Numbered from the stretch's first letter, positions 1 through 64,000 are shown. The stretch is DNA of 64,000 nt from Vulcanimicrobiota bacterium (GCA_963812135.1 CAWETU010000001.1:640001-704000); one strand, 5' to 3'. The notes: generated by a model from the letters alone, not told the origin. Numbers and translations: made by a program.

Positions 1-88
1 TGGCAGGTGGCCGGTTGATCGTGATGAGCGCGACGCCGCCTTGGACGTCGAGCAGGATGTTGGAGTAGGTCGCGGTGGCTTGCGTCAT
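1..88 (-). CDS. Enoyl-CoA hydratase/crotonase family, N-terminal fragment (runs off window)
   Basis: Manual translation MTQATATYSNILLDVQGGVALITINRPPA has the crotonase VAxITINRP motif; lies in an operon with thiolase and 3HCDH. Confidence 0.8.
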   Translation of the reverse strand, partial: MTQATATYSNILLDVQGGVALITINRPPA

Positions 89-89
89 C

Positions 90-407
90 CTACGAATACT
101 CCAAGAAGCCGCGGCCGCTCTTCTTGCCCAGCGCGCCTTTGGCGACGAGCTGTTCGAGCGTCGCGCTCGGTTTGTAGTTGTCGCCGTACTTGGCGTGCAG
201 TCGACGCAGATTCTCGAGGACCGTGTCCAGCCCGATCGTGTCTGCCTGCTCGAGCGGCCCGGTCGCAAAGCCCGCGCCGGCGCGCATCGCGAGATCGATG
301 TCTTTGGCGCTGGCGATGTTTTCGTCCAGCAAGCGGCCCGCCTCGGCGATCGCCGCGTAGGTGAACCGCTCGACGAGGGCGCTCTCTTTGTCTTGTGCGA
401 TTGCCAT
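90..407 (-). CDS. Stand-alone 3-hydroxyacyl-CoA dehydrogenase C-terminal domain protein
   Basis: DIDLAMRAGAGFATGPLEQADTIGLD and LGKKSGRGF motifs; own RBS (GGAGG) within the end of the upstream gene. Confidence 0.8.
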   Translation of the reverse strand: MAIAQDKESALVERFTYAAIAEAGRLLDENIASAKDIDLAMRAGAGFATGPLEQADTIGLDTVLENLRRLHAKYGDNYKPSATLEQLVAKGALGKKSGRGFLEYS

Positions 408-412
408 GACGC

Positions 413-1273
413 TTAGCCCTCCGCCTTCGTGTGCGTGTAAAAGCCTTTGCCGGTCTTGACGCCGAGATTGCCCGCGGCGACCAGCTGCTTCAATTCGGGC
501 GGCGCGGCAAAGCGCGGGCCGTAGGCCTTCTCAAGCGTGCTCGCGACATCGGCTGCGATGTCGAGCCCCAGCATGTCGCCGAGCAAGAACGGACCCATCG
601 GCACGCCGCCGCGCTGCACGACGATCTTGTCGACCGTCTCGTGATCGACGCCCAGCTCCTCGCGCGCTTTGATGATCTCCACCATCGACGCCATGAGGAT
701 GCGGTTCACGACGAAGCCGGCGCACTCTTTGACCTTGACCGGGATCTTGCGCAGCTCTTCCGCGAACGACACGGCGGTGTCCATCGTGTCTTTGCTCGTC
801 TGCTGGCCCGCGACGACTTCGATCAGCTTCATGACGGACGCCGGATTGAAGAAGTGGAAACCGACGACCTGGCCCGGCCGCTTGGTGGCGGCGCCGAGCG
901 CGGTGATCGACAGGGCCGACGTGTTGCTCGCGAGGATCGCGGTGCTCTGACACACCTTGTCGAGCTCGGCGAAGACCGCTTGCTTCACCGGTAGCTTTTC
1001 GGGGACGGCTTCGATGACGAAGTCGACGTCGCCGAACTCGTCGTAGGTGAGCGTCGGCGTGATGAGCGCCATCTTTTCGTCCATCTCGGATTGCGTGAGC
1101 TTGCCGGCCTTGACGCGCCGTTCGTAGACGGCACGCGCCGTCGCGATGCCGTGGTCGAGCGCTTTTTGATCGACGTCTTTGAGCAGCACTGGCAAGCCGG
1201 CCCACGAGATGACTTGCGCGATCTCGCCGCCCATGGCTCCGGCGCCGACGACGGCGCACTTGAAGATGTACAT
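413..1273 (-). CDS. 3-hydroxyacyl-CoA (3-hydroxybutyryl-CoA) dehydrogenase
   Basis: GAGAMG Rossmann motif; IEAVPE, ASNTS, HFFNP, GFVVNR motifs. Confidence 0.93.
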   Translation of the reverse strand: MYIFKCAVVGAGAMGGEIAQVISWAGLPVLLKDVDQKALDHGIATARAVYERRVKAGKLTQSEMDEKMALITPTLTYDEFGDVDFVIEAVPEKLPVKQAVFAELDKVCQSTAILASNTSALSITALGAATKRPGQVVGFHFFNPASVMKLIEVVAGQQTSKDTMDTAVSFAEELRKIPVKVKECAGFVVNRILMASMVEIIKAREELGVDHETVDKIVVQRGGVPMGPFLLGDMLGLDIAADVASTLEKAYGPRFAAPPELKQLVAAGNLGVKTGKGFYTHTKAEG

Positions 1274-1277
1274 TAGA

Positions 1278-2486
1278 CTATGCTGCCTCCGTGTTCTCGA
1301 TGACGAGCGAACCGCCCTGACCGCCGCCGATGCACATCGTGACGAGGCCGTAGCGTTTGGCAGAGCGGCGCATTTCGAAGACGAGCGTCGTGGTGAGGCG
1401 CGCGCCGGTCGCGCCGATCGGATGGCCGAGTGCGATGGCGCCGCCGTTGACGTTCACGATGCTGCGATCGAGCTCCATGATCTTCTCGCACGCCAGGTAT
1501 TGGGCGGCAAAGGCTTCGTTGAACTCGATCAGCTGGATGTCGTCGAGCGTGATGCCTGCGCGCTGCAATGCTTTGGGCGTGGCGACGGTCGGACCCAGGC
1601 CCATCGTCTTTGGATCGCAACCGGCGAACGCATACGCGCGGATCGCGGCGAGCGGCTTGAGCCCGAGCTGCTGCGCCTTGGCGTAGCTGGCGACGACGAG
1701 CGCCGCGCCGCCGTCATTGATCGGACACGAGTTGCCCGGCGTGACCGTGCCGCCTTTTTTGAACACCGCGGGATACAGCGCGAGCTTTTGCACCGACAAA
1801 CCGGCCTGCGGGCCTTCGTCCTTGGCGACGGTCTCCGGTTCGCCGTGCTTCTTGGGCACTTGCACGTGGACGATCTCGTCGTTGAACTTGCCCATGCGCT
1901 GCGCGCGGAACGCCTTGTTGTGGCTCTCGACCGCGAGCTGATCCTGTTGCTCGCGCGTGATGCCGAATTCTTCGGCGAGCACTTCGGCCGTGGCGCCCAT
2001 GAGCATGCCGGTGTGATGGTCCGTGAGGCCGGTCCAGATCGGGTCGAGCATCTCGGTCGGGCGCAGCCGCGCGCCCCAACGCGCCGATGGGATCATGTAC
2101 GGCGCCATCGACTGGTTCTCGGTGCCGCCGACGAGATAGATGTCGCCGTCGCCGCTGGCGATGGCTTGCACCGCATTGGCGATCGACTGCGCGCCGCTCG
2201 CGCAATTGCGCTGCACGCTGTACGCGGGCGTGCCGATCGGGATGCCCACTTCGAGCGAGATCTGGCGCGCGATGTTCGCGAACTCGATCGGCTGGCCGCC
2301 GCTGCCGAAGATCACTTCGTCGATGTCGTCGAGCTTGACGCCCGAGCGCTCGATCGCGGTTTTCGCGGCCGCAGTGCCGAGCTGCAGCGCGTCGTATTCT
2401 CGATAGGCGCCGCCGAAGTTGCCGACGGGCGTGCGAACCGCGCTGAGGATGACCGCGTCGCGGTCTTTGAGACTTCCGTTTTTCAC
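1278..2486 (-). CDS. Thiolase (acetyl-CoA C-acyltransferase)
   Basis: RNCASG catalytic Cys; NEAFA, GGAIALGHPIGATG, CIGGGQG motifs. Confidence 0.95.
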   Translation of the reverse strand: MKNGSLKDRDAVILSAVRTPVGNFGGAYREYDALQLGTAAAKTAIERSGVKLDDIDEVIFGSGGQPIEFANIARQISLEVGIPIGTPAYSVQRNCASGAQSIANAVQAIASGDGDIYLVGGTENQSMAPYMIPSARWGARLRPTEMLDPIWTGLTDHHTGMLMGATAEVLAEEFGITREQQDQLAVESHNKAFRAQRMGKFNDEIVHVQVPKKHGEPETVAKDEGPQAGLSVQKLALYPAVFKKGGTVTPGNSCPINDGGAALVVASYAKAQQLGLKPLAAIRAYAFAGCDPKTMGLGPTVATPKALQRAGITLDDIQLIEFNEAFAAQYLACEKIMELDRSIVNVNGGAIALGHPIGATGARLTTTLVFEMRRSAKRYGLVTMCIGGGQGGSLVIENTEAA

Positions 2487-2944
2487 GATGCTGACTCCGA
2501 GGCGGCCGCGCGCACTTTGCGCCGGCGCGCCGCTTTTGCCGGGGGAGAGTTGAGCACTTCGCTGCGCAGTCGCAGCATAGCTTCAATGAGCGCGTCCAGG
2601 TGCGGGCGCGTGCGGATCTTGATCTGCTCGTAGCGGTCCATCCCCGCGCGCGTGATGCGATAGATGCGCCGGCTGCGACGGTCGGGGTGTTCCCATGTCC
2701 CGATGACGAAGCCGCGCTCCTCGAGGCGGCGCAGCAGCGGATACATCGTGTTCGGATTGACCGGCATGACCGAGCCGGTCATGCGGTCGATGCGCTCCAT
2801 GAGGCCGTAGCCGTGGTCGGGGCCCTTGGAGAGCAGATGCAAGATGAGCAGCGGCACGATCGTTTTGGTCTTGACCGGGCCGCGGAAAATGGCGGAGCCG
2901 AACACCGCGTCCTGGACCGGGACAGTATTACTTTTAATAATCAT
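2483..2944 (-). CDS. PadR family transcriptional regulator
   Basis: LILHLL..GPDHGY, MYPLLRRLEERG, RRIYRIT winged-helix motifs; start uncertain. Confidence 0.9.
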   Translation of the reverse strand: MIIKSNTVPVQDAVFGSAIFRGPVKTKTIVPLLILHLLSKGPDHGYGLMERIDRMTGSVMPVNPNTMYPLLRRLEERGFVIGTWEHPDRRSRRIYRITRAGMDRYEQIKIRTRPHLDALIEAMLRLRSEVLNSPPAKAARRRKVRAAASESAS

Positions 2945-3009
2945 ACAAATAGAATGATACGAGTATAGCCTCGAGGGTCGACCCGGTCAAGAGCGAACAG
3001 CGATTCGAT

Positions 3010-4524
3010 ATGCTCGACAAGATCCGCGACGCTCCGCCATGGAAGCCGACGCGGCCGTGGTTAGACTGGCAAGCGGAACGCAACGCGCGCCTGCACCGCC
3101 ATATCAACGAGCAGCTGTATCCATATAGCCCGTTCTATCGCCGGCTCTTCGACGCCAACAAAATAGACCCGAAGAGCATCCGTACGGTCGATGACTTGCG
3201 CCGCATTCCGTTCACGACCAAGACCGACATCGCGCCGACCGCCGACAACGCGACCCGCCATCTCGACCTCGTGCTGCAGCCGGATCTTGAGAAGATCCGG
3301 CGCTTCGCGCCGAAGACCAAGCTGATCGAACTGGCGCTCACACGGCTGCTGCGCGGGGCCGACGCGGCGACGCACAAAGTGCGCGGCGAGTATGGCCCGG
3401 TGATGCTCTTTTTCACGACGGGCCGCACGGCGCTGCCGACGCAATTCATCGTGACGGACAGCGACATGGAGCGGCTGTTCCTCGCCGGCCGCCGGCTGAC
3501 AGATGTGGTCGGCATCAGCGAAGGGGGGCGCTCGCTCGACGTCTTCCCATACGCGCCGCATCTCGCATTTTGGCAGACGTACGCCGTCGGCGTGGGTGGC
3601 AGCTCGCTGATGTTGCACACCGGCGGCGGCAAAGTGCTCGGCACCGCCGGTAACATCACGGCGTTGATGCGCATGCAGCCGAACGTGCTCATCGGCGTGC
3701 CCGGCTACGTGTATCATATGTTGCGCCAAGCGATGGCGGACGGCCTCAAGCTTGAGAAATTGGAATGCATCGCGCTCGGCGCCGAACGAGTGCCCGGTCC
3801 CTTACGCGCTCGTTTGGGCGACATGTGCGCGCACATGGGCCGACCCGGCGTGCGCGTGCATAGCATCTACGGATTTACCGAAGCGCGTCTCGCGTGGGGT
3901 GAGTGTCCGCCTCCCGACTACGTGACCTCGTACGGCTTTCACACCTATCCGGATATGGATCTCTTCGAGACCGTCAACCCAGAGACCGGCGAACCGGTTG
4001 GACCCGGCGAGCGGGGCGAACTCGTGTACACCGGGCTTGGCGGTCGCGGCTCGTGCGTGCTGCGCTACCGCACCGGCGATATCTCTGAGTGGGGTCTAGT
4101 CTACGATCCGTGTCCGGGATGCGGGCGGATCGTGCCACGCATCTCGACGACGCTGTCGCGGCGCAGCGACATGGGCGAGTTGAACCTGACCAAGATACGC
4201 GGCACGCTCGTCGACTTGAACAATTTCTTGCCGGCGATGGCGGGCATCCCCGAGGTGATCGAGTGGCAGCTCATCGTCAAGAAACACAACGACGATCCGA
4301 ACGACCTGGATGAGCTCGATCTGTACATCGCGATCGCGCCGCACGTCGACCACACCGCGATCAAAGAGATCGTGGCTCACAAGGTGCTCAACGACACGGA
4401 AGTATCGCCCAACCGGATCGAGGTACTACCGCTGCAGCAACTCGAGGAGCGACTCGGTCTCGACACGCAAATGAAGGAGCTTCGTATTCGCGACCTCCGG
4501 GGCCATGGGAAAGCGGTGAACTAA
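3010..4524 (+). CDS. Phenylacetate-CoA ligase (PaaK)-like adenylate-forming enzyme
   Basis: SPFYR, IPFTTK, IYGFTE, GERGELVYT, LRYRTGD motifs. Confidence 0.85.
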   Translation: MLDKIRDAPPWKPTRPWLDWQAERNARLHRHINEQLYPYSPFYRRLFDANKIDPKSIRTVDDLRRIPFTTKTDIAPTADNATRHLDLVLQPDLEKIRRFAPKTKLIELALTRLLRGADAATHKVRGEYGPVMLFFTTGRTALPTQFIVTDSDMERLFLAGRRLTDVVGISEGGRSLDVFPYAPHLAFWQTYAVGVGGSSLMLHTGGGKVLGTAGNITALMRMQPNVLIGVPGYVYHMLRQAMADGLKLEKLECIALGAERVPGPLRARLGDMCAHMGRPGVRVHSIYGFTEARLAWGECPPPDYVTSYGFHTYPDMDLFETVNPETGEPVGPGERGELVYTGLGGRGSCVLRYRTGDISEWGLVYDPCPGCGRIVPRISTTLSRRSDMGELNLTKIRGTLVDLNNFLPAMAGIPEVIEWQLIVKKHNDDPNDLDELDLYIAIAPHVDHTAIKEIVAHKVLNDTEVSPNRIEVLPLQQLEERLGLDTQMKELRIRDLRGHGKAVN

Positions 4525-4633
4525 TGGCGAGGAAAAAGTAAACGAAGAAAACGAAAAAGAGACCCAAGCCGTCGCGTAAGAAAAACGCATCATCGCCCGC
4601 GAATCTGGCCGGACCGCAATACTCACCCTGGGC

Positions 4634-5248
4634 GTGGCCCAAAGGCTAGCGAGCATTGATCTGATCGGCGCCTTTCTCCCCGAATACGACGTGAGGTCGC
4701 GTCATTCGATCGATATCGGCGCGGACGTCGCGCGCGTCTATGAATGTCTCAAGACCGCGGATATCAACGGGTCGGCGGTGATCAGAACACTTTTTGCGAT
4801 ACGAGGGATCGGAAGCCGCGCGTTATTCAAACAGCCTGAGCGGCGCCCCATCACGCTTGAGACGCTGACGCAAAACAGCTTTGTCGTGCTCGCCGAGCAG
4901 CCCGGCGATGAGATCGTGCTCGGCTTGATCGGCCGCCCGTGCGCGCCTCGCTACGAAGTGCGCCAATTCGACCCGAGCGAATTCGCGTCATTCGCGCAAC
5001 CCGGGTTTGCGAAGATCGCCTGGAGCTTCAAGCTCGACGCTCGCGCCGACGGCGTTCGGCTCTCGACGCAGACGCGCGTGAAATGATCGGATCGCGCTAG
5101 TCTAAGGAAATTCCGATTGTATTGGACTTTCACCGCACCGTTCAGCGGACTCGTGCGGACGGAGATGTTGCGTTTGATCCGTGGGTGTGCACGACGCGCA
5201 ACAGAGCACGGAGTAGCCGCTTGTACGTCGAACGACCAGACTTCATGA
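4634..5248 (+). pseudogene. Hypothetical protein interrupted by an in-frame TGA at 5084-5086
   Basis: The frame continues after TGA as SDRASLRKFRLYWTFTAPFSGLVRTEMLRLIR to TGA 5246-5248, resembling the expected family C-terminus (from recall). Confidence 0.55.
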
Positions 5249-5290
5249 AGCGGGTACCGTTCGTCGAGCCCCGCTAGGAAGGTTGTCGCC

Positions 5291-5716
5291 ATGCAACGCT
5301 CAGTATCGAGGAAACTGTTCTTTGCTCTGTTCGCGGGTGCAGTAGGCGCCGGCGTCGCGACGGAAGCGCAGGCCGCAAACGCTTCGACCAGCACGATCCA
5401 AAATGTGAAGTTCACATTGCCGCCGCCGCCGCCGCCGCCCAAGCATACGTTCGTACCGCTATCTCCGTTCAAGCAACTCATCGTGAACCCAATCACCCCC
5501 AAAGGCCCCGACCTGCAAGCGCAAATCAACCAGCTGAACTCCCAAGTTCAAACACTTCAATCGAATATGATGAACGTTTGGAGCAATGAGAATGCCATCT
5601 GGGTCAATTTCAATGACCTTGGAACCAAATTCTACAAGCACTTCCACACGTACGAGTGGTATAACACTCAGGCTGGGCAGTGGCAAACGTGGGGTTCATG
5701 GGGTCCGGAATGGTGA
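5291..5716 (+). CDS. Secreted hypothetical protein with Tat-like signal, poly-Pro and short coiled coil
   Basis: SRKLFF plus hydrophobic stretch and AQA site; PPPPPPP; GGAAGG RBS. Confidence 0.6.
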   Translation: MQRSVSRKLFFALFAGAVGAGVATEAQAANASTSTIQNVKFTLPPPPPPPKHTFVPLSPFKQLIVNPITPKGPDLQAQINQLNSQVQTLQSNMMNVWSNENAIWVNFNDLGTKFYKHFHTYEWYNTQAGQWQTWGSWGPEW

Positions 5717-5800
5717 AACGGCTCTAACCCGCGGACGCATCGCGAGAATCAAGTGCGGGCGCCGATATGCCGAAAACCCTCCTAAGAGAGGAAGGTTCTA

Positions 5801-6772
5801 ATGCGTCCGTTTCATCTTCGCGTCAGCTTTTCGATGATCGCCGCGACCGCGCTGACCGCGGCTCTCGCGGCGTGCAGCGGTTCGTCCACAACTCCGTCTG
5901 GACCGACGCCCCCGCCCGCGTTGACCACCATTTATATCGCCAATCGCAACGCGGCAAGTGTGGTCGAATTTCCAATCAGCGGCAACGGGAATATCTCGCC
6001 ATCGGCCACGATCAGCGGTGCGAACACGCTGCTCGGGCAGCCGGATGCGATCGCCGTTGACAGCAATGGTCTCGTGTACGTCATCAACGACGGCGCGAGC
6101 AACATTATGATTTTCAACGCCACCGGCAACGTTGCGCCGACGGCTCAAATCACCGGCGCAGCGACAGGCCTCGGGCCATCGGAAGGCGTGGGCGTGGATG
6201 CCGCCGGCAACATCTACGCGACGTCATACAGCGCGCAAACCCTGACGTCGTTTCCGCCAGGCTCTAATGGCAATGTCGCGTTCGCGCGCCAAGCGGTCGG
6301 CGCTGCGACCGGGCTCACGAATCCGACCCCATTCACGTTTTTCGGCGGCAACGCGTACGTGACGAACTCGAACACAAACACCGTGGTTGGGATCATCGCA
6401 ACGGCGAACGGCAATCAGGCGTTCACGAGTCTGCTCAGCGGCGCAAATACCGGTCTGAGCAGTCCGTTCGGCGTCGCGTTCGACGCGTCGGCGAATATGT
6501 ACGTCGCCAATGAAGGCGGCAACAGCGTGACCGTATACGCTCCGCCGTATAACGGCAACGTTGCGCCGATCCGGACAATTGTTGGCGCTGCCACGACGCT
6601 GAGCACGCCCGACGGCGTGGCGCTCGATGCCGCTGGCAATCTCTACGTTTGCAGTTACGCTGGGTCGGTCGCCGTATTCGCCCCAGGCGCCAACGGCAAC
6701 GTCGCTCCGATTCGGAACATCACAGGTGCCGCCACAACGCTGGCAGGGGCATCGGGAATAGCGCTGCACTAA
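5801..6772 (+). CDS. Lipoprotein with NHL-like beta-propeller repeats
   Basis: Lipobox LAAC; repeated GNVAPxxxIxGAxTxLxxPxGxAxD units. Confidence 0.8.
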   Translation: MRPFHLRVSFSMIAATALTAALAACSGSSTTPSGPTPPPALTTIYIANRNAASVVEFPISGNGNISPSATISGANTLLGQPDAIAVDSNGLVYVINDGASNIMIFNATGNVAPTAQITGAATGLGPSEGVGVDAAGNIYATSYSAQTLTSFPPGSNGNVAFARQAVGAATGLTNPTPFTFFGGNAYVTNSNTNTVVGIIATANGNQAFTSLLSGANTGLSSPFGVAFDASANMYVANEGGNSVTVYAPPYNGNVAPIRTIVGAATTLSTPDGVALDAAGNLYVCSYAGSVAVFAPGANGNVAPIRNITGAATTLAGASGIALH

Positions 6773-6804
6773 GAAAGCGAAACGAGCATGGGTACGCCGG
6801 GCGG

Positions 6805-8343
6805 TTAAAAGCCGCCCACGCCGTTTGGCGTGCCGTTGCCGCTCGGTCCGTCGAAGCCAGGACCCGCGTTGCAGATGAATGACGGACTGCACAAGCCATT
6901 GCTGCCTGACGTGATGTCGTGCAGTGCTCCGGGGTTGTTGTACGAGCTCATACCGTACGTTTGCGAGGCGCCGTTGCCGGCAAGCGCATAGACGCCTCCG
7001 ATGATCGGCGTGGCCGCGCTCGTTCCGCCGACCATGCAGCCATCCGCTGTGGGCGGAACGGGTCGTACACGGCGAGCGCGGCCAGTGCTCGGGATCTGCC
7101 ACCGCCGCAACATCGTTGTGACGATGCGCGTAGTACAACCGGCTATCTGAGAACCAAGAGCGGTCTGCCACGAAGGTTGTGTGATGATAGCGCTGCAACC
7201 ACTACCCGAACCCGGCCAAACCGTTTCAGACCACGTCCCAGGTCCGCCCGTCAACGTCGTTCCGCCAACGGAAGTGACGTACTGCGAGGTCGGTGGGAAG
7301 CTCGGTCCAGTCCCGCTGTCGCCGCTCGCAAAGGTTATCATGACGCCGGGGTGGTTGAAGTAGATTGAGTCATCCGACGTCTTCGCTCGAGTATTCCCCG
7401 CCGCCCCAACTATTGGAGATCACATTCGCGGCGCACGTCAGTGGCGGCGGTGTTCTCGGCGGTGTATAGAGCCTAGCCGCTGTTGTCATTAGCTTCGACC
7501 AGGATGATATCGCAATTCGGGCAAACGGCCGAAACCATATCGAGGTCGAGCGATATTTCCAGCGCCCAGCCGATTGTCAGGGCGACGGGTAACTCCCCGC
7601 GACGCCGTTCTGATTGACCTTGATGAAGCATCCGTTGGCAGTCGTGCACGCCGGCAAGTCCGAACGTCGACCGATAGGTCGCCATATCGGCTTCCGCGTT
7701 AGGATCATCGAAGGCGTCGACGATCGCGACGACTTGGCCGGTGCCGTTCGTGGCCGACGGGAGACTGTAGGCGGACTGAAGATCGAGCGGGACCATAGCC
7801 CGTGGGAGTTCTCGGCGCGAGATCCGTTCGGACCCATGACATGCAGCGCATCCGTCCGCGGCCCTCAGGGCAAACGCGTTGTGAAGGGCCACGTCCGACT
7901 CGGGCGGTGACTGCTGGTGCGTGCGCCGGTCTGAACGACATCAGACGCGCAAGCGCCCGCGTGACACGAATAGCCTTCGAACGTCATGCAATTTGCGACC
8001 GTGCCGGTCGGCGACGGCGTTGGCGTTGGAGTCGAGGTCGGCGTTGCCGTCGGCTTCGGGGTCGGCGTCGGAGTTGGAGTCGGCGTTGCCGTTGGTTTCG
8101 GAGTGGGCGTGTGGCGTCGGTTTCGGTGTGGGCGTCGGGGTGGGGGTCGCCGTGGCTACGGGAGTCGGCGTAGCTGTCGGCGCGGGAGTCCCCTTCGGGG
8201 TTGGAGTGCTGACGGGACCTTGAGGAACGACGTTCGGCAAAGAACCGCCGCCGCCACCGCCGCACGACGCGATAAGCGCCGCCAATGCGAACAGCTGCGG
8301 CAACAGAAATGCCTAACCGTGCAACGGCAAGACGCTTAGCCAT
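6805..8343 (-). CDS. S53 (sedolisin-like) peptidase lipoprotein, copy 1, split by several frameshifts
   Basis: Fragments in different frames: LIASCGGGG lipobox, PT-rich linker, VAIVDAFDDP, WALEISLDLDMVSA, FASGDSG, VGGTSAATP, DGPSGNGTP. Confidence 0.8.
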
Positions 8344-8432
8344 CGAGCGCCTCATTCGTGGCAAACTCTTGGCAGCCTTCGAGGGCGTAAGCCACAGTAG
8401 TGAGCCACATCACTGATCGAGTCGAGGGCCGG

Positions 8433-9860
8433 CTAGAACCCGCCTATGCCGTTCGGAGTGCCCCACCCAGAGGGCGCGTCGAACCCAGCTCCCGCGTCGC
8501 AGATGAACGTGCCGGTATAGTCGGCCGTATAGATGCCGGTCGGCGTGCACGGCCCGTTGTTGCCACTCGTTATGTCGTTGAAGTTGCCGGTGTGGTGAGT
8601 GTAGATGTACGATCCGTCATTGATGGACGATCCGTTCTCCGCAAGCGCGTAAACGCCGGCGATGATCGGCGTCGACGCGCTAGTGCCGCCAACCACAATC
8701 CAGCCGCCTTGGCCGAAGGTATCATACACGGCGACGCCGGTGTTCGGATCCCCGACTGCCGACACATCGTTATCGACGCGGGTGCCGCAAGTGGTGATTT
8801 CCCCGGCGCTCAACGCGGCCGTCTGCCAGGCCGGTTGTCCCTCGTAAAAGCTACAAAGGCACTCCCGTGCCAAGGCTAAGACCGGGATGTAGTCATTCCA
8901 AACAGTTTCTGTCTGACTGGGTTGGCCGGCATTGGTTCAGGGTCGTGCCACCGACCGCGGTGACAAATTTACCCGCGGCTGGATAGCCCCCCGGATAATC
9001 GGTGTCTCCGCTTGCGAAAGTCATCGGGATACCGGTCCGTTTGAAGTGAGCCGTGTCGTCGGTGGTTTCCGTGCCGTATTCAGCACCACTCCAACTATTG
9101 GAAATCACGCTCGCTCCGCACAACGTCGCGGCGGTGTCTTCCGCGGCGTAGAGGTCCGTGTTGAGCGTTGCGTCAGTTGCTTCGACGAGCAAGATGTCGC
9201 ATCTCGGGCAGATCGCCGACGCCATGTCAAGATCGAGAGACATTTCTAGCGCCCATCCGGCGTCGTTGGGAGGGTATGAACCCGGAGACGCCAGCTTGAT
9301 TCACTTTTAAAAAGCATCCATTGGCCGTCGTGCATGGCGGTAGCGCGAACTGAGTTCGATAAACGCCTAGATCGGCTTCCGCGTTCGGGTTGTTAAACGC
9401 ATCCACAATCGCAATCACCTGTCCTGCGCCGCGCGTGCTCGCTGGGCCAGTCAGATTGTATGCGGCTTGCAGATCGGCAGGAGCGTATCCAGAGATCACG
9501 TTCGGGCTTTCGATGTCGGTGCGGATCCACGACATGCAGTGCATGTAGCCGGCGCCCACATTCGGGCAAACTCGCGACGCTGGGCCTGGCCCGATGCGTC
9601 GGGATATTGCCGGGCGACCTAGGCGCGCCACCGTTTGCAATCGCGCAAGGGCGCGGCTCATTCTATCCGCTCGCACGATCGCGCAGCTTACGATTCGCGG
9701 GGTCGGTGTTGGAGTCGGCGTTGGCGGCGGCGGGGTCGGCCCACCGCCTCCACCACCTCCAGCCTCCGCCGCCAGCTGCGCACGCAGCGATGAGGGCGGC
9801 GAGCGCCAAAGCGGCAGACGTGCGAATACCAAGTCGAACGACGGCGAAGCGCGTGTCCAT
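8433..9860 (-). CDS. S53 (sedolisin-like) peptidase lipoprotein, copy 2, split by several frameshifts
   Basis: Fragments: LIAAC lipobox, PTPTP linker, IAIVDAFNNP, EMSLDLDMASA, FASGD, GGTSASTP, DAPSGWGTP. Confidence 0.8.
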
Positions 9861-9964
9861 TTGAATCCTCATTCGTGGCAATGATTCCGCAGCCTTCGAC
9901 CCGCAGAACACAAGCTGAAAAACCACCGAGATGCTCAACAATATCTATCGGCGAATTCGGCGTC

Positions 9965-10972
9965 ATGGGAGAGGTAGCGCGCCGGCTGACGAGGTCGCCC
10001 CTCACGGCGGTTCTCACGCTCATGTTCTTGTCCGCGTTCCTGCCCGAAGTCTGCTCCGGAAACACCCCCATCACCCAGTTTTTCATGCCTATGAACTTTG
10101 CGTTCTTGCTGATATTGGGTTACGGTGTGCCGGTGCTGCTCATCCGCGAGCTCGCGGTGCGCCGCCACATGACCATCGCCGGTATCCTCATCGCCGGATT
10201 CGCGTACGGCTTTTACAACGAAGGCCTCCTCGCCAAGACCATGATCCAGACCGGCAATGTGCCGATGTCCGCGTTCAACAACTACGGGGACGTGTTCGGG
10301 ATCGCCGTCCCCTGGGCGCTGGCGATCAGTCTGTTCCACGCGATCGCATCGGTGCTACTCCCAATTCTGATAACGCAAGCGATTTTCAAAAACATCAGCG
10401 ACAAGCCGTGGATCAGCCCGTACCTGGCATTTCCGCTTGCTGCGTTCGTCTCGGTATTCGGCGCTCTCTGGTTCATGGGTCCCTTCCACGAACCAGGCAC
10501 GCGCGTGCAACTTGTCATTTTCCTCATGCGTGCTTCTCGGCGGCGTCGCTATCGCTTCGCGGTTCGCCCAGCGCGCGGAAAACCGGACACGCCGCCGGCA
10601 GGCGTCTTCCCGCTCTTGCTCGGGTTGAGCGTGATACTGCCGTTCATCGGCTTGACGCTCCTCGCCGCGCTCAAGGTGCCGCTGCTGTTGTTCGTCGCCG
10701 CATGGTGTGCACTGCTCGGCACGTACGCCTGGGCCATGACCTCGCGCGGCTGGCAGAATCCGCCCAACATCTTGCTGTTCGGGCTGGGGCTGTACATGGC
10801 GTGGGTTCTCGCGGCCATGATCGTGGGCGTCGGCGCATCCAAAGCCCCTGTTCCGACCTTCATCGCCGGGCTCGCGCTGGAAGCGATCTTCGTCTGGGCA
10901 GCGCTACGGATACAGTCCCTGGGCCAGCGGGATGCATCCGAGCGACCGCTCGAAGCGTATCATCGGACATGA
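9965..10972 (+). CDS. Multi-pass membrane protein of unknown function
   Basis: Many hydrophobic segments; PEVCSGNTP and YGFYNEGLLAK motifs; apparent compensating indels near 10525-10580. Confidence 0.7.
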   Translation: MGEVARRLTRSPLTAVLTLMFLSAFLPEVCSGNTPITQFFMPMNFAFLLILGYGVPVLLIRELAVRRHMTIAGILIAGFAYGFYNEGLLAKTMIQTGNVPMSAFNNYGDVFGIAVPWALAISLFHAIASVLLPILITQAIFKNISDKPWISPYLAFPLAAFVSVFGALWFMGPFHEPGTRVQLVIFLMRASRRRRYRFAVRPARGKPDTPPAGVFPLLLGLSVILPFIGLTLLAALKVPLLLFVAAWCALLGTYAWAMTSRGWQNPPNILLFGLGLYMAWVLAAMIVGVGASKAPVPTFIAGLALEAIFVWAALRIQSLGQRDASERPLEAYHRT

Positions 10973-11746
10973 TTCAGCGCGTGTACCGGCACCCGCTCGT
11001 CGTGCGCATCACCCACTGGGTGGTCGCGCTCGCGCTGCTCGTGCTCACCATGAGCGGCATGCAGATCTTCAACGCGCATCCCGCGCTCTATGCATCGGAT
11101 GCGTCGACGTTCGCACATCCGGTGCTTTCCATTTACAGCGACACCGACGCCGCAGGCCGCACGGTCGGCAAGTTGCAGATCGGCTCCGTAGTGTTAACGA
11201 CTACCGGTCTACTGGGATGGACGGGCAGACGGCATGGGCGGCGAGGAGCCGCGCGCCTTCCCACCGTGGGCGACCATACCGGCGTATCGCGATCTCGCCG
11301 ACGGCCGCCGCTGGCACATCTTCTTCGCGTGGGTGCTCGGTTTGTGCGCGCTGCTCTATGCGGTGTGGGCGTTCAAACTGATCCCGACCAAGACCGAGAT
11401 CCGCGAGGTGCCCGAAGCCCTCAAAGAACACGCGTTGCCATGGAAAGTCAAGGCGACCCCGGAGTACAACCCGTTGCAGAAGATCGCGTACTTCAGCGTC
11501 GTGTTCGGTCTCGTGCCGCTGGCCATCATCTCAGGATTAGCGCTCTCGCCGTCGTTCGACGCGTGGGCGCCATGGGTGCCGTGGCTGCTGGGCGGCCGCC
11601 AATTCGCGCGCCTCTGGCATTTCATCGCGATGTTCGGCATCATCGGTTTCTTCATCGGCCACTTCATGATGGTCGTGCTGACCGGTTTTTGGAATAACCT
11701 GCGCGCCATGATCACCGGTTGGTTCGCGGTGGAGGAGGCATCATGA
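10969..11746 (+). CDS. Cytochrome b/b6-domain membrane subunit, frameshifted near 11230
   Basis: RHPLVVRITHW, MSGMQIFNAHP, GRRWHIFFAW, YNPLQKIAY, ARLWHF motifs across two frames. Confidence 0.85.
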
Positions 11747-12492
11747 ATCTGCGCCGCGGTCGATTTCTCGCGCTGCTTGCCGGCACGGCACTCACGGGCT
11801 GTTCGCGCATCGCGACCTCGCTCAACGACAACCCGCGTTTTCATAGCGCCCTCCAGGCGCCCGAGCGGCTCAACCTGGCGCTGCTCGGCGCCGATCATCC
11901 GCTGGCGCGCGAATATCGCGACAAAGACATCTCGCCAGACTTCCGGCACAACGGCTTCGATCCGCCTTCCGACCCGGCATATCTGCAATGGAGCCGCAAC
12001 GGCTGGCACGGGTACCGGCTTTTCGTGAGCGGCTTGGTCGACAAGCCGACATCGTTCAGCGTCGACGACCTGCGCGCCAAGTTCCCGTCGATCGCGCAGA
12101 CCACGCGTCACGATTGCGTCGAGGGCTGGAGCGTCATCGGCAAGTGGCGCGGGGTGCGGGTGAGCGACGTCCTCGCTGCGGCGCAGCCGCAGCGGGGCGC
12201 CAAATATGTCGTGTTCTATTGCATGGACGATGACGGCAGCGGCACCAAATATTACGAGTCGCTCGACATGCGCCAGGCCGCGCATCCCCAAGCGCTGCTC
12301 GCCTACGATCTGAACGATCAGCCAGTGCCGCTCAAGAACGGCGCACCGATCCGCCTCAAAGTGCCGACACAGCTCGGCTATAAGAGCGCCAAGCACGTCA
12401 ACAAGATCGAGTTAGTCGCCGCGCTGGGCGGCGACAACGGCAGCGGCGGGTACTGGGAAGACCGCGGCTACGAGTGGTTCGCGGGGATCTAG
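11743..12492 (+). CDS. Tat-exported molybdopterin oxidoreductase (sulfite oxidase/MsrP-like)
   Basis: RRGRFL Tat/lipo signal; HDCVEGWS Mo-ligand Cys; NGAPIRL, GYKSAK, GGYWEDRGY. Confidence 0.9.
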   Translation: MNLRRGRFLALLAGTALTGCSRIATSLNDNPRFHSALQAPERLNLALLGADHPLAREYRDKDISPDFRHNGFDPPSDPAYLQWSRNGWHGYRLFVSGLVDKPTSFSVDDLRAKFPSIAQTTRHDCVEGWSVIGKWRGVRVSDVLAAAQPQRGAKYVVFYCMDDDGSGTKYYESLDMRQAAHPQALLAYDLNDQPVPLKNGAPIRLKVPTQLGYKSAKHVNKIELVAALGGDNGSGGYWEDRGYEWFAGI

Positions 12493-12508
12493 CCGCCCCG
12501 CGCAGCGC

Positions 12509-13021
12509 TTAGCCGCGCTCGCCGATTAGCTGTTTGACGGTCGAGTCCACCACCTCGTCCTGGGAATCGCCGACCACGGTCTTGCGCAGCACGCCGTGGC
12601 GGTCGAAGATCAGCTGCGTCGGCCACGCGCTGATGCCGTACGAATTCCAGATCGCGAAGTCGTTGTCGATGGCCACCGGCCAGACGACGCCCTGCTCGCC
12701 GAACGAGGCGATCAGCGCTTTGCGATTGTGCTCGAACGAGGTCTCCGGGCTATGGACGCTGAGGATGACGAGGTCCTTGCGCGGCACGTCTTTATAGAGC
12801 GCGCGCAGGTTGGGCTCGACGTTCTTGCAGTTGTAGCATTCGAAGGTGTAAAAATCGAGCACGACGACCTTGCCGCGCACGTCGGCCGCCGTCGGCCTGC
12901 CGTTGAGCCAATCGGGTGCGGCGAACACCCGATCCAGCGTCACGCCGCCGTTGGTGGTCGCCGCGTGCGCCGCGCAGCTGAACAGCGCCAATGCAGCGAC
13001 GACAGGTGCAAGCACTTTCAC
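12509..13021 (-). CDS. Exported redoxin/thioredoxin-like protein (TlpA/DipZ-type)
   Basis: Signal peptide; WLN, DFYTFECYNC, VHSPE, AWPT motifs; GTG start after GGAG. Confidence 0.85.
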   Translation of the reverse strand: MKVLAPVVAALALFSCAAHAATTNGGVTLDRVFAAPDWLNGRPTAADVRGKVVVLDFYTFECYNCKNVEPNLRALYKDVPRKDLVILSVHSPETSFEHNRKALIASFGEQGVVWPVAIDNDFAIWNSYGISAWPTQLIFDRHGVLRKTVVGDSQDEVVDSTVKQLIGERG

Positions 13022-13084
13022 GGTTTTCTCCCCCGTTTGCCCTGTTGTTAGGATACTACGCGTCGCTCGCTGAAACGGATGTAG

Positions 13085-13894
13085 ATGTTCGCAGGCTTCC
13101 AGACCGGCGCGACCTATGTCGGCGGTGGGCGCGTCTTGCTCAAGACGCGCAACGGCTTCAAGATGTACGTGGATTCGCGCGATATCTCGATCGCCCCGCA
13201 CCTCATCCTCGACGGCGTCTGGGAGGAGTGGACGGAGGCGGTGCTGCGCCAGCTGGTCGCGCCCGGGATGCACGTCCTGGAGGCGGGCGCCAACGTCGGC
13301 TATTTCACGCTGGTGATGGCGCGCGCCGCGGGGCCCTCGGGGCAAGTCCATTCCTTCGAATGCGATCCTGGGCTTGCGATGCTGGCGCGCGACAACATCG
13401 AGATCAACGGCTTGCATCGGACGGCGCGCGTCGTCGAAAAGGCGGTCGGCGAGCGTCCGGGCCGCGTCACGTTTTACGGCACGGATCGTCATCGCGGCGG
13501 GGGCTCGATCGTCCAAGGGCTCGAGCAGATCCCGCACAATCCGACCGATCAGCGCAGCGCGCTCGACGTCGAGATGACGAGCATCGACGCGTACGTGCAA
13601 GAAACCGGAGTCCAGCTCGACGTGCTCAAGCTCGATGCCGAAGGAGCGGAGCCCGCGATTTTACGCGGCGCGAGCGCGTTGCTCGCCTCGACGCGACCGC
13701 TCACGATCGTCATGGAATTTTTCCCGCGTTTCGTGAGAGAAGCCGGCGACGATCCGGCCGCGCTGCTGCGCTCGCTCCAGGAACGGCGCTTCGAGCTAGG
13801 GGTCATCGACGAGCGCCAGCGCCGCATTGTTCCCGCCACCGCAGAGGCCTTGCTGGCGCGCGAGAGCGCGGAACTGGTGCTGCGGCGCTCTTGA
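13085..13894 (+). CDS. FkbM family methyltransferase
   Basis: EAGANVGYF and LKLDAEGAE motifs. Confidence 0.9.
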   Translation: MFAGFQTGATYVGGGRVLLKTRNGFKMYVDSRDISIAPHLILDGVWEEWTEAVLRQLVAPGMHVLEAGANVGYFTLVMARAAGPSGQVHSFECDPGLAMLARDNIEINGLHRTARVVEKAVGERPGRVTFYGTDRHRGGGSIVQGLEQIPHNPTDQRSALDVEMTSIDAYVQETGVQLDVLKLDAEGAEPAILRGASALLASTRPLTIVMEFFPRFVREAGDDPAALLRSLQERRFELGVIDERQRRIVPATAEALLARESAELVLRRS

Positions 13895-14022
13895 CCCGCG
13901 TTCGTTGGAAACGTATCGAGGGCTCTTGACGCGACAGGGCTCCCGAGGGATTTGCTTTTCGGGTGAGCGTCGCCCCTTGTCTGCCGGTGGTTAGCTACCT
14001 ATTCTATATGTGTAGTTACTAC

Positions 14023-14051
14023 TTGAAAAGCTCTATCCGTAGAGCTATAAT
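14023..14051 (+). promoter_or_regulatory. Sigma70 promoter with operator palindrome for the TA operon
   Basis: TTGAAA-N17-TATAAT; AGCTCTA-tccg-TAGAGCT (14029-14046) fills the spacer. Confidence 0.8.
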
Positions 14052-14084
14052 ATACACCAGGAGAGCCGAAAAGCGAGGAGAGAG

Positions 14085-14498
14085 ATGCCAACCGCAACGA
14101 TGGCGAAGCGTCAAGCCGCAATCGCGTACGAGCCGGAACTGGCTGGCCCCGGCCTGCGGACGTTCGTGAACATCGCGAAGCGCTGGGGCCTGTCTGTGAA
14201 GGAACAGTTGGTCCTGCTCGGATTGATCTCAGAATCAACGTATTACAAGTGGAAGAACGAGGCCAATCCGCCGCTTGCGCGCGACACATTGGAGCGCATC
14301 TCGTACATCCTCGGGATATATGCCGCTCTGCAAATCCTGCTCCCCGACGAATCAGCGGCCGATGCGTGGGTAAAGCGGCCTAACGCCGCGCCCATGTTCG
14401 GCGGCAAGTCCGCACTGGATGTGATGCTCGCAGGCAACGTTGGAGATCTTTACCGCGTGCGCCAATACCTCGACGCGCAACGCGGCGGCTGGGCGTGA
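14085..14498 (+). CDS. Xre/MbcA/ParS-type antitoxin
   Basis: WGLS..EQ..LLG..STYYKWK, ERISYILGIY, WVKRPN..F.G, VRQYLDAQRGG; overlaps the RES gene. Confidence 0.9.
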   Translation: MPTATMAKRQAAIAYEPELAGPGLRTFVNIAKRWGLSVKEQLVLLGLISESTYYKWKNEANPPLARDTLERISYILGIYAALQILLPDESAADAWVKRPNAAPMFGGKSALDVMLAGNVGDLYRVRQYLDAQRGGWA

Positions 14499-15208
14499 GC
14501 CCTTCCCGCGGGCAGATACAAGCGCGCCGGTTGTTGTGGCAGACGGCGTGTCGCATCATCCCTAGCCGCTATCCCTCCGTCTCGCTTTTCGATCGCGTCG
14601 CGAATCCAGCCGACCTGGAAGCCAATCTCAAGCTTGAGGCAAAGACGAACGCTCGGATCCGGGATGAGGTCGGCGACCTCACACTCGTGCCAGTCCACGA
14701 GCGCATCAGCGGACCGAATACCTCGGTCATCATGGCGTCCTTCACGCACCTCAATCCAGATGGAAGTCGGTTCAGCGACGGTTCGTACGGTGTTTTCTAC
14801 GCCTCGCGCGTCCGGCGAACGGCGATCGCTGAAACGATGCATCATAGTTCGCTTTTCATGCTCGCGACAAACCAGCCGTCCACGGAGCTTGATATGCGTC
14901 TTTATCACGTGAGGGTAGCCGGAGAGCTGCACGACCTACGCGGCCTACAAAAGTCTTTCGCAGCAGAATACTCACCTTCAAGCTACGTCGCTTCGCAGGC
15001 GCTTGGGAGACGGCTGCGCACGCAGCATTCTACCGGCATCTGCTGGGATAGCGTCCGCCATAGCGGGGGACAATGCGTCGCCGTATTCCGACCAAGAGCA
15101 CTCTCAAATTGCGTTGCGGTTGCGCACCTCTGCTACGTGTGGGACGGCTCAACGTTCACGGGCCACTATCAAAAGGCGGGCTATCGCGAGGACGTCGACT
15201 CGGAATAG
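14495..15208 (+). CDS. RES family toxin (NAD+ phosphorylase-type)
   Basis: RIIPSRYP, GSRFSDGSYGVFYA, TAIAET, SVRH..G.CVAVFRP. Confidence 0.9.
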   Translation: MSPSRGQIQARRLLWQTACRIIPSRYPSVSLFDRVANPADLEANLKLEAKTNARIRDEVGDLTLVPVHERISGPNTSVIMASFTHLNPDGSRFSDGSYGVFYASRVRRTAIAETMHHSSLFMLATNQPSTELDMRLYHVRVAGELHDLRGLQKSFAAEYSPSSYVASQALGRRLRTQHSTGICWDSVRHSGGQCVAVFRPRALSNCVAVAHLCYVWDGSTFTGHYQKAGYREDVDSE

Positions 15209-15222
15209 TTTTCGCTGACCGC

Positions 15223-15906
15223 TTAGAGCCGCACAAAAGGGGCTAGGCGGTCGAATTTGGACGGCCCGATGCCGGGCACGTTCTGCAGATCATCGACCGT
15301 TTGAAAAGGACCGTACTGCTGGCGGTAGTCGACGATGCGCTGGGCCAAGCTCGGTCCGACGCCGGGAAGCTGCACGAGCTCGTCAACCGTCGCTGTGTTG
15401 ACATCGAGCGTCTGCCCTGGGGCAAGTTTGTGCGAACTGCGAGAGCCGCCATGCGAATGCCGTCCGCGGCGGTGGGCGCCCGCAGACGGTGCGTCGCTCG
15501 GGCCGTACGGCGCAGCCGCATACTGGTCCGGCGCGAGTACTTGGCCTTTGCGAGGGACCATGACTTTCATCGCGTCGCTCAACGGCTGCGCGAGATTGAT
15601 CTGTTCGACGTCGGCCTCAGGCAATGGGCCACCCGCCTGCTGTAATGCGTCGACCACGCGCGAACCCGGCGCGAACGAGTACACGCCCGGGCGCTTCACG
15701 GCGCCGCAGACGTAGACGGCGATTTCAGAAGGCGCCGCAGATGCGGTCGCCGGCGTGCTCGTGGATTGCGGAGGCACGGTCGCATCGGTTGAGACCGTCG
15801 CGGCGCGCGTCGGCCCGGCTGGACGCGGCAGCAGCAGCCCCGCGCCGAGCAGAACGATGGCGCCGCCGATCGCGATCCAGCGTTTGTCGAATTGCATCGC
15901 AGTCAC
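15223..15906 (-). CDS. comEA: Competence DNA receptor ComEA
   Basis: N-terminal TM; SLBB domain (VYVCGAVKRPGVY); helix-hairpin-helix (VNTAT..EL..LPGVG..A.RIV..R..GPF..DL..VPGIG). Confidence 0.92.
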   Translation of the reverse strand: MTAMQFDKRWIAIGGAIVLLGAGLLLPRPAGPTRAATVSTDATVPPQSTSTPATASAAPSEIAVYVCGAVKRPGVYSFAPGSRVVDALQQAGGPLPEADVEQINLAQPLSDAMKVMVPRKGQVLAPDQYAAAPYGPSDAPSAGAHRRGRHSHGGSRSSHKLAPGQTLDVNTATVDELVQLPGVGPSLAQRIVDYRQQYGPFQTVDDLQNVPGIGPSKFDRLAPFVRL

Positions 15907-15960
15907 GCCGCTTCAATCACCCGCGAACGCGCGCGCGTCAAGGGCTTACGAGCGGCGCCA

Positions 15961-15969
15961 TGGTACAAT
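15961..15969 (+). promoter_or_regulatory. Extended -10 element of leuS
   Basis: TGGTACAAT 10 nt upstream of ATG 15980, no clear RBS. Confidence 0.5.
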
Positions 15970-15979
15970 ACCAGTGATA

Positions 15980-18463
15980 ATGACATCGCATATTGCGCCA
16001 TACGAACCGCAAACCGTGGAGCCGAAATGGCAGCGCCGCTGGGAAGAGCGCGGGCAAAACGAGGTCCGCGAAGATCCGTCGCGTCCCAAATTCTATCTGC
16101 TGGAGATGCTGCCGTATCCGAGCGGCGATCTGCACGTCGGCCATGCGCGCAACTACACGCTCGGCGACGTCGTCGCCCGTTACCGGCGCATGCGCGGCTA
16201 TAACGTCATGCATCCGATGGGCTACGATGCCTTTGGCCTGCCCGCCGAAATGGCGGCCATCCAGCGCGGCATCCATCCGGCCGATTGGACCGAGACGAAC
16301 ATCGCGAATTTCCGGCGTCAGTTCCGCGCGCTCGGCGTCGCGATCGATTGGACGCGCGAGATCGACACGTCGTCGCCTGAATACTACCGCTGGACGCAAT
16401 GGCTGTTCTTGCTCATGCACCGGCGCGGGCTCGCATATAAGAAGGAAGCGCCCGTCAATTGGTGCCCGAAGGATCAGACGATCCTCGCCAACGAGCAGGC
16501 GGCCGGCGGCGTGTGCTGGCGCTGCGGCACGCCGGTCGAGCAGCGTCTCGTCAACCAGTGGTTCTTCAAGACGACCCTGTACGCGGATCGTCTGCTCGAG
16601 GGGCTTGATCGTCTGCCCGACTGGCCCGAGCGCATCAAGACGATGCAGCGCAACTGGATCGGTCGAAGCGAAGGTGTCACGTTCGCCTTCGAGCTTCCCG
16701 GCTCGACGTCGTCGATCAGCACGTTCACCACGCGGCTGGACACCGTCTTCGGCGTCACCTTCATCGCGGTCGCGATCGATCATCCGCTGCTGGAGCAACT
16801 GATCGCCGGGCGGCCGGAAGAGACGCGCGTAAGAGAGTTCATCGCGAGCGTCGCCGGCAAGAGCGAGCTCGAACGCACGCAGCTGATGGAAAAGCTCGGC
16901 GTCTTCACCGGCGCGCACGCAAAACATCCGCTCACCGGCGAGCGCGTGCCCGTCTGGGTGACGAACTACGTCGTTTCCACGTACGGCACCGGCGCGGTCA
17001 TGGGCGTGCCCGGTCACGACGAACGCGATTTCGAGTTCGCCCGCAAATACGGCATCGATGTGAAAACGGTCGTCGTGCCTCCGAACCAACCGGATTTCCT
17101 CGCGCGCGAAGCGTCATACGTCGAAGACGGCGTGTTGGTGCGTTCCGCTGCGTTCGACGGGCTCACGAGCGAACAAGCGCGACGCGCGATCGCGGAGGAG
17201 CTGATCGAGCGCGGCATCGGCGAGCCGACGGTCAACTACAAGCTGCGCGACTGGCTCATCTCGCGCCAGCGCTATTGGGGCGCGCCGATCCCGTTCGTCA
17301 ACTGCCCGACGCACGGCTTAGTGCCGGTGCCCGAAGATCAGCTGCCGGTGCTGCTGCCGTACGACGCGCCGTTCACCGGCGCGCAGGGCAATCCGCTCGA
17401 ACACGTGCCGTCATTCGTCAACACCACGTGTCCGCAATGCGGCGGACCGGCGAAACGTGAGACCGACACCATGGACACGTTCATGGACTCGTCGTGGTAT
17501 TTCTTGCGCTACTTAAGCCCCCACGAGGACAAGGCGCCGTTCGACAAAGAGGCGGTCGATTATTGGGCCCCGGTGGACCACTACATCGGCGGCGCCGAAC
17601 ACGCCGTGATGCACTTGATGTACGCGCGCTTCTTCTATAAGGTTCTCCACGACGCCGGCATGGTTCCCAAGGATGAGCCGTTCACGCGGCTCTTCAACCA
17701 AGGCCTCGTGCTCGGCGCGAACAATGAGCGCATGAGCAAGTCGCGCGGCAACGTCGTCGGCATCGACGAGACTGCGGATCGCTACGGCGTCGATGCGCTG
17801 CGGCTCTTCGAGATGTTCGCAGGCCCGCCGGAGACCGACTTCCCGTGGTCCACCACCGGCATCGCCGGCGCGACGCGGACCCTCAACCGAGTGTGGCGCC
17901 TGGTGCTCACGCACGCCAACGCGTTGCGACACACGCCGCAGGGCGGCGCGAAAAATGGCGGCGCCGACGCGGAGCTGCGCTACAGCGTGCATTCGAAGAT
18001 CAAGCAGGTGACCGAAGAGATCGGCGACCGCATGCACGTCAACACGAGCGTGGCCGCCATCATGACGCTGCTCAACGATCTCGAAGCGTTCACTGCAACG
18101 CACGAGAACGCGTCGACATCGGCGGCGTTCGCCGAAGGTCTGCGCGCGCTGCTGCTGATGTTGGCGCCGTTCGCGCCGCACATCACCGAGGAGCTATGGG
18201 AGCGCACCGGCCACAACTCGAGCATCCATCTGGAGGCATGGCCGGCCTACGACGACGCCGCGTTGGCGCGTTCGGTGATCCCGTTCGTGATCCAAGTGAA
18301 CGGCAAACACCGCGGCACGGTCGAGGCCCCGCCGGGCTCAGGTGAAGACGCGGTGTTCGACAAAGCGAAAGGCGTGGCGACGGTGAGCGCGCAACTCGAG
18401 GGCAAGACCGTTCGCAAGAAAGTGTTCGTACCGGACAAGCTGCTCAATATCGTCGTGAGCTGA
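15980..18463 (+). CDS. leuS: Leucine--tRNA ligase
   Basis: MLPYPSGDLHVGH, GTGAVMGVPGHDERD, DWLISRQRYWG, RMSKS. Confidence 0.97.
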   Translation: MTSHIAPYEPQTVEPKWQRRWEERGQNEVREDPSRPKFYLLEMLPYPSGDLHVGHARNYTLGDVVARYRRMRGYNVMHPMGYDAFGLPAEMAAIQRGIHPADWTETNIANFRRQFRALGVAIDWTREIDTSSPEYYRWTQWLFLLMHRRGLAYKKEAPVNWCPKDQTILANEQAAGGVCWRCGTPVEQRLVNQWFFKTTLYADRLLEGLDRLPDWPERIKTMQRNWIGRSEGVTFAFELPGSTSSISTFTTRLDTVFGVTFIAVAIDHPLLEQLIAGRPEETRVREFIASVAGKSELERTQLMEKLGVFTGAHAKHPLTGERVPVWVTNYVVSTYGTGAVMGVPGHDERDFEFARKYGIDVKTVVVPPNQPDFLAREASYVEDGVLVRSAAFDGLTSEQARRAIAEELIERGIGEPTVNYKLRDWLISRQRYWGAPIPFVNCPTHGLVPVPEDQLPVLLPYDAPFTGAQGNPLEHVPSFVNTTCPQCGGPAKRETDTMDTFMDSSWYFLRYLSPHEDKAPFDKEAVDYWAPVDHYIGGAEHAVMHLMYARFFYKVLHDAGMVPKDEPFTRLFNQGLVLGANNERMSKSRGNVVGIDETADRYGVDALRLFEMFAGPPETDFPWSTTGIAGATRTLNRVWRLVLTHANALRHTPQGGAKNGGADAELRYSVHSKIKQVTEEIGDRMHVNTSVAAIMTLLNDLEAFTATHENASTSAAFAEGLRALLLMLAPFAPHITEELWERTGHNSSIHLEAWPAYDDAALARSVIPFVIQVNGKHRGTVEAPPGSGEDAVFDKAKGVATVSAQLEGKTVRKKVFVPDKLLNIVVS

Positions 18464-18466
18464 CAC

Positions 18467-19405
18467 GTGCGCCTGAATTGGCTGCTCCTTGTGTTGTTCG
18501 CGCTGGCCGCGGTTCCGGCGTTGTCGTACGCGGATTCGAGCGGCGTGGCCTTCGACCGGATTCAGTGGCATGCTCCCAATGCGAGTCCTCTCGCCGTCGG
18601 ATCGTTTGCGGCGGATCGAGCAGCGCTCATCAAGCTGATCAAACCGACCGACATCTATCCGCAACCGACCGAGGGACTCTTGGGCAACCTTCCCGCCGCA
18701 AGTGACCCAAGGCAACCTGAGTTCGTCAGCCTGTATCGTTTCTCGTACCTCGGAGACTGGATGCGCGTTGACGACCCTATCGCAATGACGGCCGTCATCA
18801 AGCGGCCGGACCTACATGAGCTGATCTTTCTCAACCTGTTCAAACGGACGTACCGCATCGTCAACGTGCCGGCGTCTTCGAACCCGTCCATGCAAACAAA
18901 CCCGCCGGCGCAAACGAACCCGACGGCAAGCGAGGCTGACGCCAACTACGAGATCCGCGGATCCGGTGAGACCACCGGCCCGACGGTCATCGATGGGGTG
19001 TCTGCGATCGGCTACGGCGGCACCATCGCGATCGCAAACCGCCATGAGACAAGGGAGTGTCCAAACGGCTTTGGCACGATGAGGTGGACGCAGTTCCGCG
19101 CCAGCGTTTACGATGCGCCGTTTCCCGTGTCGCTACCGACGCTGCCGCCGCTGGAGAATTCGTGCACGGTCGCAGTGTCGCCGGAGAGCTATTCGGTTGA
19201 TCCGAGCATCCTAAGCAAGGTCGTGATGTACCGAAGCCTCGTCTTTGATGCACCGAGCCCCGGATATGTGCGCGCGGTGCAGGTCATGATCGGCCAGTCC
19301 AGACTCCCATACGCCCGAGTCGAGGAAAGTGGAAATATCGCACGTCTCGGCTCAGCGGACAAGGCTCTTTTCGACATCCCCGCGGGTTTCACGCCCGGGC
19401 AGTGA
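18467..19405 (+). CDS. Secreted hypothetical protein
   Basis: Signal peptide; C-terminal LFDIPAGF motif. Confidence 0.65.
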   Translation: MRLNWLLLVLFALAAVPALSYADSSGVAFDRIQWHAPNASPLAVGSFAADRAALIKLIKPTDIYPQPTEGLLGNLPAASDPRQPEFVSLYRFSYLGDWMRVDDPIAMTAVIKRPDLHELIFLNLFKRTYRIVNVPASSNPSMQTNPPAQTNPTASEADANYEIRGSGETTGPTVIDGVSAIGYGGTIAIANRHETRECPNGFGTMRWTQFRASVYDAPFPVSLPTLPPLENSCTVAVSPESYSVDPSILSKVVMYRSLVFDAPSPGYVRAVQVMIGQSRLPYARVEESGNIARLGSADKALFDIPAGFTPGQ

Positions 19406-19409
19406 CCGA

Positions 19410-20339
19410 CTAACTCGCCTTTGACCTGAAGAAGTCGATCGTCGACGCGATTCCCTCTTTTAGGCTGACGGCAGGCTCCCAGCCGAGGACCGTCTTCGCT
19501 TTTTCAATCTCGAACACGCAGGTCCGGATGTCGCCGGCCCGTTTCGGCGCGGGCTGGACGGGCACGTCGCGCCCGACGACGCCGGCGATCGCCGCATGCA
19601 GTTGGTTGACGGAGGTGCCAATGCCGTTGCCGATGTTGATCGCTTCGCCATCGGCAGCCGTCAGCGCGGCGATGTTGGCGCGGGCGATGTCGCCGACGTA
19701 GACGTAGTCCTTTTGCTGCTCGCCATCCCAGTCGATGCGGATCGGCTTGCCGGCGAGGATACGCGACGCGAAGATCGCGATGACGCCCGCTTCGCCGCTC
19801 GGGTCTTGACGCGGTCCGTAGACGTTGCCGTAGCGCAGCGCGGTGTACGCGGGTCCACCGGCGGAAGCGAAATACCGCAGGTAGTGCTCGCCGACCATTT
19901 TCGTGATGCCATAGGGCGATTCGGGGCGCTGCGGGTGTGCCTCATCGATGGGCATGTACATCGGCGTGCCATAGGTGGCGGCTGACGAAGCGTAAATGAT
20001 CTTGCGCGCGCCCGAGTCCACGCTGCGCTGCACGACGTTGATCAGGCCGCGGACGTTGACATCCGCATCGTAGAGCGGATCCTTCGCGGACAACGCCACG
20101 CTGTGCTGTGCGGCGTGATGGCTGACCAGCTCCGGTTTGAACGAGGCGAAGATGTCCGCCAGGCTGGGGTCGCGGATGTCGCGCAGGAAGAATTGGGCGT
20201 TTGGATTGAGGTTTGCGCGCGTGCCGCCGCCGTGTTCCCACAGGCTGTCGATCACGCCGACATCATGCCCGGCGGCCACGAGCGCATCGACGATATGCGA
20301 GCCGATGAAGCCCGCGCCACCGGTGACGAGGATGCGCAA
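19410..20339 (-). CDS. NAD-dependent epimerase/dehydratase (UDP-glucose 4-epimerase-like)
   Basis: TGGAGFIGSH, YGITK, RYGNVYGPRQ. Confidence 0.92.
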   Translation of the reverse strand: MRILVTGGAGFIGSHIVDALVAAGHDVGVIDSLWEHGGGTRANLNPNAQFFLRDIRDPSLADIFASFKPELVSHHAAQHSVALSAKDPLYDADVNVRGLINVVQRSVDSGARKIIYASSAATYGTPMYMPIDEAHPQRPESPYGITKMVGEHYLRYFASAGGPAYTALRYGNVYGPRQDPSGEAGVIAIFASRILAGKPIRIDWDGEQQKDYVYVGDIARANIAALTAADGEAINIGNGIGTSVNQLHAAIAGVVGRDVPVQPAPKRAGDIRTCVFEIEKAKTVLGWEPAVSLKEGIASTIDFFRSKAS

Positions 20340-20349
20340 AAGGGTGCGC

Positions 20350-20418
20350 CTAGAGCGTCAAGTGACCGCTGACCAACAATAGGATCAGCACCAGAACGAC
20401 GATGATGAGCGTCGTCAT
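20350..20418 (-). CDS. 22-aa hydrophobic GHLxL micropeptide (MTTLIIVVLVLILLLVSGHLTL)
   Basis: Manual translation; GGGAG RBS; homologous to three other sORFs in the window. Confidence 0.8.
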   Translation of the reverse strand: MTTLIIVVLVLILLLVSGHLTL

Positions 20419-20461
20419 GTCAGATCACTCCCTTCCAATGTAGCAGCGCAATGCGAACGGT

Positions 20462-20533
20462 TTAGAGGTGCAGATGGCCTGCGACCGCCAGCAGTATGAG
20501 CACCAGTAAGATGATGATCACCGCTGTACTCAT
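20462..20533 (-). CDS. 23-aa hydrophobic GHLxL micropeptide (MSTAVIIILLVLILLAVAGHLHL)
   Basis: Manual translation; AAAGG/AAGG RBS-like; paralog family. Confidence 0.8.
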   Translation of the reverse strand: MSTAVIIILLVLILLAVAGHLHL

Positions 20534-20589
20534 GGGACCTTGCCTTTCAGAACCGAACGGATAGATGGTCTGGACTTAGCCGTTCCCTA

Positions 20590-20604
20590 TCGAACATATG
20601 TTTC
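20590..20604. promoter_or_regulatory. Candidate LexA (GAAC-N4-GTTC type) box
   Basis: TCGAAC-ATAT-GTTTC between the divergent peptide pair and comEC. Confidence 0.55.
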
Positions 20605-20661
20605 CTTTGGCGCTTGAGACCCGCTGCTTGACGCCGCAAGCGGTCGCGTGATGCAGTCTAG

Positions 20662-23082
20662 GTGGTGCAGTCGCTCGACGTCCACGCGCGCGCGCATGTG
20701 CTCGCGATCGCGTTCACGTCGTACTCGCTTGGCGTTCTGGTCGTCACGGGCAATTGCTCGTTTTGGCTGCTCGGCGCGCTCGTCGCCGTTGCGCTTGCCT
20801 GTCCAGTAAGTCGCCGGATCATCGCGATCGCGCTCGCGTGCGTCACGGCGGGCGCGGTCGCCGGCCATCTCGCCGTCCTTGCTCGCGCGCGATCGGATCT
20901 TGGCGCGGTGGACGGCCACCACGTCACCTGTGTCGTCGAGACGGTCGAGCGGCCGCATCCGTCGGCCAACGGCGTTTCGGTTCGCGCGCGAATCGTGGAC
21001 GTCACGTCCGCCGGGCGCGATGAAGCCCGTTTGTTGCGAGATCGTGTGGCGCTGCTTGAATTGCCGGCTGACGCCGCCGCGGGGAGCGACCTCGCCGGCG
21101 AACGGCTGCGCATACGCGCTCGAATCGACGCACCCGCCGGCGTCCGCAACGAGGGTGAGCCGGCGGAGCGCGATCAGCTCGCGGACCAAGGCGTATCGGT
21201 CATTCTGGACGTTCATCGGGCGCGCGACACGCAATTGCTGGGAAGCGCCGGCGGATGGAGCGCGTGGTGGGCCAGGACGCGCAGCCGATTTTCAGACGCG
21301 GTCGAGTCGCGGCTTCCGCCGCTGCCGGCGACGGTGCTCGAAGGCGTGCTGTGGGGCGACCGCGGCAATCTGCCCGCGGCTCTGCGCCAAGAATTCGCCG
21401 ACACGGGCACGGTACACGTGTTGACGACGGCCGGCTTACATCTTGGCATCATGGCCGCACTGGTCGCCGCGCTTCTCATGCAGACGCCGATGCCGCGGAC
21501 TGCGCGAGCCATTGTCGTCGTCGCCGCCGCCTGGGCGTACGCGGCACTCGCCGGGCTGCATCTGCCGACGCTGCGCGCGGCGACCATGCTCACGGTCGGC
21601 GTCATCGCGTTTGAGAGCGGCCGGGCGCGCACCGCTTCAGCGGTGTTGGCGGCGGCGGCTTTGGCGGTCACTTTGCCCCACCCGCTCGTCTTGCTGTCGG
21701 CTTCCTTTTCTATGTCGTTTGCGTGCGTCGGCGGGATCGCGCTGCTGAGTCCGGCGCTCGCGGCGCTCGGGGTACGCGAGGGTTTGTGGGGTCCGCGTTG
21801 GTCGGCCGAGCTCATCCGGACCGGAGTGTCCGTGCAGCTCGGGCTCGCACCGCTGCAGGCGCTGTACTTCAACGCGTTCACGCCATACGCGGTTGCCGCA
21901 AATCTGGTCGTCGTGCCCATGGTCGGGTTCGTGATGGCCGCGGGCACGGCGTATGCTGCTGTGGCGATGCTCGCGCCGGGGCTCGCGTGGCCGTTCTCCA
22001 ATATCACGTGGTGGGCTTTGACGTTTATGATCGGCGCGGTCGAGCGGTTCGCGTCGTTGCCGGGCGCGCACGTCGACATCCCGCCGCCAACGCATGCGTT
22101 CATCGTGCTGTATTGGATCGCGCTCGCGGCCCTCGCGTGGGCGGCGCACAGGCAGGTACGTGCGGACCGCATCTTTGTAGGCAGCGCCGCGGCAATCGTC
22201 GTGCTTGCAACGGTCTACTGCGTGCCCGGCATCGAGGCCGCGCTCGACCGCCGCTTGCACCTCGATGCGATCGACGTCGGCCAAGCCGACTGCCTGCTCG
22301 TGCGCGCTCCCGGCATGCATGCGATGCTTGTGGACGGCGGTGGCAAACTCGAACGCTCCGGCGGTGGTGTCGTGGCGCAGCCGATCGGCGATCGGATCGC
22401 GACGCGCACGGTCATGCCGTTCTTGCTGCGTCACTGGGTGCTCCACTTGGACGCCGTGGTGCTCACCCATCCACACGGCGATCACGCCGGCGGGCTGCCG
22501 GTCATCCTGTCGCGAGAACGGGTGGACGCGCTCTACGACTCCGCGCAACTTTACGGCGGTCCTGCCTATCAGCGCGCGCTCGACGTCGTGCGCGCGCGCC
22601 ACATCGCATGGCGCCGTGCGGTGCGCGGCAAGTCGTTTGATCTCAGCCCGCAAACTCACGTGCGCATCCTGGCCCCCGAACTGCCACTCATCACCGGAAC
22701 ATCCTCGGATATCAACAACAACTCGGTGGTGCTGCGCGTCGAGTTCGGCGCAACCGCGCTGCTGCTCACTGGCGACGCGCAATCCGAAGCGGAGGCCCGA
22801 TTGCTTGGACATGGCGGCGCTGATCTGCGCGCCGATGTCCTCAAGGTCGGACATCACGGCTCCGCCTATTCGAGCACGCCGGAATTCCTCGCCGCCGTTC
22901 GCCCGAGAGCCGCGATCATCTCATGCGGCAGGCACAACGTGTTCGGCCACCCAAGCCCGCAGACGCTGGACGCACTTCGAAACGCGGGTGCGACGATATA
23001 TCGCACGGACAGAGACGGCGGCATTTCGATCGACACCGACGGCGCGATCATCCAGGCGTCGACGTCCGCGCCAACGCACTAA
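20662..23082 (+). CDS. comEC: DNA internalization competence protein ComEC/Rec2
   Basis: GTVHVLTTAGLH, SASFSMSF, DVGQAD, LTHPHGDHAGG, NNNSVV, LLTGD, LKVGHHGS, FGHP, RTD.DG. Confidence 0.95.
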   Translation: MVQSLDVHARAHVLAIAFTSYSLGVLVVTGNCSFWLLGALVAVALACPVSRRIIAIALACVTAGAVAGHLAVLARARSDLGAVDGHHVTCVVETVERPHPSANGVSVRARIVDVTSAGRDEARLLRDRVALLELPADAAAGSDLAGERLRIRARIDAPAGVRNEGEPAERDQLADQGVSVILDVHRARDTQLLGSAGGWSAWWARTRSRFSDAVESRLPPLPATVLEGVLWGDRGNLPAALRQEFADTGTVHVLTTAGLHLGIMAALVAALLMQTPMPRTARAIVVVAAAWAYAALAGLHLPTLRAATMLTVGVIAFESGRARTASAVLAAAALAVTLPHPLVLLSASFSMSFACVGGIALLSPALAALGVREGLWGPRWSAELIRTGVSVQLGLAPLQALYFNAFTPYAVAANLVVVPMVGFVMAAGTAYAAVAMLAPGLAWPFSNITWWALTFMIGAVERFASLPGAHVDIPPPTHAFIVLYWIALAALAWAAHRQVRADRIFVGSAAAIVVLATVYCVPGIEAALDRRLHLDAIDVGQADCLLVRAPGMHAMLVDGGGKLERSGGGVVAQPIGDRIATRTVMPFLLRHWVLHLDAVVLTHPHGDHAGGLPVILSRERVDALYDSAQLYGGPAYQRALDVVRARHIAWRRAVRGKSFDLSPQTHVRILAPELPLITGTSSDINNNSVVLRVEFGATALLLTGDAQSEAEARLLGHGGADLRADVLKVGHHGSAYSSTPEFLAAVRPRAAIISCGRHNVFGHPSPQTLDALRNAGATIYRTDRDGGISIDTDGAIIQASTSAPTH

Positions 23083-23101
23083 GAAGAAGGATCGTGGGAG
23101 C

Positions 23102-24244
23102 GTGCCGACACGCATCGTGGTGTTGGGTGCCGGTTTCGGCGGACTCGAGCTGACGACGATCCTTTCCGACGCACTCGGCGACGCGCTCGACCTCGTGCTC
23201 ATCGACAAAAGCGACGCGTTCGTCTTCGGGTTTTCAAAGCTGGACCTGATGTTCGGACGCTCCGGACTCGCACAGGTGCGTCACCCATACCGCGGCGTCG
23301 TCAAACCGGGTGTGCGCTTCGTCCAGTCGACGGTGCGCTCAATCGACGCGTCCGCGCGGCGCGTGAAAACCGATGCGGGCACGTTCGACGCCGACGTTCT
23401 CGTGGTGGCTCTCGGTGCGGACTACGACGTGGCGGCGACGCCCGGGCTCTCCCAAGGCGGCAACGAGTTCTACTCGGTCGCTGGAGCGGACGCGTTACGC
23501 GAAGTGCTGCCGCGATTCGAACGCGGCGCGGCGATCATCGGCGTGACCTCGACGCCATTCAAGTGTCCACCGGCGCCGAGCGAGGCGGCGTTTCTGCTGC
23601 ATGACTACCTCACCGCGCTCGGCCGGCGCTCGGCCACGGAGATCTCGGTGGTGATCCCGTTCGGCAGGCCCGTGCCGCCCTCACCCGATACCTCAAAGGC
23701 GATTCTCGAAGGGTTCAAGGAGCGCGGCATCCGATGGGTCCCCGAGCGCGAAGTTCGCGCTCTCGATGCGGGTCGCAAAGTTGCGGTGCTTGATGACGGA
23801 ACCGAAATGCCGTACGACTTATTCCTCGGCGTGCCCGTCCACCGAGTGCCTGCGGTGGTCGAGGAATCCGGGCTTGCCGTCGACGGCTGGGTACCGGTGA
23901 ATCCGAGAACGCTCGAGACGAAATTCCCGGGCGTCTACGCGGTCGGCGATGTCGCGCTCGTCGGCACGCCGAAGGCGGGCGTCTTCTCCGAACGGCAGGC
24001 TCGGGTGGTGGCGGCCGAAATCCTCGCGCGGGTGCGCGGCGGACCTTCGCCGGCACACTATGACGGCACAGGTGCCTGCTACATCGAGTTCGGAAAGGGC
24101 GTCGTCGGTCGCGTCGTCGTCGATTTTTTCAGTGGCCCCGAACCAACCGGCACGTTCGAGGAGCCATCCGCAGCTCTCTCCGCCGACAAGACGGAGTTCG
24201 GCACGAGCCGGGTTGCGCGCTGGTTCTCGGGAGGTACAACGTAG
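23102..24244 (+). CDS. FAD/NAD(P)-dependent oxidoreductase, sulfide:quinone reductase-like
   Basis: VLGAGFGG, VALGA, FKCPPAPSE, VYAVGD, PKAGVF, GACYIEFG. Confidence 0.85.
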   Translation: MPTRIVVLGAGFGGLELTTILSDALGDALDLVLIDKSDAFVFGFSKLDLMFGRSGLAQVRHPYRGVVKPGVRFVQSTVRSIDASARRVKTDAGTFDADVLVVALGADYDVAATPGLSQGGNEFYSVAGADALREVLPRFERGAAIIGVTSTPFKCPPAPSEAAFLLHDYLTALGRRSATEISVVIPFGRPVPPSPDTSKAILEGFKERGIRWVPEREVRALDAGRKVAVLDDGTEMPYDLFLGVPVHRVPAVVEESGLAVDGWVPVNPRTLETKFPGVYAVGDVALVGTPKAGVFSERQARVVAAEILARVRGGPSPAHYDGTGACYIEFGKGVVGRVVVDFFSGPEPTGTFEEPSAALSADKTEFGTSRVARWFSGGTT

Positions 24245-24493
24245 ATGCGCTATCTCGGCCTGCTCCTGACCGCGCTGATCATCTGCGTGCTCGCGGTCAT
24301 CGCCTTCCGCTCGATGGGCCTCGCTCCCGGTGGCGACCAGAAGAACGCTGATTGGTATTATGCTCACCCGACCGAGCGCGCGGATCAGCTCAAGTGGTGC
24401 AACGCAAATCCGCAGCAACAAAACGGCGAGATCTGCCAAGCCGCAGTCGCCGCGCAGACGCGCGTCGACGTAGAGGCAGGCGCTCACAAATAA
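24245..24493 (+). CDS. Small exported protein resembling the EexN family
   Basis: N-terminal TM; WYYAHPTER..QLKWCNANP...EICQAA two-Cys pattern; GGAGG RBS. Confidence 0.6.
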   Translation: MRYLGLLLTALIICVLAVIAFRSMGLAPGGDQKNADWYYAHPTERADQLKWCNANPQQQNGEICQAAVAAQTRVDVEAGAHK

Positions 24494-24534
24494 AAAATCG
24501 GCCGCTCGCCGACGATGCCGATGAGCGGCCGATT
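24492..24534 (-). terminator. Intrinsic terminator between convergent genes
   Basis: AATCGGCCGCTC...GAGCGGCCGATT stem followed by a U-tract on the minus strand. Confidence 0.7.
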
Positions 24535-24554
24535 GGTATTGGTTCAGTCCTATC

Positions 24555-24623
24555 CTAGAGCTTGAGGTGTCCCGTGACCGCCAGCAGGATCAGGACGAGC
24601 ATCACGATGAGGAAAGCTTCCAC
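24555..24623 (-). CDS. 22-aa hydrophobic GHLxL micropeptide (MEAFLIVMLVLILLAVTGHLKL)
   Basis: GTG start with GGGAGG RBS; paralog family. Confidence 0.85.
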   Translation of the reverse strand: MEAFLIVMLVLILLAVTGHLKL

Positions 24624-24663
24624 TGGTCTACCTCCCGGCGAACGATCAATCGCCGGTATTCAT

Positions 24664-24690
24664 ATACCCGAAAAGGGCCACCGCCTAACT
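24664..24690 (-). promoter_or_regulatory. SigB/SigF-like promoter
   Basis: AGTTA-N16-GGGTAT upstream of the peptide starting at 24623. Confidence 0.5.
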
Positions 24691-24691
24691 C

Positions 24692-24763
24692 TCAGAGTTT
24701 GAGGTGACCAGTAACGGCCAATAGGATGAGGACGAGCAACACGATGATCACGGCAGTTTCCAT
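24692..24763 (-). CDS. 23-aa hydrophobic GHLxL micropeptide (METAVIIVLLVLILLAVTGHLKL)
   Basis: ATG with GAGGAGG RBS; paralog family. Confidence 0.85.
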   Translation of the reverse strand: METAVIIVLLVLILLAVTGHLKL

Positions 24764-24792
24764 GGGTGCGTGACCTCCTCTAACTTCGTATT

Positions 24793-24819
24793 ATACCCGT
24801 TCTTACCGCGCCTCAAACC
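24793..24819 (-). promoter_or_regulatory. SigB/SigF-like promoter
   Basis: GGTTT-N16-GGGTAT upstream of the peptide starting at 24763. Confidence 0.6.
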
Positions 24820-25673
24820 GATCTTTGCTGCAGCATTTCCAGCGTCGTCTCCCACATGCGTTTGCGCAGGATGGCATCGAGCACCAGCGGATTGGTCGAA
24901 GCAGGCAAGCACTCGCGGAAGTATTCGCCGGTGACCCCGGCGACCTCTGGTGACGCAGCGCAATAGATCGACGTCTGCGCGCCGTGCTCGGGTGAGATGC
25001 CGAACGGTTTCATGAACGTCCAACCGAACTGGACGAGTCCGCCTACGTCGCCGAAGTCGGTCGCCACCATACCCGGGTGCAACGCGTTCACGGTGACGGT
25101 CGCAGGGTCGACGCGTTGCGCGAGCTCCACGCTGAACAGCATATTGGCGAGTTTCGACTGCCCGTATGCATTGGGCGGAAACGAGTGTCGTTCGCCGTTA
25201 AGGTCGCCAAAGTCCAATCGCGCCGACTGGTGGGAGTCGGAGTTGACGTTGACGATGCGCGCCGGAGCGTTCGCGCGCAACATTTCGAGCATCGACGTGC
25301 TCAATACGAACGGCGCCAGGTGATTCACCGCGAACGTCAGCTCGAAGCCCTCGGGGGTCATCGTCCGGTGCGACGTGATGACGCCCGCGTTGTTGACCAG
25401 CACGCGCAGATCCGGAAAACCGCGCGCAAGGTCGATAGCGAGCCGGCGGACATCGGTCATCAGCGAAAGATCGGCGAGGAGAAGCTCCGTCGCCGCCTGC
25501 GGTACCTCACGCGCGATCAACGTGCGGGCGGCTTCGCCGCGCTCGCGGTTCCGACACACGAGGACCACGTGCGCTCCGCGGCGCGCGAGTCCGAGCGCCG
25601 TGTGCAAACCGATGCCGCTGTTCGCGCCCGTGACCGCGACGGTAACGCCGCGCACATCTGCCGTCGAGTCCAT
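24813..25673 (-). CDS. SDR family oxidoreductase (retinol dehydrogenase-like)
   Basis: TGANSGIG, NNAG, FAVNHL, YGQSKLAN, LHPG. Confidence 0.92.
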   Translation of the reverse strand: MDSTADVRGVTVAVTGANSGIGLHTALGLARRGAHVVLVCRNRERGEAARTLIAREVPQAATELLLADLSLMTDVRRLAIDLARGFPDLRVLVNNAGVITSHRTMTPEGFELTFAVNHLAPFVLSTSMLEMLRANAPARIVNVNSDSHQSARLDFGDLNGERHSFPPNAYGQSKLANMLFSVELAQRVDPATVTVNALHPGMVATDFGDVGGLVQFGWTFMKPFGISPEHGAQTSIYCAASPEVAGVTGEYFRECLPASTNPLVLDAILRKRMWETTLEMLQQRSV

Positions 25674-25757
25674 GCGCGTGGGCTTGGGCCGAAGGCCGCT
25701 TGCGTCCTTGAGCACGCGAGCGGAGGGGCCTCGAGTCCTACCGAAGCTGGGCGCTCC

Positions 25758-26504
25758 ATGAATACGCAGGACCGCACACCACCCGACTACATCCGCGTCG
25801 TACCGCTTCGGGAGCAAGTCGCAAAGCTCGCGGCTGCCGCCAAACTGACGTATCGCGGCGGACCGCTGCTGAGCGCCGTCGAGGTGACGACGATCTTTTG
25901 GGGCGCGTGGTGGAAGACAGCGCCGCAGAGCGCGCTCGTCACCCGCCTCAACACGTTCTTCGACGACATCTTGGTGAGCGCGCTCATCGATCAATTGAAG
26001 GAATACGGCGTGACCGGCACGCCGATCGGCCACGGCAAGCGCGTCGCAACGCTGACCGTCGATCAAGCGCCGTCCGCGACGGTCGACGACACCGCGATCA
26101 CGGCGTTCTTGCAGGGCCTTTTGAAAGCCGGTTCGGTTCCCGCCGCCGGCAAGAATTCGCTGTACTTCATCTACTTGCCGTCGGGCGTGACGGTGACGGC
26201 AAGCGGCCAGGCGTCATGCCAGGCGTTTTGCGGATACCACGACGCGACCGGCGGCACCACGTACTATGCGGTCGAGCCCTATCCCGACTGTCAGGGCTGT
26301 CTCGGCGGCCTCAGCGTGTTCGATGCGCTGACCGAGACATCGTCGCACGAGCTGTGCGAAGCGATCACTGATCCCGCGCCGGGCCAAGGATGGTACGACG
26401 ACGCGAACGGCGAGATCGGCGACATCTGCGCCTGGCAGACCAAGACGGTCGGCGCGTACACCGTGCAGATGGAATGGTCGAATAACGCCGGCGCCTGCCG
26501 CTGA
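25758..26504 (+). CDS. Phi-1/EXORDIUM-like hypothetical protein
   Basis: LTYRGGPLL, IFWG, FCGYH, SHELCEAITDP, GWYD...EIGDIC. Confidence 0.65.
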   Translation: MNTQDRTPPDYIRVVPLREQVAKLAAAAKLTYRGGPLLSAVEVTTIFWGAWWKTAPQSALVTRLNTFFDDILVSALIDQLKEYGVTGTPIGHGKRVATLTVDQAPSATVDDTAITAFLQGLLKAGSVPAAGKNSLYFIYLPSGVTVTASGQASCQAFCGYHDATGGTTYYAVEPYPDCQGCLGGLSVFDALTETSSHELCEAITDPAPGQGWYDDANGEIGDICAWQTKTVGAYTVQMEWSNNAGACR

Positions 26505-26506
26505 CC

Positions 26507-27019
26507 GTGGCCCCGTACGTCATGCGACCGATCGAGGCGCGTGACGCGCAGTTCATCATCGACCTGCACGCTGCGCCGCACGTGCGCGAAGTGCTGGTCG
26601 GCCCCACGTTCGAACAAGTCGAGCGAGGCATCGCCGCCGCTCCGGCCGATCAATGGATCGTGCTCGAAGGCGATGATCGAGTGGGCATGATCATGTACGC
26701 GCGCCTCGAGCCCTGGCTATTCGAGATCAGACGGATGATCGCGCTGCACCAGAGCCGCGGCATCGGCGCATTCGCGCTCTCGTTCGCGCTGGACGACATC
26801 TTCGAGACCCACCGGGCGCACCGCGCCTATCTCGAGGTGCACGCGAAGAACATGCGCGCGCGGGCGCTCTATCAGCGCTTTGGGTTCCGATACGAGGGCG
26901 CGTATCGAGATGGCGCGGTGAATCCGCTCACCGGCGCGTACGAGGATCTTTGCATCTACGGCTTGCTCGAAGATTCGTTCAGAGCCAAAAAAGCGACGCG
27001 ACACCGACCGCGGCGATGA
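26507..27019 (+). CDS. GNAT (RimJ/RimL-like) N-acetyltransferase
   Basis: RGIG, LEVHAKN.RARALYQRFGF..EG. Confidence 0.88.
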   Translation: MAPYVMRPIEARDAQFIIDLHAAPHVREVLVGPTFEQVERGIAAAPADQWIVLEGDDRVGMIMYARLEPWLFEIRRMIALHQSRGIGAFALSFALDDIFETHRAHRAYLEVHAKNMRARALYQRFGFRYEGAYRDGAVNPLTGAYEDLCIYGLLEDSFRAKKATRHRPRR

Positions 27020-27033
27020 AGCCGCCGCAACAT

Positions 27034-27648
27034 CTAGACGGGCGTCAGGAAGTTCTCCGTCTTGAACTTATCGGCGAGGAAGCGGCCGTTCGCGACGAGC
27101 GCCTGGCTGTCGTTGCTCAGATAGTTGTTGACGATCTCTTTCCTCTTGGCCTCGCGCAGCGTCAACTGCTCGACGAGCAGCGCTGTCGCGCTCTTGCCGT
27201 CTTGCACCGGGTACAGGCTACGGAACGCCGGTGGCAGTTTCAAATAGTTGTTGAGCGTTTCCGGCAAATACTCGAGCGCCGTCTGGCGGATGGTATAGGT
27301 GTTCTGATCGGCGGTGTTGTCTTTCGCCAGCGTCGGCAAGATCGCGATGATCGACTGCGAGATGCTCTGGACGAGCGTCGACACCTCGGCCGGTACGCGT
27401 CCTTTGATCGACTGGGCCAGCGAGTCGAGCGCAGCCTGCACCTCGGCGGAGTTCATCTGCGCGCTGATGCTGGTCTCGAGCTCCTTGCTCGACGGCGTCG
27501 CCAGATAGCCGATGCCGTACGAGCCGAGCACGCTCGCCAACCAGAACGCGTGGATCACGCCGCCAAAAAACAGGCCGAGCGCGCCGAGCGCTGCCAGCGA
27601 GCCGACGATGTTCTTGTTCCCGTACAGGAACAGCATAAAGCGTTCCAT
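27034..27648 (-). CDS. Membrane protein of TelA operon (XpaC-like)
   Basis: Two N-terminal TMs; YLPETLNNYLKLP; NGRFL..KF. Confidence 0.7.
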   Translation of the reverse strand: MERFMLFLYGNKNIVGSLAALGALGLFFGGVIHAFWLASVLGSYGIGYLATPSSKELETSISAQMNSAEVQAALDSLAQSIKGRVPAEVSTLVQSISQSIIAILPTLAKDNTADQNTYTIRQTALEYLPETLNNYLKLPPAFRSLYPVQDGKSATALLVEQLTLREAKRKEIVNNYLSNDSQALVANGRFLADKFKTENFLTPV

Positions 27649-27650
27649 GC

Positions 27651-29264
27651 TTATTGGTAGCCGCGGATCTCCTTGAACACGGCGCTCAGCGGCGCGCTCT
27701 TGCCGTCGAAGACGCGGCCGCCGGTCAGCGCGGCCAGTTCGTTCAACTGCTCGCTCGACCCCTCGCCGAAGAGGATGGGGAACACCTTGATGGCCTGCTC
27801 CTCCGGCGGCAGCGCTTCATACTTGCGCTTGAACGCCTCGAAGTCGTCGCCTACGTTGTTCTCGCCATCGGTCATGAGCACGATCGAATAATACCTAGGG
27901 CCTTCGCTGCCGCGCGACGCCTGTGCCAGCGCTTGCGCGCGCTCGATCGCGTCGAAGATCGCGGTCGATCCGCCCGCGCGCATGTCATCCGCGAATTGCT
28001 TCACGGCGCCAAGCGTCTTGGTGTCGTTGTCGCTGGCCATCTCGAACGTGACCGGCGGCGCGAGCATCCCTATTAAACGTGATCAGTGTGATCTTCTCGC
28101 GGTTCTGAAAACGCGCGAAGCGGCCGGTCAACGACGGATCCTGCCCGGCCAGCGTGTACAGCGCGCGACGCAAACCGTCGCTGCGCTCCCCTTCCATCGA
28201 GCCGCTCACGTCGAGCACGAAAAACGAGTGGGCCGGCACCCGGTTGACGTTGAGGTAACGCAGCACGATAGCGTTCACGGTGGCCAGGCGCTTGGGAACG
28301 GCAGTTCGACGATCAACGCCTTCGGAAACACGCTGCTCAGTGCGACGTCGGGATTCACCGGCCGCCGGAACGTGTTGTCCATGATCGTCTTCTGGAATTC
28401 CGGGCTCTTGAGGTAGGTCACCACTTTGTCATACGCGGCGCGCTTGTCCGCATTGAGCAACACGAGCGGGTAATCGGCGGTGATGATGCCTTCCTTCGGA
28501 TAGATCAACGCAAGGGGCTCTTTGAGCTGACCGCTGCGATTGAGGGTGATGAGGTTCGCCTCGTAGTTGACCAACCCGTCGAGCCTGTCCTGATCGCGCA
28601 CGTACGCGTCGATGAGCCAACCCGAGCTGCCAGATGTCAACTTCTGCCCTTTGAAGAAGTTGTTGAGCTTGGCCATGTCGACGTCGCTGACTTTGAGGAC
28701 GTCGGACGTGCCGGCAAGCGCAGACGCGACACCGATGACCGCGGAGAATCCGCTGTTCGAGCTGGCCGGATTCGTCATCGCGTAGGTGAACTCGCCGGCG
28801 CCGGCCTTGTCGGCGATGTCTTTCCACGTGACGTTCGGGTTGTTGAGCCACCCAAGCGCCTTGGCTTTGCTCTCTTTCACGCCGATGATCACCGGCGAGA
28901 GCATGATCTTGTCTTGAGCCTTGATGCGGTGCGCCGTATCGCTCATGACGAGGTACTTGGCTTGCGAGAACCATGCCGCGTCGAAGTTCTCGCCGGCGTT
29001 GATGCGGTCGATGCCGGCGAACGTGCCGCTGTACTGCAGCGCGAGCGTCACGCCCGTTTTGTCCTTGATCTGGCCGAGATACGGCTCGAGGTCCTTGAGC
29101 TCCGATCCCGCGATGACGACGAGCGTGTCGGGCGAGCTCGCGTTGACCGGCCCCTGCACGCCCGAGTTGTTCGCGGAGCTGCAGCCGGCGAGGGCGAAGA
29201 GCAGCGCCGCGCCGACAGCGGCGAACGATTTGTTCACGGTGAGGCGCCTCCGCGCAGCGGTCAT
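27651..29264 (-). CDS. Lipoprotein with substrate-binding domain plus vWA domain, frameshifts near 28290 and 28070
   Basis: LAGC lipobox; AGSELKD, MTNPASSNSG, ADYPL; MIDAS VLDVSGSM, TAIFD, LMTDGENN. Confidence 0.85.
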
Positions 29265-30493
29265 GACGTGGGCAACAGTTTCACGACGCCGCTTTGATCG
29301 GTCGACGTGTCGAGCGTCGCCATCGATTCCGCCACCTGGCCCGCACGCGTCTTGTCGAGGTAGGTCTTGGCCTTGGCGACTTGCGTCGACAGGGAGTCGA
29401 CGGTCTGCTGCATGCTGTCGAGCGCCTTGATCTTGTAGTCGGAGATCATATCGAGCGTTTGGTAGATGTTGTCGAACGCGGTTTGCAGCTGCTGGACGCT
29501 GACCGTCGCGCTCGACGCCTGCTCGTAGATCTGGCCGCTCTGCTGTTTGAGCATCTGCGACGTGGACTCGATCATGTTGCCGGTCGTCGTGTTCAGCGCG
29601 GTGATCTGGTCGAGCACGAGCTTCTGGTTGCCAAGCGCCTGCGCTACGATGACCGCCGTGCGCAGCGCCGACACGGTCGTGGTCGTCGCGCGGTCCACGC
29701 CCTTGATGAGCTCGACGTTGTTGCGCTTCACGAGGTCGAGCGCCATGTAGCCCTGCAAGTTGACCGCCATCTGGGTGAGCAGATCGGTCTCTTTTTGGCG
29801 TGTGTAGAAGAGCACTTCTTCCTTGAGCACTTTGGCGCGCTGCGGGTCGGTCGTTTCGATGCCGGCGATCTTGGCGCTCAGCGCTGCGTCGAGCTTCTTG
29901 GCGAGATAGATGTACTGCTCGATCTTCTGCATGAGCGCCCACATCGTCGCCTTCTCTTGATCGATCGCCGCATCGTCCTTTTGCAGCTCGTCTTTGCTAT
30001 GGTAGAGCGTGTTGATGATCGCATTGAGGTGCGTCTGCGCGGATTGATAGCCCTCGAAATATGCCTCGAGCTTGTTGCCGAACGGGATGATGCCCAACAG
30101 CTTGCGCGGCGAGAACAGGTCGCCTTGCTTGGAAGGATCGAGGTCCTGGACCGTGTGGCTCAAGTCGATGAGCCCCTTGGAGATCTCCGAACTCTGGGTG
30201 AACGCACCGTGGCTCATCGTGTTCACGGGCCGCTGCAGGAGTCGGTTCGAGATCTGCGCCGAGGCGGCGACTTCGGCGTTGCCCATCGAGCTGCTCGCGT
30301 CGACGCGGTTCTGGAAATCCGGGCCGTTGATGTCGAGCGTGATCACTTGCTGCACGAAATCGGCCACTTGCGCGTCGAGCTTCGTCGCAGCCTCCGGCGT
30401 CACGGGCACCATCTGCGCCGCCTGGTCGGGCGCGACGGGCGCGATGGGGGCCGGCGCGACGAGTACCGGCGTTGCGGTCGGGTCCTGGTTCAT
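29261..30493 (-). CDS. telA: Toxic anion resistance protein TelA
   Basis: LLGIIPFG, YQSAQTHL, NNVELIKGVDRA..TT.SALRTA, coiled coil. Confidence 0.88.
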   Translation of the reverse strand: MNQDPTATPVLVAPAPIAPVAPDQAAQMVPVTPEAATKLDAQVADFVQQVITLDINGPDFQNRVDASSSMGNAEVAASAQISNRLLQRPVNTMSHGAFTQSSEISKGLIDLSHTVQDLDPSKQGDLFSPRKLLGIIPFGNKLEAYFEGYQSAQTHLNAIINTLYHSKDELQKDDAAIDQEKATMWALMQKIEQYIYLAKKLDAALSAKIAGIETTDPQRAKVLKEEVLFYTRQKETDLLTQMAVNLQGYMALDLVKRNNVELIKGVDRATTTTVSALRTAVIVAQALGNQKLVLDQITALNTTTGNMIESTSQMLKQQSGQIYEQASSATVSVQQLQTAFDNIYQTLDMISDYKIKALDSMQQTVDSLSTQVAKAKTYLDKTRAGQVAESMATLDTSTDQSGVVKLLPTS

Positions 30494-30506
30494 GACATTC
30501 GTCCTC

Positions 30507-31625
30507 TCATGAGTTGAACTTTGCTTCGATGCCTTTGATCATGCTCTCTAGGATGTCGTAGCTTGGTGGATCGATCACGTCAATCAACGTGTCGGGCATG
30601 TCGATGTCGTTCTTCTTCCAAAAGGCCTGCGTGTCGCTCGCGTTTGCAGTGCGCAGCCCGTGTTCGACGGCGAGCCGCTGCAGATCCGGGTCGATAGCGA
30701 GCAGGTGGCCGAGCTTGTCACCCTGGCGTCGAACGGGATGAAGATGTGTTTGGTGAACACAGTGGGCTGCGGATACAGCAGCACCATGTCGCCGTTGCGA
30801 TTGGTCTTGTGGGCCGCCTGATATTCGATGTACTGCGCCTCGTAGATCATGACGAGCGGCGCCTTGCCCATGCCCATCGCCAGATAATCCTCGAACGGTC
30901 CGGCCGTGCTGCCCTCTTGGTAGCCTTGGCGCAGGAACAAGTTGGCTGCTTTGGGCAGCACCGCGTCGACTTCGCCGCTGATCGTCCACGATCGAGTCGT
31001 TGTTGAAGACATAGCTCGCGAGCGCCAAGTACATCGCCGCCGAGTTGGACTTGCGCACGTCGGTGGTGGAGATGAGGATCGATTTGTTGATCGCGTAGTC
31101 GGGATTGTGCGAAAGATCGCGCCAGCGCTTGTCGGCGGCGATCTCGTCGAGCAGCCGCTTCATGTCGATGATGTAATAGTACTCGTTGCGCTTGCGTACG
31201 ATGCCGTTCGCGATGAGCACGTCCGCGATCGGTTTCCACGACGCGATCGCCATCGGCGTGAAGAACGGGCTCACCGATTTCTTCGCGCCGGTGACCGCCA
31301 TGATCTTTGTCGCGCCCGGCACGCCGGCCGGAAATGCGAAATCGTAGTTCTTGATGTCGGGGCGCGTCGCCATCTCGCGCGAGCCGACGGTCTCGACTTT
31401 GAGGTCGATGCCGTTGCGGCGCAACACATCGAGCACTTGCGGGTCGGTGAGATACTCTTTCTTCTCGGAGCCGATCAGCCCGGTCACCGTGACGATCTGG
31501 CTGGCGGCGTGTTGTGCCGCGCGCTCCGCCTGCGAACGATTCATCGAGACATAGACCGCGTAGCCCACCCCGACGATCAAAAGGATGAGCAAGAGCGGTC
31601 CTAAGACTCGCTGCGCGTTGGCCAT
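30507..31625 (-). CDS. Membrane-anchored substrate-binding-like protein of TelA operon, frameshifts near 30980 and 30720
   Basis: TM; GSEK, GSRE, PFFTPMAIAS, STTDVRKSNSA; alternate frame gives PLVMIYEAQY and LYPQPT. Confidence 0.75.
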   Translation of the reverse strand: MANAQRVLGPLLLILLIVGVGYAVYVSMNRSQAERAAQHAASQIVTVTGLIGSEKKEYLTDPQVLDVLRRNGIDLKVETVGSREMATRPDIKNYDFAFPAGVPGATKIMAVTGAKKSVSPFFTPMAIASWKPIADVLIANGIVRKRNEYYYIIDMKRLLDEIAADKRWRDLSHNPDYAINKSILISTTDVRKSNSAAMYLALASYVFNNDSIVDDQRRSRRGAAQSSQLVPAPRLPRGQHGRTVRGLSGDGHGQGAARHDLRGAVHRISGGPQDQSQRRHGAAVSAAHCVHQTHLHPVRRQGDKLGHLLAIDPDLQRLAVEHGLRTANASDTQAFWKKNDIDMPDTLIDVIDPPSYDILESMIKGIEAKFNS

Positions 31626-31850
31626 GAAGATGGAATTCCTTTACTACGTGCCTGCGGCACTACCGGAGCGCTGAGAGCGTCCGCGCACCTCTACCCGCTC
31701 TTCAAAGCGAGTGTTGCAGCCGCGTGGTTCGCGTCTTGACGGGCCGGGACATTTGAGGCCGGGACGGCGTCAATCGTACCGCTGGTTGAACGCTCCGAGC
31801 ACCAGCGGCCACGGCCATCCACTTACTCTGCGCTGCAAAGTCAAGGCGGA

Positions 31851-32658
31851 TCAGCGGCGGCAGCACACCTCGAGCTTATTGCCGTCAGGGTCTTCGAAGA
31901 ACACCGCGTAGTACGGTTGACTGTAGTCCGGGCACTCCATCGGACCCTCGATGTTGCGCGCGCCGATCGACGCCAGCAACGCGCCGATGCGATCGACGTC
32001 GGCCGCGCGTCTGCGCCGCGAACGCGACGCGCGTGCGGCTGGGTGAGTGACCCGCGTGCTGATGGATGCCGAAGAACGGATCAGCCTCGTCCGCGTGATA
32101 GTATTCGATCATGGCCCGATCCGCGACGCGTTTCGTGTAGCCGAGCGCCGGCATGAACGCGTCATAGAAGCCGCTCACCGACGCAAGCGATCGCACTCGA
32201 TGGTCGATATGGTCAAACGGATAGTGCGTCGCGTTTGGGCCCGTGCCGGCGCTGAGGCCGATCTCGTGAGCCGCGTCGAGGCCGTTGCGCGTCACCTCGA
32301 GCTTGTTGCCCTCAGGATCTTCGAAGAACACCGCGTAGTACGGATGACCATTGTCCTGGCACTCCATCGGGCCTTCGATGTCGCGCGCGCCGATCGACGC
32401 CAGCAACGCACCGATGCGATCGACATCGGCCCGCGTCTGCGCCGCGAACGCGACGCGGGTGAGGCTGGGCGAATGACCGGCGTGCTGGTGGATGCCGAAA
32501 AACATATCCGCCTCATCCGGGTGATAGTATTCGATCACGGTCCGGCCCACGACGCGCTTCGTGTAGCCAAGCGCCGGCATGAGCGCGTCGTAGAACCCGC
32601 TCACCGACGCGAGCGATCGTACGCGATGATCGATATGATCCAGCGGATAGCGCGTCAC
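31851..32658 (-). CDS. Two-domain VOC/glyoxalase protein, frameshift near 32005
   Basis: Two copies of DHIDHRVRSL..FYD...YYAVFFEDP.GNKLEV; the second ends CCRR* at 31851. Confidence 0.85.
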
Positions 32659-33869
32659 GAACCCGTTCGTTCAGCAGCAGCGCGCGATGCCGGCGGCGGC
32701 GCACGTCGCGGGAGCAGGTCGGTCACGGCGCCCCATCCCTTCTTGAGCAGCGGACGTTCGAACAAATACGTGATGAGCGAGGCGACCGCGATCGAGATGA
32801 TCACCGTGACCACCAAGTAGGTCCACTGCCACACGGGATCGTGTTCGAAGTTCGCGGTGCGCGGCAGCGGGAACGAGTGGCGCGCGAGGTAGGTGGCGAT
32901 GAGCTGATGCCAGAGATACAGATTGTAGGAGATGACCGACAAGAACACGAGCACCGGATTGGCGAGCACCGCGCGCCACCACGCGGACGCAAGACACGAC
33001 GCCACGGCCAGCAGCACGAATGACAAACCGAGCAGGCTCAAGTGGCCGGTCTGCCATGCATACTGCCAGTCAGGCCGGACGCGCGTGACGAACAGGTCGT
33101 ACAGGAGCCAGCCGTACAGGCCAAAGCCGACGATCGCAAGCGCGGTCCACGCGACGTGCCAGCGCTCGAGTTGGGGGATGCGGTTGCGCAACCACACGAG
33201 CAGCCACGCCGCGAACATGCCGCAGGCGAACAGATCGAGGAACGCGGGCAGCTGCGTCAGCTTCACGTAATCGCCGATGCAACACGGCGCGAGCCAGAGC
33301 CGGTATCCGTTGGCGATCGCCAACATGCCGGCGAACGTCGCGAGCGGCCAACGGCGGAAACACCAGCACAGCAGTGGGAAGATGACGTAGAACTGCACTT
33401 CGACCGCAAGCGTCCAGAGCACGCCGTTGATCGAGCCGAACGTGTCGCGGAACCAGTTGTGGATGAACAGCAGGTGCGTGGCGTATTCCTTGAACAGCAA
33501 GACCCCGCTGAACGCGGCGAGGATCCACGGCGTGAGCACGAGCAGCTGCAGGTAATACGATGGCACGATCTTGATGAAACGGCGGTACGCGAATTGCTTG
33601 ACGGTCGGTAACGGCCGGCCCTCGAACACATGGCGCGCATACGGATAGAACAGCACGAAGCCGCTGATGAAGAAGAACAGGTCGACGCCCGTGAAGCCGG
33701 TCTCCGGGATGACACCGAGATTGATATCGTGACCGAAGAGATCGAAACGCGACGGCAGCCAGTTCCATTCCCAGACGTGATACCACAGCACCACGAAGAT
33801 GGCGATGCCGCGCAGCCCGTCGAGGACGCCTAAGTGCGCCGGCGAGGGCGCGCGCGGCGTCTCAACCAT
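32655..33869 (-). CDS. Acyltransferase 3 (OafA-like O-acyltransferase)
   Basis: LDGLRGIA, GVDLFFFISGF, RRFIKIVP, WTLAVEVQFY, ISYNLYLWH, ERP. Confidence 0.92.
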   Translation of the reverse strand: MVETPRAPSPAHLGVLDGLRGIAIFVVLWYHVWEWNWLPSRFDLFGHDINLGVIPETGFTGVDLFFFISGFVLFYPYARHVFEGRPLPTVKQFAYRRFIKIVPSYYLQLLVLTPWILAAFSGVLLFKEYATHLLFIHNWFRDTFGSINGVLWTLAVEVQFYVIFPLLCWCFRRWPLATFAGMLAIANGYRLWLAPCCIGDYVKLTQLPAFLDLFACGMFAAWLLVWLRNRIPQLERWHVAWTALAIVGFGLYGWLLYDLFVTRVRPDWQYAWQTGHLSLLGLSFVLLAVASCLASAWWRAVLANPVLVFLSVISYNLYLWHQLIATYLARHSFPLPRTANFEHDPVWQWTYLVVTVIISIAVASLITYLFERPLLKKGWGAVTDLLPRRAPPPASRAAAERTGS

Positions 33870-35076
33870 CGCTGGCCGTCGCGGCGGGCGCCGGTTCGCG
33901 CGCGATCTCGGGGCGCCGCTGGAAGAGATCCGTGATGGCGCGTAGGCCTTTCTTGAGGATCGGCCGTTCGATAACGTACGTGATGAAGATCGAGATCGCG
34001 AGCGAGATCAGCAGCGACCACGCGATGTAGACCCACTTCCAGTGTTCATCCGCGTGCGGGTCGGCCATGCTCGACGCGGGGATATGATGGCGCAACATGT
34101 AGACCATGACGACGTTATGCCACAAGTAGAGATTATACGAGATGACGCCGAGGAACACGAAGGCGCGGTTGGCGATCGCGCGATGCAGCCACGCGTACGA
34201 GAACAGCGCCGCGATCGTGAACACCAGCAGCGCCAGGCCGAAGAACGGGCGGTTCGACGCTTGCCACGCGTTGTAGCCGTTGTGCACGTAGAGGCGCGTG
34301 AGCAAATTGTTCAGCAGCGCGAAGATCGCGACGCCTGAGCCCAGCGCCACCGCGGTCCCCAGCCACTGATAGCGCTCGACCGGCAGCCGGGCGCGCGCCC
34401 AGACGAAGAGATACGCGGCGAGCATGCCGTTCGCGAACAGATCGAGATACGCGGGTAGCTGGCCCATCAAGACGTAGTCGCCGATGTCGATGTGCGAGGC
34501 CCACAGACGATATCCGACGGCGACCGCGACCATCGCAAGGTATGTGATAACCGGCCAACGCCGGAACGCCCAACAGACCGCAGGGAAGATGACGTAGAAT
34601 TGGACCTCCACGCCAAGGCTCCACAGCACGCCGTTGATACCCACCCATGTGGGGACGGAGAAGATGTGGATGAACAGCAGATGCGAGACGATCTGCCACA
34701 CGCCTTGCCAGAACGTGGGGAACTCGCCGAGCAGCACCGCCGCGACGATCAACGCGATGACATACGACGGCACGATCTTGACGAACCGCCGGTACGCGAA
34801 TTGCTTGACGGTCTGCAGCGGGCGGCCTTCGAACAGATGGCGCGCGTACGGATAGAACAACACGAAGCCGCTGATGAAGAAGAACAGCTCGACGCCCATC
34901 AAACCGGTGCCGGGAATGACGAGCGTGTCGAAGCGATGGCCGAACACCGTGAAAAACGGGCTCAGCCACGAGAAAAGCCATAAGTGCCACCACACGACCA
35001 TGAGGATGGCGATGCCGCGCAGGCCGTCGAGCACGTCGAGGCGGGCATCGGATGGTGGGCGGGCCGATGATGCCAT
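33862..35076 (-). CDS. Acyltransferase 3 (OafA-like), tandem paralog
   Basis: Same motifs (LDGLRG, WSLGVEVQFY, ISYNLYLWH); start could be 35106. Confidence 0.92.
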   Translation of the reverse strand: MASSARPPSDARLDVLDGLRGIAILMVVWWHLWLFSWLSPFFTVFGHRFDTLVIPGTGLMGVELFFFISGFVLFYPYARHLFEGRPLQTVKQFAYRRFVKIVPSYVIALIVAAVLLGEFPTFWQGVWQIVSHLLFIHIFSVPTWVGINGVLWSLGVEVQFYVIFPAVCWAFRRWPVITYLAMVAVAVGYRLWASHIDIGDYVLMGQLPAYLDLFANGMLAAYLFVWARARLPVERYQWLGTAVALGSGVAIFALLNNLLTRLYVHNGYNAWQASNRPFFGLALLVFTIAALFSYAWLHRAIANRAFVFLGVISYNLYLWHNVVMVYMLRHHIPASSMADPHADEHWKWVYIAWSLLISLAISIFITYVIERPILKKGLRAITDLFQRRPEIAREPAPAATASDG

Positions 35077-35167
35077 GCTGTTGTCATCGGCGGAATTCGT
35101 CGGCAACGTTTGCGCCGCCTAGGGATGGCCGTGGCGCGCCCGAACTTCGCGGCATGGGGATGCGCGC

Positions 35168-36004
35168 ATGACCGCCGGGCGCCTCGTCTTGTGCCCGACG
35201 CCGCTCGGCAATCTTGAGGACATCACCGCGCGCGCCTTGCGCGCATTGCGCGAGTGCGATCTGATCGTCGCCGAAGACACGCGCGTCACCGGCGGCCTGC
35301 TGCATCATTTCGGGATCGAAAAACCGATGCGTTCGCTGCACGAGCGCGTCGAAGCGCGGCGCCTGCGCGAGATCGGCGAGGCGTTGCGCGACGGCAAGAC
35401 CGTCGTCATGACGACCGACGCCGGCATGCCCGGCATCTCCGATCCGGGAGCGAAGCTGGTCCAGTTGGCGCGCGCGCAAGGCGCGGCGGTCGACGCGCTG
35501 CCCGGTCCAACTGCGTTTGTCGGCGCGCTGGTGCTCAGCGGATTCGACATCAGCCGTTTCCGCTTCGATGGATTTCCGCCGCGCAAGGCGCCGGAGAGGC
35601 GCCGCTACTTGCGTTCGCTGCGCGAGGTCGACCACGCGATCGTCTGGTATGAAGCGCCCACGCGCGTGATCGGTCTGCTCGACGACATCGAACGCGAGCT
35701 CCCCGACCGGCGCGTCTTCGTCTTGCGCGAATACACGAAGATGTTCGAACAGCACGCGCTCGGGCTCGCCGCCGACGTGCGCCGTCAGATCGAGCAGCCG
35801 GCGCGCGGCGAGTTCAGCGTCGTGCTCGAAGGAGCGCGGGCGCGCGATGTCGCGCGTGAGGTTCCGCCAGAGGCGCGCGAGGCCGTACAGCGTCTGGTGG
35901 CGCGGGGAACGGGTGCGCGCGACGCGGCCGAAGCGGTTTCGCTTGCGACCGGCGTTCCGAAGAACGCGCTCTATCGCGTCGCGCTCGAGCGGCGCAAGCG
36001 CTGA
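35168..36004 (+). CDS. rsmI: 16S rRNA (cytidine1402-2'-O)-methyltransferase
   Basis: TPLGNLEDIT.RA, AEDTR, DAGMPGISDPG, YEAP.R, RE.TK.FE. Confidence 0.95.
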   Translation: MTAGRLVLCPTPLGNLEDITARALRALRECDLIVAEDTRVTGGLLHHFGIEKPMRSLHERVEARRLREIGEALRDGKTVVMTTDAGMPGISDPGAKLVQLARAQGAAVDALPGPTAFVGALVLSGFDISRFRFDGFPPRKAPERRRYLRSLREVDHAIVWYEAPTRVIGLLDDIERELPDRRVFVLREYTKMFEQHALGLAADVRRQIEQPARGEFSVVLEGARARDVAREVPPEAREAVQRLVARGTGARDAAEAVSLATGVPKNALYRVALERRKR

Positions 36005-36006
36005 CG

Positions 36007-36771
36007 ATGCACGTCGAGACCTGGATGCTCGTCGCGCTCGGCGCGACGGCGTTCGTCGCGGGCGCGGTCGACTCGATCGTCGGCGGCGGCGGCTTGATCA
36101 ACTTGCCAGTGCTGCTTTTGTTCGGCCTGCCCGTGCAGACCGCGCTCGGCACGAACAAGCTCGCCGGTATCGCTGGCACGGCCACCGCGACCGCGACGTT
36201 CGCCGCCGCGCGCGCCATCCGCTGGCCCATCGTCTTCGCCGGCGCGGTCGCCGCCTTTGTCGGCGCGCTGCTTGGCGCGCATACGGTGTTGCGGATCGAT
36301 CCCGGCGTGCTGCGCGTGATCGTCTCGGTGCTTTTGATCGTCGTGTCGGCGGTCGTCGCATTGCGGCCGCAACTCGGGCAAGTCGTCGCTGCGCGCGGCG
36401 CCGAGCGCTCGATCTGGCGGTCCGGCGCGATCGGGCTTGCGACCGGCTACTACGACGGCTTCTTCGGTCCGGGCGCCGGCGTGTTCATGATCTTCCTTTT
36501 CGTGATGTGGCTCGGACTGGATTTCCTCGCAGCATCGGGCGTCGCCAAGGCGACCAATTTCGCATCCAATCTCGGCGCCATCATCATCTTCGCGCTGGCG
36601 GGCACGATCGACTATCGGATCGGCGCGGTGATGGCCATCTGCGCGGTCGCCGGCAGCTTCACAGGGTCGCGTCTGGCGATCGTGCGCGGCAGCTCGTTCG
36701 TCCGCTACGTCTTTTTGGCGATGGCGTGGGCGCTCGCCGCGCGCTTGCTCTGGCAGGCGCTGCACCGCTAG
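36007..36771 (+). CDS. TauE/SafE (TSUP) family permease
   Basis: DSIVGGGGLI, ALGTNK, GYYDGFFGPGAG. Confidence 0.9.
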   Translation: MHVETWMLVALGATAFVAGAVDSIVGGGGLINLPVLLLFGLPVQTALGTNKLAGIAGTATATATFAAARAIRWPIVFAGAVAAFVGALLGAHTVLRIDPGVLRVIVSVLLIVVSAVVALRPQLGQVVAARGAERSIWRSGAIGLATGYYDGFFGPGAGVFMIFLFVMWLGLDFLAASGVAKATNFASNLGAIIIFALAGTIDYRIGAVMAICAVAGSFTGSRLAIVRGSSFVRYVFLAMAWALAARLLWQALHR

Positions 36772-36794
36772 CCGGGCAACAATGAGCGGTATAT

Positions 36795-38333
36795 ATGGCT
36801 AAGGACACTTTCTATCTCACCACGCCGCTGTACTACACGAACAACAACCCTCACATCGGCCACGGCTACACGACGATCGCCGCCGACGTCCTCGCGCGCC
36901 TCCATCGCGCAACCGGCAACGGCCGCGTCTGGTTCCTCACCGGCACCGACGAGCACGCGCAGAAGATCGCCGACGCCGCCACCGCCAAGGGCAAGACGCC
37001 CAAGCAGTTCGTCGACGAGATCGTCGAGCGCTGGAAGGCGGAGTGGCGCGCGCTGAACATCAGCTACGATCAGTTCATCCGCACGACCGATCCAGAACAC
37101 GAAGCGGCGGTGCAGCGCATCTTCACGACCCTGCAGGAACGCGGCGACATCGTGCCCGGGAAATACGAAGGGTGGTATTGCCGGACGGACGAGACGTTCT
37201 GGGTGGAGAGCAAGCTGATCGACGGCCGTTGCCCGAACCCGGAGTGCGGGCGGCCGGTCGAATGGGTTTCCGAAGACGCGTGGTTCTTCAAACTGTCGGC
37301 GTATCGCGACCGCCTGATCAAACATTTCGAGACGCATCCCGAGTGGGTCCGCCCGCAAAGCTCGTACAACGAGATGATGGCGATCTTGCAAGGCGGTCTT
37401 GAGGACTTGTGCGTCTCGCGCCAAAGCGTCGAGTGGGCGATCCCGGTTCCCGGCAAACCGGGCATCACCATCTACGTCTGGTTCGACGCGATCTGCAACT
37501 ATATCACCGCGGCCGGCTATCCGCATGACATGGCGCGCTTCGAGGGGCTCTGGCCTGCGGACGTCCAGCTGATCGGCAAGGAGATCGCGCGCTTCCACAC
37601 CATCATCTGGCCGGCGATTCTCATGGCGCTCGGACTGCCGCTGCCGCGCAAGGTGTTCGCGAACGGCTGGATCACGATGGAAGGGCTCAAGATCAGCAAA
37701 AGCCTCGGCAACATCGTCACCGCCGACGAGCTGATCGCGCGCTACGGCGTGGACGGCACGCGTTATCTGCTGCTCGCGCAGGCGGCGTTCGGCACCGATT
37801 TCAGTCTGAGCGACGAGGGCATGCAGCGCCGCTACAACGCCGATCTTGCCAACGACCTTGGCAATCTCGTGCAGCGTTCGCTGTCGATGCTCGGCCGCTA
37901 TCGCAATGGAATCGTGCCGGCCGTCTACGCTGGTTCGCCGCTGGCGGCCGGCTTCGAGTCGGCGCGCAACGCGGTGCGCACCTCCTTGGACGAGCTGGAC
38001 TACCGTGCGGCGCTCGCCGCGATCTGGGAACGCGTCGGCGCGCTCAATCTGCACGTCGAGCAGACCAAGCCGTGGGAGCTCTCAAAACGCGGCGACGATA
38101 AGAAACTCGACGAGACGCTGTACGAGTTGAGCGAAGGACTCCGCTGGATCGCAGCCTTCGTCGCGCCCTTCATGCCCACGACGGGTGAAGCCGTGTGGCG
38201 CGCGCTCGGACAAGAAGGCGTGCCAGGCCGCTTTTGGGAGCAGGAGCTCGCGTGGGGCAAGCTCGCGGCGGGCACCAAGACGAACTTGCCGCCGGCGCTG
38301 TTCCCACGCATCGAGGCTCCCGGCGCCGCGTGA
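36795..38333 (+). CDS. metG: Methionine--tRNA ligase
   Basis: PHIGHGY, GTDEH, YVWFDA, KISKSLGN. Confidence 0.97.
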   Translation: MAKDTFYLTTPLYYTNNNPHIGHGYTTIAADVLARLHRATGNGRVWFLTGTDEHAQKIADAATAKGKTPKQFVDEIVERWKAEWRALNISYDQFIRTTDPEHEAAVQRIFTTLQERGDIVPGKYEGWYCRTDETFWVESKLIDGRCPNPECGRPVEWVSEDAWFFKLSAYRDRLIKHFETHPEWVRPQSSYNEMMAILQGGLEDLCVSRQSVEWAIPVPGKPGITIYVWFDAICNYITAAGYPHDMARFEGLWPADVQLIGKEIARFHTIIWPAILMALGLPLPRKVFANGWITMEGLKISKSLGNIVTADELIARYGVDGTRYLLLAQAAFGTDFSLSDEGMQRRYNADLANDLGNLVQRSLSMLGRYRNGIVPAVYAGSPLAAGFESARNAVRTSLDELDYRAALAAIWERVGALNLHVEQTKPWELSKRGDDKKLDETLYELSEGLRWIAAFVAPFMPTTGEAVWRALGQEGVPGRFWEQELAWGKLAAGTKTNLPPALFPRIEAPGAA

Positions 38334-39127
38334 ATCTCGTCGACACCCACGCGCACCTGGACGGCGCGGACTTCGACGGCGATCTTGAGAGCGTACTGGA
38401 ACGCGCGCGGGCGGCAGGCGTGCGCGCGATCGTGTCGGCGGGTCAAGACGAGAAGACCACTGCGCACGAGTTGCTGCTTGTAGCCAAATATCCACGACCA
38501 TCTGAATCGTATCCCGCCGTGGCCCCGGCTGCGGGCGTGCACCCGCACGAGGCGAAATCGGCCGGCGACCTGCGCTGGCTCGGACCATACTTGGACGATC
38601 CGCGCGTGATCGCCGCCGGGGAGATGGGCCTCGACTACCATTACGACTTCTCGCCGCGCGACGTGCAGCGCGACGTGCTCGCGCGCCAACTCGATATGGC
38701 CGGCGCGCGCGACCTCCCGGTCATATTGCACTGCCGCGAAGCGGAGGATGATCTCGCCGCCGTCTTACGCGATCACTTCACGCCCGGCCGGCTCGGCGTG
38801 CTGCATTGCTTCACCGGTACGTATGATTGGGGCATGCGGCTGATCGAGGAATTCGGTCTTTTCCTCGGACTCGGCGGCGCGATCACGTTCAAAAACGCGA
38901 AGGATCTGCATGACGCGGCCTCGCGTTTGCCGCTCGACCACCTCGTGCTTGAGACCGACAGCCCCTACATGACGCCCGCGCCGCATCGCGGCAAGCGCAA
39001 TGAACCGGCGTTCATCGCGCTCACCTGCGTGCGACTTGCCGAGCTGCGCGCCGCCGCGCCGCCCGACATCGCGGCAGCGACCACCGCCAACGCGCAGCGA
39101 CTATTTCCGAAGCTGCGGATCGCGTAG
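38330..39127 (+). CDS. tatD: TatD family hydrolase
   Basis: DTHAHLD, GVHPH, GEMGLDY, HCR, HCF, ETDSPY. Confidence 0.93.
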   Translation: MNLVDTHAHLDGADFDGDLESVLERARAAGVRAIVSAGQDEKTTAHELLLVAKYPRPSESYPAVAPAAGVHPHEAKSAGDLRWLGPYLDDPRVIAAGEMGLDYHYDFSPRDVQRDVLARQLDMAGARDLPVILHCREAEDDLAAVLRDHFTPGRLGVLHCFTGTYDWGMRLIEEFGLFLGLGGAITFKNAKDLHDAASRLPLDHLVLETDSPYMTPAPHRGKRNEPAFIALTCVRLAELRAAAPPDIAAATTANAQRLFPKLRIA

Positions 39128-39137
39128 CGCCGAAGCG

Positions 39138-39287
39138 CTACCGAGCCTGTGCCGTATGCTGCGCCGGATGAGAATTGGTCCCCGCGTGGGGCTGGTAGGG
39201 GTTCGTCACGAGCATCGGAACGACGAGCACCGCGACGAGGATCAACGCGCACGCGGCGTCGATGATGAGTTGTGTTGAGAATTTCAT
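39138..39287 (-). CDS. 49-aa single-TM small protein
   Basis: MKFSTQLIIDAACALILVAVLVVPMLV...; GGAGG RBS. Confidence 0.55.
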   Translation of the reverse strand: MKFSTQLIIDAACALILVAVLVVPMLVTNPYQPHAGTNSHPAQHTAQAR

Positions 39288-39420
39288 GGTCCAAACCTCC
39301 GAGAGAGCAAGTGTTGACGCTTGCATCGTACCTCGTGGGCTGCAGGCCGGGCTTCGTGGGAAACACGGAAGAAGCGTACGTGCGAGTACGGATATTAGCG
39401 TGGGGAGGCGAGGACGAGCC

Positions 39421-40327
39421 TCAAAGGGGTGTGGCTTGACACCACATGCGGTCGAAGTCCGCGCGCAAGGAAGCAGCGCCGTCGTCAAAGTCGGATGGCG
39501 CCGCGATGATGCCGATCTCGCGCGCCTCCTCGAGCCCGTTCCGCGAGAGGTTCGCGGAGCCCACATAGATGCGGTCGCCGGCGTCGATGTACTTATCATG
39601 CATATATTTGCCGTGAAATGTCCGAACGGCGACGTCGCAGTCGGCCAACAGACGCAGCAACGCCGAGCGACGTGCGCCCTTGGTGTTGACCAATACCTGG
39701 TCGTGCATGCCGCGTTCATGGCGCAAGAGCAGCGCTTCCACTACGTGCGGGTCCGACAGACCCTCGCATGCGATCCGCTCGTCGACCGGTGCCTCCAGCA
39801 ACTCGGCGATTCGCCGGCGCGACTCTGCGTTCGGTCCAGCGATGACGCGCATCGACTGCGAGGGTTCGCCGCGAATCGATGATCGTATCGCCGCCACGTC
39901 CCCGGGCTTGCGATCTTCAACGAGCGCGTCGCCCGGCTGCCCGAAGCCGGCTGGCGTTCGGATTCGCGGTCGACACGAATGCGCGAGCGCCGTCAACGAC
40001 TGCGGCCTTCGCGTGTTCGAGGGTAACTGGATCGGCCTCAGCGATGAGGTGAATGCGATGATCCAAGAGCCGGTCGTATTGATCGTACGCCGCCCTGACG
40101 TGGGCATCGATCGGCGTGTGGCCATCGGCGTGCTTGTACCGGCCGCGATCTCCCTCGACATGAATGGTGATATCGACGCCGCGTCGCGCCGCGGTGTTGA
40201 GCGCATCGATGACGCCCGCATCGCCTACGCTGTAAAATTCTGCCTCGATCGAGTGATGTGCTGAGGCGAATGCGTCGCACAACGCCGCGCGCGCGTTCGC
40301 GCCGAACTCGACGTGGAGATCCGACAT
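39421..40327 (-). CDS. Phospholipase D superfamily protein, frameshift near 39950
   Basis: HAKAAVVD..AFVSTAN and HDKYID..IYVGSANLS..E.RE.G motifs in two frames. Confidence 0.8.
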
Positions 40328-40414
40328 TGGTGTGACCTGTCACGCACATCGCGAGCGCTGTCTAGCGCGCAGCCAGGAAAGCGCGGAAAGTCGTCCGAAG
40401 CGCACATTCGTTTC

Positions 40415-41161
40415 ATGAGCACTGATAAAGGAAGCGTCGTACGCGAGCTGTTCGACCGTATAGCAGCCCGCTACGATCGCGCCAACACCGTCATGACCGG
40501 CGGAATGGACGTCCTGTGGCGCCGGGCCGCGGTGAACCAGCTGCATGCCGCCGACGACGGCCGCCTGCTCGACCTGTGCTGCGGCACGGGTGCGCTGGCG
40601 CGCGACATGGCGCGGCGCGTGCCCGAAGGCCTGGTCGACGCGATCGACTTCAGTCCCAAGATGCTGGAGATCGCGCGCGCCCACAGCGAGCCGGGCAACG
40701 TCGTCTATCACGAGGGCGACGTCCTCGCATTGCCCTTCGAGGACGGCACGTTTGACGGCGCCGCCATGGGTTACTCGCTGCGCAACATCGTCGACATCCC
40801 AGCGTGCTTGCGCGAGATCGCGCGCGTGCTCAAGCCCGGCGCGTCATTCGTCAACCTCGAGGTGAGTAAACCGCCAAACCCGTTATGGCGGCGTTTGTTC
40901 TATCTCTACTTCTATAATGTGCTGCCGGTGCTCGGGCGCATGGCGGGCGGGGACGCCGCGGCGTACCGCTACCTGCCGCAGTCGCTCGTCAACTTCCCCG
41001 ACGCGGATGGCCTCGCGGCCCTGTTCCAAGCCAACGGCTTCGCGTACGTGCGCTACGTGCGCATCTGGGGCGGCGTGTCGGCGCTGCACATCGGCACGAA
41101 AGAACGCGTCCCTTCGGCCAACCGGACCGATCTGCCGATGACCGCGGATCTGCTCGCATGA
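40415..41161 (+). CDS. menG: Demethylmenaquinone methyltransferase (UbiE/MenG)
   Basis: FDRIA.RYD..N, LDLCCGTG, LRN, RVLKPG, AYRYLPQS. Confidence 0.92.
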   Translation: MSTDKGSVVRELFDRIAARYDRANTVMTGGMDVLWRRAAVNQLHAADDGRLLDLCCGTGALARDMARRVPEGLVDAIDFSPKMLEIARAHSEPGNVVYHEGDVLALPFEDGTFDGAAMGYSLRNIVDIPACLREIARVLKPGASFVNLEVSKPPNPLWRRLFYLYFYNVLPVLGRMAGGDAAAYRYLPQSLVNFPDADGLAALFQANGFAYVRYVRIWGGVSALHIGTKERVPSANRTDLPMTADLLA

Positions 41162-42162
41162 TCGAAGAATCGTCGCCCATCCACGCCGTCGTCGAGCAAT
41201 TCGTGCGCGAAGAGCTCTCGCACGAGAACGCGCACATCGCCGGCGCGGTGTGGAGCATGCTCGACGCCGGCGGCAAACGGCTGCGGCCTCGCATCACCAT
41301 GCTCGCCGGGCGGGCGGTCAACGCCGCCGCCCCCGACGATCCGGTGCTCGCGTCGTACATGGAGCTCATCCACGTGGCGACGCTCATCCACGACGACGTG
41401 CTCGACGAAGCCGACACGCGCCGCGGGCGCGAGTCGACCAACCACGCCTATGGCAATCGATTCTCAGTGCTCGCGGGCGACTATCTCTTCTCGTGGGTAT
41501 TCAAAAAGATCACGCTCGGATACGCGCCGCCTGTGCCGACGATCCTCGCGGCGATGCTCGCCGAGATCTGCAACGGCGAAGTCAAACAATTGCGGGCCGC
41601 GGGCGACCTTGCGATGACCGCCGATCGTTATCTCGAGATCATCGGAAAGAAGACCGCCGAACTGTTCGGATCGTGCGCTGAGGTCGGCGCCATCAACGCC
41701 TTGCTGCACGCCGGACGCGCGCCTGGCCCGGCGCTGCGCGACGACCACGAGGTTCGAGCGCTGCGCGAGTTCGGTCGGCTTTTCGGCCTGGCGTTCCAGA
41801 TCCGCGACGACTTGTACGACGCGATCGCGGACGAAGCCCAACTCGGTAAGCCCGCCGGCAGCGACCTGCGCGAGAAGAAGATGACGCTGCCGCTCATCTA
41901 TGCGCTTGCGCTGGGCGGCGCAGCCGAACGCCAGCGCGTGGAAGCGCTCTTCGCCTACGACGACGCATCCTCGGCGCAGGCGCGCCCGGCCCTCGACCGA
42001 GTCGTCGCAATGCTGCGCGAGGGTCCGGTGGTCGAACGCACGACGCAGGCCATGCGGCGTTACGCGGAGGACGCCGCGGCGGCGCTCGAACCGCTGCCGC
42101 CATCGGCCGCGCGCGACGAATTGGCAAGCCTGACGCATAGTCTCAGCGCTTTTTCACCGTAG
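41158..42162 (+). CDS. Long-chain polyprenyl diphosphate synthase
   Basis: GGKRLRP, LIHDDVLD, RRG, KTA, FQIRDD, GKP.GSDL. Confidence 0.92.
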   Translation: MIEESSPIHAVVEQFVREELSHENAHIAGAVWSMLDAGGKRLRPRITMLAGRAVNAAAPDDPVLASYMELIHVATLIHDDVLDEADTRRGRESTNHAYGNRFSVLAGDYLFSWVFKKITLGYAPPVPTILAAMLAEICNGEVKQLRAAGDLAMTADRYLEIIGKKTAELFGSCAEVGAINALLHAGRAPGPALRDDHEVRALREFGRLFGLAFQIRDDLYDAIADEAQLGKPAGSDLREKKMTLPLIYALALGGAAERQRVEALFAYDDASSAQARPALDRVVAMLREGPVVERTTQAMRRYAEDAAAALEPLPPSAARDELASLTHSLSAFSP

Positions 42163-42224
42163 GCGCGGGGGACGCTTTCGCGCGTCCGCGAACCATAGAC
42201 GACAACCGAAAGGAGCCCACCCTC

Positions 42225-42467
42225 ATGTCCCCGGTTTTCGCCATCATCGACGCGCCCATCATCGCGGTCATCATCGGCGCCGCCATCATCCTCTTCGGCG
42301 CGGAGCGGCTCCCCAAACTCGCTCGTTCCATGGGTCAAGCCAAGAAAGAATTCGACGCCGCCGTCTCCGCCAAAAACCCGCCGCCCGAGCCGACCACGCC
42401 GCCGGCCGCACCGCCGAGCGCGCCGCTTCCGCCGTCTGATCCGTCTGCCGCTCCGCCCACGCAATAA
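42225..42467 (+). CDS. tatA: Twin-arginine translocase TatA
   Basis: TM then LFGAERLPKLARSMG..KKEF. Confidence 0.9.
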   Translation: MSPVFAIIDAPIIAVIIGAAIILFGAERLPKLARSMGQAKKEFDAAVSAKNPPPEPTTPPAAPPSAPLPPSDPSAAPPTQ

Positions 42468-42484
42468 TGGAATAAAGTCGACGA

Positions 42485-42506
42485 TCGAATAAATTCGACC
42501 GCTACA
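42485..42506 (-). repeat. GTAG-type REP-like palindrome, copy 1
   Basis: Minus strand TGTAGCGGTCGAATTTATTCGA between tatA and tatC. Confidence 0.7.
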
Positions 42507-42519
42507 TCAATAAGGATAC

Positions 42520-43305
42520 ATGCCGACGGAGACGGTTGAAGAGACGCCGGTGACGCCGCCCGCGCGGCGCAGTGAAGACGCAGAGATGACGTTCACGGAG
42601 CACCTCGCGGAGCTCCGTACGCGTTTGATCATCTCGCTCGCGACCGTCGCGATCGTCTCGCTCGTCGCGTTCCCGCTCATGCCGAAGCTGCTGTTGCTGC
42701 TCGAGCGCTTCTTCATCCCCGGCATCACGCTGCACGTGTTCTCGCCCGCCGAGATCATCCGCGTCTACATCAAGCTCTCGATCCTGGTCGGTCTGGTCGT
42801 CGGCTTTCCGATCGTGCTCTACGAGGTGTACGCGTTCGTCGCCCCCGCCCTGGACAAGCGCCTGCGTTCCCGCGTCATCTGGTACGCGGTGCCGTCGCTG
42901 CTCATGTCGGCGGCCGGCATCGCGTTCTGCGGATTGGTCGTGCTGCCGCTCGTGCTGCGCGCGCTCCTCCTCATGACGCAGAGCTCTGGACTCGTGGGCA
43001 CGTACCAGCTCGATCCGACCATCGGCTTCATCATCATCCTGCTCGGCATCTTCGCGGTGATGTTCCAGCTGCCGATCGTCCTCTCGCTGCTCGCGAGCGT
43101 GGGCATCGTGAACTCGAAGCTGCTGTCGGATAAGTGGCGCCACGCTATGATCGTCATCCTCATCTTGGCAGGCATCGGCGCGCCGGACGGCAACCCGCTT
43201 ACCATGATGCTGCTCGCCGCACCGCTCGCCGGACTGTACGCCGTGAGCATTCTCGTGGTGCGTCTCACCGAACCGAAGCCGATGGTTGAGAGCAGTCCAG
43301 CATGA
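42520..43305 (+). CDS. tatC: Twin-arginine translocase TatC
   Basis: EHLAELRTRL, FVAPAL, FQLP, WRHA. Confidence 0.93.
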   Translation: MPTETVEETPVTPPARRSEDAEMTFTEHLAELRTRLIISLATVAIVSLVAFPLMPKLLLLLERFFIPGITLHVFSPAEIIRVYIKLSILVGLVVGFPIVLYEVYAFVAPALDKRLRSRVIWYAVPSLLMSAAGIAFCGLVVLPLVLRALLLMTQSSGLVGTYQLDPTIGFIIILLGIFAVMFQLPIVLSLLASVGIVNSKLLSDKWRHAMIVILILAGIGAPDGNPLTMMLLAAPLAGLYAVSILVVRLTEPKPMVESSPA

Positions 43306-44693
43306 GGCAAGAACGCGGCCTTTACGATCAGACGCTCGACGTGCTCTCCAACGTGATGTTCCCGGTCGTGGTCTTCTGCATCTGGGCCGTGCTGACGATC
43401 GTCGGCACGAGCGTCGATCAGAACCAGCCGCCCGATCGCTACTACATGGAGTATCCCACGCCCATGGCCAACGCGATCCTGCGGCTGCACCTCACCAACG
43501 TCTTCCATTCCTGGCCGTACATCTCGCTCGTGCTGCTGCTGCTCGTCTCGATGTCGGTGTGCACCTTCCGGCGCGTGATCCCAAAGCGTTTTCCCAAAGA
43601 CCGCGCGGTGCCGATCGAGAATTTCGGACTGCACGCCACGCGAGAATCGACGCTCGATTTCGACGCCACCTCGCACGCGGTCGACGACTACGTTCGGCAA
43701 CGCGGCTTTGCGGTGCGCCCGCAGACCATCGCCGGCGACCATTGGGTGTTCGCCGACAAGCAGAAGTGGGCGCGCTACGGCGTGCTCGTGGCGCACGTCG
43801 GTTTCGCGGTCATCGCCGCGGGCGTGTTCATCGGATGGTTGTCCGGTTACAAGGGCGAGCTGCAGATCTACTCCGGGCAGAGCGCGGTCGTGCCGCGCGC
43901 CGACATGCAAGTGACGTTGACGCGCTTCATCGGGCGTTTCGAACCGGTCCACACCCCGAACGGCGTTTTCTATCAGGCCTCGCGCTTCCAATCTGACGTG
44001 CAGGTCGCCGGTCGCGACGGCCAGTCGGACGCGAACATCCTGGTCAACCACCCGTTCGTGACGTCGAACGGCGTCTATCTCTATCAGGCGTCGTACGGTT
44101 TCGGCGGCAACTTCGAGATACGGCGCAACGGACGACCCGTCGACCTTCCCAACGCGAACGGCCGGCTCGGTCCGCAAGACGTCATCTTGTTGCCCGGCAC
44201 GAGCCGCGCGGTCGAATACGGCACGATGCTCGGTCCGTCCGATCCCTCGCAAGCGCCCCTCGGCGTGCCGCTGCCTCGCGTGGACACGTACGCGTTGTGG
44301 GCGTTTCACGATCAGATCCCGACGACGCAAAAACCCATCTTGCTGCCGGTCGGCGCGAGCTTCGACGCCGGCGACGGCTACACGATCAAAGCGCTGCCGC
44401 CGATCGCTTGGTCGGGCCTCACGTATCGGTACGACCCGGGCGAAACGTGGGTCGGGGCCGGCGCGCTGATCCTGACGGCCGGATTCGTGATGGCGTTGTT
44501 CTTCATGCCCATCAAGCTCTACGCGCGCGTCCGGCACGGCGCCACGGGGCCTGTGGTCGACGTCGCAGCGACCACGACCAAGGGCAACGCGATGTATGAG
44601 GATGACTTCACGACGCTGGTGAACGGCTTGTCGGACCGCCTCGCGCGGCCGCGCAGCGGGCCGGTGACGGAAACGGTGAACGCGTATGCCTAA
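43302..44693 (+). CDS. resB: Cytochrome c biogenesis protein ResB/Ccs1
   Basis: VGT...Q, VFHSW, CT.RR, VAH, VNHP, YQAS, YDPG. Confidence 0.88.
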   Translation: MRQERGLYDQTLDVLSNVMFPVVVFCIWAVLTIVGTSVDQNQPPDRYYMEYPTPMANAILRLHLTNVFHSWPYISLVLLLLVSMSVCTFRRVIPKRFPKDRAVPIENFGLHATRESTLDFDATSHAVDDYVRQRGFAVRPQTIAGDHWVFADKQKWARYGVLVAHVGFAVIAAGVFIGWLSGYKGELQIYSGQSAVVPRADMQVTLTRFIGRFEPVHTPNGVFYQASRFQSDVQVAGRDGQSDANILVNHPFVTSNGVYLYQASYGFGGNFEIRRNGRPVDLPNANGRLGPQDVILLPGTSRAVEYGTMLGPSDPSQAPLGVPLPRVDTYALWAFHDQIPTTQKPILLPVGASFDAGDGYTIKALPPIAWSGLTYRYDPGETWVGAGALILTAGFVMALFFMPIKLYARVRHGATGPVVDVAATTTKGNAMYEDDFTTLVNGLSDRLARPRSGPVTETVNAYA

Positions 44694-45642
44694 TCCATAT
44701 TCGCAGTACAACACGAATGCAGCCGGCTTGATGGACGCGCACGTCGCTGCGTACATGTCATGGTATGAAGCCGCCGTCGTGCTCTATTTCCTCGCGATCA
44801 TCGTCTTCGCCGCATATTGGTTCTTCAAGAACTGGTCCACGCTGGGCGCAGGCATCGTGTTCGCATCGCTCGGCATCATCGCCCAAACCATCAGCTTGGG
44901 GCTGCGCTGGTACTACAGCGGCCACGTGCCGTGGAACGACTTATACGGTTCGCTCTCCGTCGTGGCGCTGTTCACCGCGGTACTGTTTTTGATCTTTGGC
45001 GCGCGCTATCGCATCTGGTTCGCGGCGCCGTTGGCATTCCTCATCTCCGATGCGATGCTCGCATACGGCAAAGGATGGAACAAAGGGCTCGAGCCGCTCG
45101 TGCCGTCGCTGCAGAGCAGTTGGATCTACATCCACGTGCCGGTCGTGCTCGCGTCGTATGCAGCGTTCCTCATCGGTTGCGTGTTGAGCATCATGTATCT
45201 CTTCAAGAAGGCGGATGAGGACCGGCTCTTGCGGGCCGCAGGCCAATCGGTCGGCGCGGCCGTATCCTCGCAAGCCGCCGATCTTGGCATCGTCCGTCCC
45301 TGGTGGATGGGCTGGCTCGACGTCGTGCCTCCTTCCAGCAAGATCGACGTGGCGGCGTATCGCGTGAACTCGATCGGCGAGATCTTGCTCACGGCGGGCA
45401 TCATCTTAGGCGCGCTGTGGGCGCACGTCTCGTGGGGCAGCTACTGGCAATGGGATCCTAAAGAGACGGCCGCGCTGACGAACTGGATCGTGTACGCCGC
45501 GTACGTCCACTTGCACACCAGGCCGTCGATGCGTGGGAAGGTCACCGCATGGTTGTCGATCATCGGGTTCGCATCAGTGCTTTTCAGCTACTTCATCGTC
45601 AACATCGTCATCAGCAACGGCAGCCTTCACACGTACAAATAA
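44686..45642 (+). CDS. ccsA: Cytochrome c biogenesis protein CcsA/ResC
   Basis: GHVP, PSLQS.W..IHV, GALWA..SWGSYWQWDPKE. Confidence 0.93.
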   Translation: MPNPYSQYNTNAAGLMDAHVAAYMSWYEAAVVLYFLAIIVFAAYWFFKNWSTLGAGIVFASLGIIAQTISLGLRWYYSGHVPWNDLYGSLSVVALFTAVLFLIFGARYRIWFAAPLAFLISDAMLAYGKGWNKGLEPLVPSLQSSWIYIHVPVVLASYAAFLIGCVLSIMYLFKKADEDRLLRAAGQSVGAAVSSQAADLGIVRPWWMGWLDVVPPSSKIDVAAYRVNSIGEILLTAGIILGALWAHVSWGSYWQWDPKETAALTNWIVYAAYVHLHTRPSMRGKVTAWLSIIGFASVLFSYFIVNIVISNGSLHTYK

Positions 45643-45646
45643 GCGC

Positions 45647-45883
45647 ATGACGCCGAGAAGAGCACTTGCGATCATCGCACAAGCGACCGGCGCCCTCGCG
45701 CTCGGGGCGACCGCAATCGGCGCGCTGGCGATCGGCGCGTTGGCGATCGGTCGGCTCGCGGTGAGTCGCGCCCGCGTCGAGGAAGCGGAATTCACGACCG
45801 TGACGATCGACGAGCTGGTCGTCCGGCGGCTGCGCGTCGAGGATATCTCCGTGAGCGGATCGGTCACGCTGCCCGACCGCTAA
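45647..45883 (+). CDS. Small hypothetical protein with GALAIG repeats
   Basis: GALALGATAIGALAIGALAIGRL then IDELVVRRLRV. Confidence 0.6.
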   Translation: MTPRRALAIIAQATGALALGATAIGALAIGALAIGRLAVSRARVEEAEFTTVTIDELVVRRLRVEDISVSGSVTLPDR

Positions 45884-45886
45884 CGC

Positions 45887-47581
45887 CTACTTGTTTGTGA
45901 TGAGCCACATGTCGGGGCGGCGCACGAGGATGCGTGCGTGGATGCCCCGACGCGTCAGATCGCCGTACTCGTAGGGGACGATCAACGCGTAGACGCGCGC
46001 ATCGCCTTTGAGCAGCTCGTCGGCGTTCGCCTTATCGGTTTCAGTGCGCAGGAAATAGATCGGACCAGCGTCGGTGTAGAACAGCAGCGAGAACCCGCCG
46101 TGCACGCCGGTGATCGCGATCTTGTCGCCGGGCCGCCACAACCCTTGGATGTACGCAGCCATGCCTTTCATCGGCTTGCGCGCTTCCAACCCCGGGAGAA
46201 TGCCGAGCACCAGCACCGCGACCACGCCCGCCATCATCAACGTCAGGCCGAGCGGCGCGATCCACGCGCGCCGCAGCGCGATCGTCAATGCCACCGTCGC
46301 GATCGCGGACGGCACCACCACCCAGCCCAGCAAGCGCAGCGGCCCGAGCAGTTGCGCGATCTCACCGAGGCGTTGCGTCTGCACGTAGATTATGATGGCG
46401 ACCGCCAGCAGCACGAGAGCCAGGGGCAGCATGATCAGCGCGCCGCGCAGCTGGCGCAAATCGTTGCGCTCGATCGCGCGCCCCACGAGCCCGCCCACGA
46501 GGATTGCGAGCGCGGGAAAGATGATCGCGATGTAGTTCGGCAGTTTGGTCTGCGCGAGCGAGAAGAACGCGAACGGCGCGGCGGCCGCGCACAGCAAGAA
46601 CACATCGTCGATGCGGCGCGACAACCACGCCTCTTTGATGGCCTTGGGCAAGAACGCGACATATGGGAAGAACCCTAACAACAGCAGCGGGATGTAGTAG
46701 TAGATCGGACCGGGCTGGTTTTCGAACGGCGTCATGTAGCGGCCGAAGGTGGAGCGCGCCACGTATTCATCGATGAACGGCGCGCCATGCAGGACGACCT
46801 GAAGCGCGAACCACCAGCCGGCGACGATGACGAACACGCCGACGCCGCCGAGCCATGGCAACCGCGCGATGTAGCGATCGAATGTATTCGACCGGCCCGG
46901 CTGATCTGATTGGCCAGACGCGCTCGCGCGGTTGCGCCACCATTCGACGCCATACCACACCGCGAGCGACAGCACGGGAAGGACGACCGCGACCGGTCCC
47001 TTCGTCAACGTGCCGAGCGCCGCCGCGACGGTCGCGATCCAAAACGCGCGCCGGTCGCCGTCGCGCAGCGCGAAGTATCCCCACAAGGTCGCGACCGTCA
47101 TGAAGAAGATCAGCATCGTGTCGAGGATCGCGAGCCGCGCCAGCACGATGTATTCGAGGCTCGTGCCGAGCGCCAGTCCGCTCACGATACCGGCGGTCTC
47201 GCCGTACAGGCGCCGGCCTGCGAGGTAGGTCGCGATGGCGCCCAACACGCCGAACAGCGCGCTCGGCAGACGGACCGCGAACTCGTTAAGCCCGAACACG
47301 GTCGCGGCTGCGCCGGCGGTCCAGAACCAGAGCGGGGGGTGTATGTACCATGGCGCGTAGTCGTAGTGCAGCGACATCCAGTCATGCAGGCGGAACATCT
47401 CTTTGACGACCTCGCCGTAGGTGGGCTCGCTGTTATCCCACAGGCTGCCGTTGCCAAGGCCGATGAGATAAAGCGCTGCCACGAGCGCCAACGCGCCGGC
47501 TCGAACGGCTATGACGGCCGATCCCGCGCCGCGCGGTTGCGAAGTCATCATCTGTCGCCGGAGTGTGCGGCGCGCGCTCAT
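45887..47581 (-). CDS. ArnT/PMT-like (GT-C) glycosyltransferase
   Basis: LWDNSEPTY, HPPL, E.AVRLPSA, ILD, LTKGPV, TKLPNY; AAGGAG RBS. Confidence 0.88.
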   Translation of the reverse strand: MSARRTLRRQMMTSQPRGAGSAVIAVRAGALALVAALYLIGLGNGSLWDNSEPTYGEVVKEMFRLHDWMSLHYDYAPWYIHPPLWFWTAGAAATVFGLNEFAVRLPSALFGVLGAIATYLAGRRLYGETAGIVSGLALGTSLEYIVLARLAILDTMLIFFMTVATLWGYFALRDGDRRAFWIATVAAALGTLTKGPVAVVLPVLSLAVWYGVEWWRNRASASGQSDQPGRSNTFDRYIARLPWLGGVGVFVIVAGWWFALQVVLHGAPFIDEYVARSTFGRYMTPFENQPGPIYYYIPLLLLGFFPYVAFLPKAIKEAWLSRRIDDVFLLCAAAAPFAFFSLAQTKLPNYIAIIFPALAILVGGLVGRAIERNDLRQLRGALIMLPLALVLLAVAIIIYVQTQRLGEIAQLLGPLRLLGWVVVPSAIATVALTIALRRAWIAPLGLTLMMAGVVAVLVLGILPGLEARKPMKGMAAYIQGLWRPGDKIAITGVHGGFSLLFYTDAGPIYFLRTETDKANADELLKGDARVYALIVPYEYGDLTRRGIHARILVRRPDMWLITNK

Positions 47582-47653
47582 CCTTTCTCCTTTCGAGAGT
47601 GTGCCGACAATCCAAAGGAGGCCTATTTTGACGCCTTGAAAGCGCAGCAGCTC

Positions 47654-48604
47654 ATGCCTACTGTCACAACGGTGCGCGTCGCCACACGTCCAAGCACGCT
47701 CGCCCGCAAACAGGCGCAGATCGTGATGGACATGCTGGATCGGCAAACCGACGGTGGGCTCAACTTTGAGGTCGTGCCGGTCACTACGCGCGGCGACGAC
47801 GATCAAGAACAATCGATTGCCGCCATTGGCGACGGCGTGTTCGTCAAAGAGCTGCAATCCGCGTTGCTCGCAGGGCGGGCCGATATCGCCGTCCATTCGA
47901 TGAAGGATCTGCCGACCGAGCTGCCCGCCGGGGTGCGCGCGGGCGTCGTGCCGATGCGCGAAGACGCGCGCGACGTGCTGTTGTCGCGCGATGGCCAGCA
48001 CAAGTCGATCTTCAGCCTGCCGAACAAAGCCATCGTGGGCACAAGCTCGCTGCGGCGCACCGCCCAAGTGCATATGATCAAACCGCTCGTCGAAGTGAAA
48101 GATCTGCGCGGCAACATCGACACGCGCATGAAAAAACTGCTCGCCGGCGAGTACGATGCGATCGTCTTGGCGCTGGCGGGCGTGCAGCGTATCGGATTGC
48201 CGGACGGCGTCGGCGCCGCACCCATTCCGATCGACGAGATGGTGCCGGCCGTCGGCCAAGGCGCGTTGTTCGTCCAGTATCGCGAGCAGGACAGCGCGAT
48301 GCAAGAGCTTGTCACACCGCTGAACGAACCGCTCAGCGCGTTGGCCGTCGCGATCGAGCGCGCCTTCCTGCAGCGCATCGGCGGCGGATGCGCGGCGCCC
48401 GTCGGCGCGAACGCCATCGTGATGGGGGACCGCTGGCTGTTCCACGCGTTCGTCGGCAGCGTCGACGGCAAACACGCCATGCGCCGCGATGCCGAGGGAA
48501 TCGCACGCGATGAAGCCGATGCGACCGGCGCCGTCGAAGACATCGCCGACGAGATGCTCGAATCAGGCGGACGCTGGGTCATCTCGCAGTACAAGAAGGA
48601 GTGA
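47654..48604 (+). CDS. hemC: Hydroxymethylbilane synthase
   Basis: ATRPS.LA..Q, AVHSMKD, GTSSLRR, RGNIDTR, GGGC..P; an in-frame TTG at 47636 is an alternative start. Confidence 0.95.
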   Translation: MPTVTTVRVATRPSTLARKQAQIVMDMLDRQTDGGLNFEVVPVTTRGDDDQEQSIAAIGDGVFVKELQSALLAGRADIAVHSMKDLPTELPAGVRAGVVPMREDARDVLLSRDGQHKSIFSLPNKAIVGTSSLRRTAQVHMIKPLVEVKDLRGNIDTRMKKLLAGEYDAIVLALAGVQRIGLPDGVGAAPIPIDEMVPAVGQGALFVQYREQDSAMQELVTPLNEPLSALAVAIERAFLQRIGGGCAAPVGANAIVMGDRWLFHAFVGSVDGKHAMRRDAEGIARDEADATGAVEDIADEMLESGGRWVISQYKKE

Positions 48605-49644
48605 GGTCCACGATGCGCCGCATTGCGCCGTCTGAAGGTATCAAGCCGGTCGTTCCGTTGCCGGTCGAACGGCCGCGCCGGCTGCGGCGCAGCGCGACCC
48701 TGCGAGGCCTGGTCGCCGAACACGCGCTGCGCGTCGAAGATCTCATCGAGCCGATGTTCGCGGTGCCGGGCACGGGCGTGCGCAACGAGATCGCATCCAT
48801 GCCCGGCGTCCATCACCAATCGGTCGATCGACTCGTCGAAGACGCCAAAGCCGCGCACGCGCTCGGGATCCCGGCGGTGCTGCTGTTCGGCATTCCCGAA
48901 CATAAAGATGACGCGGCGTCGGCGCTGCCGGATCCGAATGGACCGGTACAGCGCGCGATCGCTGCGCTCAAGCGAGCCGTGCCCGACTTGCTCGTGATCG
49001 CTGATCTCTGCGCGTGCGAATACACCGATCACGGGCACTGCGGACTGCTCGATAGCGCGGGCGACGTCGACAACGATCGCACGCTGGCGTTGCTGGCGGA
49101 CGGAGCGATCTCATATGCGCGCGCTGGCGTCGACATCATCGCGCCATCGGATATGATGGACGGGCGCGTGCGCGCCATTCGCCATGCCCTCGACACGCAC
49201 GGCTTTAGCGCGACCGCGATCCTGTCGTACGCCGTCAAGTATGCGTCGGCGTTCTATGGGCCGTTCAGAGAGGCGGCGTGTTCGACGCCCTCGTTCGGAG
49301 ACCGGCGCACGCATCAGATGGATCCGCCGAACGCGCGCGAAGCGGTGAAGGAAGCGCTGCTCGATGTCGCCGAGGGCGCGGACGCGGTCATGGTCAAGCC
49401 TGCGCTCGCCTATCTCGATGTCGTACTGCGCGTGCGCCAGGCGGTCAACGTGCCGGTCGCGGCGTACAACACGAGCGGCGAATACTCGATGATCAAGCTC
49501 GCGGCGGCGAAGGGCTGGCTCGACGAGCCGCGCGCGGTCGACGAAGTGTTGGTCTCGTGCAAGCGCGCAGGGGCCGATTTCATCGTCACGTATTTCGCGC
49601 GTGACGCCGCGACGCGCTTGGCGGGCCGGCGCGGCCGGTCATAG
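48601..49644 (+). CDS. hemB: Porphobilinogen synthase (Zn-type)
   Basis: RPRRLR, DLCACEYTDHGHCG, PSDMMDGR, FYGPFR, MVKP. Confidence 0.96.
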   Translation: MRSTMRRIAPSEGIKPVVPLPVERPRRLRRSATLRGLVAEHALRVEDLIEPMFAVPGTGVRNEIASMPGVHHQSVDRLVEDAKAAHALGIPAVLLFGIPEHKDDAASALPDPNGPVQRAIAALKRAVPDLLVIADLCACEYTDHGHCGLLDSAGDVDNDRTLALLADGAISYARAGVDIIAPSDMMDGRVRAIRHALDTHGFSATAILSYAVKYASAFYGPFREAACSTPSFGDRRTHQMDPPNAREAVKEALLDVAEGADAVMVKPALAYLDVVLRVRQAVNVPVAAYNTSGEYSMIKLAAAKGWLDEPRAVDEVLVSCKRAGADFIVTYFARDAATRLAGRRGRS

Positions 49645-49646
49645 AT

Positions 49647-50291
49647 TTGCGGGCGGGCGATCGCATCAGCGTCGTCTTGATGGCCGGAGGTCCGGCCACG
49701 CGCCTGCCCGGTAAGCTCGCGCTCGACGTCCGAGGCGAACCGATGCTCGTGCATGCGTTTCGGCGGCTCACCGCGCTCGGCTGGCCGTGCGTGGTCTCCG
49801 TGCGCGCGCCGCTCGCGCCGCAGACCGAGTCGGCGCTGACGGGCGCGATCGTCGTCTTCGATGAGATATCGGACGGCGGTCCGCTCGGCGGCATCTTGAG
49901 CGCAGCGCGGTCGGTGCAGACCGAGCTGTTCTTCGCCGCGGCCGGCGATCTGCCGAATCTTTCGGCGGTCTTCGCGCTGCGCTTGCTCGAAGCGTATGAT
50001 GCGGCGCCGCGCCCACCGGCCGCGGTGATGCCGACGTGGCTCGACGGACACGTCGAACCGTTAGCCGCGCTGTACGAGCGCGACGCATTCGTGCGCGGCG
50101 CGCAAGCCGCGCTGGCGCAGGGCAAACGCAAAGTCACGGCGGCGCTCGAGGGACTCGACGTGCTCGCGTATCGGCTTACTCCAGAAGATGAATCCGCGTT
50201 GCTCAACGTCAACACACCGGAAGATTACGAAGCGCTCGGTCGTATGAATTCCGGTCGAATAAATTCGACCGCTACAGACGAGGCGTTATGA
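49647..50291 (+). CDS. mobA: Molybdenum cofactor guanylyltransferase MobA-like
   Basis: MAGG...R.PGK, GPLGG, D.P, EPL.A.Y, NVNTPED. Confidence 0.85.
   Translation: MRAGDRISVVLMAGGPATRLPGKLALDVRGEPMLVHAFRRLTALGWPCVVSVRAPLAPQTESALTGAIVVFDEISDGGPLGGILSAARSVQTELFFAAAGDLPNLSAVFALRLLEAYDAAPRPPAAVMPTWLDGHVEPLAALYERDAFVRGAQAALAQGKRKVTAALEGLDVLAYRLTPEDESALLNVNTPEDYEALGRMNSGRINSTATDEAL
50251..50276 (-). repeat. GTAG-type REP-like palindrome, copy 2 (within the 3' end of mobA)
   Basis: Minus strand TGTAGCGGTCGAATTTATTCGACCGG. Confidence 0.75.
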
Positions 50292-51574
50292 ACCTCAAGC
50301 GTTCGCAGGCGCTCTACGAAGCGGCGTCGCGGGTCATCCCTGGCGGCGTCAACTCACCGGTGCGCGCGTTCCGCGCGGTCGGCGGCACACCGCTGTTCGT
50401 TGCGCGCGGCGAAGGCTCGCGCATCTTCGATGCGGATGGCCACGAGTTCATCGACTACGTCGGCTCGTGGGGGCCGCTCATCTTCGGTCACGCGTTCCCG
50501 CCGGTCATCGCCGCGATCGAGCGTGCCGCGCGTATGGGCACATCGTTCGGCGCCTCGACCGCTTCGGAGGTCGAACTCGCGGAGCTGATCGTCGAGGCCG
50601 TGCCGTCCATCGAGCAGGTCCGTTTCGTCAACTCCGGCACCGAAGCGTGCATGAGCGCGCTGCGGCTCGCGCGCGCGTTCACGCGGCGCGACAAGATCAT
50701 CAAGTGCGCGGGGAACTACCACGGCCACGCCGACTCGCTGCTCGTCTCGGCCGGATCCGGCGCGCTCACCCTTGGCGTGCCCGACTCGCCCGGCGTGCCG
50801 GCGGCGACGGCCGCGGACACGATCGTCGTTCCGTACAACCACCCGACCGCGCTCGAAAAAGCATTCGATCAACATGAGGACATCGCGGCGCTGATCGTCG
50901 AGCCGGTGGCGGGCAACATGGGCGTCGTCGCGCCGCTTCCCGGATTTCTCGGCGCAGCGCGAGATCTGACGGCGCGCAATGGTGCGCTGCTCATCTTCGA
51001 TGAGGTCATGACCGGCTTCCGCGTCGGTTACGGCGGCGCACAGGCGCGCTTTGACATCCAGCCAGATCTCACGTGCCTCGGCAAAGTGATCGGCGGCGGC
51101 TTGCCGGTCGGCGCCTTCGGCGGCCGAGCGGAGATCATGCAGCATCTCGCGCCCGCCGGCGACGTGTATCAAGCCGGAACGCTCTCCGGCAATCCCCTCG
51201 CCATGTCGGCCGGCATCGCGCAGCTGCGCGCGCTCAAAGGCAGCGACGTGTACGACCGGCTTGAGAGCAGCGGCGCCGCGTTGGAAGCCGGGCTGTCGCG
51301 CACGCTGGCGGACACCGGCGCGGCGGCGCGCATCGCGCGCGTCGGCTCGATGTGGACGTTGTTCTTCACGCGCGATCCGGTCGTCGATCTGGACAGCGCG
51401 AAGCTCGCCGATACCGCGGCGTACGCGCGTTTCTTCCACGCGATGCTCGAGCGCGGAATCTACTTGCCGCCGTCGCAGTTCGAGGCCGCGTTCATCAGTC
51501 TCGCGCACAGCAAGGCCGACATCGAACAGACCATTACTGCGGCGCGTGAATCGCTCGATGCCGCCGCGGCCTAA
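50288..51574 (+). CDS. hemL: Glutamate-1-semialdehyde 2,1-aminomutase
   Basis: PGGVNSPVRAF, NSGTEA, FDEVMTGFR, GKVIGGGLP, QAGTLSGNP. Confidence 0.97.
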   Translation: MNLKRSQALYEAASRVIPGGVNSPVRAFRAVGGTPLFVARGEGSRIFDADGHEFIDYVGSWGPLIFGHAFPPVIAAIERAARMGTSFGASTASEVELAELIVEAVPSIEQVRFVNSGTEACMSALRLARAFTRRDKIIKCAGNYHGHADSLLVSAGSGALTLGVPDSPGVPAATAADTIVVPYNHPTALEKAFDQHEDIAALIVEPVAGNMGVVAPLPGFLGAARDLTARNGALLIFDEVMTGFRVGYGGAQARFDIQPDLTCLGKVIGGGLPVGAFGGRAEIMQHLAPAGDVYQAGTLSGNPLAMSAGIAQLRALKGSDVYDRLESSGAALEAGLSRTLADTGAAARIARVGSMWTLFFTRDPVVDLDSAKLADTAAYARFFHAMLERGIYLPPSQFEAAFISLAHSKADIEQTITAARESLDAAAA

Positions 51575-52196
51575 ACCGAAGAACTCCCAAGCGCTGAGCT
51601 TGCCGCGTCTATTCCTCTATCACCGCGCGCTCGAAGACGCACTGCGCGAGGGCACGTCAGTCGTCACGTCCGACGAAATGGCGGTGCGGGTCGGACGTGG
51701 CATCTCGTCCGCGCAGATCCGCAAAGACCTCTCCTATCTCGGCACGTTCGGCCGCCGCGGCCAAGGCTACGATGTCGTGATGCTTGTCAAGAAGCTCGCG
51801 CGCGTGCTCGGGCTCGACCGCGACTGGCGCATCGTCATCGTCGGCTTCGGCTATCTCGGCCACGCGCTGGCTACGTTCATGGAATATCGCGAAGAGAAGT
51901 TCCACATCGCGGCGATTTTCGACGTCGATAAAGAGCTCGTCGGCACGCGCTGGCACGGCGTGCGCATCAGCCACGTCAACGATCTCGAAAAAGTGCTGCC
52001 CGTGCTCGACTGCGGCATCGGCATCCTGACCGTGCCCGCGCCGGCGGCGCAAACGGTCGCGGAGCGGCTCGTCAAGTGCGGTCTCGGCGCGATCCTCAAT
52101 TTCGCGCCGGCCACGCTGCGTCTGCCGCAGCGCGTCGCGGTACGGTCGATCGATCTCGCATCGGAGCTGTCGATCCTCACGCACCATCTTTCCTGA
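51558..52196 (+). CDS. rex: Redox-sensing repressor Rex
   Basis: RL.LY.R.L, QIRKDLSY.G.FG.RG.GY, ILNFAP. Confidence 0.93.
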   Translation: MPPRPKPKNSQALSLPRLFLYHRALEDALREGTSVVTSDEMAVRVGRGISSAQIRKDLSYLGTFGRRGQGYDVVMLVKKLARVLGLDRDWRIVIVGFGYLGHALATFMEYREEKFHIAAIFDVDKELVGTRWHGVRISHVNDLEKVLPVLDCGIGILTVPAPAAQTVAERLVKCGLGAILNFAPATLRLPQRVAVRSIDLASELSILTHHLS

Positions 52197-52209
52197 AAGA
52201 GATATAGGC

Positions 52210-52821
52210 ATGCTACTTGCCGGATTCAAGGTGGCTGCGTTCGCAATACTCTTGGCAACCTCGGTGCCTACCGCTAGTCCGTGGCCAACTGCCGCGCCCT
52301 TTGGGGAACCCCTTACCCTCAGACAGCAAAGATGGAAAGTTGGTCCGTTGGAACTCGAAGGCGGTCCGTTTCCAGTCGGCCATGGCGACACTGTCAACTC
52401 TGTGGTAGCAAAATTTGGTCCTGGCACCCGCGCGAAGCGCTGTTTCGGAGCGACAACGAACGACCATAAACAGGAGAACGCGTGCGGCCAATTGCTAAAG
52501 TATCGAGACCGGCACAACAATCTTCTAGTTTTGGAGTTTTGGGGAGGCAGACTTCTCGGTCTCGGCATCAAAAGGAATGGCGGCACCTCGGCTATCGTCC
52601 AATTCAATCGTATCGTTCAGGGCTTAGATCAATGGAAGTGGGATGGCGTAACAATTCTCGACCCCCATCCTCCTGAGCGACTAGAAGGCTGTGGTCTCGC
52701 CGATCCCAACCCAAAAGGCAATGGATGGGGATGCGCGGGCGAGCCCAATCCGCGCGGACTGTATGTTGGGTACAGTAACCCGGACGGAATCGTAACAGAG
52801 TGGTCGATAGGCCAAGAATGA
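52210..52821 (+). CDS. Secreted hypothetical protein with atypical (AT-richer) composition
   Basis: Signal peptide, 4 Cys, many A/T-ending codons. Confidence 0.55.
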   Translation: MLLAGFKVAAFAILLATSVPTASPWPTAAPFGEPLTLRQQRWKVGPLELEGGPFPVGHGDTVNSVVAKFGPGTRAKRCFGATTNDHKQENACGQLLKYRDRHNNLLVLEFWGGRLLGLGIKRNGGTSAIVQFNRIVQGLDQWKWDGVTILDPHPPERLEGCGLADPNPKGNGWGCAGEPNPRGLYVGYSNPDGIVTEWSIGQE

Positions 52822-52920
52822 CATTCGCGAGCGCGTCGAGCGTCTTCCGGCGAGACATTCACAACTAATTCACGCCGCGAGCGCAAGGGAAGGGTTCGCC
52901 ATTCCGTAAACCGGAAACCC

Positions 52921-54249
52921 GTGCCGATTGTTGTCATTGGCCTAAGCCACAAGACCGCACCCGACGACGTGCGCAATCGTCACGCATTTCCCGCCGAGCG
53001 CATCGGACAAGCGCTCGGCGCATTGCGTGACTACAGCGCCGTGCGCGAAGCGGCCATCGTCTCCACGTGCAACCGCCTCGAGATATATGCCGACGTCACC
53101 GATTTCGAGGCCGGCGTCGACCACATCAAAGATTTTCTCACCACCTACCGGAGCATGCGGGTCGACGATTTCGACAAATACCTGTATACGATGCTCGGCG
53201 CGCAGGCGGTGGAGCAATTGCTGCGCGTGGCGTGCGGACTCGACTCGATGCTTGTCGGCGAAGAACAGATCGTCGGGCAAGTCAAAGAAGCCCTCACGGC
53301 CGCGCAACGCGCCGGCGCTGCCGGACCGCATCTGCACAAACTGTTCCGCACCGCGCTCTCCGCCGGCAAGCGGGCGCGCAACGAGACAGGCATTGGACGC
53401 GACGTCGTGTCGCTCGGCGCCGCGGCCGTCGAGTTGGCGGCGCGCCATTGCACGATCGCGACGTCGCGCGCGGTGGTCGTGGGCGCGGGTAAGATGGGCA
53501 CCATCGTCGCGAAGCACTTGCGCGCCCGCGGCGTGGCTTCGCTGACCATCGTCAATCGCACCGCGGCTCGCGCCGAACGTTTGGCCCGGGCGCTGGCAGC
53601 CGACTCGGCGCCCGCAAACGATTTGCCGGCGCTTCTCGCGCACGCCGATCTCGTCATCAGCGCCACCGGCCGCGGCACGCCGATCATCGACGCGCCGATG
53701 GTGCGGGGCGCACTCGCCGCCGGCCGCGGCGCGCTGCTGATCGTCGACATCGCCGTGCCGCGCGACGTCGAACCAAATGTCGCTGCGCTGCCGGGCGTGA
53801 CGCTCTACGAGATCGGCGATTTGCGCAACGTCGTCGACGAGACGCTTGACGAGCGCCGCAGCGAGATACCAGCGGTCGAGGCGATCGTGAACGAGCTCGC
53901 GCAGGACTACATGCGCTGGTACCAGTCGCGCGCCGCCGCCCCGCTCATCGCCGCGTTGCGTGGCAAAGCGGAGACGATCCGCCGCGCCGAGATCGAGCGT
54001 TTGTTCTCGCGCTTGCCCGAGCTTGACGAGCGGCAACGCGAGCTGATCGCCGGCGCGAGCGTCTCGATTCTCAACCGGTTGCTGCATGCGCCGGTCACCA
54101 AACTGCGCGAACGCGCCGCGGACGGAACGGATGTCTCCGATTCGGAGTTCGCCGCGCGTCTCGCCGATCTCGCCAGTTTCAGCGAGCAGCTCGAGACCCA
54201 GCTCGCGGCCGCGCTGACGCCTCCCAGGCCGCGTTCCGCCGGCCGCTAG
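52921..54249 (+). CDS. hemA: Glutamyl-tRNA reductase
   Basis: GLSHKTAP, STCNR.E, GLDSM.VGE.QI, GAGKM, DIAVPRD. Confidence 0.96.
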   Translation: MPIVVIGLSHKTAPDDVRNRHAFPAERIGQALGALRDYSAVREAAIVSTCNRLEIYADVTDFEAGVDHIKDFLTTYRSMRVDDFDKYLYTMLGAQAVEQLLRVACGLDSMLVGEEQIVGQVKEALTAAQRAGAAGPHLHKLFRTALSAGKRARNETGIGRDVVSLGAAAVELAARHCTIATSRAVVVGAGKMGTIVAKHLRARGVASLTIVNRTAARAERLARALAADSAPANDLPALLAHADLVISATGRGTPIIDAPMVRGALAAGRGALLIVDIAVPRDVEPNVAALPGVTLYEIGDLRNVVDETLDERRSEIPAVEAIVNELAQDYMRWYQSRAAAPLIAALRGKAETIRRAEIERLFSRLPELDERQRELIAGASVSILNRLLHAPVTKLRERAADGTDVSDSEFAARLADLASFSEQLETQLAAALTPPRPRSAGR

Positions 54250-54259
54250 GCCGCGCGCG

Positions 54260-55003
54260 ATGAACGGCCCACTCTCGGGCACGCGCGTGCTGCTCACACG
54301 CCCTGCGCGTTCCGAAGACGCGCTCGAGAAGCTTTTGCGCGCCGCCGGCGCGAGCGTGTCGTCCATGCCGCTGATCGAGCTGGCACCCGCGCCGGACGCC
54401 GGCGCGTTGCGCGCCGCCGCAGAAACGGCGGACAGCGCGGATTGGATCGTCTTCACCAGCGCGGCAGGCGTGGAGGCGTTCGCACGCAACCGGCGCTCGC
54501 GTCTGGGCGAACGCACGCGCATCGCGGCCATCGGGCCGGCAACGGCGCGCGCGATTGCGCGGTTGCTCGAACGCGACGCTGATCTTGTGCCCGCGCAGTT
54601 CGTGGCCGAAGAGCTCGCCGACGCGATCGCGGCGCGCGCCACGCGAGCGCGCATCACGATTTTCGCGGCACAGGACGCGCGGCCGGTCCTCGCGCAGCGC
54701 CTGCGCGCCGCTGGTCATTCGGTCGAGGCGATTGCTGCGTACGCGACCCACGCTGTCACGCCCACGGACTTCACCCAGCAGATCGCCGCTGCGGACGTCA
54801 TCGTCCTCACCTCGGGCAGCGCGGCGCGGTCGCTCCACGACGGCTTGCGACGCGGCCCGGGGCTCGGCGCGTTGCGCGGCAAGCGGGTGGTATGCATCGG
54901 AGCGGTGACGGCGGCGGAAGCGCGCCGCTTGGAGATCGAGGTCGCAGCGGTCGCGCGCGAGGCGACACCGCTCGGATTGCTCGAGGTTCTGGCCGGCTCG
55001 TAA
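54260..55003 (+). CDS. hemD: Uroporphyrinogen-III synthase
   Basis: LTRP, FTS..GV, AIGPATA, AY.T, TSGS, CIG.VTA. Confidence 0.92.
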   Translation: MNGPLSGTRVLLTRPARSEDALEKLLRAAGASVSSMPLIELAPAPDAGALRAAAETADSADWIVFTSAAGVEAFARNRRSRLGERTRIAAIGPATARAIARLLERDADLVPAQFVAEELADAIAARATRARITIFAAQDARPVLAQRLRAAGHSVEAIAAYATHAVTPTDFTQQIAAADVIVLTSGSAARSLHDGLRRGPGLGALRGKRVVCIGAVTAAEARRLEIEVAAVAREATPLGLLEVLAGS

Positions 55004-55134
55004 GATCCGACAAGCACCGAACCGAACATACGTGCGCATCGATCTGCACGCCGGCGGCAGTCGAACGCCCGTCGATAGCCAATACGTTCGACCTCATCTC
55101 GGTCTCTCGTTCGTCCGTTCGAGGAGCCTCCATC

Positions 55135-55992
55135 ATGGCTGTTGACGTCCGACCCATCACCGCTGCACCCAACGCGATGGATGAGCTCATCCGCGCGGTC
55201 GGCGAGCGCCGCGAGCGCCCGACGCCGTGGGTCGACGTCGCGACGTATCCGTGGGCCGAAGAAGATTTCTCGTCGCGCTACGTGCGCCGAGCGAATTACC
55301 AATCGCTATACGGCATGCAAGAGACCGGCGACGAAGTCGAAGAGCTGATCGGGTTGCTCAAGCCCGCGACCAAAGCGCGCCTGCTCGATCTGTGCGCCGG
55401 CAACGGGCGGCACGCGATCGCGATGGCGCTGCGCGGCTACAAGATGACCGGCATCGACCTCGGCTCGGGCGCGGTGACGCTCGCGCGCGACACCGCGCGT
55501 AATCTCGGGCTCGGCATCGACTTCCGCCAACTCGACGTGCTGCATGTCTCGTTCGAAGAGACGTTCGACGGCGCGTATCTCACCTGCGCCGGCATCTCCG
55601 ATTTCAGCCCATCCGATGCGCGCACCATCTTGCAGCTGGTCGAGCGCGCGCTGGTGCCGGGCGGCACGTTCGTCGGTGAGTATTGCGACGCGAGCGCCGA
55701 ACGGCGCGCCGAGTCACGCGCCTGGCAGTTCGTCCAGGCCGAATCGTCGCTGTTCTTGGACGTTCCCCATCTGCAGCTCGACGAGCGCTTCTATGATCCC
55801 GCGACGTCGGCAGAAGTCGAGCGGGCGTACATCGCGCCGACCGATGGTCGCACGCGCGAGTTCACCCGCTGCCGCCAGTACTACACGGAAGCCGGGATCC
55901 GCGATCTGCTCGAATCGGCGCGCTTCGAAGTCACGGCGATCGCGCCGGGCAGCGCTCCCGGGTTGCGCAAGGTGGTCGCGAAAAAGCCTTAG
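55135..55992 (+). CDS. Class I SAM-dependent methyltransferase
   Basis: LLDLCAGNGRH, GID, L.PGG.F; GAGGAG RBS. Confidence 0.85.
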   Translation: MAVDVRPITAAPNAMDELIRAVGERRERPTPWVDVATYPWAEEDFSSRYVRRANYQSLYGMQETGDEVEELIGLLKPATKARLLDLCAGNGRHAIAMALRGYKMTGIDLGSGAVTLARDTARNLGLGIDFRQLDVLHVSFEETFDGAYLTCAGISDFSPSDARTILQLVERALVPGGTFVGEYCDASAERRAESRAWQFVQAESSLFLDVPHLQLDERFYDPATSAEVERAYIAPTDGRTREFTRCRQYYTEAGIRDLLESARFEVTAIAPGSAPGLRKVVAKKP

Positions 55993-57176
55993 CGCGTCAC
56001 GAGCGGGTTGGGATACGACGAGCCGATGTACTTGAATTGGCCCGCCGGTTTCGCATACCCGTACTGATAGAAGTAGACGATCGGGTTCGCGACGTCGCCT
56101 CCGCGTATGAAGCTATAGTTCCCTAAGATCGTCGGAAACGTGCCGACTTGCAGCTGCCGGATGAGCGTCTGCTTGTCCGTGCTGCGGCTTTGCTCTGCAG
56201 CCGCGATCGCGATCTGCCCAGCGACGTAGCCCATCAGCGCGAACGACGTCACCTGTCCGTAGCGCGTGTGGTAGTCGCGCATGAAGATGTTGGCCGTCGG
56301 CATCAGCTCGGCCGGCGGCACGCACGAGCTGACGAACATCGAGTCGGCCGAGGCGCCGGCCGTTTTGATGGCGCTGAGATCGTAGAACGCTTGTGTCCCC
56401 ATGGCTTGTACAGTGACGCCGGCCGCGCGCAGCGCGCTCAGCACGTTGCCCATCGCCGCGCCGTCGCCCGAAAGATAGACGAGGTCAGGCGCGTAGGCGA
56501 CTACTGCGGCGACCACCGCCTTGACGTTCTTCAGCTCAGGATCGACCGCGAAGTCCTTGGCGGCGAGCGCTTTGCCGGAGGACGCATAGTCGACGAACCC
56601 GCCACCCGCGTCCGCGCCGTAGGTCGTCTGCTCATACACCACCGCGGCTTTCTTGGCGTGCAGCGTCCGTTCTGCGTAGCGCGCCGATTGTTGCCCTTCG
56701 ACGACGTCGGTCGGACACAAGCGGAAGACGTTGTCGTAGCCGGCGCGCGTCAGCTGCGCGATCGGCGACGTCGGGATGATGAGCGGCGCGCCCTTTTCGT
56801 GATAGATCGGCTCCGACAAAAACGTCTCTTCGGCGCCGACGTGGCCGATCACCACGGACGTGAGTGGATCCACCAGCGCGAAGTCCGCCTGCTGCTGAGC
56901 GACGCCCGGGTCCGCCTGATCGTCGAACGAATGATAGACGAAGACGAAGTCGGCGAGATTGCGCCGCTCGTTCGCTTGATCGATCGCCAGGTTCAGGCCG
57001 TTGGCGAGCTGGATGCCGAGCAGTCTTTGATCGCCCGAGAACGGAGCGACGAGCGCCACGCCCATCGTTTTGGCGTACGGAGGAAAGTCGGCGAGCGCGG
57101 GTGCGCCTGCGAGCGCGATGCTCAAGAGCGAGGCGGCGCAAACGGCGAGCGGTCGAAGCGGAGCGCGTATCATCAA
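55989..57176 (-). CDS. Branched-chain amino acid ABC substrate-binding protein (LivJ-like)
   Basis: Signal; APFSG, DDQADP, VIGH, FRLCPTD, YG. Confidence 0.85.
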   Translation of the reverse strand: MMIRAPLRPLAVCAASLLSIALAGAPALADFPPYAKTMGVALVAPFSGDQRLLGIQLANGLNLAIDQANERRNLADFVFVYHSFDDQADPGVAQQQADFALVDPLTSVVIGHVGAEETFLSEPIYHEKGAPLIIPTSPIAQLTRAGYDNVFRLCPTDVVEGQQSARYAERTLHAKKAAVVYEQTTYGADAGGGFVDYASSGKALAAKDFAVDPELKNVKAVVAAVVAYAPDLVYLSGDGAAMGNVLSALRAAGVTVQAMGTQAFYDLSAIKTAGASADSMFVSSCVPPAELMPTANIFMRDYHTRYGQVTSFALMGYVAGQIAIAAAEQSRSTDKQTLIRQLQVGTFPTILGNYSFIRGGDVANPIVYFYQYGYAKPAGQFKYIGSSYPNPLVTR

Positions 57177-57187
57177 ATTCTTTCTGT

Positions 57188-58066
57188 TCAGGACGGACCG
57201 GGCGTCGATTGCGCGAGAAACAGCGAGGCGGCAGTCGTCGCCAAGAAGATGACCGAGAAGGTCATGTTGGCAGTGAAAACCGCCGCATTGAGGGCGAACA
57301 CGTCACCCCCGCGCCGGCGGATGAGCACCACTTCGTAGCCGACCAGCACGATTCCGGCGGCTAGCCCCATCCAGTACAGCGGATGCGCGTGGACGACCAG
57401 CCCGAGCCAAGCAAGCAGCACGAGCATGATGCCGTGGAGCACGATCGGCAGCGAGCGCCCCGTTTGCGTGCCGAAACGCGCCGGGATCGACCGGATGCCG
57501 TCGCGGATGTCGACCTCGTAGTCCATGAGCGCATACAGGATGTCGAAACCCGCGACCCACAGCGTGACCGCGACGAACAGGATCAACGACGGCCATTCGA
57601 AGCGGCCCGTGACCGCAAGCCATCCGCCCAGCGGCGCGAGCGCGTCCACCGCGCCCAACAAGAAATGGACGCCCCATGAAAAGCGCTTCACGAGCGGGTA
57701 GACGATCAGCGCGACCGCGCCGAGCGGAACGAGCGCGAGACACAGCGGGTTGAGTTGCCAGGCCGAAAGGGTCAGCAACGCGATGCCGGCGACGATCGCC
57801 CACAGCATGACGCTCGGGCGCAGCTCGCCGGTCGCGAGCGGGCGCGCGGCGGTGCGCGGATTGCGCGCGTCGATTCGAGCGTCGAGCAAGCGGTTCGCGG
57901 CCATCGCCGCCGTGCGCGCGCCAAGCACCGCGAGCGTGATCCACGCGAGTGTGCGCAGCGGCGGCACGCCGCCTTGCGCGAGCAGCGCGCCGGCATATGC
58001 GAACGGCAGCGCGAAGAGCGTGTGCTCCGGTTTGATGTCGCGCACGAAGGCGCGCAATGCGTTCAT
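57188..58066 (-). CDS. mqnP: UbiA-like prenyltransferase (MqnP-type)
   Basis: EHTLFALPFAY, ARTAAMA.NR..D..ID.RNPRT, GFDILYA. Confidence 0.85.
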   Translation of the reverse strand: MNALRAFVRDIKPEHTLFALPFAYAGALLAQGGVPPLRTLAWITLAVLGARTAAMAANRLLDARIDARNPRTAARPLATGELRPSVMLWAIVAGIALLTLSAWQLNPLCLALVPLGAVALIVYPLVKRFSWGVHFLLGAVDALAPLGGWLAVTGRFEWPSLILFVAVTLWVAGFDILYALMDYEVDIRDGIRSIPARFGTQTGRSLPIVLHGIMLVLLAWLGLVVHAHPLYWMGLAAGIVLVGYEVVLIRRRGGDVFALNAAVFTANMTFSVIFLATTAASLFLAQSTPGPS

Positions 58067-59532
58067 GGCTGGCCGTTCGGATCCGGCAGGCCGAATTCGG
58101 CCCAGCGTTTGGTGACCGCGGCCTTGACGTCATCCGACATCACGATGTCAGGCGGCCACTCGCGCATGTAGCCTTCCTCGGGTCCTTTGCGCGTGGCGTC
58201 GATGCCCAGCTTCGTGCCGAGCGACGGCAACGGCGCGGCGTGATCGAGCACGTCCACCGGACCCGGTGCGAAGACGAGGTCGCGGCCGGCATCGACGTTG
58301 TTCAACGTGACCCACGCGACGTCGCGCATGTTCTGCACGTCGACGTCCGCGTCGACCACGATGATGTTGCGCGTCAGCATCATCATATGGCCAAGACCCC
58401 AAAGCGCGTACATGACTTTCTTCGCCTGACCTGGATAGCGTTTGCGGATCGAGACGATGACCAGATTCTGAAAGCCGCCTTCGACCGGCAGATTGTAGTC
58501 GACGACCTCGGGCAGCATCTGCTTGAGGATCGGCAAGAAAAGCCGCTCGGTCGCCTTGCCGAGCCAGCCGTCCTCCATCGGCGGCTTGCCGACGATCGTC
58601 GTCCAATAGATCGGATCGCGCCGGCGCGTCATGGCGGTGACGTGGAAGACCGGGTAATCGTCCGCCAGCGAATACACGCCGGTATGATCGCCGAACGGTC
58701 CTTCGCGCCGCAGTTCGCGGTTGTCCACGTAGCCTTCGAGCACGAAATCCGCGTCGGCAGGCACGTTGAGGTCGACCGTCAGGCAACGCACCATGGGCAC
58801 TGCGCGGCCGCGCAAGAAACCGGCGAGCAGCATCTCGTCAAAGTCCGACGGCAAGGGGGCGGTGGCCGCGTAGGTGAGCGTCGGATCACCGCCGATGGCG
58901 ACGGCCACAGGCATGCGTCCGTCCGCGGCGCCGGCTTCTTGATGTTCGCGCCCGTGTTTGTGGCGCTGCCAGTGCATGCCGGTCGTACGCTCGTCGAAGA
59001 TCTGCATGCGATACATGCCAACATTTTGCGCGCCGGTCGCCGGGTTCTTCGTGAACACGAGCGGGAACGTTATATACGGGCCGCCATCCATCGGCCAACA
59101 TGTGAGCACCGGCAGCTCGCGTAGATCGACCTCGTCGCCTTTGCGCACCACGTCCTGAACGGGGCCGGAACGCACGACCTTCGGTCCGATGCCGAGCAGC
59201 TCACGCGCCTCGAGCAGCTTGGCGAACAGATTCGATCCGCCGCTAGGCCGGGCCAGCGAGATGAGCTTGTCCACCTTCGCGCCGAGATCGTCGAGCGACG
59301 TCACGCCGAGCGCCATGGCCATGCGGCGCGGCGAGGCCAGGGCGTTGATGAGCAGCGGGAACGGCGAGCCCTTGACGTCGGTGAACAGCAGCGCAGGGCC
59401 GCCGCCGGCGCTTTTCACACAGCGATCGGCGATCTCGGTGATTTCGAGATGCGGATCGACGGGGACCGCGATCTCGCGCAGCTCGCCGGACTCCCGCAGC
59501 GCGTCGACAAAGGATCGAAGATTATCGAACAC
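58063..59532 (-). CDS. UbiD family menaquinone biosynthesis decarboxylase (MqnL-type)
   Basis: EITEI, WPMDGG, NVGMYR, MHWQRHK, EGPFGDHTG, GKPPMED, KLGIDAT. Confidence 0.9.
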   Translation of the reverse strand: MFDNLRSFVDALRESGELREIAVPVDPHLEITEIADRCVKSAGGGPALLFTDVKGSPFPLLINALASPRRMAMALGVTSLDDLGAKVDKLISLARPSGGSNLFAKLLEARELLGIGPKVVRSGPVQDVVRKGDEVDLRELPVLTCWPMDGGPYITFPLVFTKNPATGAQNVGMYRMQIFDERTTGMHWQRHKHGREHQEAGAADGRMPVAVAIGGDPTLTYAATAPLPSDFDEMLLAGFLRGRAVPMVRCLTVDLNVPADADFVLEGYVDNRELRREGPFGDHTGVYSLADDYPVFHVTAMTRRRDPIYWTTIVGKPPMEDGWLGKATERLFLPILKQMLPEVVDYNLPVEGGFQNLVIVSIRKRYPGQAKKVMYALWGLGHMMMLTRNIIVVDADVDVQNMRDVAWVTLNNVDAGRDLVFAPGPVDVLDHAAPLPSLGTKLGIDATRKGPEEGYMREWPPDIVMSDDVKAAVTKRWAEFGLPDPNGQP

Positions 59533-59848
59533 CGTCGCGCTGTTTCTTATCGGGCGCTTTGAAAGCCCGCCACCGACCTCGTGACTGCACGCGGGCGCGG
59601 CGCGTTTGCGCACAACGCGAAACTTCGGCTGTGCCTGGAAGTAGATTCTGACGAACCCCAACGCGTCCAGTTTTACGACTAAGCCGTTGCAAGGATGAAG
59701 TGCAAGTTGTGGGCCGTTTTGCGGGACAGAAAGTATCTTTACGGTACCTGCTTGCAACTTACTGTAAACAGGGTTATTATTAGCTGGTAAACAGTACGGC
59801 AGCCAACTAACTACCCGGACGGCTGTTCTCCAAATAGGGCTTATAGAC

Positions 59849-60193
59849 ATGATGCGAATCAAAGTAACCGACCTCGGTACTCCGACCGATGCGAGCGTCG
59901 CATTGGTGGGCGATCTTGACGATGCGGGCGGGAAGCTCGCGCGCCGCCAGCTCGCTCGCCAGGTCGAGGCCGGCAGAGTCAACCTCACGATCGACCTCGA
60001 CAACGTCGGGACCCTGAATTCGAGCGGCCTCGCGGCGCTCATCGCCACGTTGCGCCTGGCGCGCAACCGCGGCGGCGACGTGCGCGTGCAGGCTTCGCAG
60101 CCGCACATCCGCCGGGTCATGGAGCTCACAGGACTGTCTCGCGTGTTCCGCATGCCGAGCGCCGTCTCGCTGACGAGCGCCCCGGCAGCCTGA
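59849..60193 (+). CDS. STAS domain anti-sigma factor antagonist
   Basis: GDLD, IDL.NV..LNSSGL..L, V.ELTGL.RVF. Confidence 0.85.
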   Translation: MMRIKVTDLGTPTDASVALVGDLDDAGGKLARRQLARQVEAGRVNLTIDLDNVGTLNSSGLAALIATLRLARNRGGDVRVQASQPHIRRVMELTGLSRVFRMPSAVSLTSAPAA

Positions 60194-60309
60194 TCCCACG
60201 CGCAGTCGACCGGACGAGAGCGGCCCAAAACGGCCGCTTTCTTCGTTTCGCGGGAACTGGCACCGGGCGTTTAGGGAATGAAGACGTTAAGGATGAACGA
60301 CGTATCGAT

Positions 60310-61671
60310 ATGAACGCCACATTCAAGACGGCGACGCTCGCCATGGCCGTCGCCTCCGCCCTCGCGATCGGACTGGCGAGCGCACTGCCGGCGAACGCAC
60401 AACCCACGCCGGCACCGGCCGTCTCGCCGCTGTCGCTTTCGCTGCAAGACGCGCTGACGCTGGCGCTCACGAACAATCTCGCCTATCAAGCCGCGGCCCA
60501 AGACGTGAAGGCAGCTCAGGCGCGGCTCATCCAAGCGCGCGGCAATCTGTTCCCGTCGGTCTCGGCCGGCTACTCGTACGTGCACACGCAGAACGCAGCA
60601 TTTTTCTTCATCCCCGTGCCGCAGCCGACCGGGCCGCCGGTCTTGCAGAAGAGCCTGTTCTCCGCCACCAACATGAACAACGTCAACGCGACGCTGCAGT
60701 ACGCGCTGTACAGCGGCGGCGCGGTGCAAGCGGTCGTTGGCCAGGCGGCCGCGGGCTACTCAGCGGCGCAAAGCAACTATGCCGCTGCCCGCACGACCGT
60801 GATCACCGACGTGACCAATGCGTATTTCGACCTCAGCCTCTCGCAGCGCACCGCGGTCATCAGCGATGAAGCGGTGGATGTCGGCAATCAGAACTTGCGG
60901 ACGTCGCAGGAACTGTTCAACGCCGGGACCGCCGCGAAAGCCGATGTGCTGCGCCAGCAGGTGTCGCTCGCAAATGCGCAAGTCGCTGCTGTGCGCGCAC
61001 ACAACTCGGCCAACCTGGCCAACGCGACGCTGGCGAATCTGCTCAACATCAACTTGGCCAGCAACATCAATCCGACACAGCCGCTCGAGATCCAGCCGCC
61101 GGTGTACGGGTTGACAGATCTGTTGCAGGGCGCGCAGTCGCGCCGCCCGGAGATCGCATCGGCGATCGACGCGGTGACGATCGCCGAGCGCACGGTCGCT
61201 GAGGCGCGAGCCGGCACGCTGCCCGCGATCAACCTGCAGATCTCTGAGGCCTCGAGCAAGCCGAACTTTGTGAACGTGCCGCAGCCGCAGCTCTCCGAGA
61301 CGCTCGCGGTCGTCTGGAAGCTGTTCGACGGCGGGCTCACGCACGGCAAAGTCGTCGAAGCGACCGCCGATGTGGACAAAGCCAAGATCAACCTTCAGCA
61401 GCTGCGCAACAGCGTCGACTTGCAGGTGCGCCAAGCCTACTTCGATTACGCCGCGGCTCAGGCGGCGGTCGGCGCGGCGAACACAGCCCAGGTTTCGGCG
61501 GCGGAAAGCCTGCGCGTGACGCAGCTGCGGTATCGATCGGGCGTCGGCACTGCGCTCGACCTGTCGGATGCGCTGCTCATCTTCACGCAGACCCAAGTGC
61601 AATACGCGACGGCGCTCGCCGACGAAAGCCGCGCCCTCGTCGAGTTGCAGCGCGCCGCTGGTCTCCTCTAA
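60310..61671 (+). CDS. TolC family outer membrane protein
   Basis: Signal; AL.NN, AYF, RRPE, LFDGG, RY..G. Confidence 0.9.
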   Translation: MNATFKTATLAMAVASALAIGLASALPANAQPTPAPAVSPLSLSLQDALTLALTNNLAYQAAAQDVKAAQARLIQARGNLFPSVSAGYSYVHTQNAAFFFIPVPQPTGPPVLQKSLFSATNMNNVNATLQYALYSGGAVQAVVGQAAAGYSAAQSNYAAARTTVITDVTNAYFDLSLSQRTAVISDEAVDVGNQNLRTSQELFNAGTAAKADVLRQQVSLANAQVAAVRAHNSANLANATLANLLNINLASNINPTQPLEIQPPVYGLTDLLQGAQSRRPEIASAIDAVTIAERTVAEARAGTLPAINLQISEASSKPNFVNVPQPQLSETLAVVWKLFDGGLTHGKVVEATADVDKAKINLQQLRNSVDLQVRQAYFDYAAAQAAVGAANTAQVSAAESLRVTQLRYRSGVGTALDLSDALLIFTQTQVQYATALADESRALVELQRAAGLL

Positions 61672-61693
61672 GAACCGGTCTTGCCTAAAGAGA

Positions 61694-61731
61694 AGAAGAG
61701 CCTGGCATTGCTGCCTGGCTCTTCTCGTTTG
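61694..61731 (+). terminator. Probable intrinsic terminator after tolC
   Basis: AGAAGAGCC...GGCTCTTCT stem between convergent genes. Confidence 0.6.
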
Positions 61732-61735
61732 TATA

Positions 61736-61761
61736 TGTAGCGGTCGAATGTATTCGACCGG
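61736..61761 (+). repeat. GTAG-type REP-like palindrome, copy 3
   Basis: TGTAGCGGTCGAATGTATTCGACCGG. Confidence 0.75.
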
Positions 61762-61766
61762 TTTGT

Positions 61767-62342
61767 TTACGGCACGCTGAGCGAGCGCGTCAACTGCATG
61801 CCCACCGGCGATCCGGCCGGCACCGTGAAGTCGCTCTTGTTGTTCGAGCTAAGCAAGAACCCGGTGGCCGCCCCGACCGCGCCGCCGGCCTTGCCGCCGA
61901 ACATCGCCTTGCCGGCCCAGTTCCCCAAGAGCATGCCGGCCCCGGTGCCGAGCAGCACGCGTCCGTGTTTGTCTTTTTTCGGCTCGAGCTTGCTGACCAC
62001 CGCGCCGATCGTCTCAGACGAACCGTTGTGGAACTTGATCTTGTCCAAGATGATCGAAAGCTGTGGGTTCGTGCCGCGTCCGCCGGGCGTTACTTGACCA
62101 ACGTGTCCGTAGATCGTCGCGCCGCCGAGCGCAGAGAGTCCTCCGGGGTAGGGCGACACGACCGAGATGGCGATCGGCTGGCCCGCGTACGAGCTCTTCG
62201 TGTTGAGCGCGTTCTGCAACGTGCCGTTGAGCCCGTTGCCGGCCGACACGGTCTGGGCCGCGAGCGCCGCGAACGGCGCCACACCCAGTCCCAACGCGAC
62301 GAGGGCCGCCGCCGCGACCGTGCGGTGTCGGAGATGCTGCAT
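61767..62342 (-). CDS. Secreted hypothetical protein with glycine-zipper segment
   Basis: Signal; GATIYGHV; GTGAG..LG...GGKAGGAVGA; VPAGS. Confidence 0.7.
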   Translation of the reverse strand: MQHLRHRTVAAAALVALGLGVAPFAALAAQTVSAGNGLNGTLQNALNTKSSYAGQPIAISVVSPYPGGLSALGGATIYGHVGQVTPGGRGTNPQLSIILDKIKFHNGSSETIGAVVSKLEPKKDKHGRVLLGTGAGMLLGNWAGKAMFGGKAGGAVGAATGFLLSSNNKSDFTVPAGSPVGMQLTRSLSVP

Positions 62343-62362
62343 GATCGTGCCTTTCGTACGCG

Positions 62363-64000
62363 TCAGTGCTTCCCGGACTCCGCCGGGTGCTTGCGCGTGA
62401 GATTGATGCGGCCCTTATCGTCGATCTCGCGTACCTGGACCACGACCTCGTCACCGATGTTGACTTCATCTTCGACGCGATTGACGCGATGCGGCGCGAG
62501 CTGCGAGATGTGCACCAGCCCCTCTTTGCCCGGCAGGATCTGCACGAAGGCTCCGAAGTTCATGATGCGCTTGACGACGCCGGTATAGACCTCGCCGATC
62601 TCGACGTCCTTGACGATGTCCTCGACCATGCGACGCGCTTTCTCCGCCGACGCCGCATCCGGCGAGGCGAGGAACACGCGGCCGTCGTCTTCGATATCGA
62701 TCTTGGCGCCGGTCTCGGCGACGATCTTGTTGATGATCTTGCCGCCTGGGCCGATGACGTCTTTGATCTTGTCGGGATGGATCTCGAGCACGATCATCCG
62801 CGGCGCGTACTTGGACAAGCCGCGGCGTGGCGTGGCGATCGCTTCCTTGAGCTTTTCGATGATGAACAGCCGGCTCTCGTGGGCTTGTTCCATCGCTTTG
62901 CGCATGATGTCGATCGTGACGCCCTGCACCTTGATGTCCATCTGCACGGCGGTGATGCCGTCGACGGTGCCGGCGACTTTGAAGTCCATCTCGCCCAGCG
63001 CGTCCTCGAGCCCTTGGATATCGGTCAGGATGCCGGGCCGGCCATCTTTGAGGATGAGGCCCATGGCGACGCCGCCGACGTGTTTGGGCAGCGGCACGCC
63101 TGCATCCATGAGCGCCAGCGTGCTCGCGCACACCGACCCCATGGACGACGATCCGTTGCTCTCGAAGGTCTCGGAGACCAAGCGCAGCGTGTACGGGAAC
63201 GCTTCCGGCGGGGGCAGCATCGGCGCGATCGCGCGCTCGGCGAGGTTGCCGTGGCCGATCTCACGCCGGCCGGGTCCGCGCATCGGGCGCGTCTCACCGA
63301 CGGAGTATGGCGGGAAGTTGTAGTGGTGCATGAAACGCTTGAACGTCATCGGGCCGAGCCCGTCGATGCGCTGCTCGTCCGAGATCGAACCCAGCGTCGC
63401 GGCAGTGAAGATCTGCGTCTCACCGCGCGTGAACAGACCCGAACCGTGCGTGCGCGGCACGATGCCGACGCGCGTGCTGATCGGGCGTACTTCGTCGAGC
63501 CGGCGGCCGTCTGGGCGCATGCCCTCGTCGACGACCATCGTCCGCAGTTCTTCTTCCTCGCGCGCTTTCACGCACTTGTCGAAGTCGCGGTTCTTCGGAT
63601 CCTCGAGGAACGGACGCACATCGTGTTCGAGCCGGTGGCCGGCGACGCGTGCCAGCGCTTCCGTGCGCGTGATCGCGTCGAACGCCTTGCCGCGCTCTTG
63701 CTTGCCGGTGATGCGCATCGCGCGCGCGATATCGGCGCCGAACGCGTCGGCGACGAACTCGCGCATCTGCTCGGACGGCAGGTACAGCGGGAACACGCGT
63801 TTCGGTTTGCCCGCTTTGGAGGTGAGCTGCGCGACGGTGCGCAGTATGTCGGCGATGCGCGCGTGCGCGAACTCGACCGCGCCGAGGAACGTCTCCTCTG
63901 AGACCTCCTTGCCGCCGCCTTCGACCATCATCACCGCGTTGGCCGTGCCGGCGACGATGACGTCGATGATGCTCTTGTCGAGCTGTTCGCGCGTGGGGTT
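62363..64000 (-). CDS. pnp: Polyribonucleotide nucleotidyltransferase (partial, start beyond window)
   Basis: [40 protein letters not shown] (IGPGGK) and S1 domains. Confidence 0.97.

Follow-up and report, generated by a model that had tools for sequence, protein, structure and literature searches.

Do the four very short open reading frames around comEC in this genome encode proteins and, if so, what might peptides of 22 or 23 residues do? The stretch of DNA analysed (the window) comprises 64,000 nucleotides from a Vulcanimicrobiota bacterium (GCA_963812135.1 CAWETU010000001.1:640001-704000). A first-pass annotation, made from the sequence alone, had placed in it four minus-strand GHLxL sORFs with starts at 20533, 20418, 24763 and 24623, and all four were found as placed. 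Pair 1 consists of sORF1, the first gene (20462..20533 with its stop codon, 20465-20533 without; 23 aa, MSTAVIIILLVLILLAVAGHLHL, ATG to TAA), and sORF2 (20350..20418 with stop, 20353-20418 without; 22 aa, MTTLIIVVLVLILLLVSGHLTL, ATG to TAG), the latter a 'B type' peptide ending in LLLVSGHLTL. Pair 2 consists of sORF3, again the first gene (24692..24763 with stop, 24695-24763 without; 23 aa, METAVIIVLLVLILLAVTGHLKL, ATG to TGA), and sORF4 (24555..24623 with stop, 24558-24623 without; 22 aa, MEAFLIVMLVLILLAVTGHLKL, GTG to TAG). Regular expression and HMM searches found no family copies other than these four in the 2.79-Mb genome, with HMM E-values of 4.1e-11 for sORF1, 1.6e-12 for sORF3 and 1.6e-11 for sORF4. 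The GHLxL peptides form a new family but one of a familiar type, since bacteria are well known to make small hydrophobic proteins, some of them SOS-induced.

Coding potential and conservation of the sORFs

Each peptide has 16-17 apolar residues in a row followed by a G-H-L-(K/R/H/T)-L tail, and its polar part is minimal. Shine-Dalgarno (SD) sequences (GGAGG, GGGAG and GGGAGG) lie 7-10 nt 5' of three of the starts, that of sORF3 being GGAGG at 10 nt, while sORF1 is preceded by just AAGG; the upstream sequences bear out the earlier description of three clear ribosome binding sites and a weaker one. A manual count likewise reproduced the 8 synonymous and 0 non-synonymous differences reported for the last 13 codons of the two 24.6-kb copies.

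The first-pass annotation had proposed that these single-helix micropeptides are encoded by a multi-copy family evolving under purifying selection, and had named dN/dS and conserved ORFs in relatives as checks. Both parts of this proposal are supported by a comparison of 41 copies, taken from the window and 14 relatives (15 genomes). The frame is open in every copy, with an ATG, GTG or TTG start 22, 23 or 26 codons 5' of the stop and a G/A-rich, SD-like stretch within 25 nt 5' of the start, GGAGG-like in most. Variation is concentrated at third codon positions (entropies of 0.86, 0.31 and 1.35 bits at positions 1, 2 and 3), and pooled pN/pS is 0.37 with pS at 0.62, near saturation; the other reading frames contain stops or give pN/pS values of 0.9-3.6. 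L(-9), G(-5), H(-4), L(-3) and L(-1) are invariant in 41/41 copies, the constancy of GHLxL being partly built into the pattern by which copies were found. One divergent member recovered by HMM ends in GHANL and keeps both the Gly and the His. Chance falls far short of explaining this pattern: E-values in single-genome searches are 1e-9 to 1e-12, and the genes recur in relatives with their start, stop and SD at matching positions.

All six sister genomes of the genus have an orthologue of sORF1, with its SD and start at the corresponding positions. B-type orthologues of sORF2 occupy the same position in these six and in a genome of another genus (G011), and sORF4 has an orthologue in G005. The peptide hardly varies between genera, although identity of LeuS among them is only ~60-75%, and the distinct subtypes are each conserved. 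On these comparisons the sORFs are almost certainly translated. Their products are probably membrane helices.

The same comparisons do not support the earlier suggestion that a two-gene unit was duplicated. sORF4 is closer to sORF3 (77% identity) than to sORF2 (14/22 residues by manual count). At the pair 2 site the second gene is of a different subtype (MLTAILVIVALIFL..SGHLKL) in three sister genomes, and two further sister genomes have one gene only. Separate tandem duplications would therefore fit better as the origin of the pairs.

Distribution among genomes and databases

A family match was obtained in 28 of the 29 Eremiobacteraceae genomes (phylum Eremiobacterota, WPS-2) and in none of 371 genomes from the phylum's 20 other families. 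Relatives have 1-6 HMM matches each (E up to 10, some of them weak), and many genomes are single-copy. A pattern scan of 185,579 species genomes returned 92 matches, among which 57 are full family members. These are titled Eremiobacterota, Vulcanimicrobiota, Eremiobacteraceae or Ca. Eremiobacter antarcticus, or are otherwise titled MAGs of the same family, with the exception of one record under Ca. Acidiferrales. Metagenome contigs yielded 144 matches, 105 of them family members, and viral contigs yielded none. The family is thus confined to Eremiobacteraceae, an uncultured soil lineage.

That the GHLxL family had not been recognised at first reading is in keeping with the database searches. 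The best Pfam/NCBIfam matches, PsbN (E 0.44-0.71) and SPAR (E 1.1), fall far short of the cut-offs; PADLOC gave no match to the peptides, PHROGs only weak ones (best E 0.023) and the PDB none at E up to 10. Ten out of ten exact peptides were missing from a collection of ~15 billion proteins, and the sole database relative is a mis-started 44-aa call. It is, then, a near-universal, Eremiobacteraceae-specific micro-gene that no annotation pipeline has called correctly. The peptide can serve as a compact sequence marker for Eremiobacteraceae contigs, including MAGs filed under other phyla. Eremiobacterota are an abundant soil phylum, almost entirely uncultured, and to our knowledge almost nothing is known of their membrane biology and stress responses.

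The comEC-epimerase locus and its regulatory signals

comEC/rec2 (20662..23082, plus strand; Pfam Competence, Lactamase_B and DUF4131; TIGR00361 score 248.7 against a cut-off of 190) has a GTG start and is divergent from pair 1, with pair 2 lying beyond its 3' end. Directly 3' of sORF2 is a gene for a GalE-like NAD-dependent sugar epimerase/dehydratase (19410..20339, minus strand; Pfam Epimerase E 8e-55), whose score of 182.8 is below the NCBIfam GalE cut-off of 262.3. It starts with TTG, has no SD of its own and begins 10 nt after the sORF2 stop; throughout this genus the distance from B-type stop to SD-less TTG is 7-10 nt. The gap is 57-72 nt in single-sORF genera, with an SD-like stretch 5' of the epimerase start in the examples read. 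leuS is also near the locus.

The order comEC, divergent sORF(s), epimerase recurs in all 16 fetched loci in which both flanking genes were matched. The link to comEC drawn in the first-pass annotation holds in this positional sense but goes no further: in a sister family comEC adjoins the epimerase gene in three of five loci, and none of the five has a hydrophobic sORF with an SD. Moreover, it is the epimerase gene that shares the orientation of the sORFs, and comEC does not.

A predicted LexA operator of the Cheo type lies at 20591..20604 (GAAACATATGTTCG on the minus strand, CGAACATATGTTTC on the plus strand), its centre 64 nt from both the sORF1 ATG and the comEC GTG. The sequence AACATATGTT occurs three times in the genome: between pair 1 and comEC, 5' of lexA and 5' of an imuA-like gene. 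Boxes of the same motif precede lexA (two boxes) and the imuA-like, dnaE2-like, dinG-like and ku genes, giving a first sketch of the LexA regulon for this lineage. What is new here is the box 64 nt from pair 1, in this genus, shared with lexA and the other genes just named. It is conserved in 7/7 genomes of the genus, absent at pair 2 and at background-level scores in nine other genera. LexA more likely than not controls pair 1, although the box may serve the divergent comEC instead of, or besides, the sORFs. With the box found in a single genus, SOS control does not account for the family at large. For the earlier idea of a stress-regulated system there is now some evidence, at pair 1 only.

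A -10-like motif of sORF3, GGGTATAAT (24790..24798, minus strand), begins ~35 nt before the ATG. Another, GGGTATATG (24661..24669, minus strand), falls within the 68-nt spacer between sORF3 and sORF4 and suggests that sORF4 may have its own promoter; an equivalent motif (GGGTATAT/GGGTATAA) is found 5' of the second gene of pair 2 in genomes G002-G004. On the sense strand, a GGTAnAww motif, of the class seen before sORF3, is present at -60..-21 in 19 of 71 family regions. A strict sigma-70 scan found no promoter at pair 1 or pair 2, so that the transcription starts are guesses. Pair 2 is closed by an intrinsic terminator (24491..24533, minus strand), an 11-bp stem ATCGGCCGCTC...GAGCGGCCGAT followed by TTTTTT, with an inner stem at 24513-24497 and a folding energy of -30 kcal/mol. 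Stand-alone copies likewise have a strong hairpin and T-run 3' of the gene.

Possible roles of the peptides

The preferred reading, to which a probability of about 0.5 is given, is that the sORFs encode abundant, translated single-pass membrane peptides that bind a conserved partner, with those of pair 1 being SOS-inducible. The sORFs would be efficiently translated genes for inner-membrane peptides of 22-23 residues, oriented so that an acidic or polar N-terminus lies on the outer side while the G-H-L-(K/R/H/T)-L tail meets the cytoplasm. A -10-like motif, SD, ORF and terminator would make each gene a small unit of its own; the copies upstream of the GalE-like epimerase are the exception and would be read together with it. 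In this genus epimerase translation appears to be coupled to that of the B-type peptide, as the TTG follows the stop so closely and has no SD. Because the sequence is near-constant across diverged genera and each subtype is conserved, the peptides may be sequence-specific accessory or regulatory subunits that bind a conserved membrane partner, or each other, via the invariant Gly-His end, and not unspecific membrane poisons. They offer a test case in which a 22-residue helix stays ~70-80% identical over deep divergence, implying a specific binding partner. For this genus only, LexA control of pair 1 predicts that DNA damage induces its two peptides and, with them, the epimerase, which would follow the regulatory logic of SidA, DinQ and TisB. 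The narrower proposition, that the peptides are partner-binding subunits rather than toxins, is tentative and put at a little under even odds.

KdpF, AcrZ, CydX and MgtS are single-helix peptides whose sequences are conserved by docking onto a specific membrane complex, and their genes usually lie in the operon or regulon of the partner. By analogy, a similar docking mode is proposed for the GHLxL family. Unlike those genes, however, the GHLxL copies have no consistently adjacent membrane complex. Their only constant neighbour is the soluble-type epimerase, and the neighbours of dispersed copies are heterogeneous (a BNR/sortilin-like protein together with a TonB-dependent receptor, a methyltransferase, RecR, trigger factor, FecR/DUF6600 and HflX).

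The type I toxins Ibs/Sib are 18-19 aa long and occur in tandem copies. The first-pass annotation had suggested a toxin or persister factor, and in the manner of Ibs, TisB or DinQ the peptides would depolarise the membrane under repression by small RNAs, with the SOS response freeing those of pair 1 to arrest growth or bring on persistence. At 22-23 residues the peptides fall well below 70 aa, and they combine a predicted transmembrane stretch with a small C-terminal tail that contains His and Lys/Arg. They share with Ibs/Sib their size, extreme hydrophobicity, tandem (two pairs in the window) and dispersed intergenic copies and lack of annotation; very hydrophobic, tandem, multi-copy intergenic sORFs are the exact search criteria for type I toxins in PMC2887945. 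The LexA box 5' of pair 1 also has its counterpart at dinQ and tisB, the E. coli DinQ/AgrB and TisB/IstR-1 systems being described in PMC3567139 as LexA-regulated single-transmembrane peptides of <30 aa. The antisense RNA signature expected of such systems was nevertheless not found. Among 71 regions scanned between -100 and +279, none carries a -10-like motif on the antisense strand; the scan covers one class of promoter motif, and an antisense or trans-acting RNA is compatible with its outcome. Third codon positions vary freely, so that there is no conserved element inside the ORFs, nor was one found on the opposite strand. Paralogues are alike only in the CDS (67-73% identity, against 48-60% in the flanks and 53-55% for shuffled sequences), whereas in the example seen in PMC2887945 similarity extends past the coding region. 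The strong SDs lie close to the -10-like motifs, which implies short leaders and not long structured ones. Furthermore, the family is a near-universal, syntenic, almost core gene throughout one bacterial family, is very tightly conserved across 10 genera, and includes copies apparently co-transcribed, and even translationally coupled, with a housekeeping-type epimerase. As nothing pointing to an antisense RNA turned up, the type I toxin is the less likely reading, and it is regarded as unlikely.

Under division control in the manner of SidA, FtsW, FtsI or FtsN would be the target of the pair 1 peptides, and septation would be held up during DNA repair. Caulobacter SidA is a 29-aa inner-membrane protein that is induced by LexA cleavage and acts on FtsW (PMC4211646). 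Small membrane-bound SOS checkpoint proteins are reported to be common; the genus-conserved LexA box before pair 1 fits this pattern. The likeness is one of size, of a predicted single membrane helix and of the LexA box at pair 1. The GHLxL family is multi-copy and epimerase-linked, no divisome link was found for it, and a LexA box is lacking from most members, among them pair 2 and every copy in the nine other genera. At least some members have a constitutive-looking -10 motif, and a division inhibitor made constitutively would be harmful. The box may instead serve comEC. This explanation is slightly less credible still. It is very doubtful that translation itself, and not the peptide, matters by setting translation or transcription of the epimerase. 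The sORF does lie directly 5' of the epimerase in the 16 loci, with the close B-type stop noted above, and Leu, Ile and Val codons abound in the sORFs, with leuS nearby. A leader or uORF, though, would always have a regulated gene in the same transcript and alternative structures, a pattern that holds only for the epimerase-side copies. Strong terminators close the stand-alone copies and no gene follows them, it is the amino-acid sequence that is conserved and not composition alone, no terminator/antiterminator alternative was seen, and Rfam gave no family match at the sORF regions.

The single invariant His invites a comparison with cytochrome b559, which has two single-His helices. Helix pairs (for example A with B) might be bridged by haem or a metal ligated through this residue, which follows an invariant Gly in 41/41 copies and is kept with it in the GHANL member; the genes are also often paired as distinct, separately conserved subtypes. 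Against this, no gene for handling haem or metals lies in the conserved neighbourhood, single-copy genomes are numerous, and no structural or sequence match was found. The idea is an argument from analogy, and it is the least credible of the readings. A broader version, in which homo- or hetero-oligomers formed through the Gly-His end conduct protons or ions, or hold haem or a metal, is a long shot. Such a minimal 22-residue channel or micro-cytochrome would be made constitutively from some copies and after DNA damage from others next to ComEC, and would tune membrane energisation or dormancy in nutrient-starved soils. As for comEC, the position of the sORFs beside it loosely echoes, by analogy, an effect of DinQ on recombination after DNA transfer that is mentioned in PMC3567139.

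Four micro-genes, almost certainly translated, around comEC

Two pairs of short genes flank comEC (20662-23082, plus strand) on the opposite strand of the window. Pair 1 consists of sORF1 (20533-20465, minus strand) and, 43 nt further on, sORF2 (20418-20353, minus strand), which lie between the divergent comEC and a GalE-like epimerase gene (20339-19410, minus strand). Pair 2, made up of sORF3 (24763-24695) and sORF4 (24623-24558), both on the minus strand, is located behind a short-chain dehydrogenase gene and ends at a strong intrinsic terminator (24533-24491, minus strand). Between comEC and pair 2 lie a type III sulfide:quinone-reductase-like gene and an 82-aa ORF (23099-24493, plus strand). 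All four peptides share the ending LVLILLxVxGHLxL-stop, and no fifth copy was found by regular expression or HMM in the 2.79-Mb, 64% G+C genome. The ORFs begin exactly where the first-pass annotation had placed them, and its ranking of their ribosome binding sites and its count of 8 synonymous against 0 non-synonymous changes over 13 codons are both correct. It had also described a duplicated two-gene unit; this is without support, since the composition of pair 2 varies between sister genomes. Across the family at least four peptide subtypes are conserved.

Some details of the surroundings differ between relatives. The sulfide:quinone-reductase-like gene adjoins comEC in a second genome (G001) as well, while in two others (G005 and G006) pair 2 comes immediately after the 3' end of comEC. 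The 82-aa ORF resembles EexN lipoproteins weakly, with a score under the cut-off.

Coding capacity was assessed on 41 copies, drawn from the window and from 20 loci of 14 genomes. The frame is open in all of them, starts with ATG, GTG or TTG, and runs for 22 (28 copies), 23 (11 copies) or 26 (2 copies) codons before the stop. A G/A-rich stretch, mostly GGAGG-like, precedes each start. The stop immediately follows G-H-L-x-L in 41/41 copies, although counts made by regular expression or pattern let the tail look slightly more invariant than it is, given the divergent member described below. Nucleotide variation at codon positions 1, 2 and 3 amounts to 0.86, 0.31 and 1.35 bits, and pooled pN/pS is 0.37 over 820 pairs, with pS (0.62) near saturation. 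The remaining five frames either contain stops in 22-40 of the 41 copies or give pN/pS values of 2.5-3.6. Codon positions, pN/pS and frames together show what is expected of a peptide that is translated and under constraint. A non-coding RNA or a chance ORF is ruled out by the codon-position pattern together with the conserved start, stop and Shine-Dalgarno (SD) sequence.

A divergent member of the family in another genome (G009, locus L032:3097-3162, plus strand) ends in GHANL in place of GHLxL. The Gly-His pair is therefore the most constant feature of the peptide.

The comEC-epimerase locus and its control elements

At all 16 fetched loci at which tblastn with the window's proteins hit both flanking genes, the order is comEC, divergent sORF(s), epimerase gene, and at most of these leuS lies beyond the epimerase gene. 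In five sister-family genomes, a search out to 1.5 kb from the epimerase orthologue found no hydrophobic sORF preceded by an SD, and in three of them comEC is beside that orthologue. The micro-gene thus looks like an innovation of the Eremiobacteraceae, inserted into an older gene pair.

In the window's genus and in one further genome (G011), a second gene of the B type (...LLLVSGHLTL), to which sORF2 belongs, follows the first sORF and precedes the epimerase gene. Only 7-10 nt separate its stop from the epimerase start, which is TTG (GTG in G001) and has no SD; because of this spacing and the missing SD, we infer that the epimerase is translated by termination-reinitiation coupling to the B-type gene. 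Where a genus has a single sORF, the gap to the epimerase gene is 57-72 nt, with an SD-like stretch before the epimerase start in the examples read.

Copies away from the epimerase gene are dispersed among unrelated neighbours. The 35 flanking frames scanned around them are heterogeneous and revealed no common functional partner. Many carry a GC-rich hairpin and T-run shortly 3' of the stop, and a GGGTATAAT-like motif lies 21-60 nt ahead of the start in 19 of 71 regions; by their sequence, the dispersed copies look like self-contained micro-genes. Such units would be predicted to give sense transcripts of roughly 100-150 nt, with a start a few bases past GGGTATAAT and an end at the terminator. 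A strict sigma-70 scan detected no promoter at either pair, and no relevant Rfam family was matched near the sORFs, even with a permissive E-value, either in the window or at the loci of 13 relatives.

Alignment of the comEC/sORF1 spacer from seven genomes of the genus leaves one invariant block, GAAAC(A/G)TATGTTCGAT, which on its sequence is a Cheo-type LexA box. The string AACATATGTT occurs three times in the genome: in the 128-bp comEC/sORF1 spacer at pair 1; about 200 nt before a LexA DNA-binding domain, with a second lexA box 58 nt beyond it; and, in the perfect form ATCGAACATATGTTCGAT, ahead of a RecA-fold imuA-like gene. Further top-scoring boxes lie at the 5' ends of a dnaE2-like polymerase gene, a dinG-like helicase gene and ku. 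The scan returned 67 genome sites at its threshold against 37 in a reversed-genome control, and so only the best-scoring boxes are meaningful; the comEC/sORF1 box ties with those at ku and the dnaE2-like gene. On the genome's own contig (C1), the CGAACATATGTTCG-like boxes upstream of lexA (two boxes) and of the imuA-like, dnaE2-like, dinG-like and ku genes are at C1:705473-705544 (just past the window end), C1:1770941, C1:1670341, C1:2049193 and C1:1202086, and they provide a first sketch of the SOS regulon of this lineage.

The centre of the comEC/sORF1 box is 64 nt from the sORF1 ATG and also 64 nt from the comEC GTG, so that LexA may target sORF1, comEC or both. No LexA box was found at pair 2 or in other genera, where scores are at background apart from isolated candidates, one of which, CAAACCGCTGTTCG, lies 65 nt upstream of a 27-aa copy (locus L093).

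In other genera a different conserved leader, GCGAGGAAC-N14-GGGAAaGAGtAAGTCCAG, precedes the epimerase-linked sORF (aligned from loci L027, L036, L043, L074, L079, L086, L095, L096, L098, L113 and others). It is roughly 75 nt long, continues ..C(A/G)(C/G)GTC, often with a T-run next, and matches no Rfam family; in the window's genus the LexA box takes the left part of this block. An ECF-sigma-type promoter, GGAA[AC]-N16-18-xSGTY, was considered. The block itself is real and 9/24 leaders fit, against 0.23 expected in shuffles, but with just these nine fitting the assignment is not established.

Potential RNA structures were also seen. A short hairpin lies between the LexA box and the sORF1 SD in the window (20534-20590, minus strand) and at the same place in loci L021-L026. 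Its sequence differs in each genome of the genus (for example CCGTTC..GAACGG, GTCCGTC..GACGGGC and AGACAG..CTGTCT), and the mRNA may carry it as a 5' stem-loop. In G005 and G006 (L025:4060-4100 and L026:3965-4003, plus strand) the SD of the first pair-2 gene is part of a perfect 9-bp palindrome, GCGACCTCCGGAGGTCGC, which could mask it; no such palindrome was seen in the window's own copy of pair 2.

Possible modes of action

The 16-17 apolar residues of the peptide would span the inner membrane, with the acidic or polar N-terminus (MD-, ME-, MT-) outside and, by the positive-inside rule, the His-Lys/Arg tail in the cytoplasm. The peptide is probably abundant. It is kept at about 70-80% identity, with Gly-His invariant, among genera whose LeuS proteins are just 60-75% identical. 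Because peptide identity is held despite this divergence and the subtypes are separately conserved, we favour a sequence-specific contact, either with a conserved membrane protein or between the peptides themselves. The peptides would then serve as accessory or regulatory subunits instead of damaging membranes unspecifically. The first-pass annotation, which had offered toxin and regulator options, is confirmed in its observation of the peptides and supported in part in its interpretation.

The size, hydrophobicity and tandem copies of the genes match criteria for type I toxins given in PMC2887945. A toxin of this kind is nevertheless unlikely: an antisense motif was found in 0/71 regions, third codon positions are free to vary, leaders are short and SDs strong, and throughout the family the gene is near-core and keeps its synteny. 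In addition, the flanks of paralogues resemble each other no more than shuffled sequences do (48-60% identity against 53-55%), compared with 67-73% for the coding sequences. A block of cell division resembling that by SidA deserves slightly less credence, as its reach would be limited to pair 1 in a single genus. It is improbable that the peptides serve purely as leader peptides, a role that fails for stand-alone copies ending in terminators. Bridging of haem or a metal by the single His, suggested by analogy, would be the least probable of these alternatives.

For the favoured accessory or regulatory subunit, DNA damage in the window's genus would raise pair 1 and, through coupling, the epimerase. 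The predicted induction of pair 1 parallels that of SidA and of DinQ/TisB, as described in PMC4211646 and PMC3567139, respectively.

Distribution and novelty

No significant match to the peptides was found in Pfam, NCBIfam, PADLOC, PHROGs or PDB sequences, and 0/10 exact peptides occurred in a protein collection of about 15 billion entries. A phmmer search of 1.84 billion representatives with the 37-aa stop-to-stop frame of sORF1 gave two hits, one a repeat protein covering just the non-coding part of the query and the other (P0001) an sORF1 orthologue whose gene call is over-extended to 44 aa. P0001 is the only database protein of the family; its ATG start falls within the LexA box (..CATATGTTCGAT.. 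translated as M-F-D). Full-text searches found no publication connecting Eremiobacterota or Eremiobacteraceae with small proteins. The peptides may already stand in global smORF catalogues as a cluster without a name. They form a new, unannotated family within a known class, the small hydrophobic bacterial membrane proteins. The SOS connection in one genus is newly found, and we infer the function of the peptides.

An HMM of the four peptides matched 23/24 genomes of the same taxonomic family, whereas 16 genomes from neighbouring families gave just two partial matches, both at chance level (E 0.3 and 0.83). Among 400 genomes sampled evenly from the phylum, copies are present in 28/29 genomes of the window's family (25/26 without the unpublished positives G010, G013 and G016) and in 0/371 genomes from the phylum's 20 other families; the sole same-family genome without a copy is 81% complete.

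One genome per species (185,579 species) was scanned with a degenerate DNA pattern that matches 40/41 known copies; a 13-base form matched 41/41, and the scanned form has GTN at the -7 codon, which is Ile in one copy. The scan returned 92 matches at 79 loci, of which 57 are full family members by our own count; the other 35 are unrelated frames, common to the family in the last few residues only. The pattern had 0 matches in viral contigs, on which ground we rejected a phage or mobile origin. Among metagenome contigs, at least 105 family members were recognised in the at least 144 matches listed.

The records of the 57 members are partly titled Vulcanimicrobiota, Eremiobacteraeota, Eremiobacteraceae or Ca. 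Eremiobacter antarcticus, the last a member of Ca. Eremiobacteraceae, phylum Vulcanimicrobiota, in the NCBI taxonomy. The remainder are metagenome-assembled genomes (MAGs) titled Proteobacteria, Ca. Binatus or 'unidentified bacterium' and assigned to the window's family, except for one record titled Ca. Acidiferrales that was not so assigned. As a lineage marker, the micro-gene also points to records that are probably mislabelled. Fourteen differently titled MAG records (L043, L044, L049, L052, L055, L058, L060, L072, L073, L083, L086, L097, L113 and L114), under the titles Proteobacteria, Ca. Binatus, Ca. Acidiferrales and 'unidentified bacterium', carry full members, and most are assigned to the window's family.
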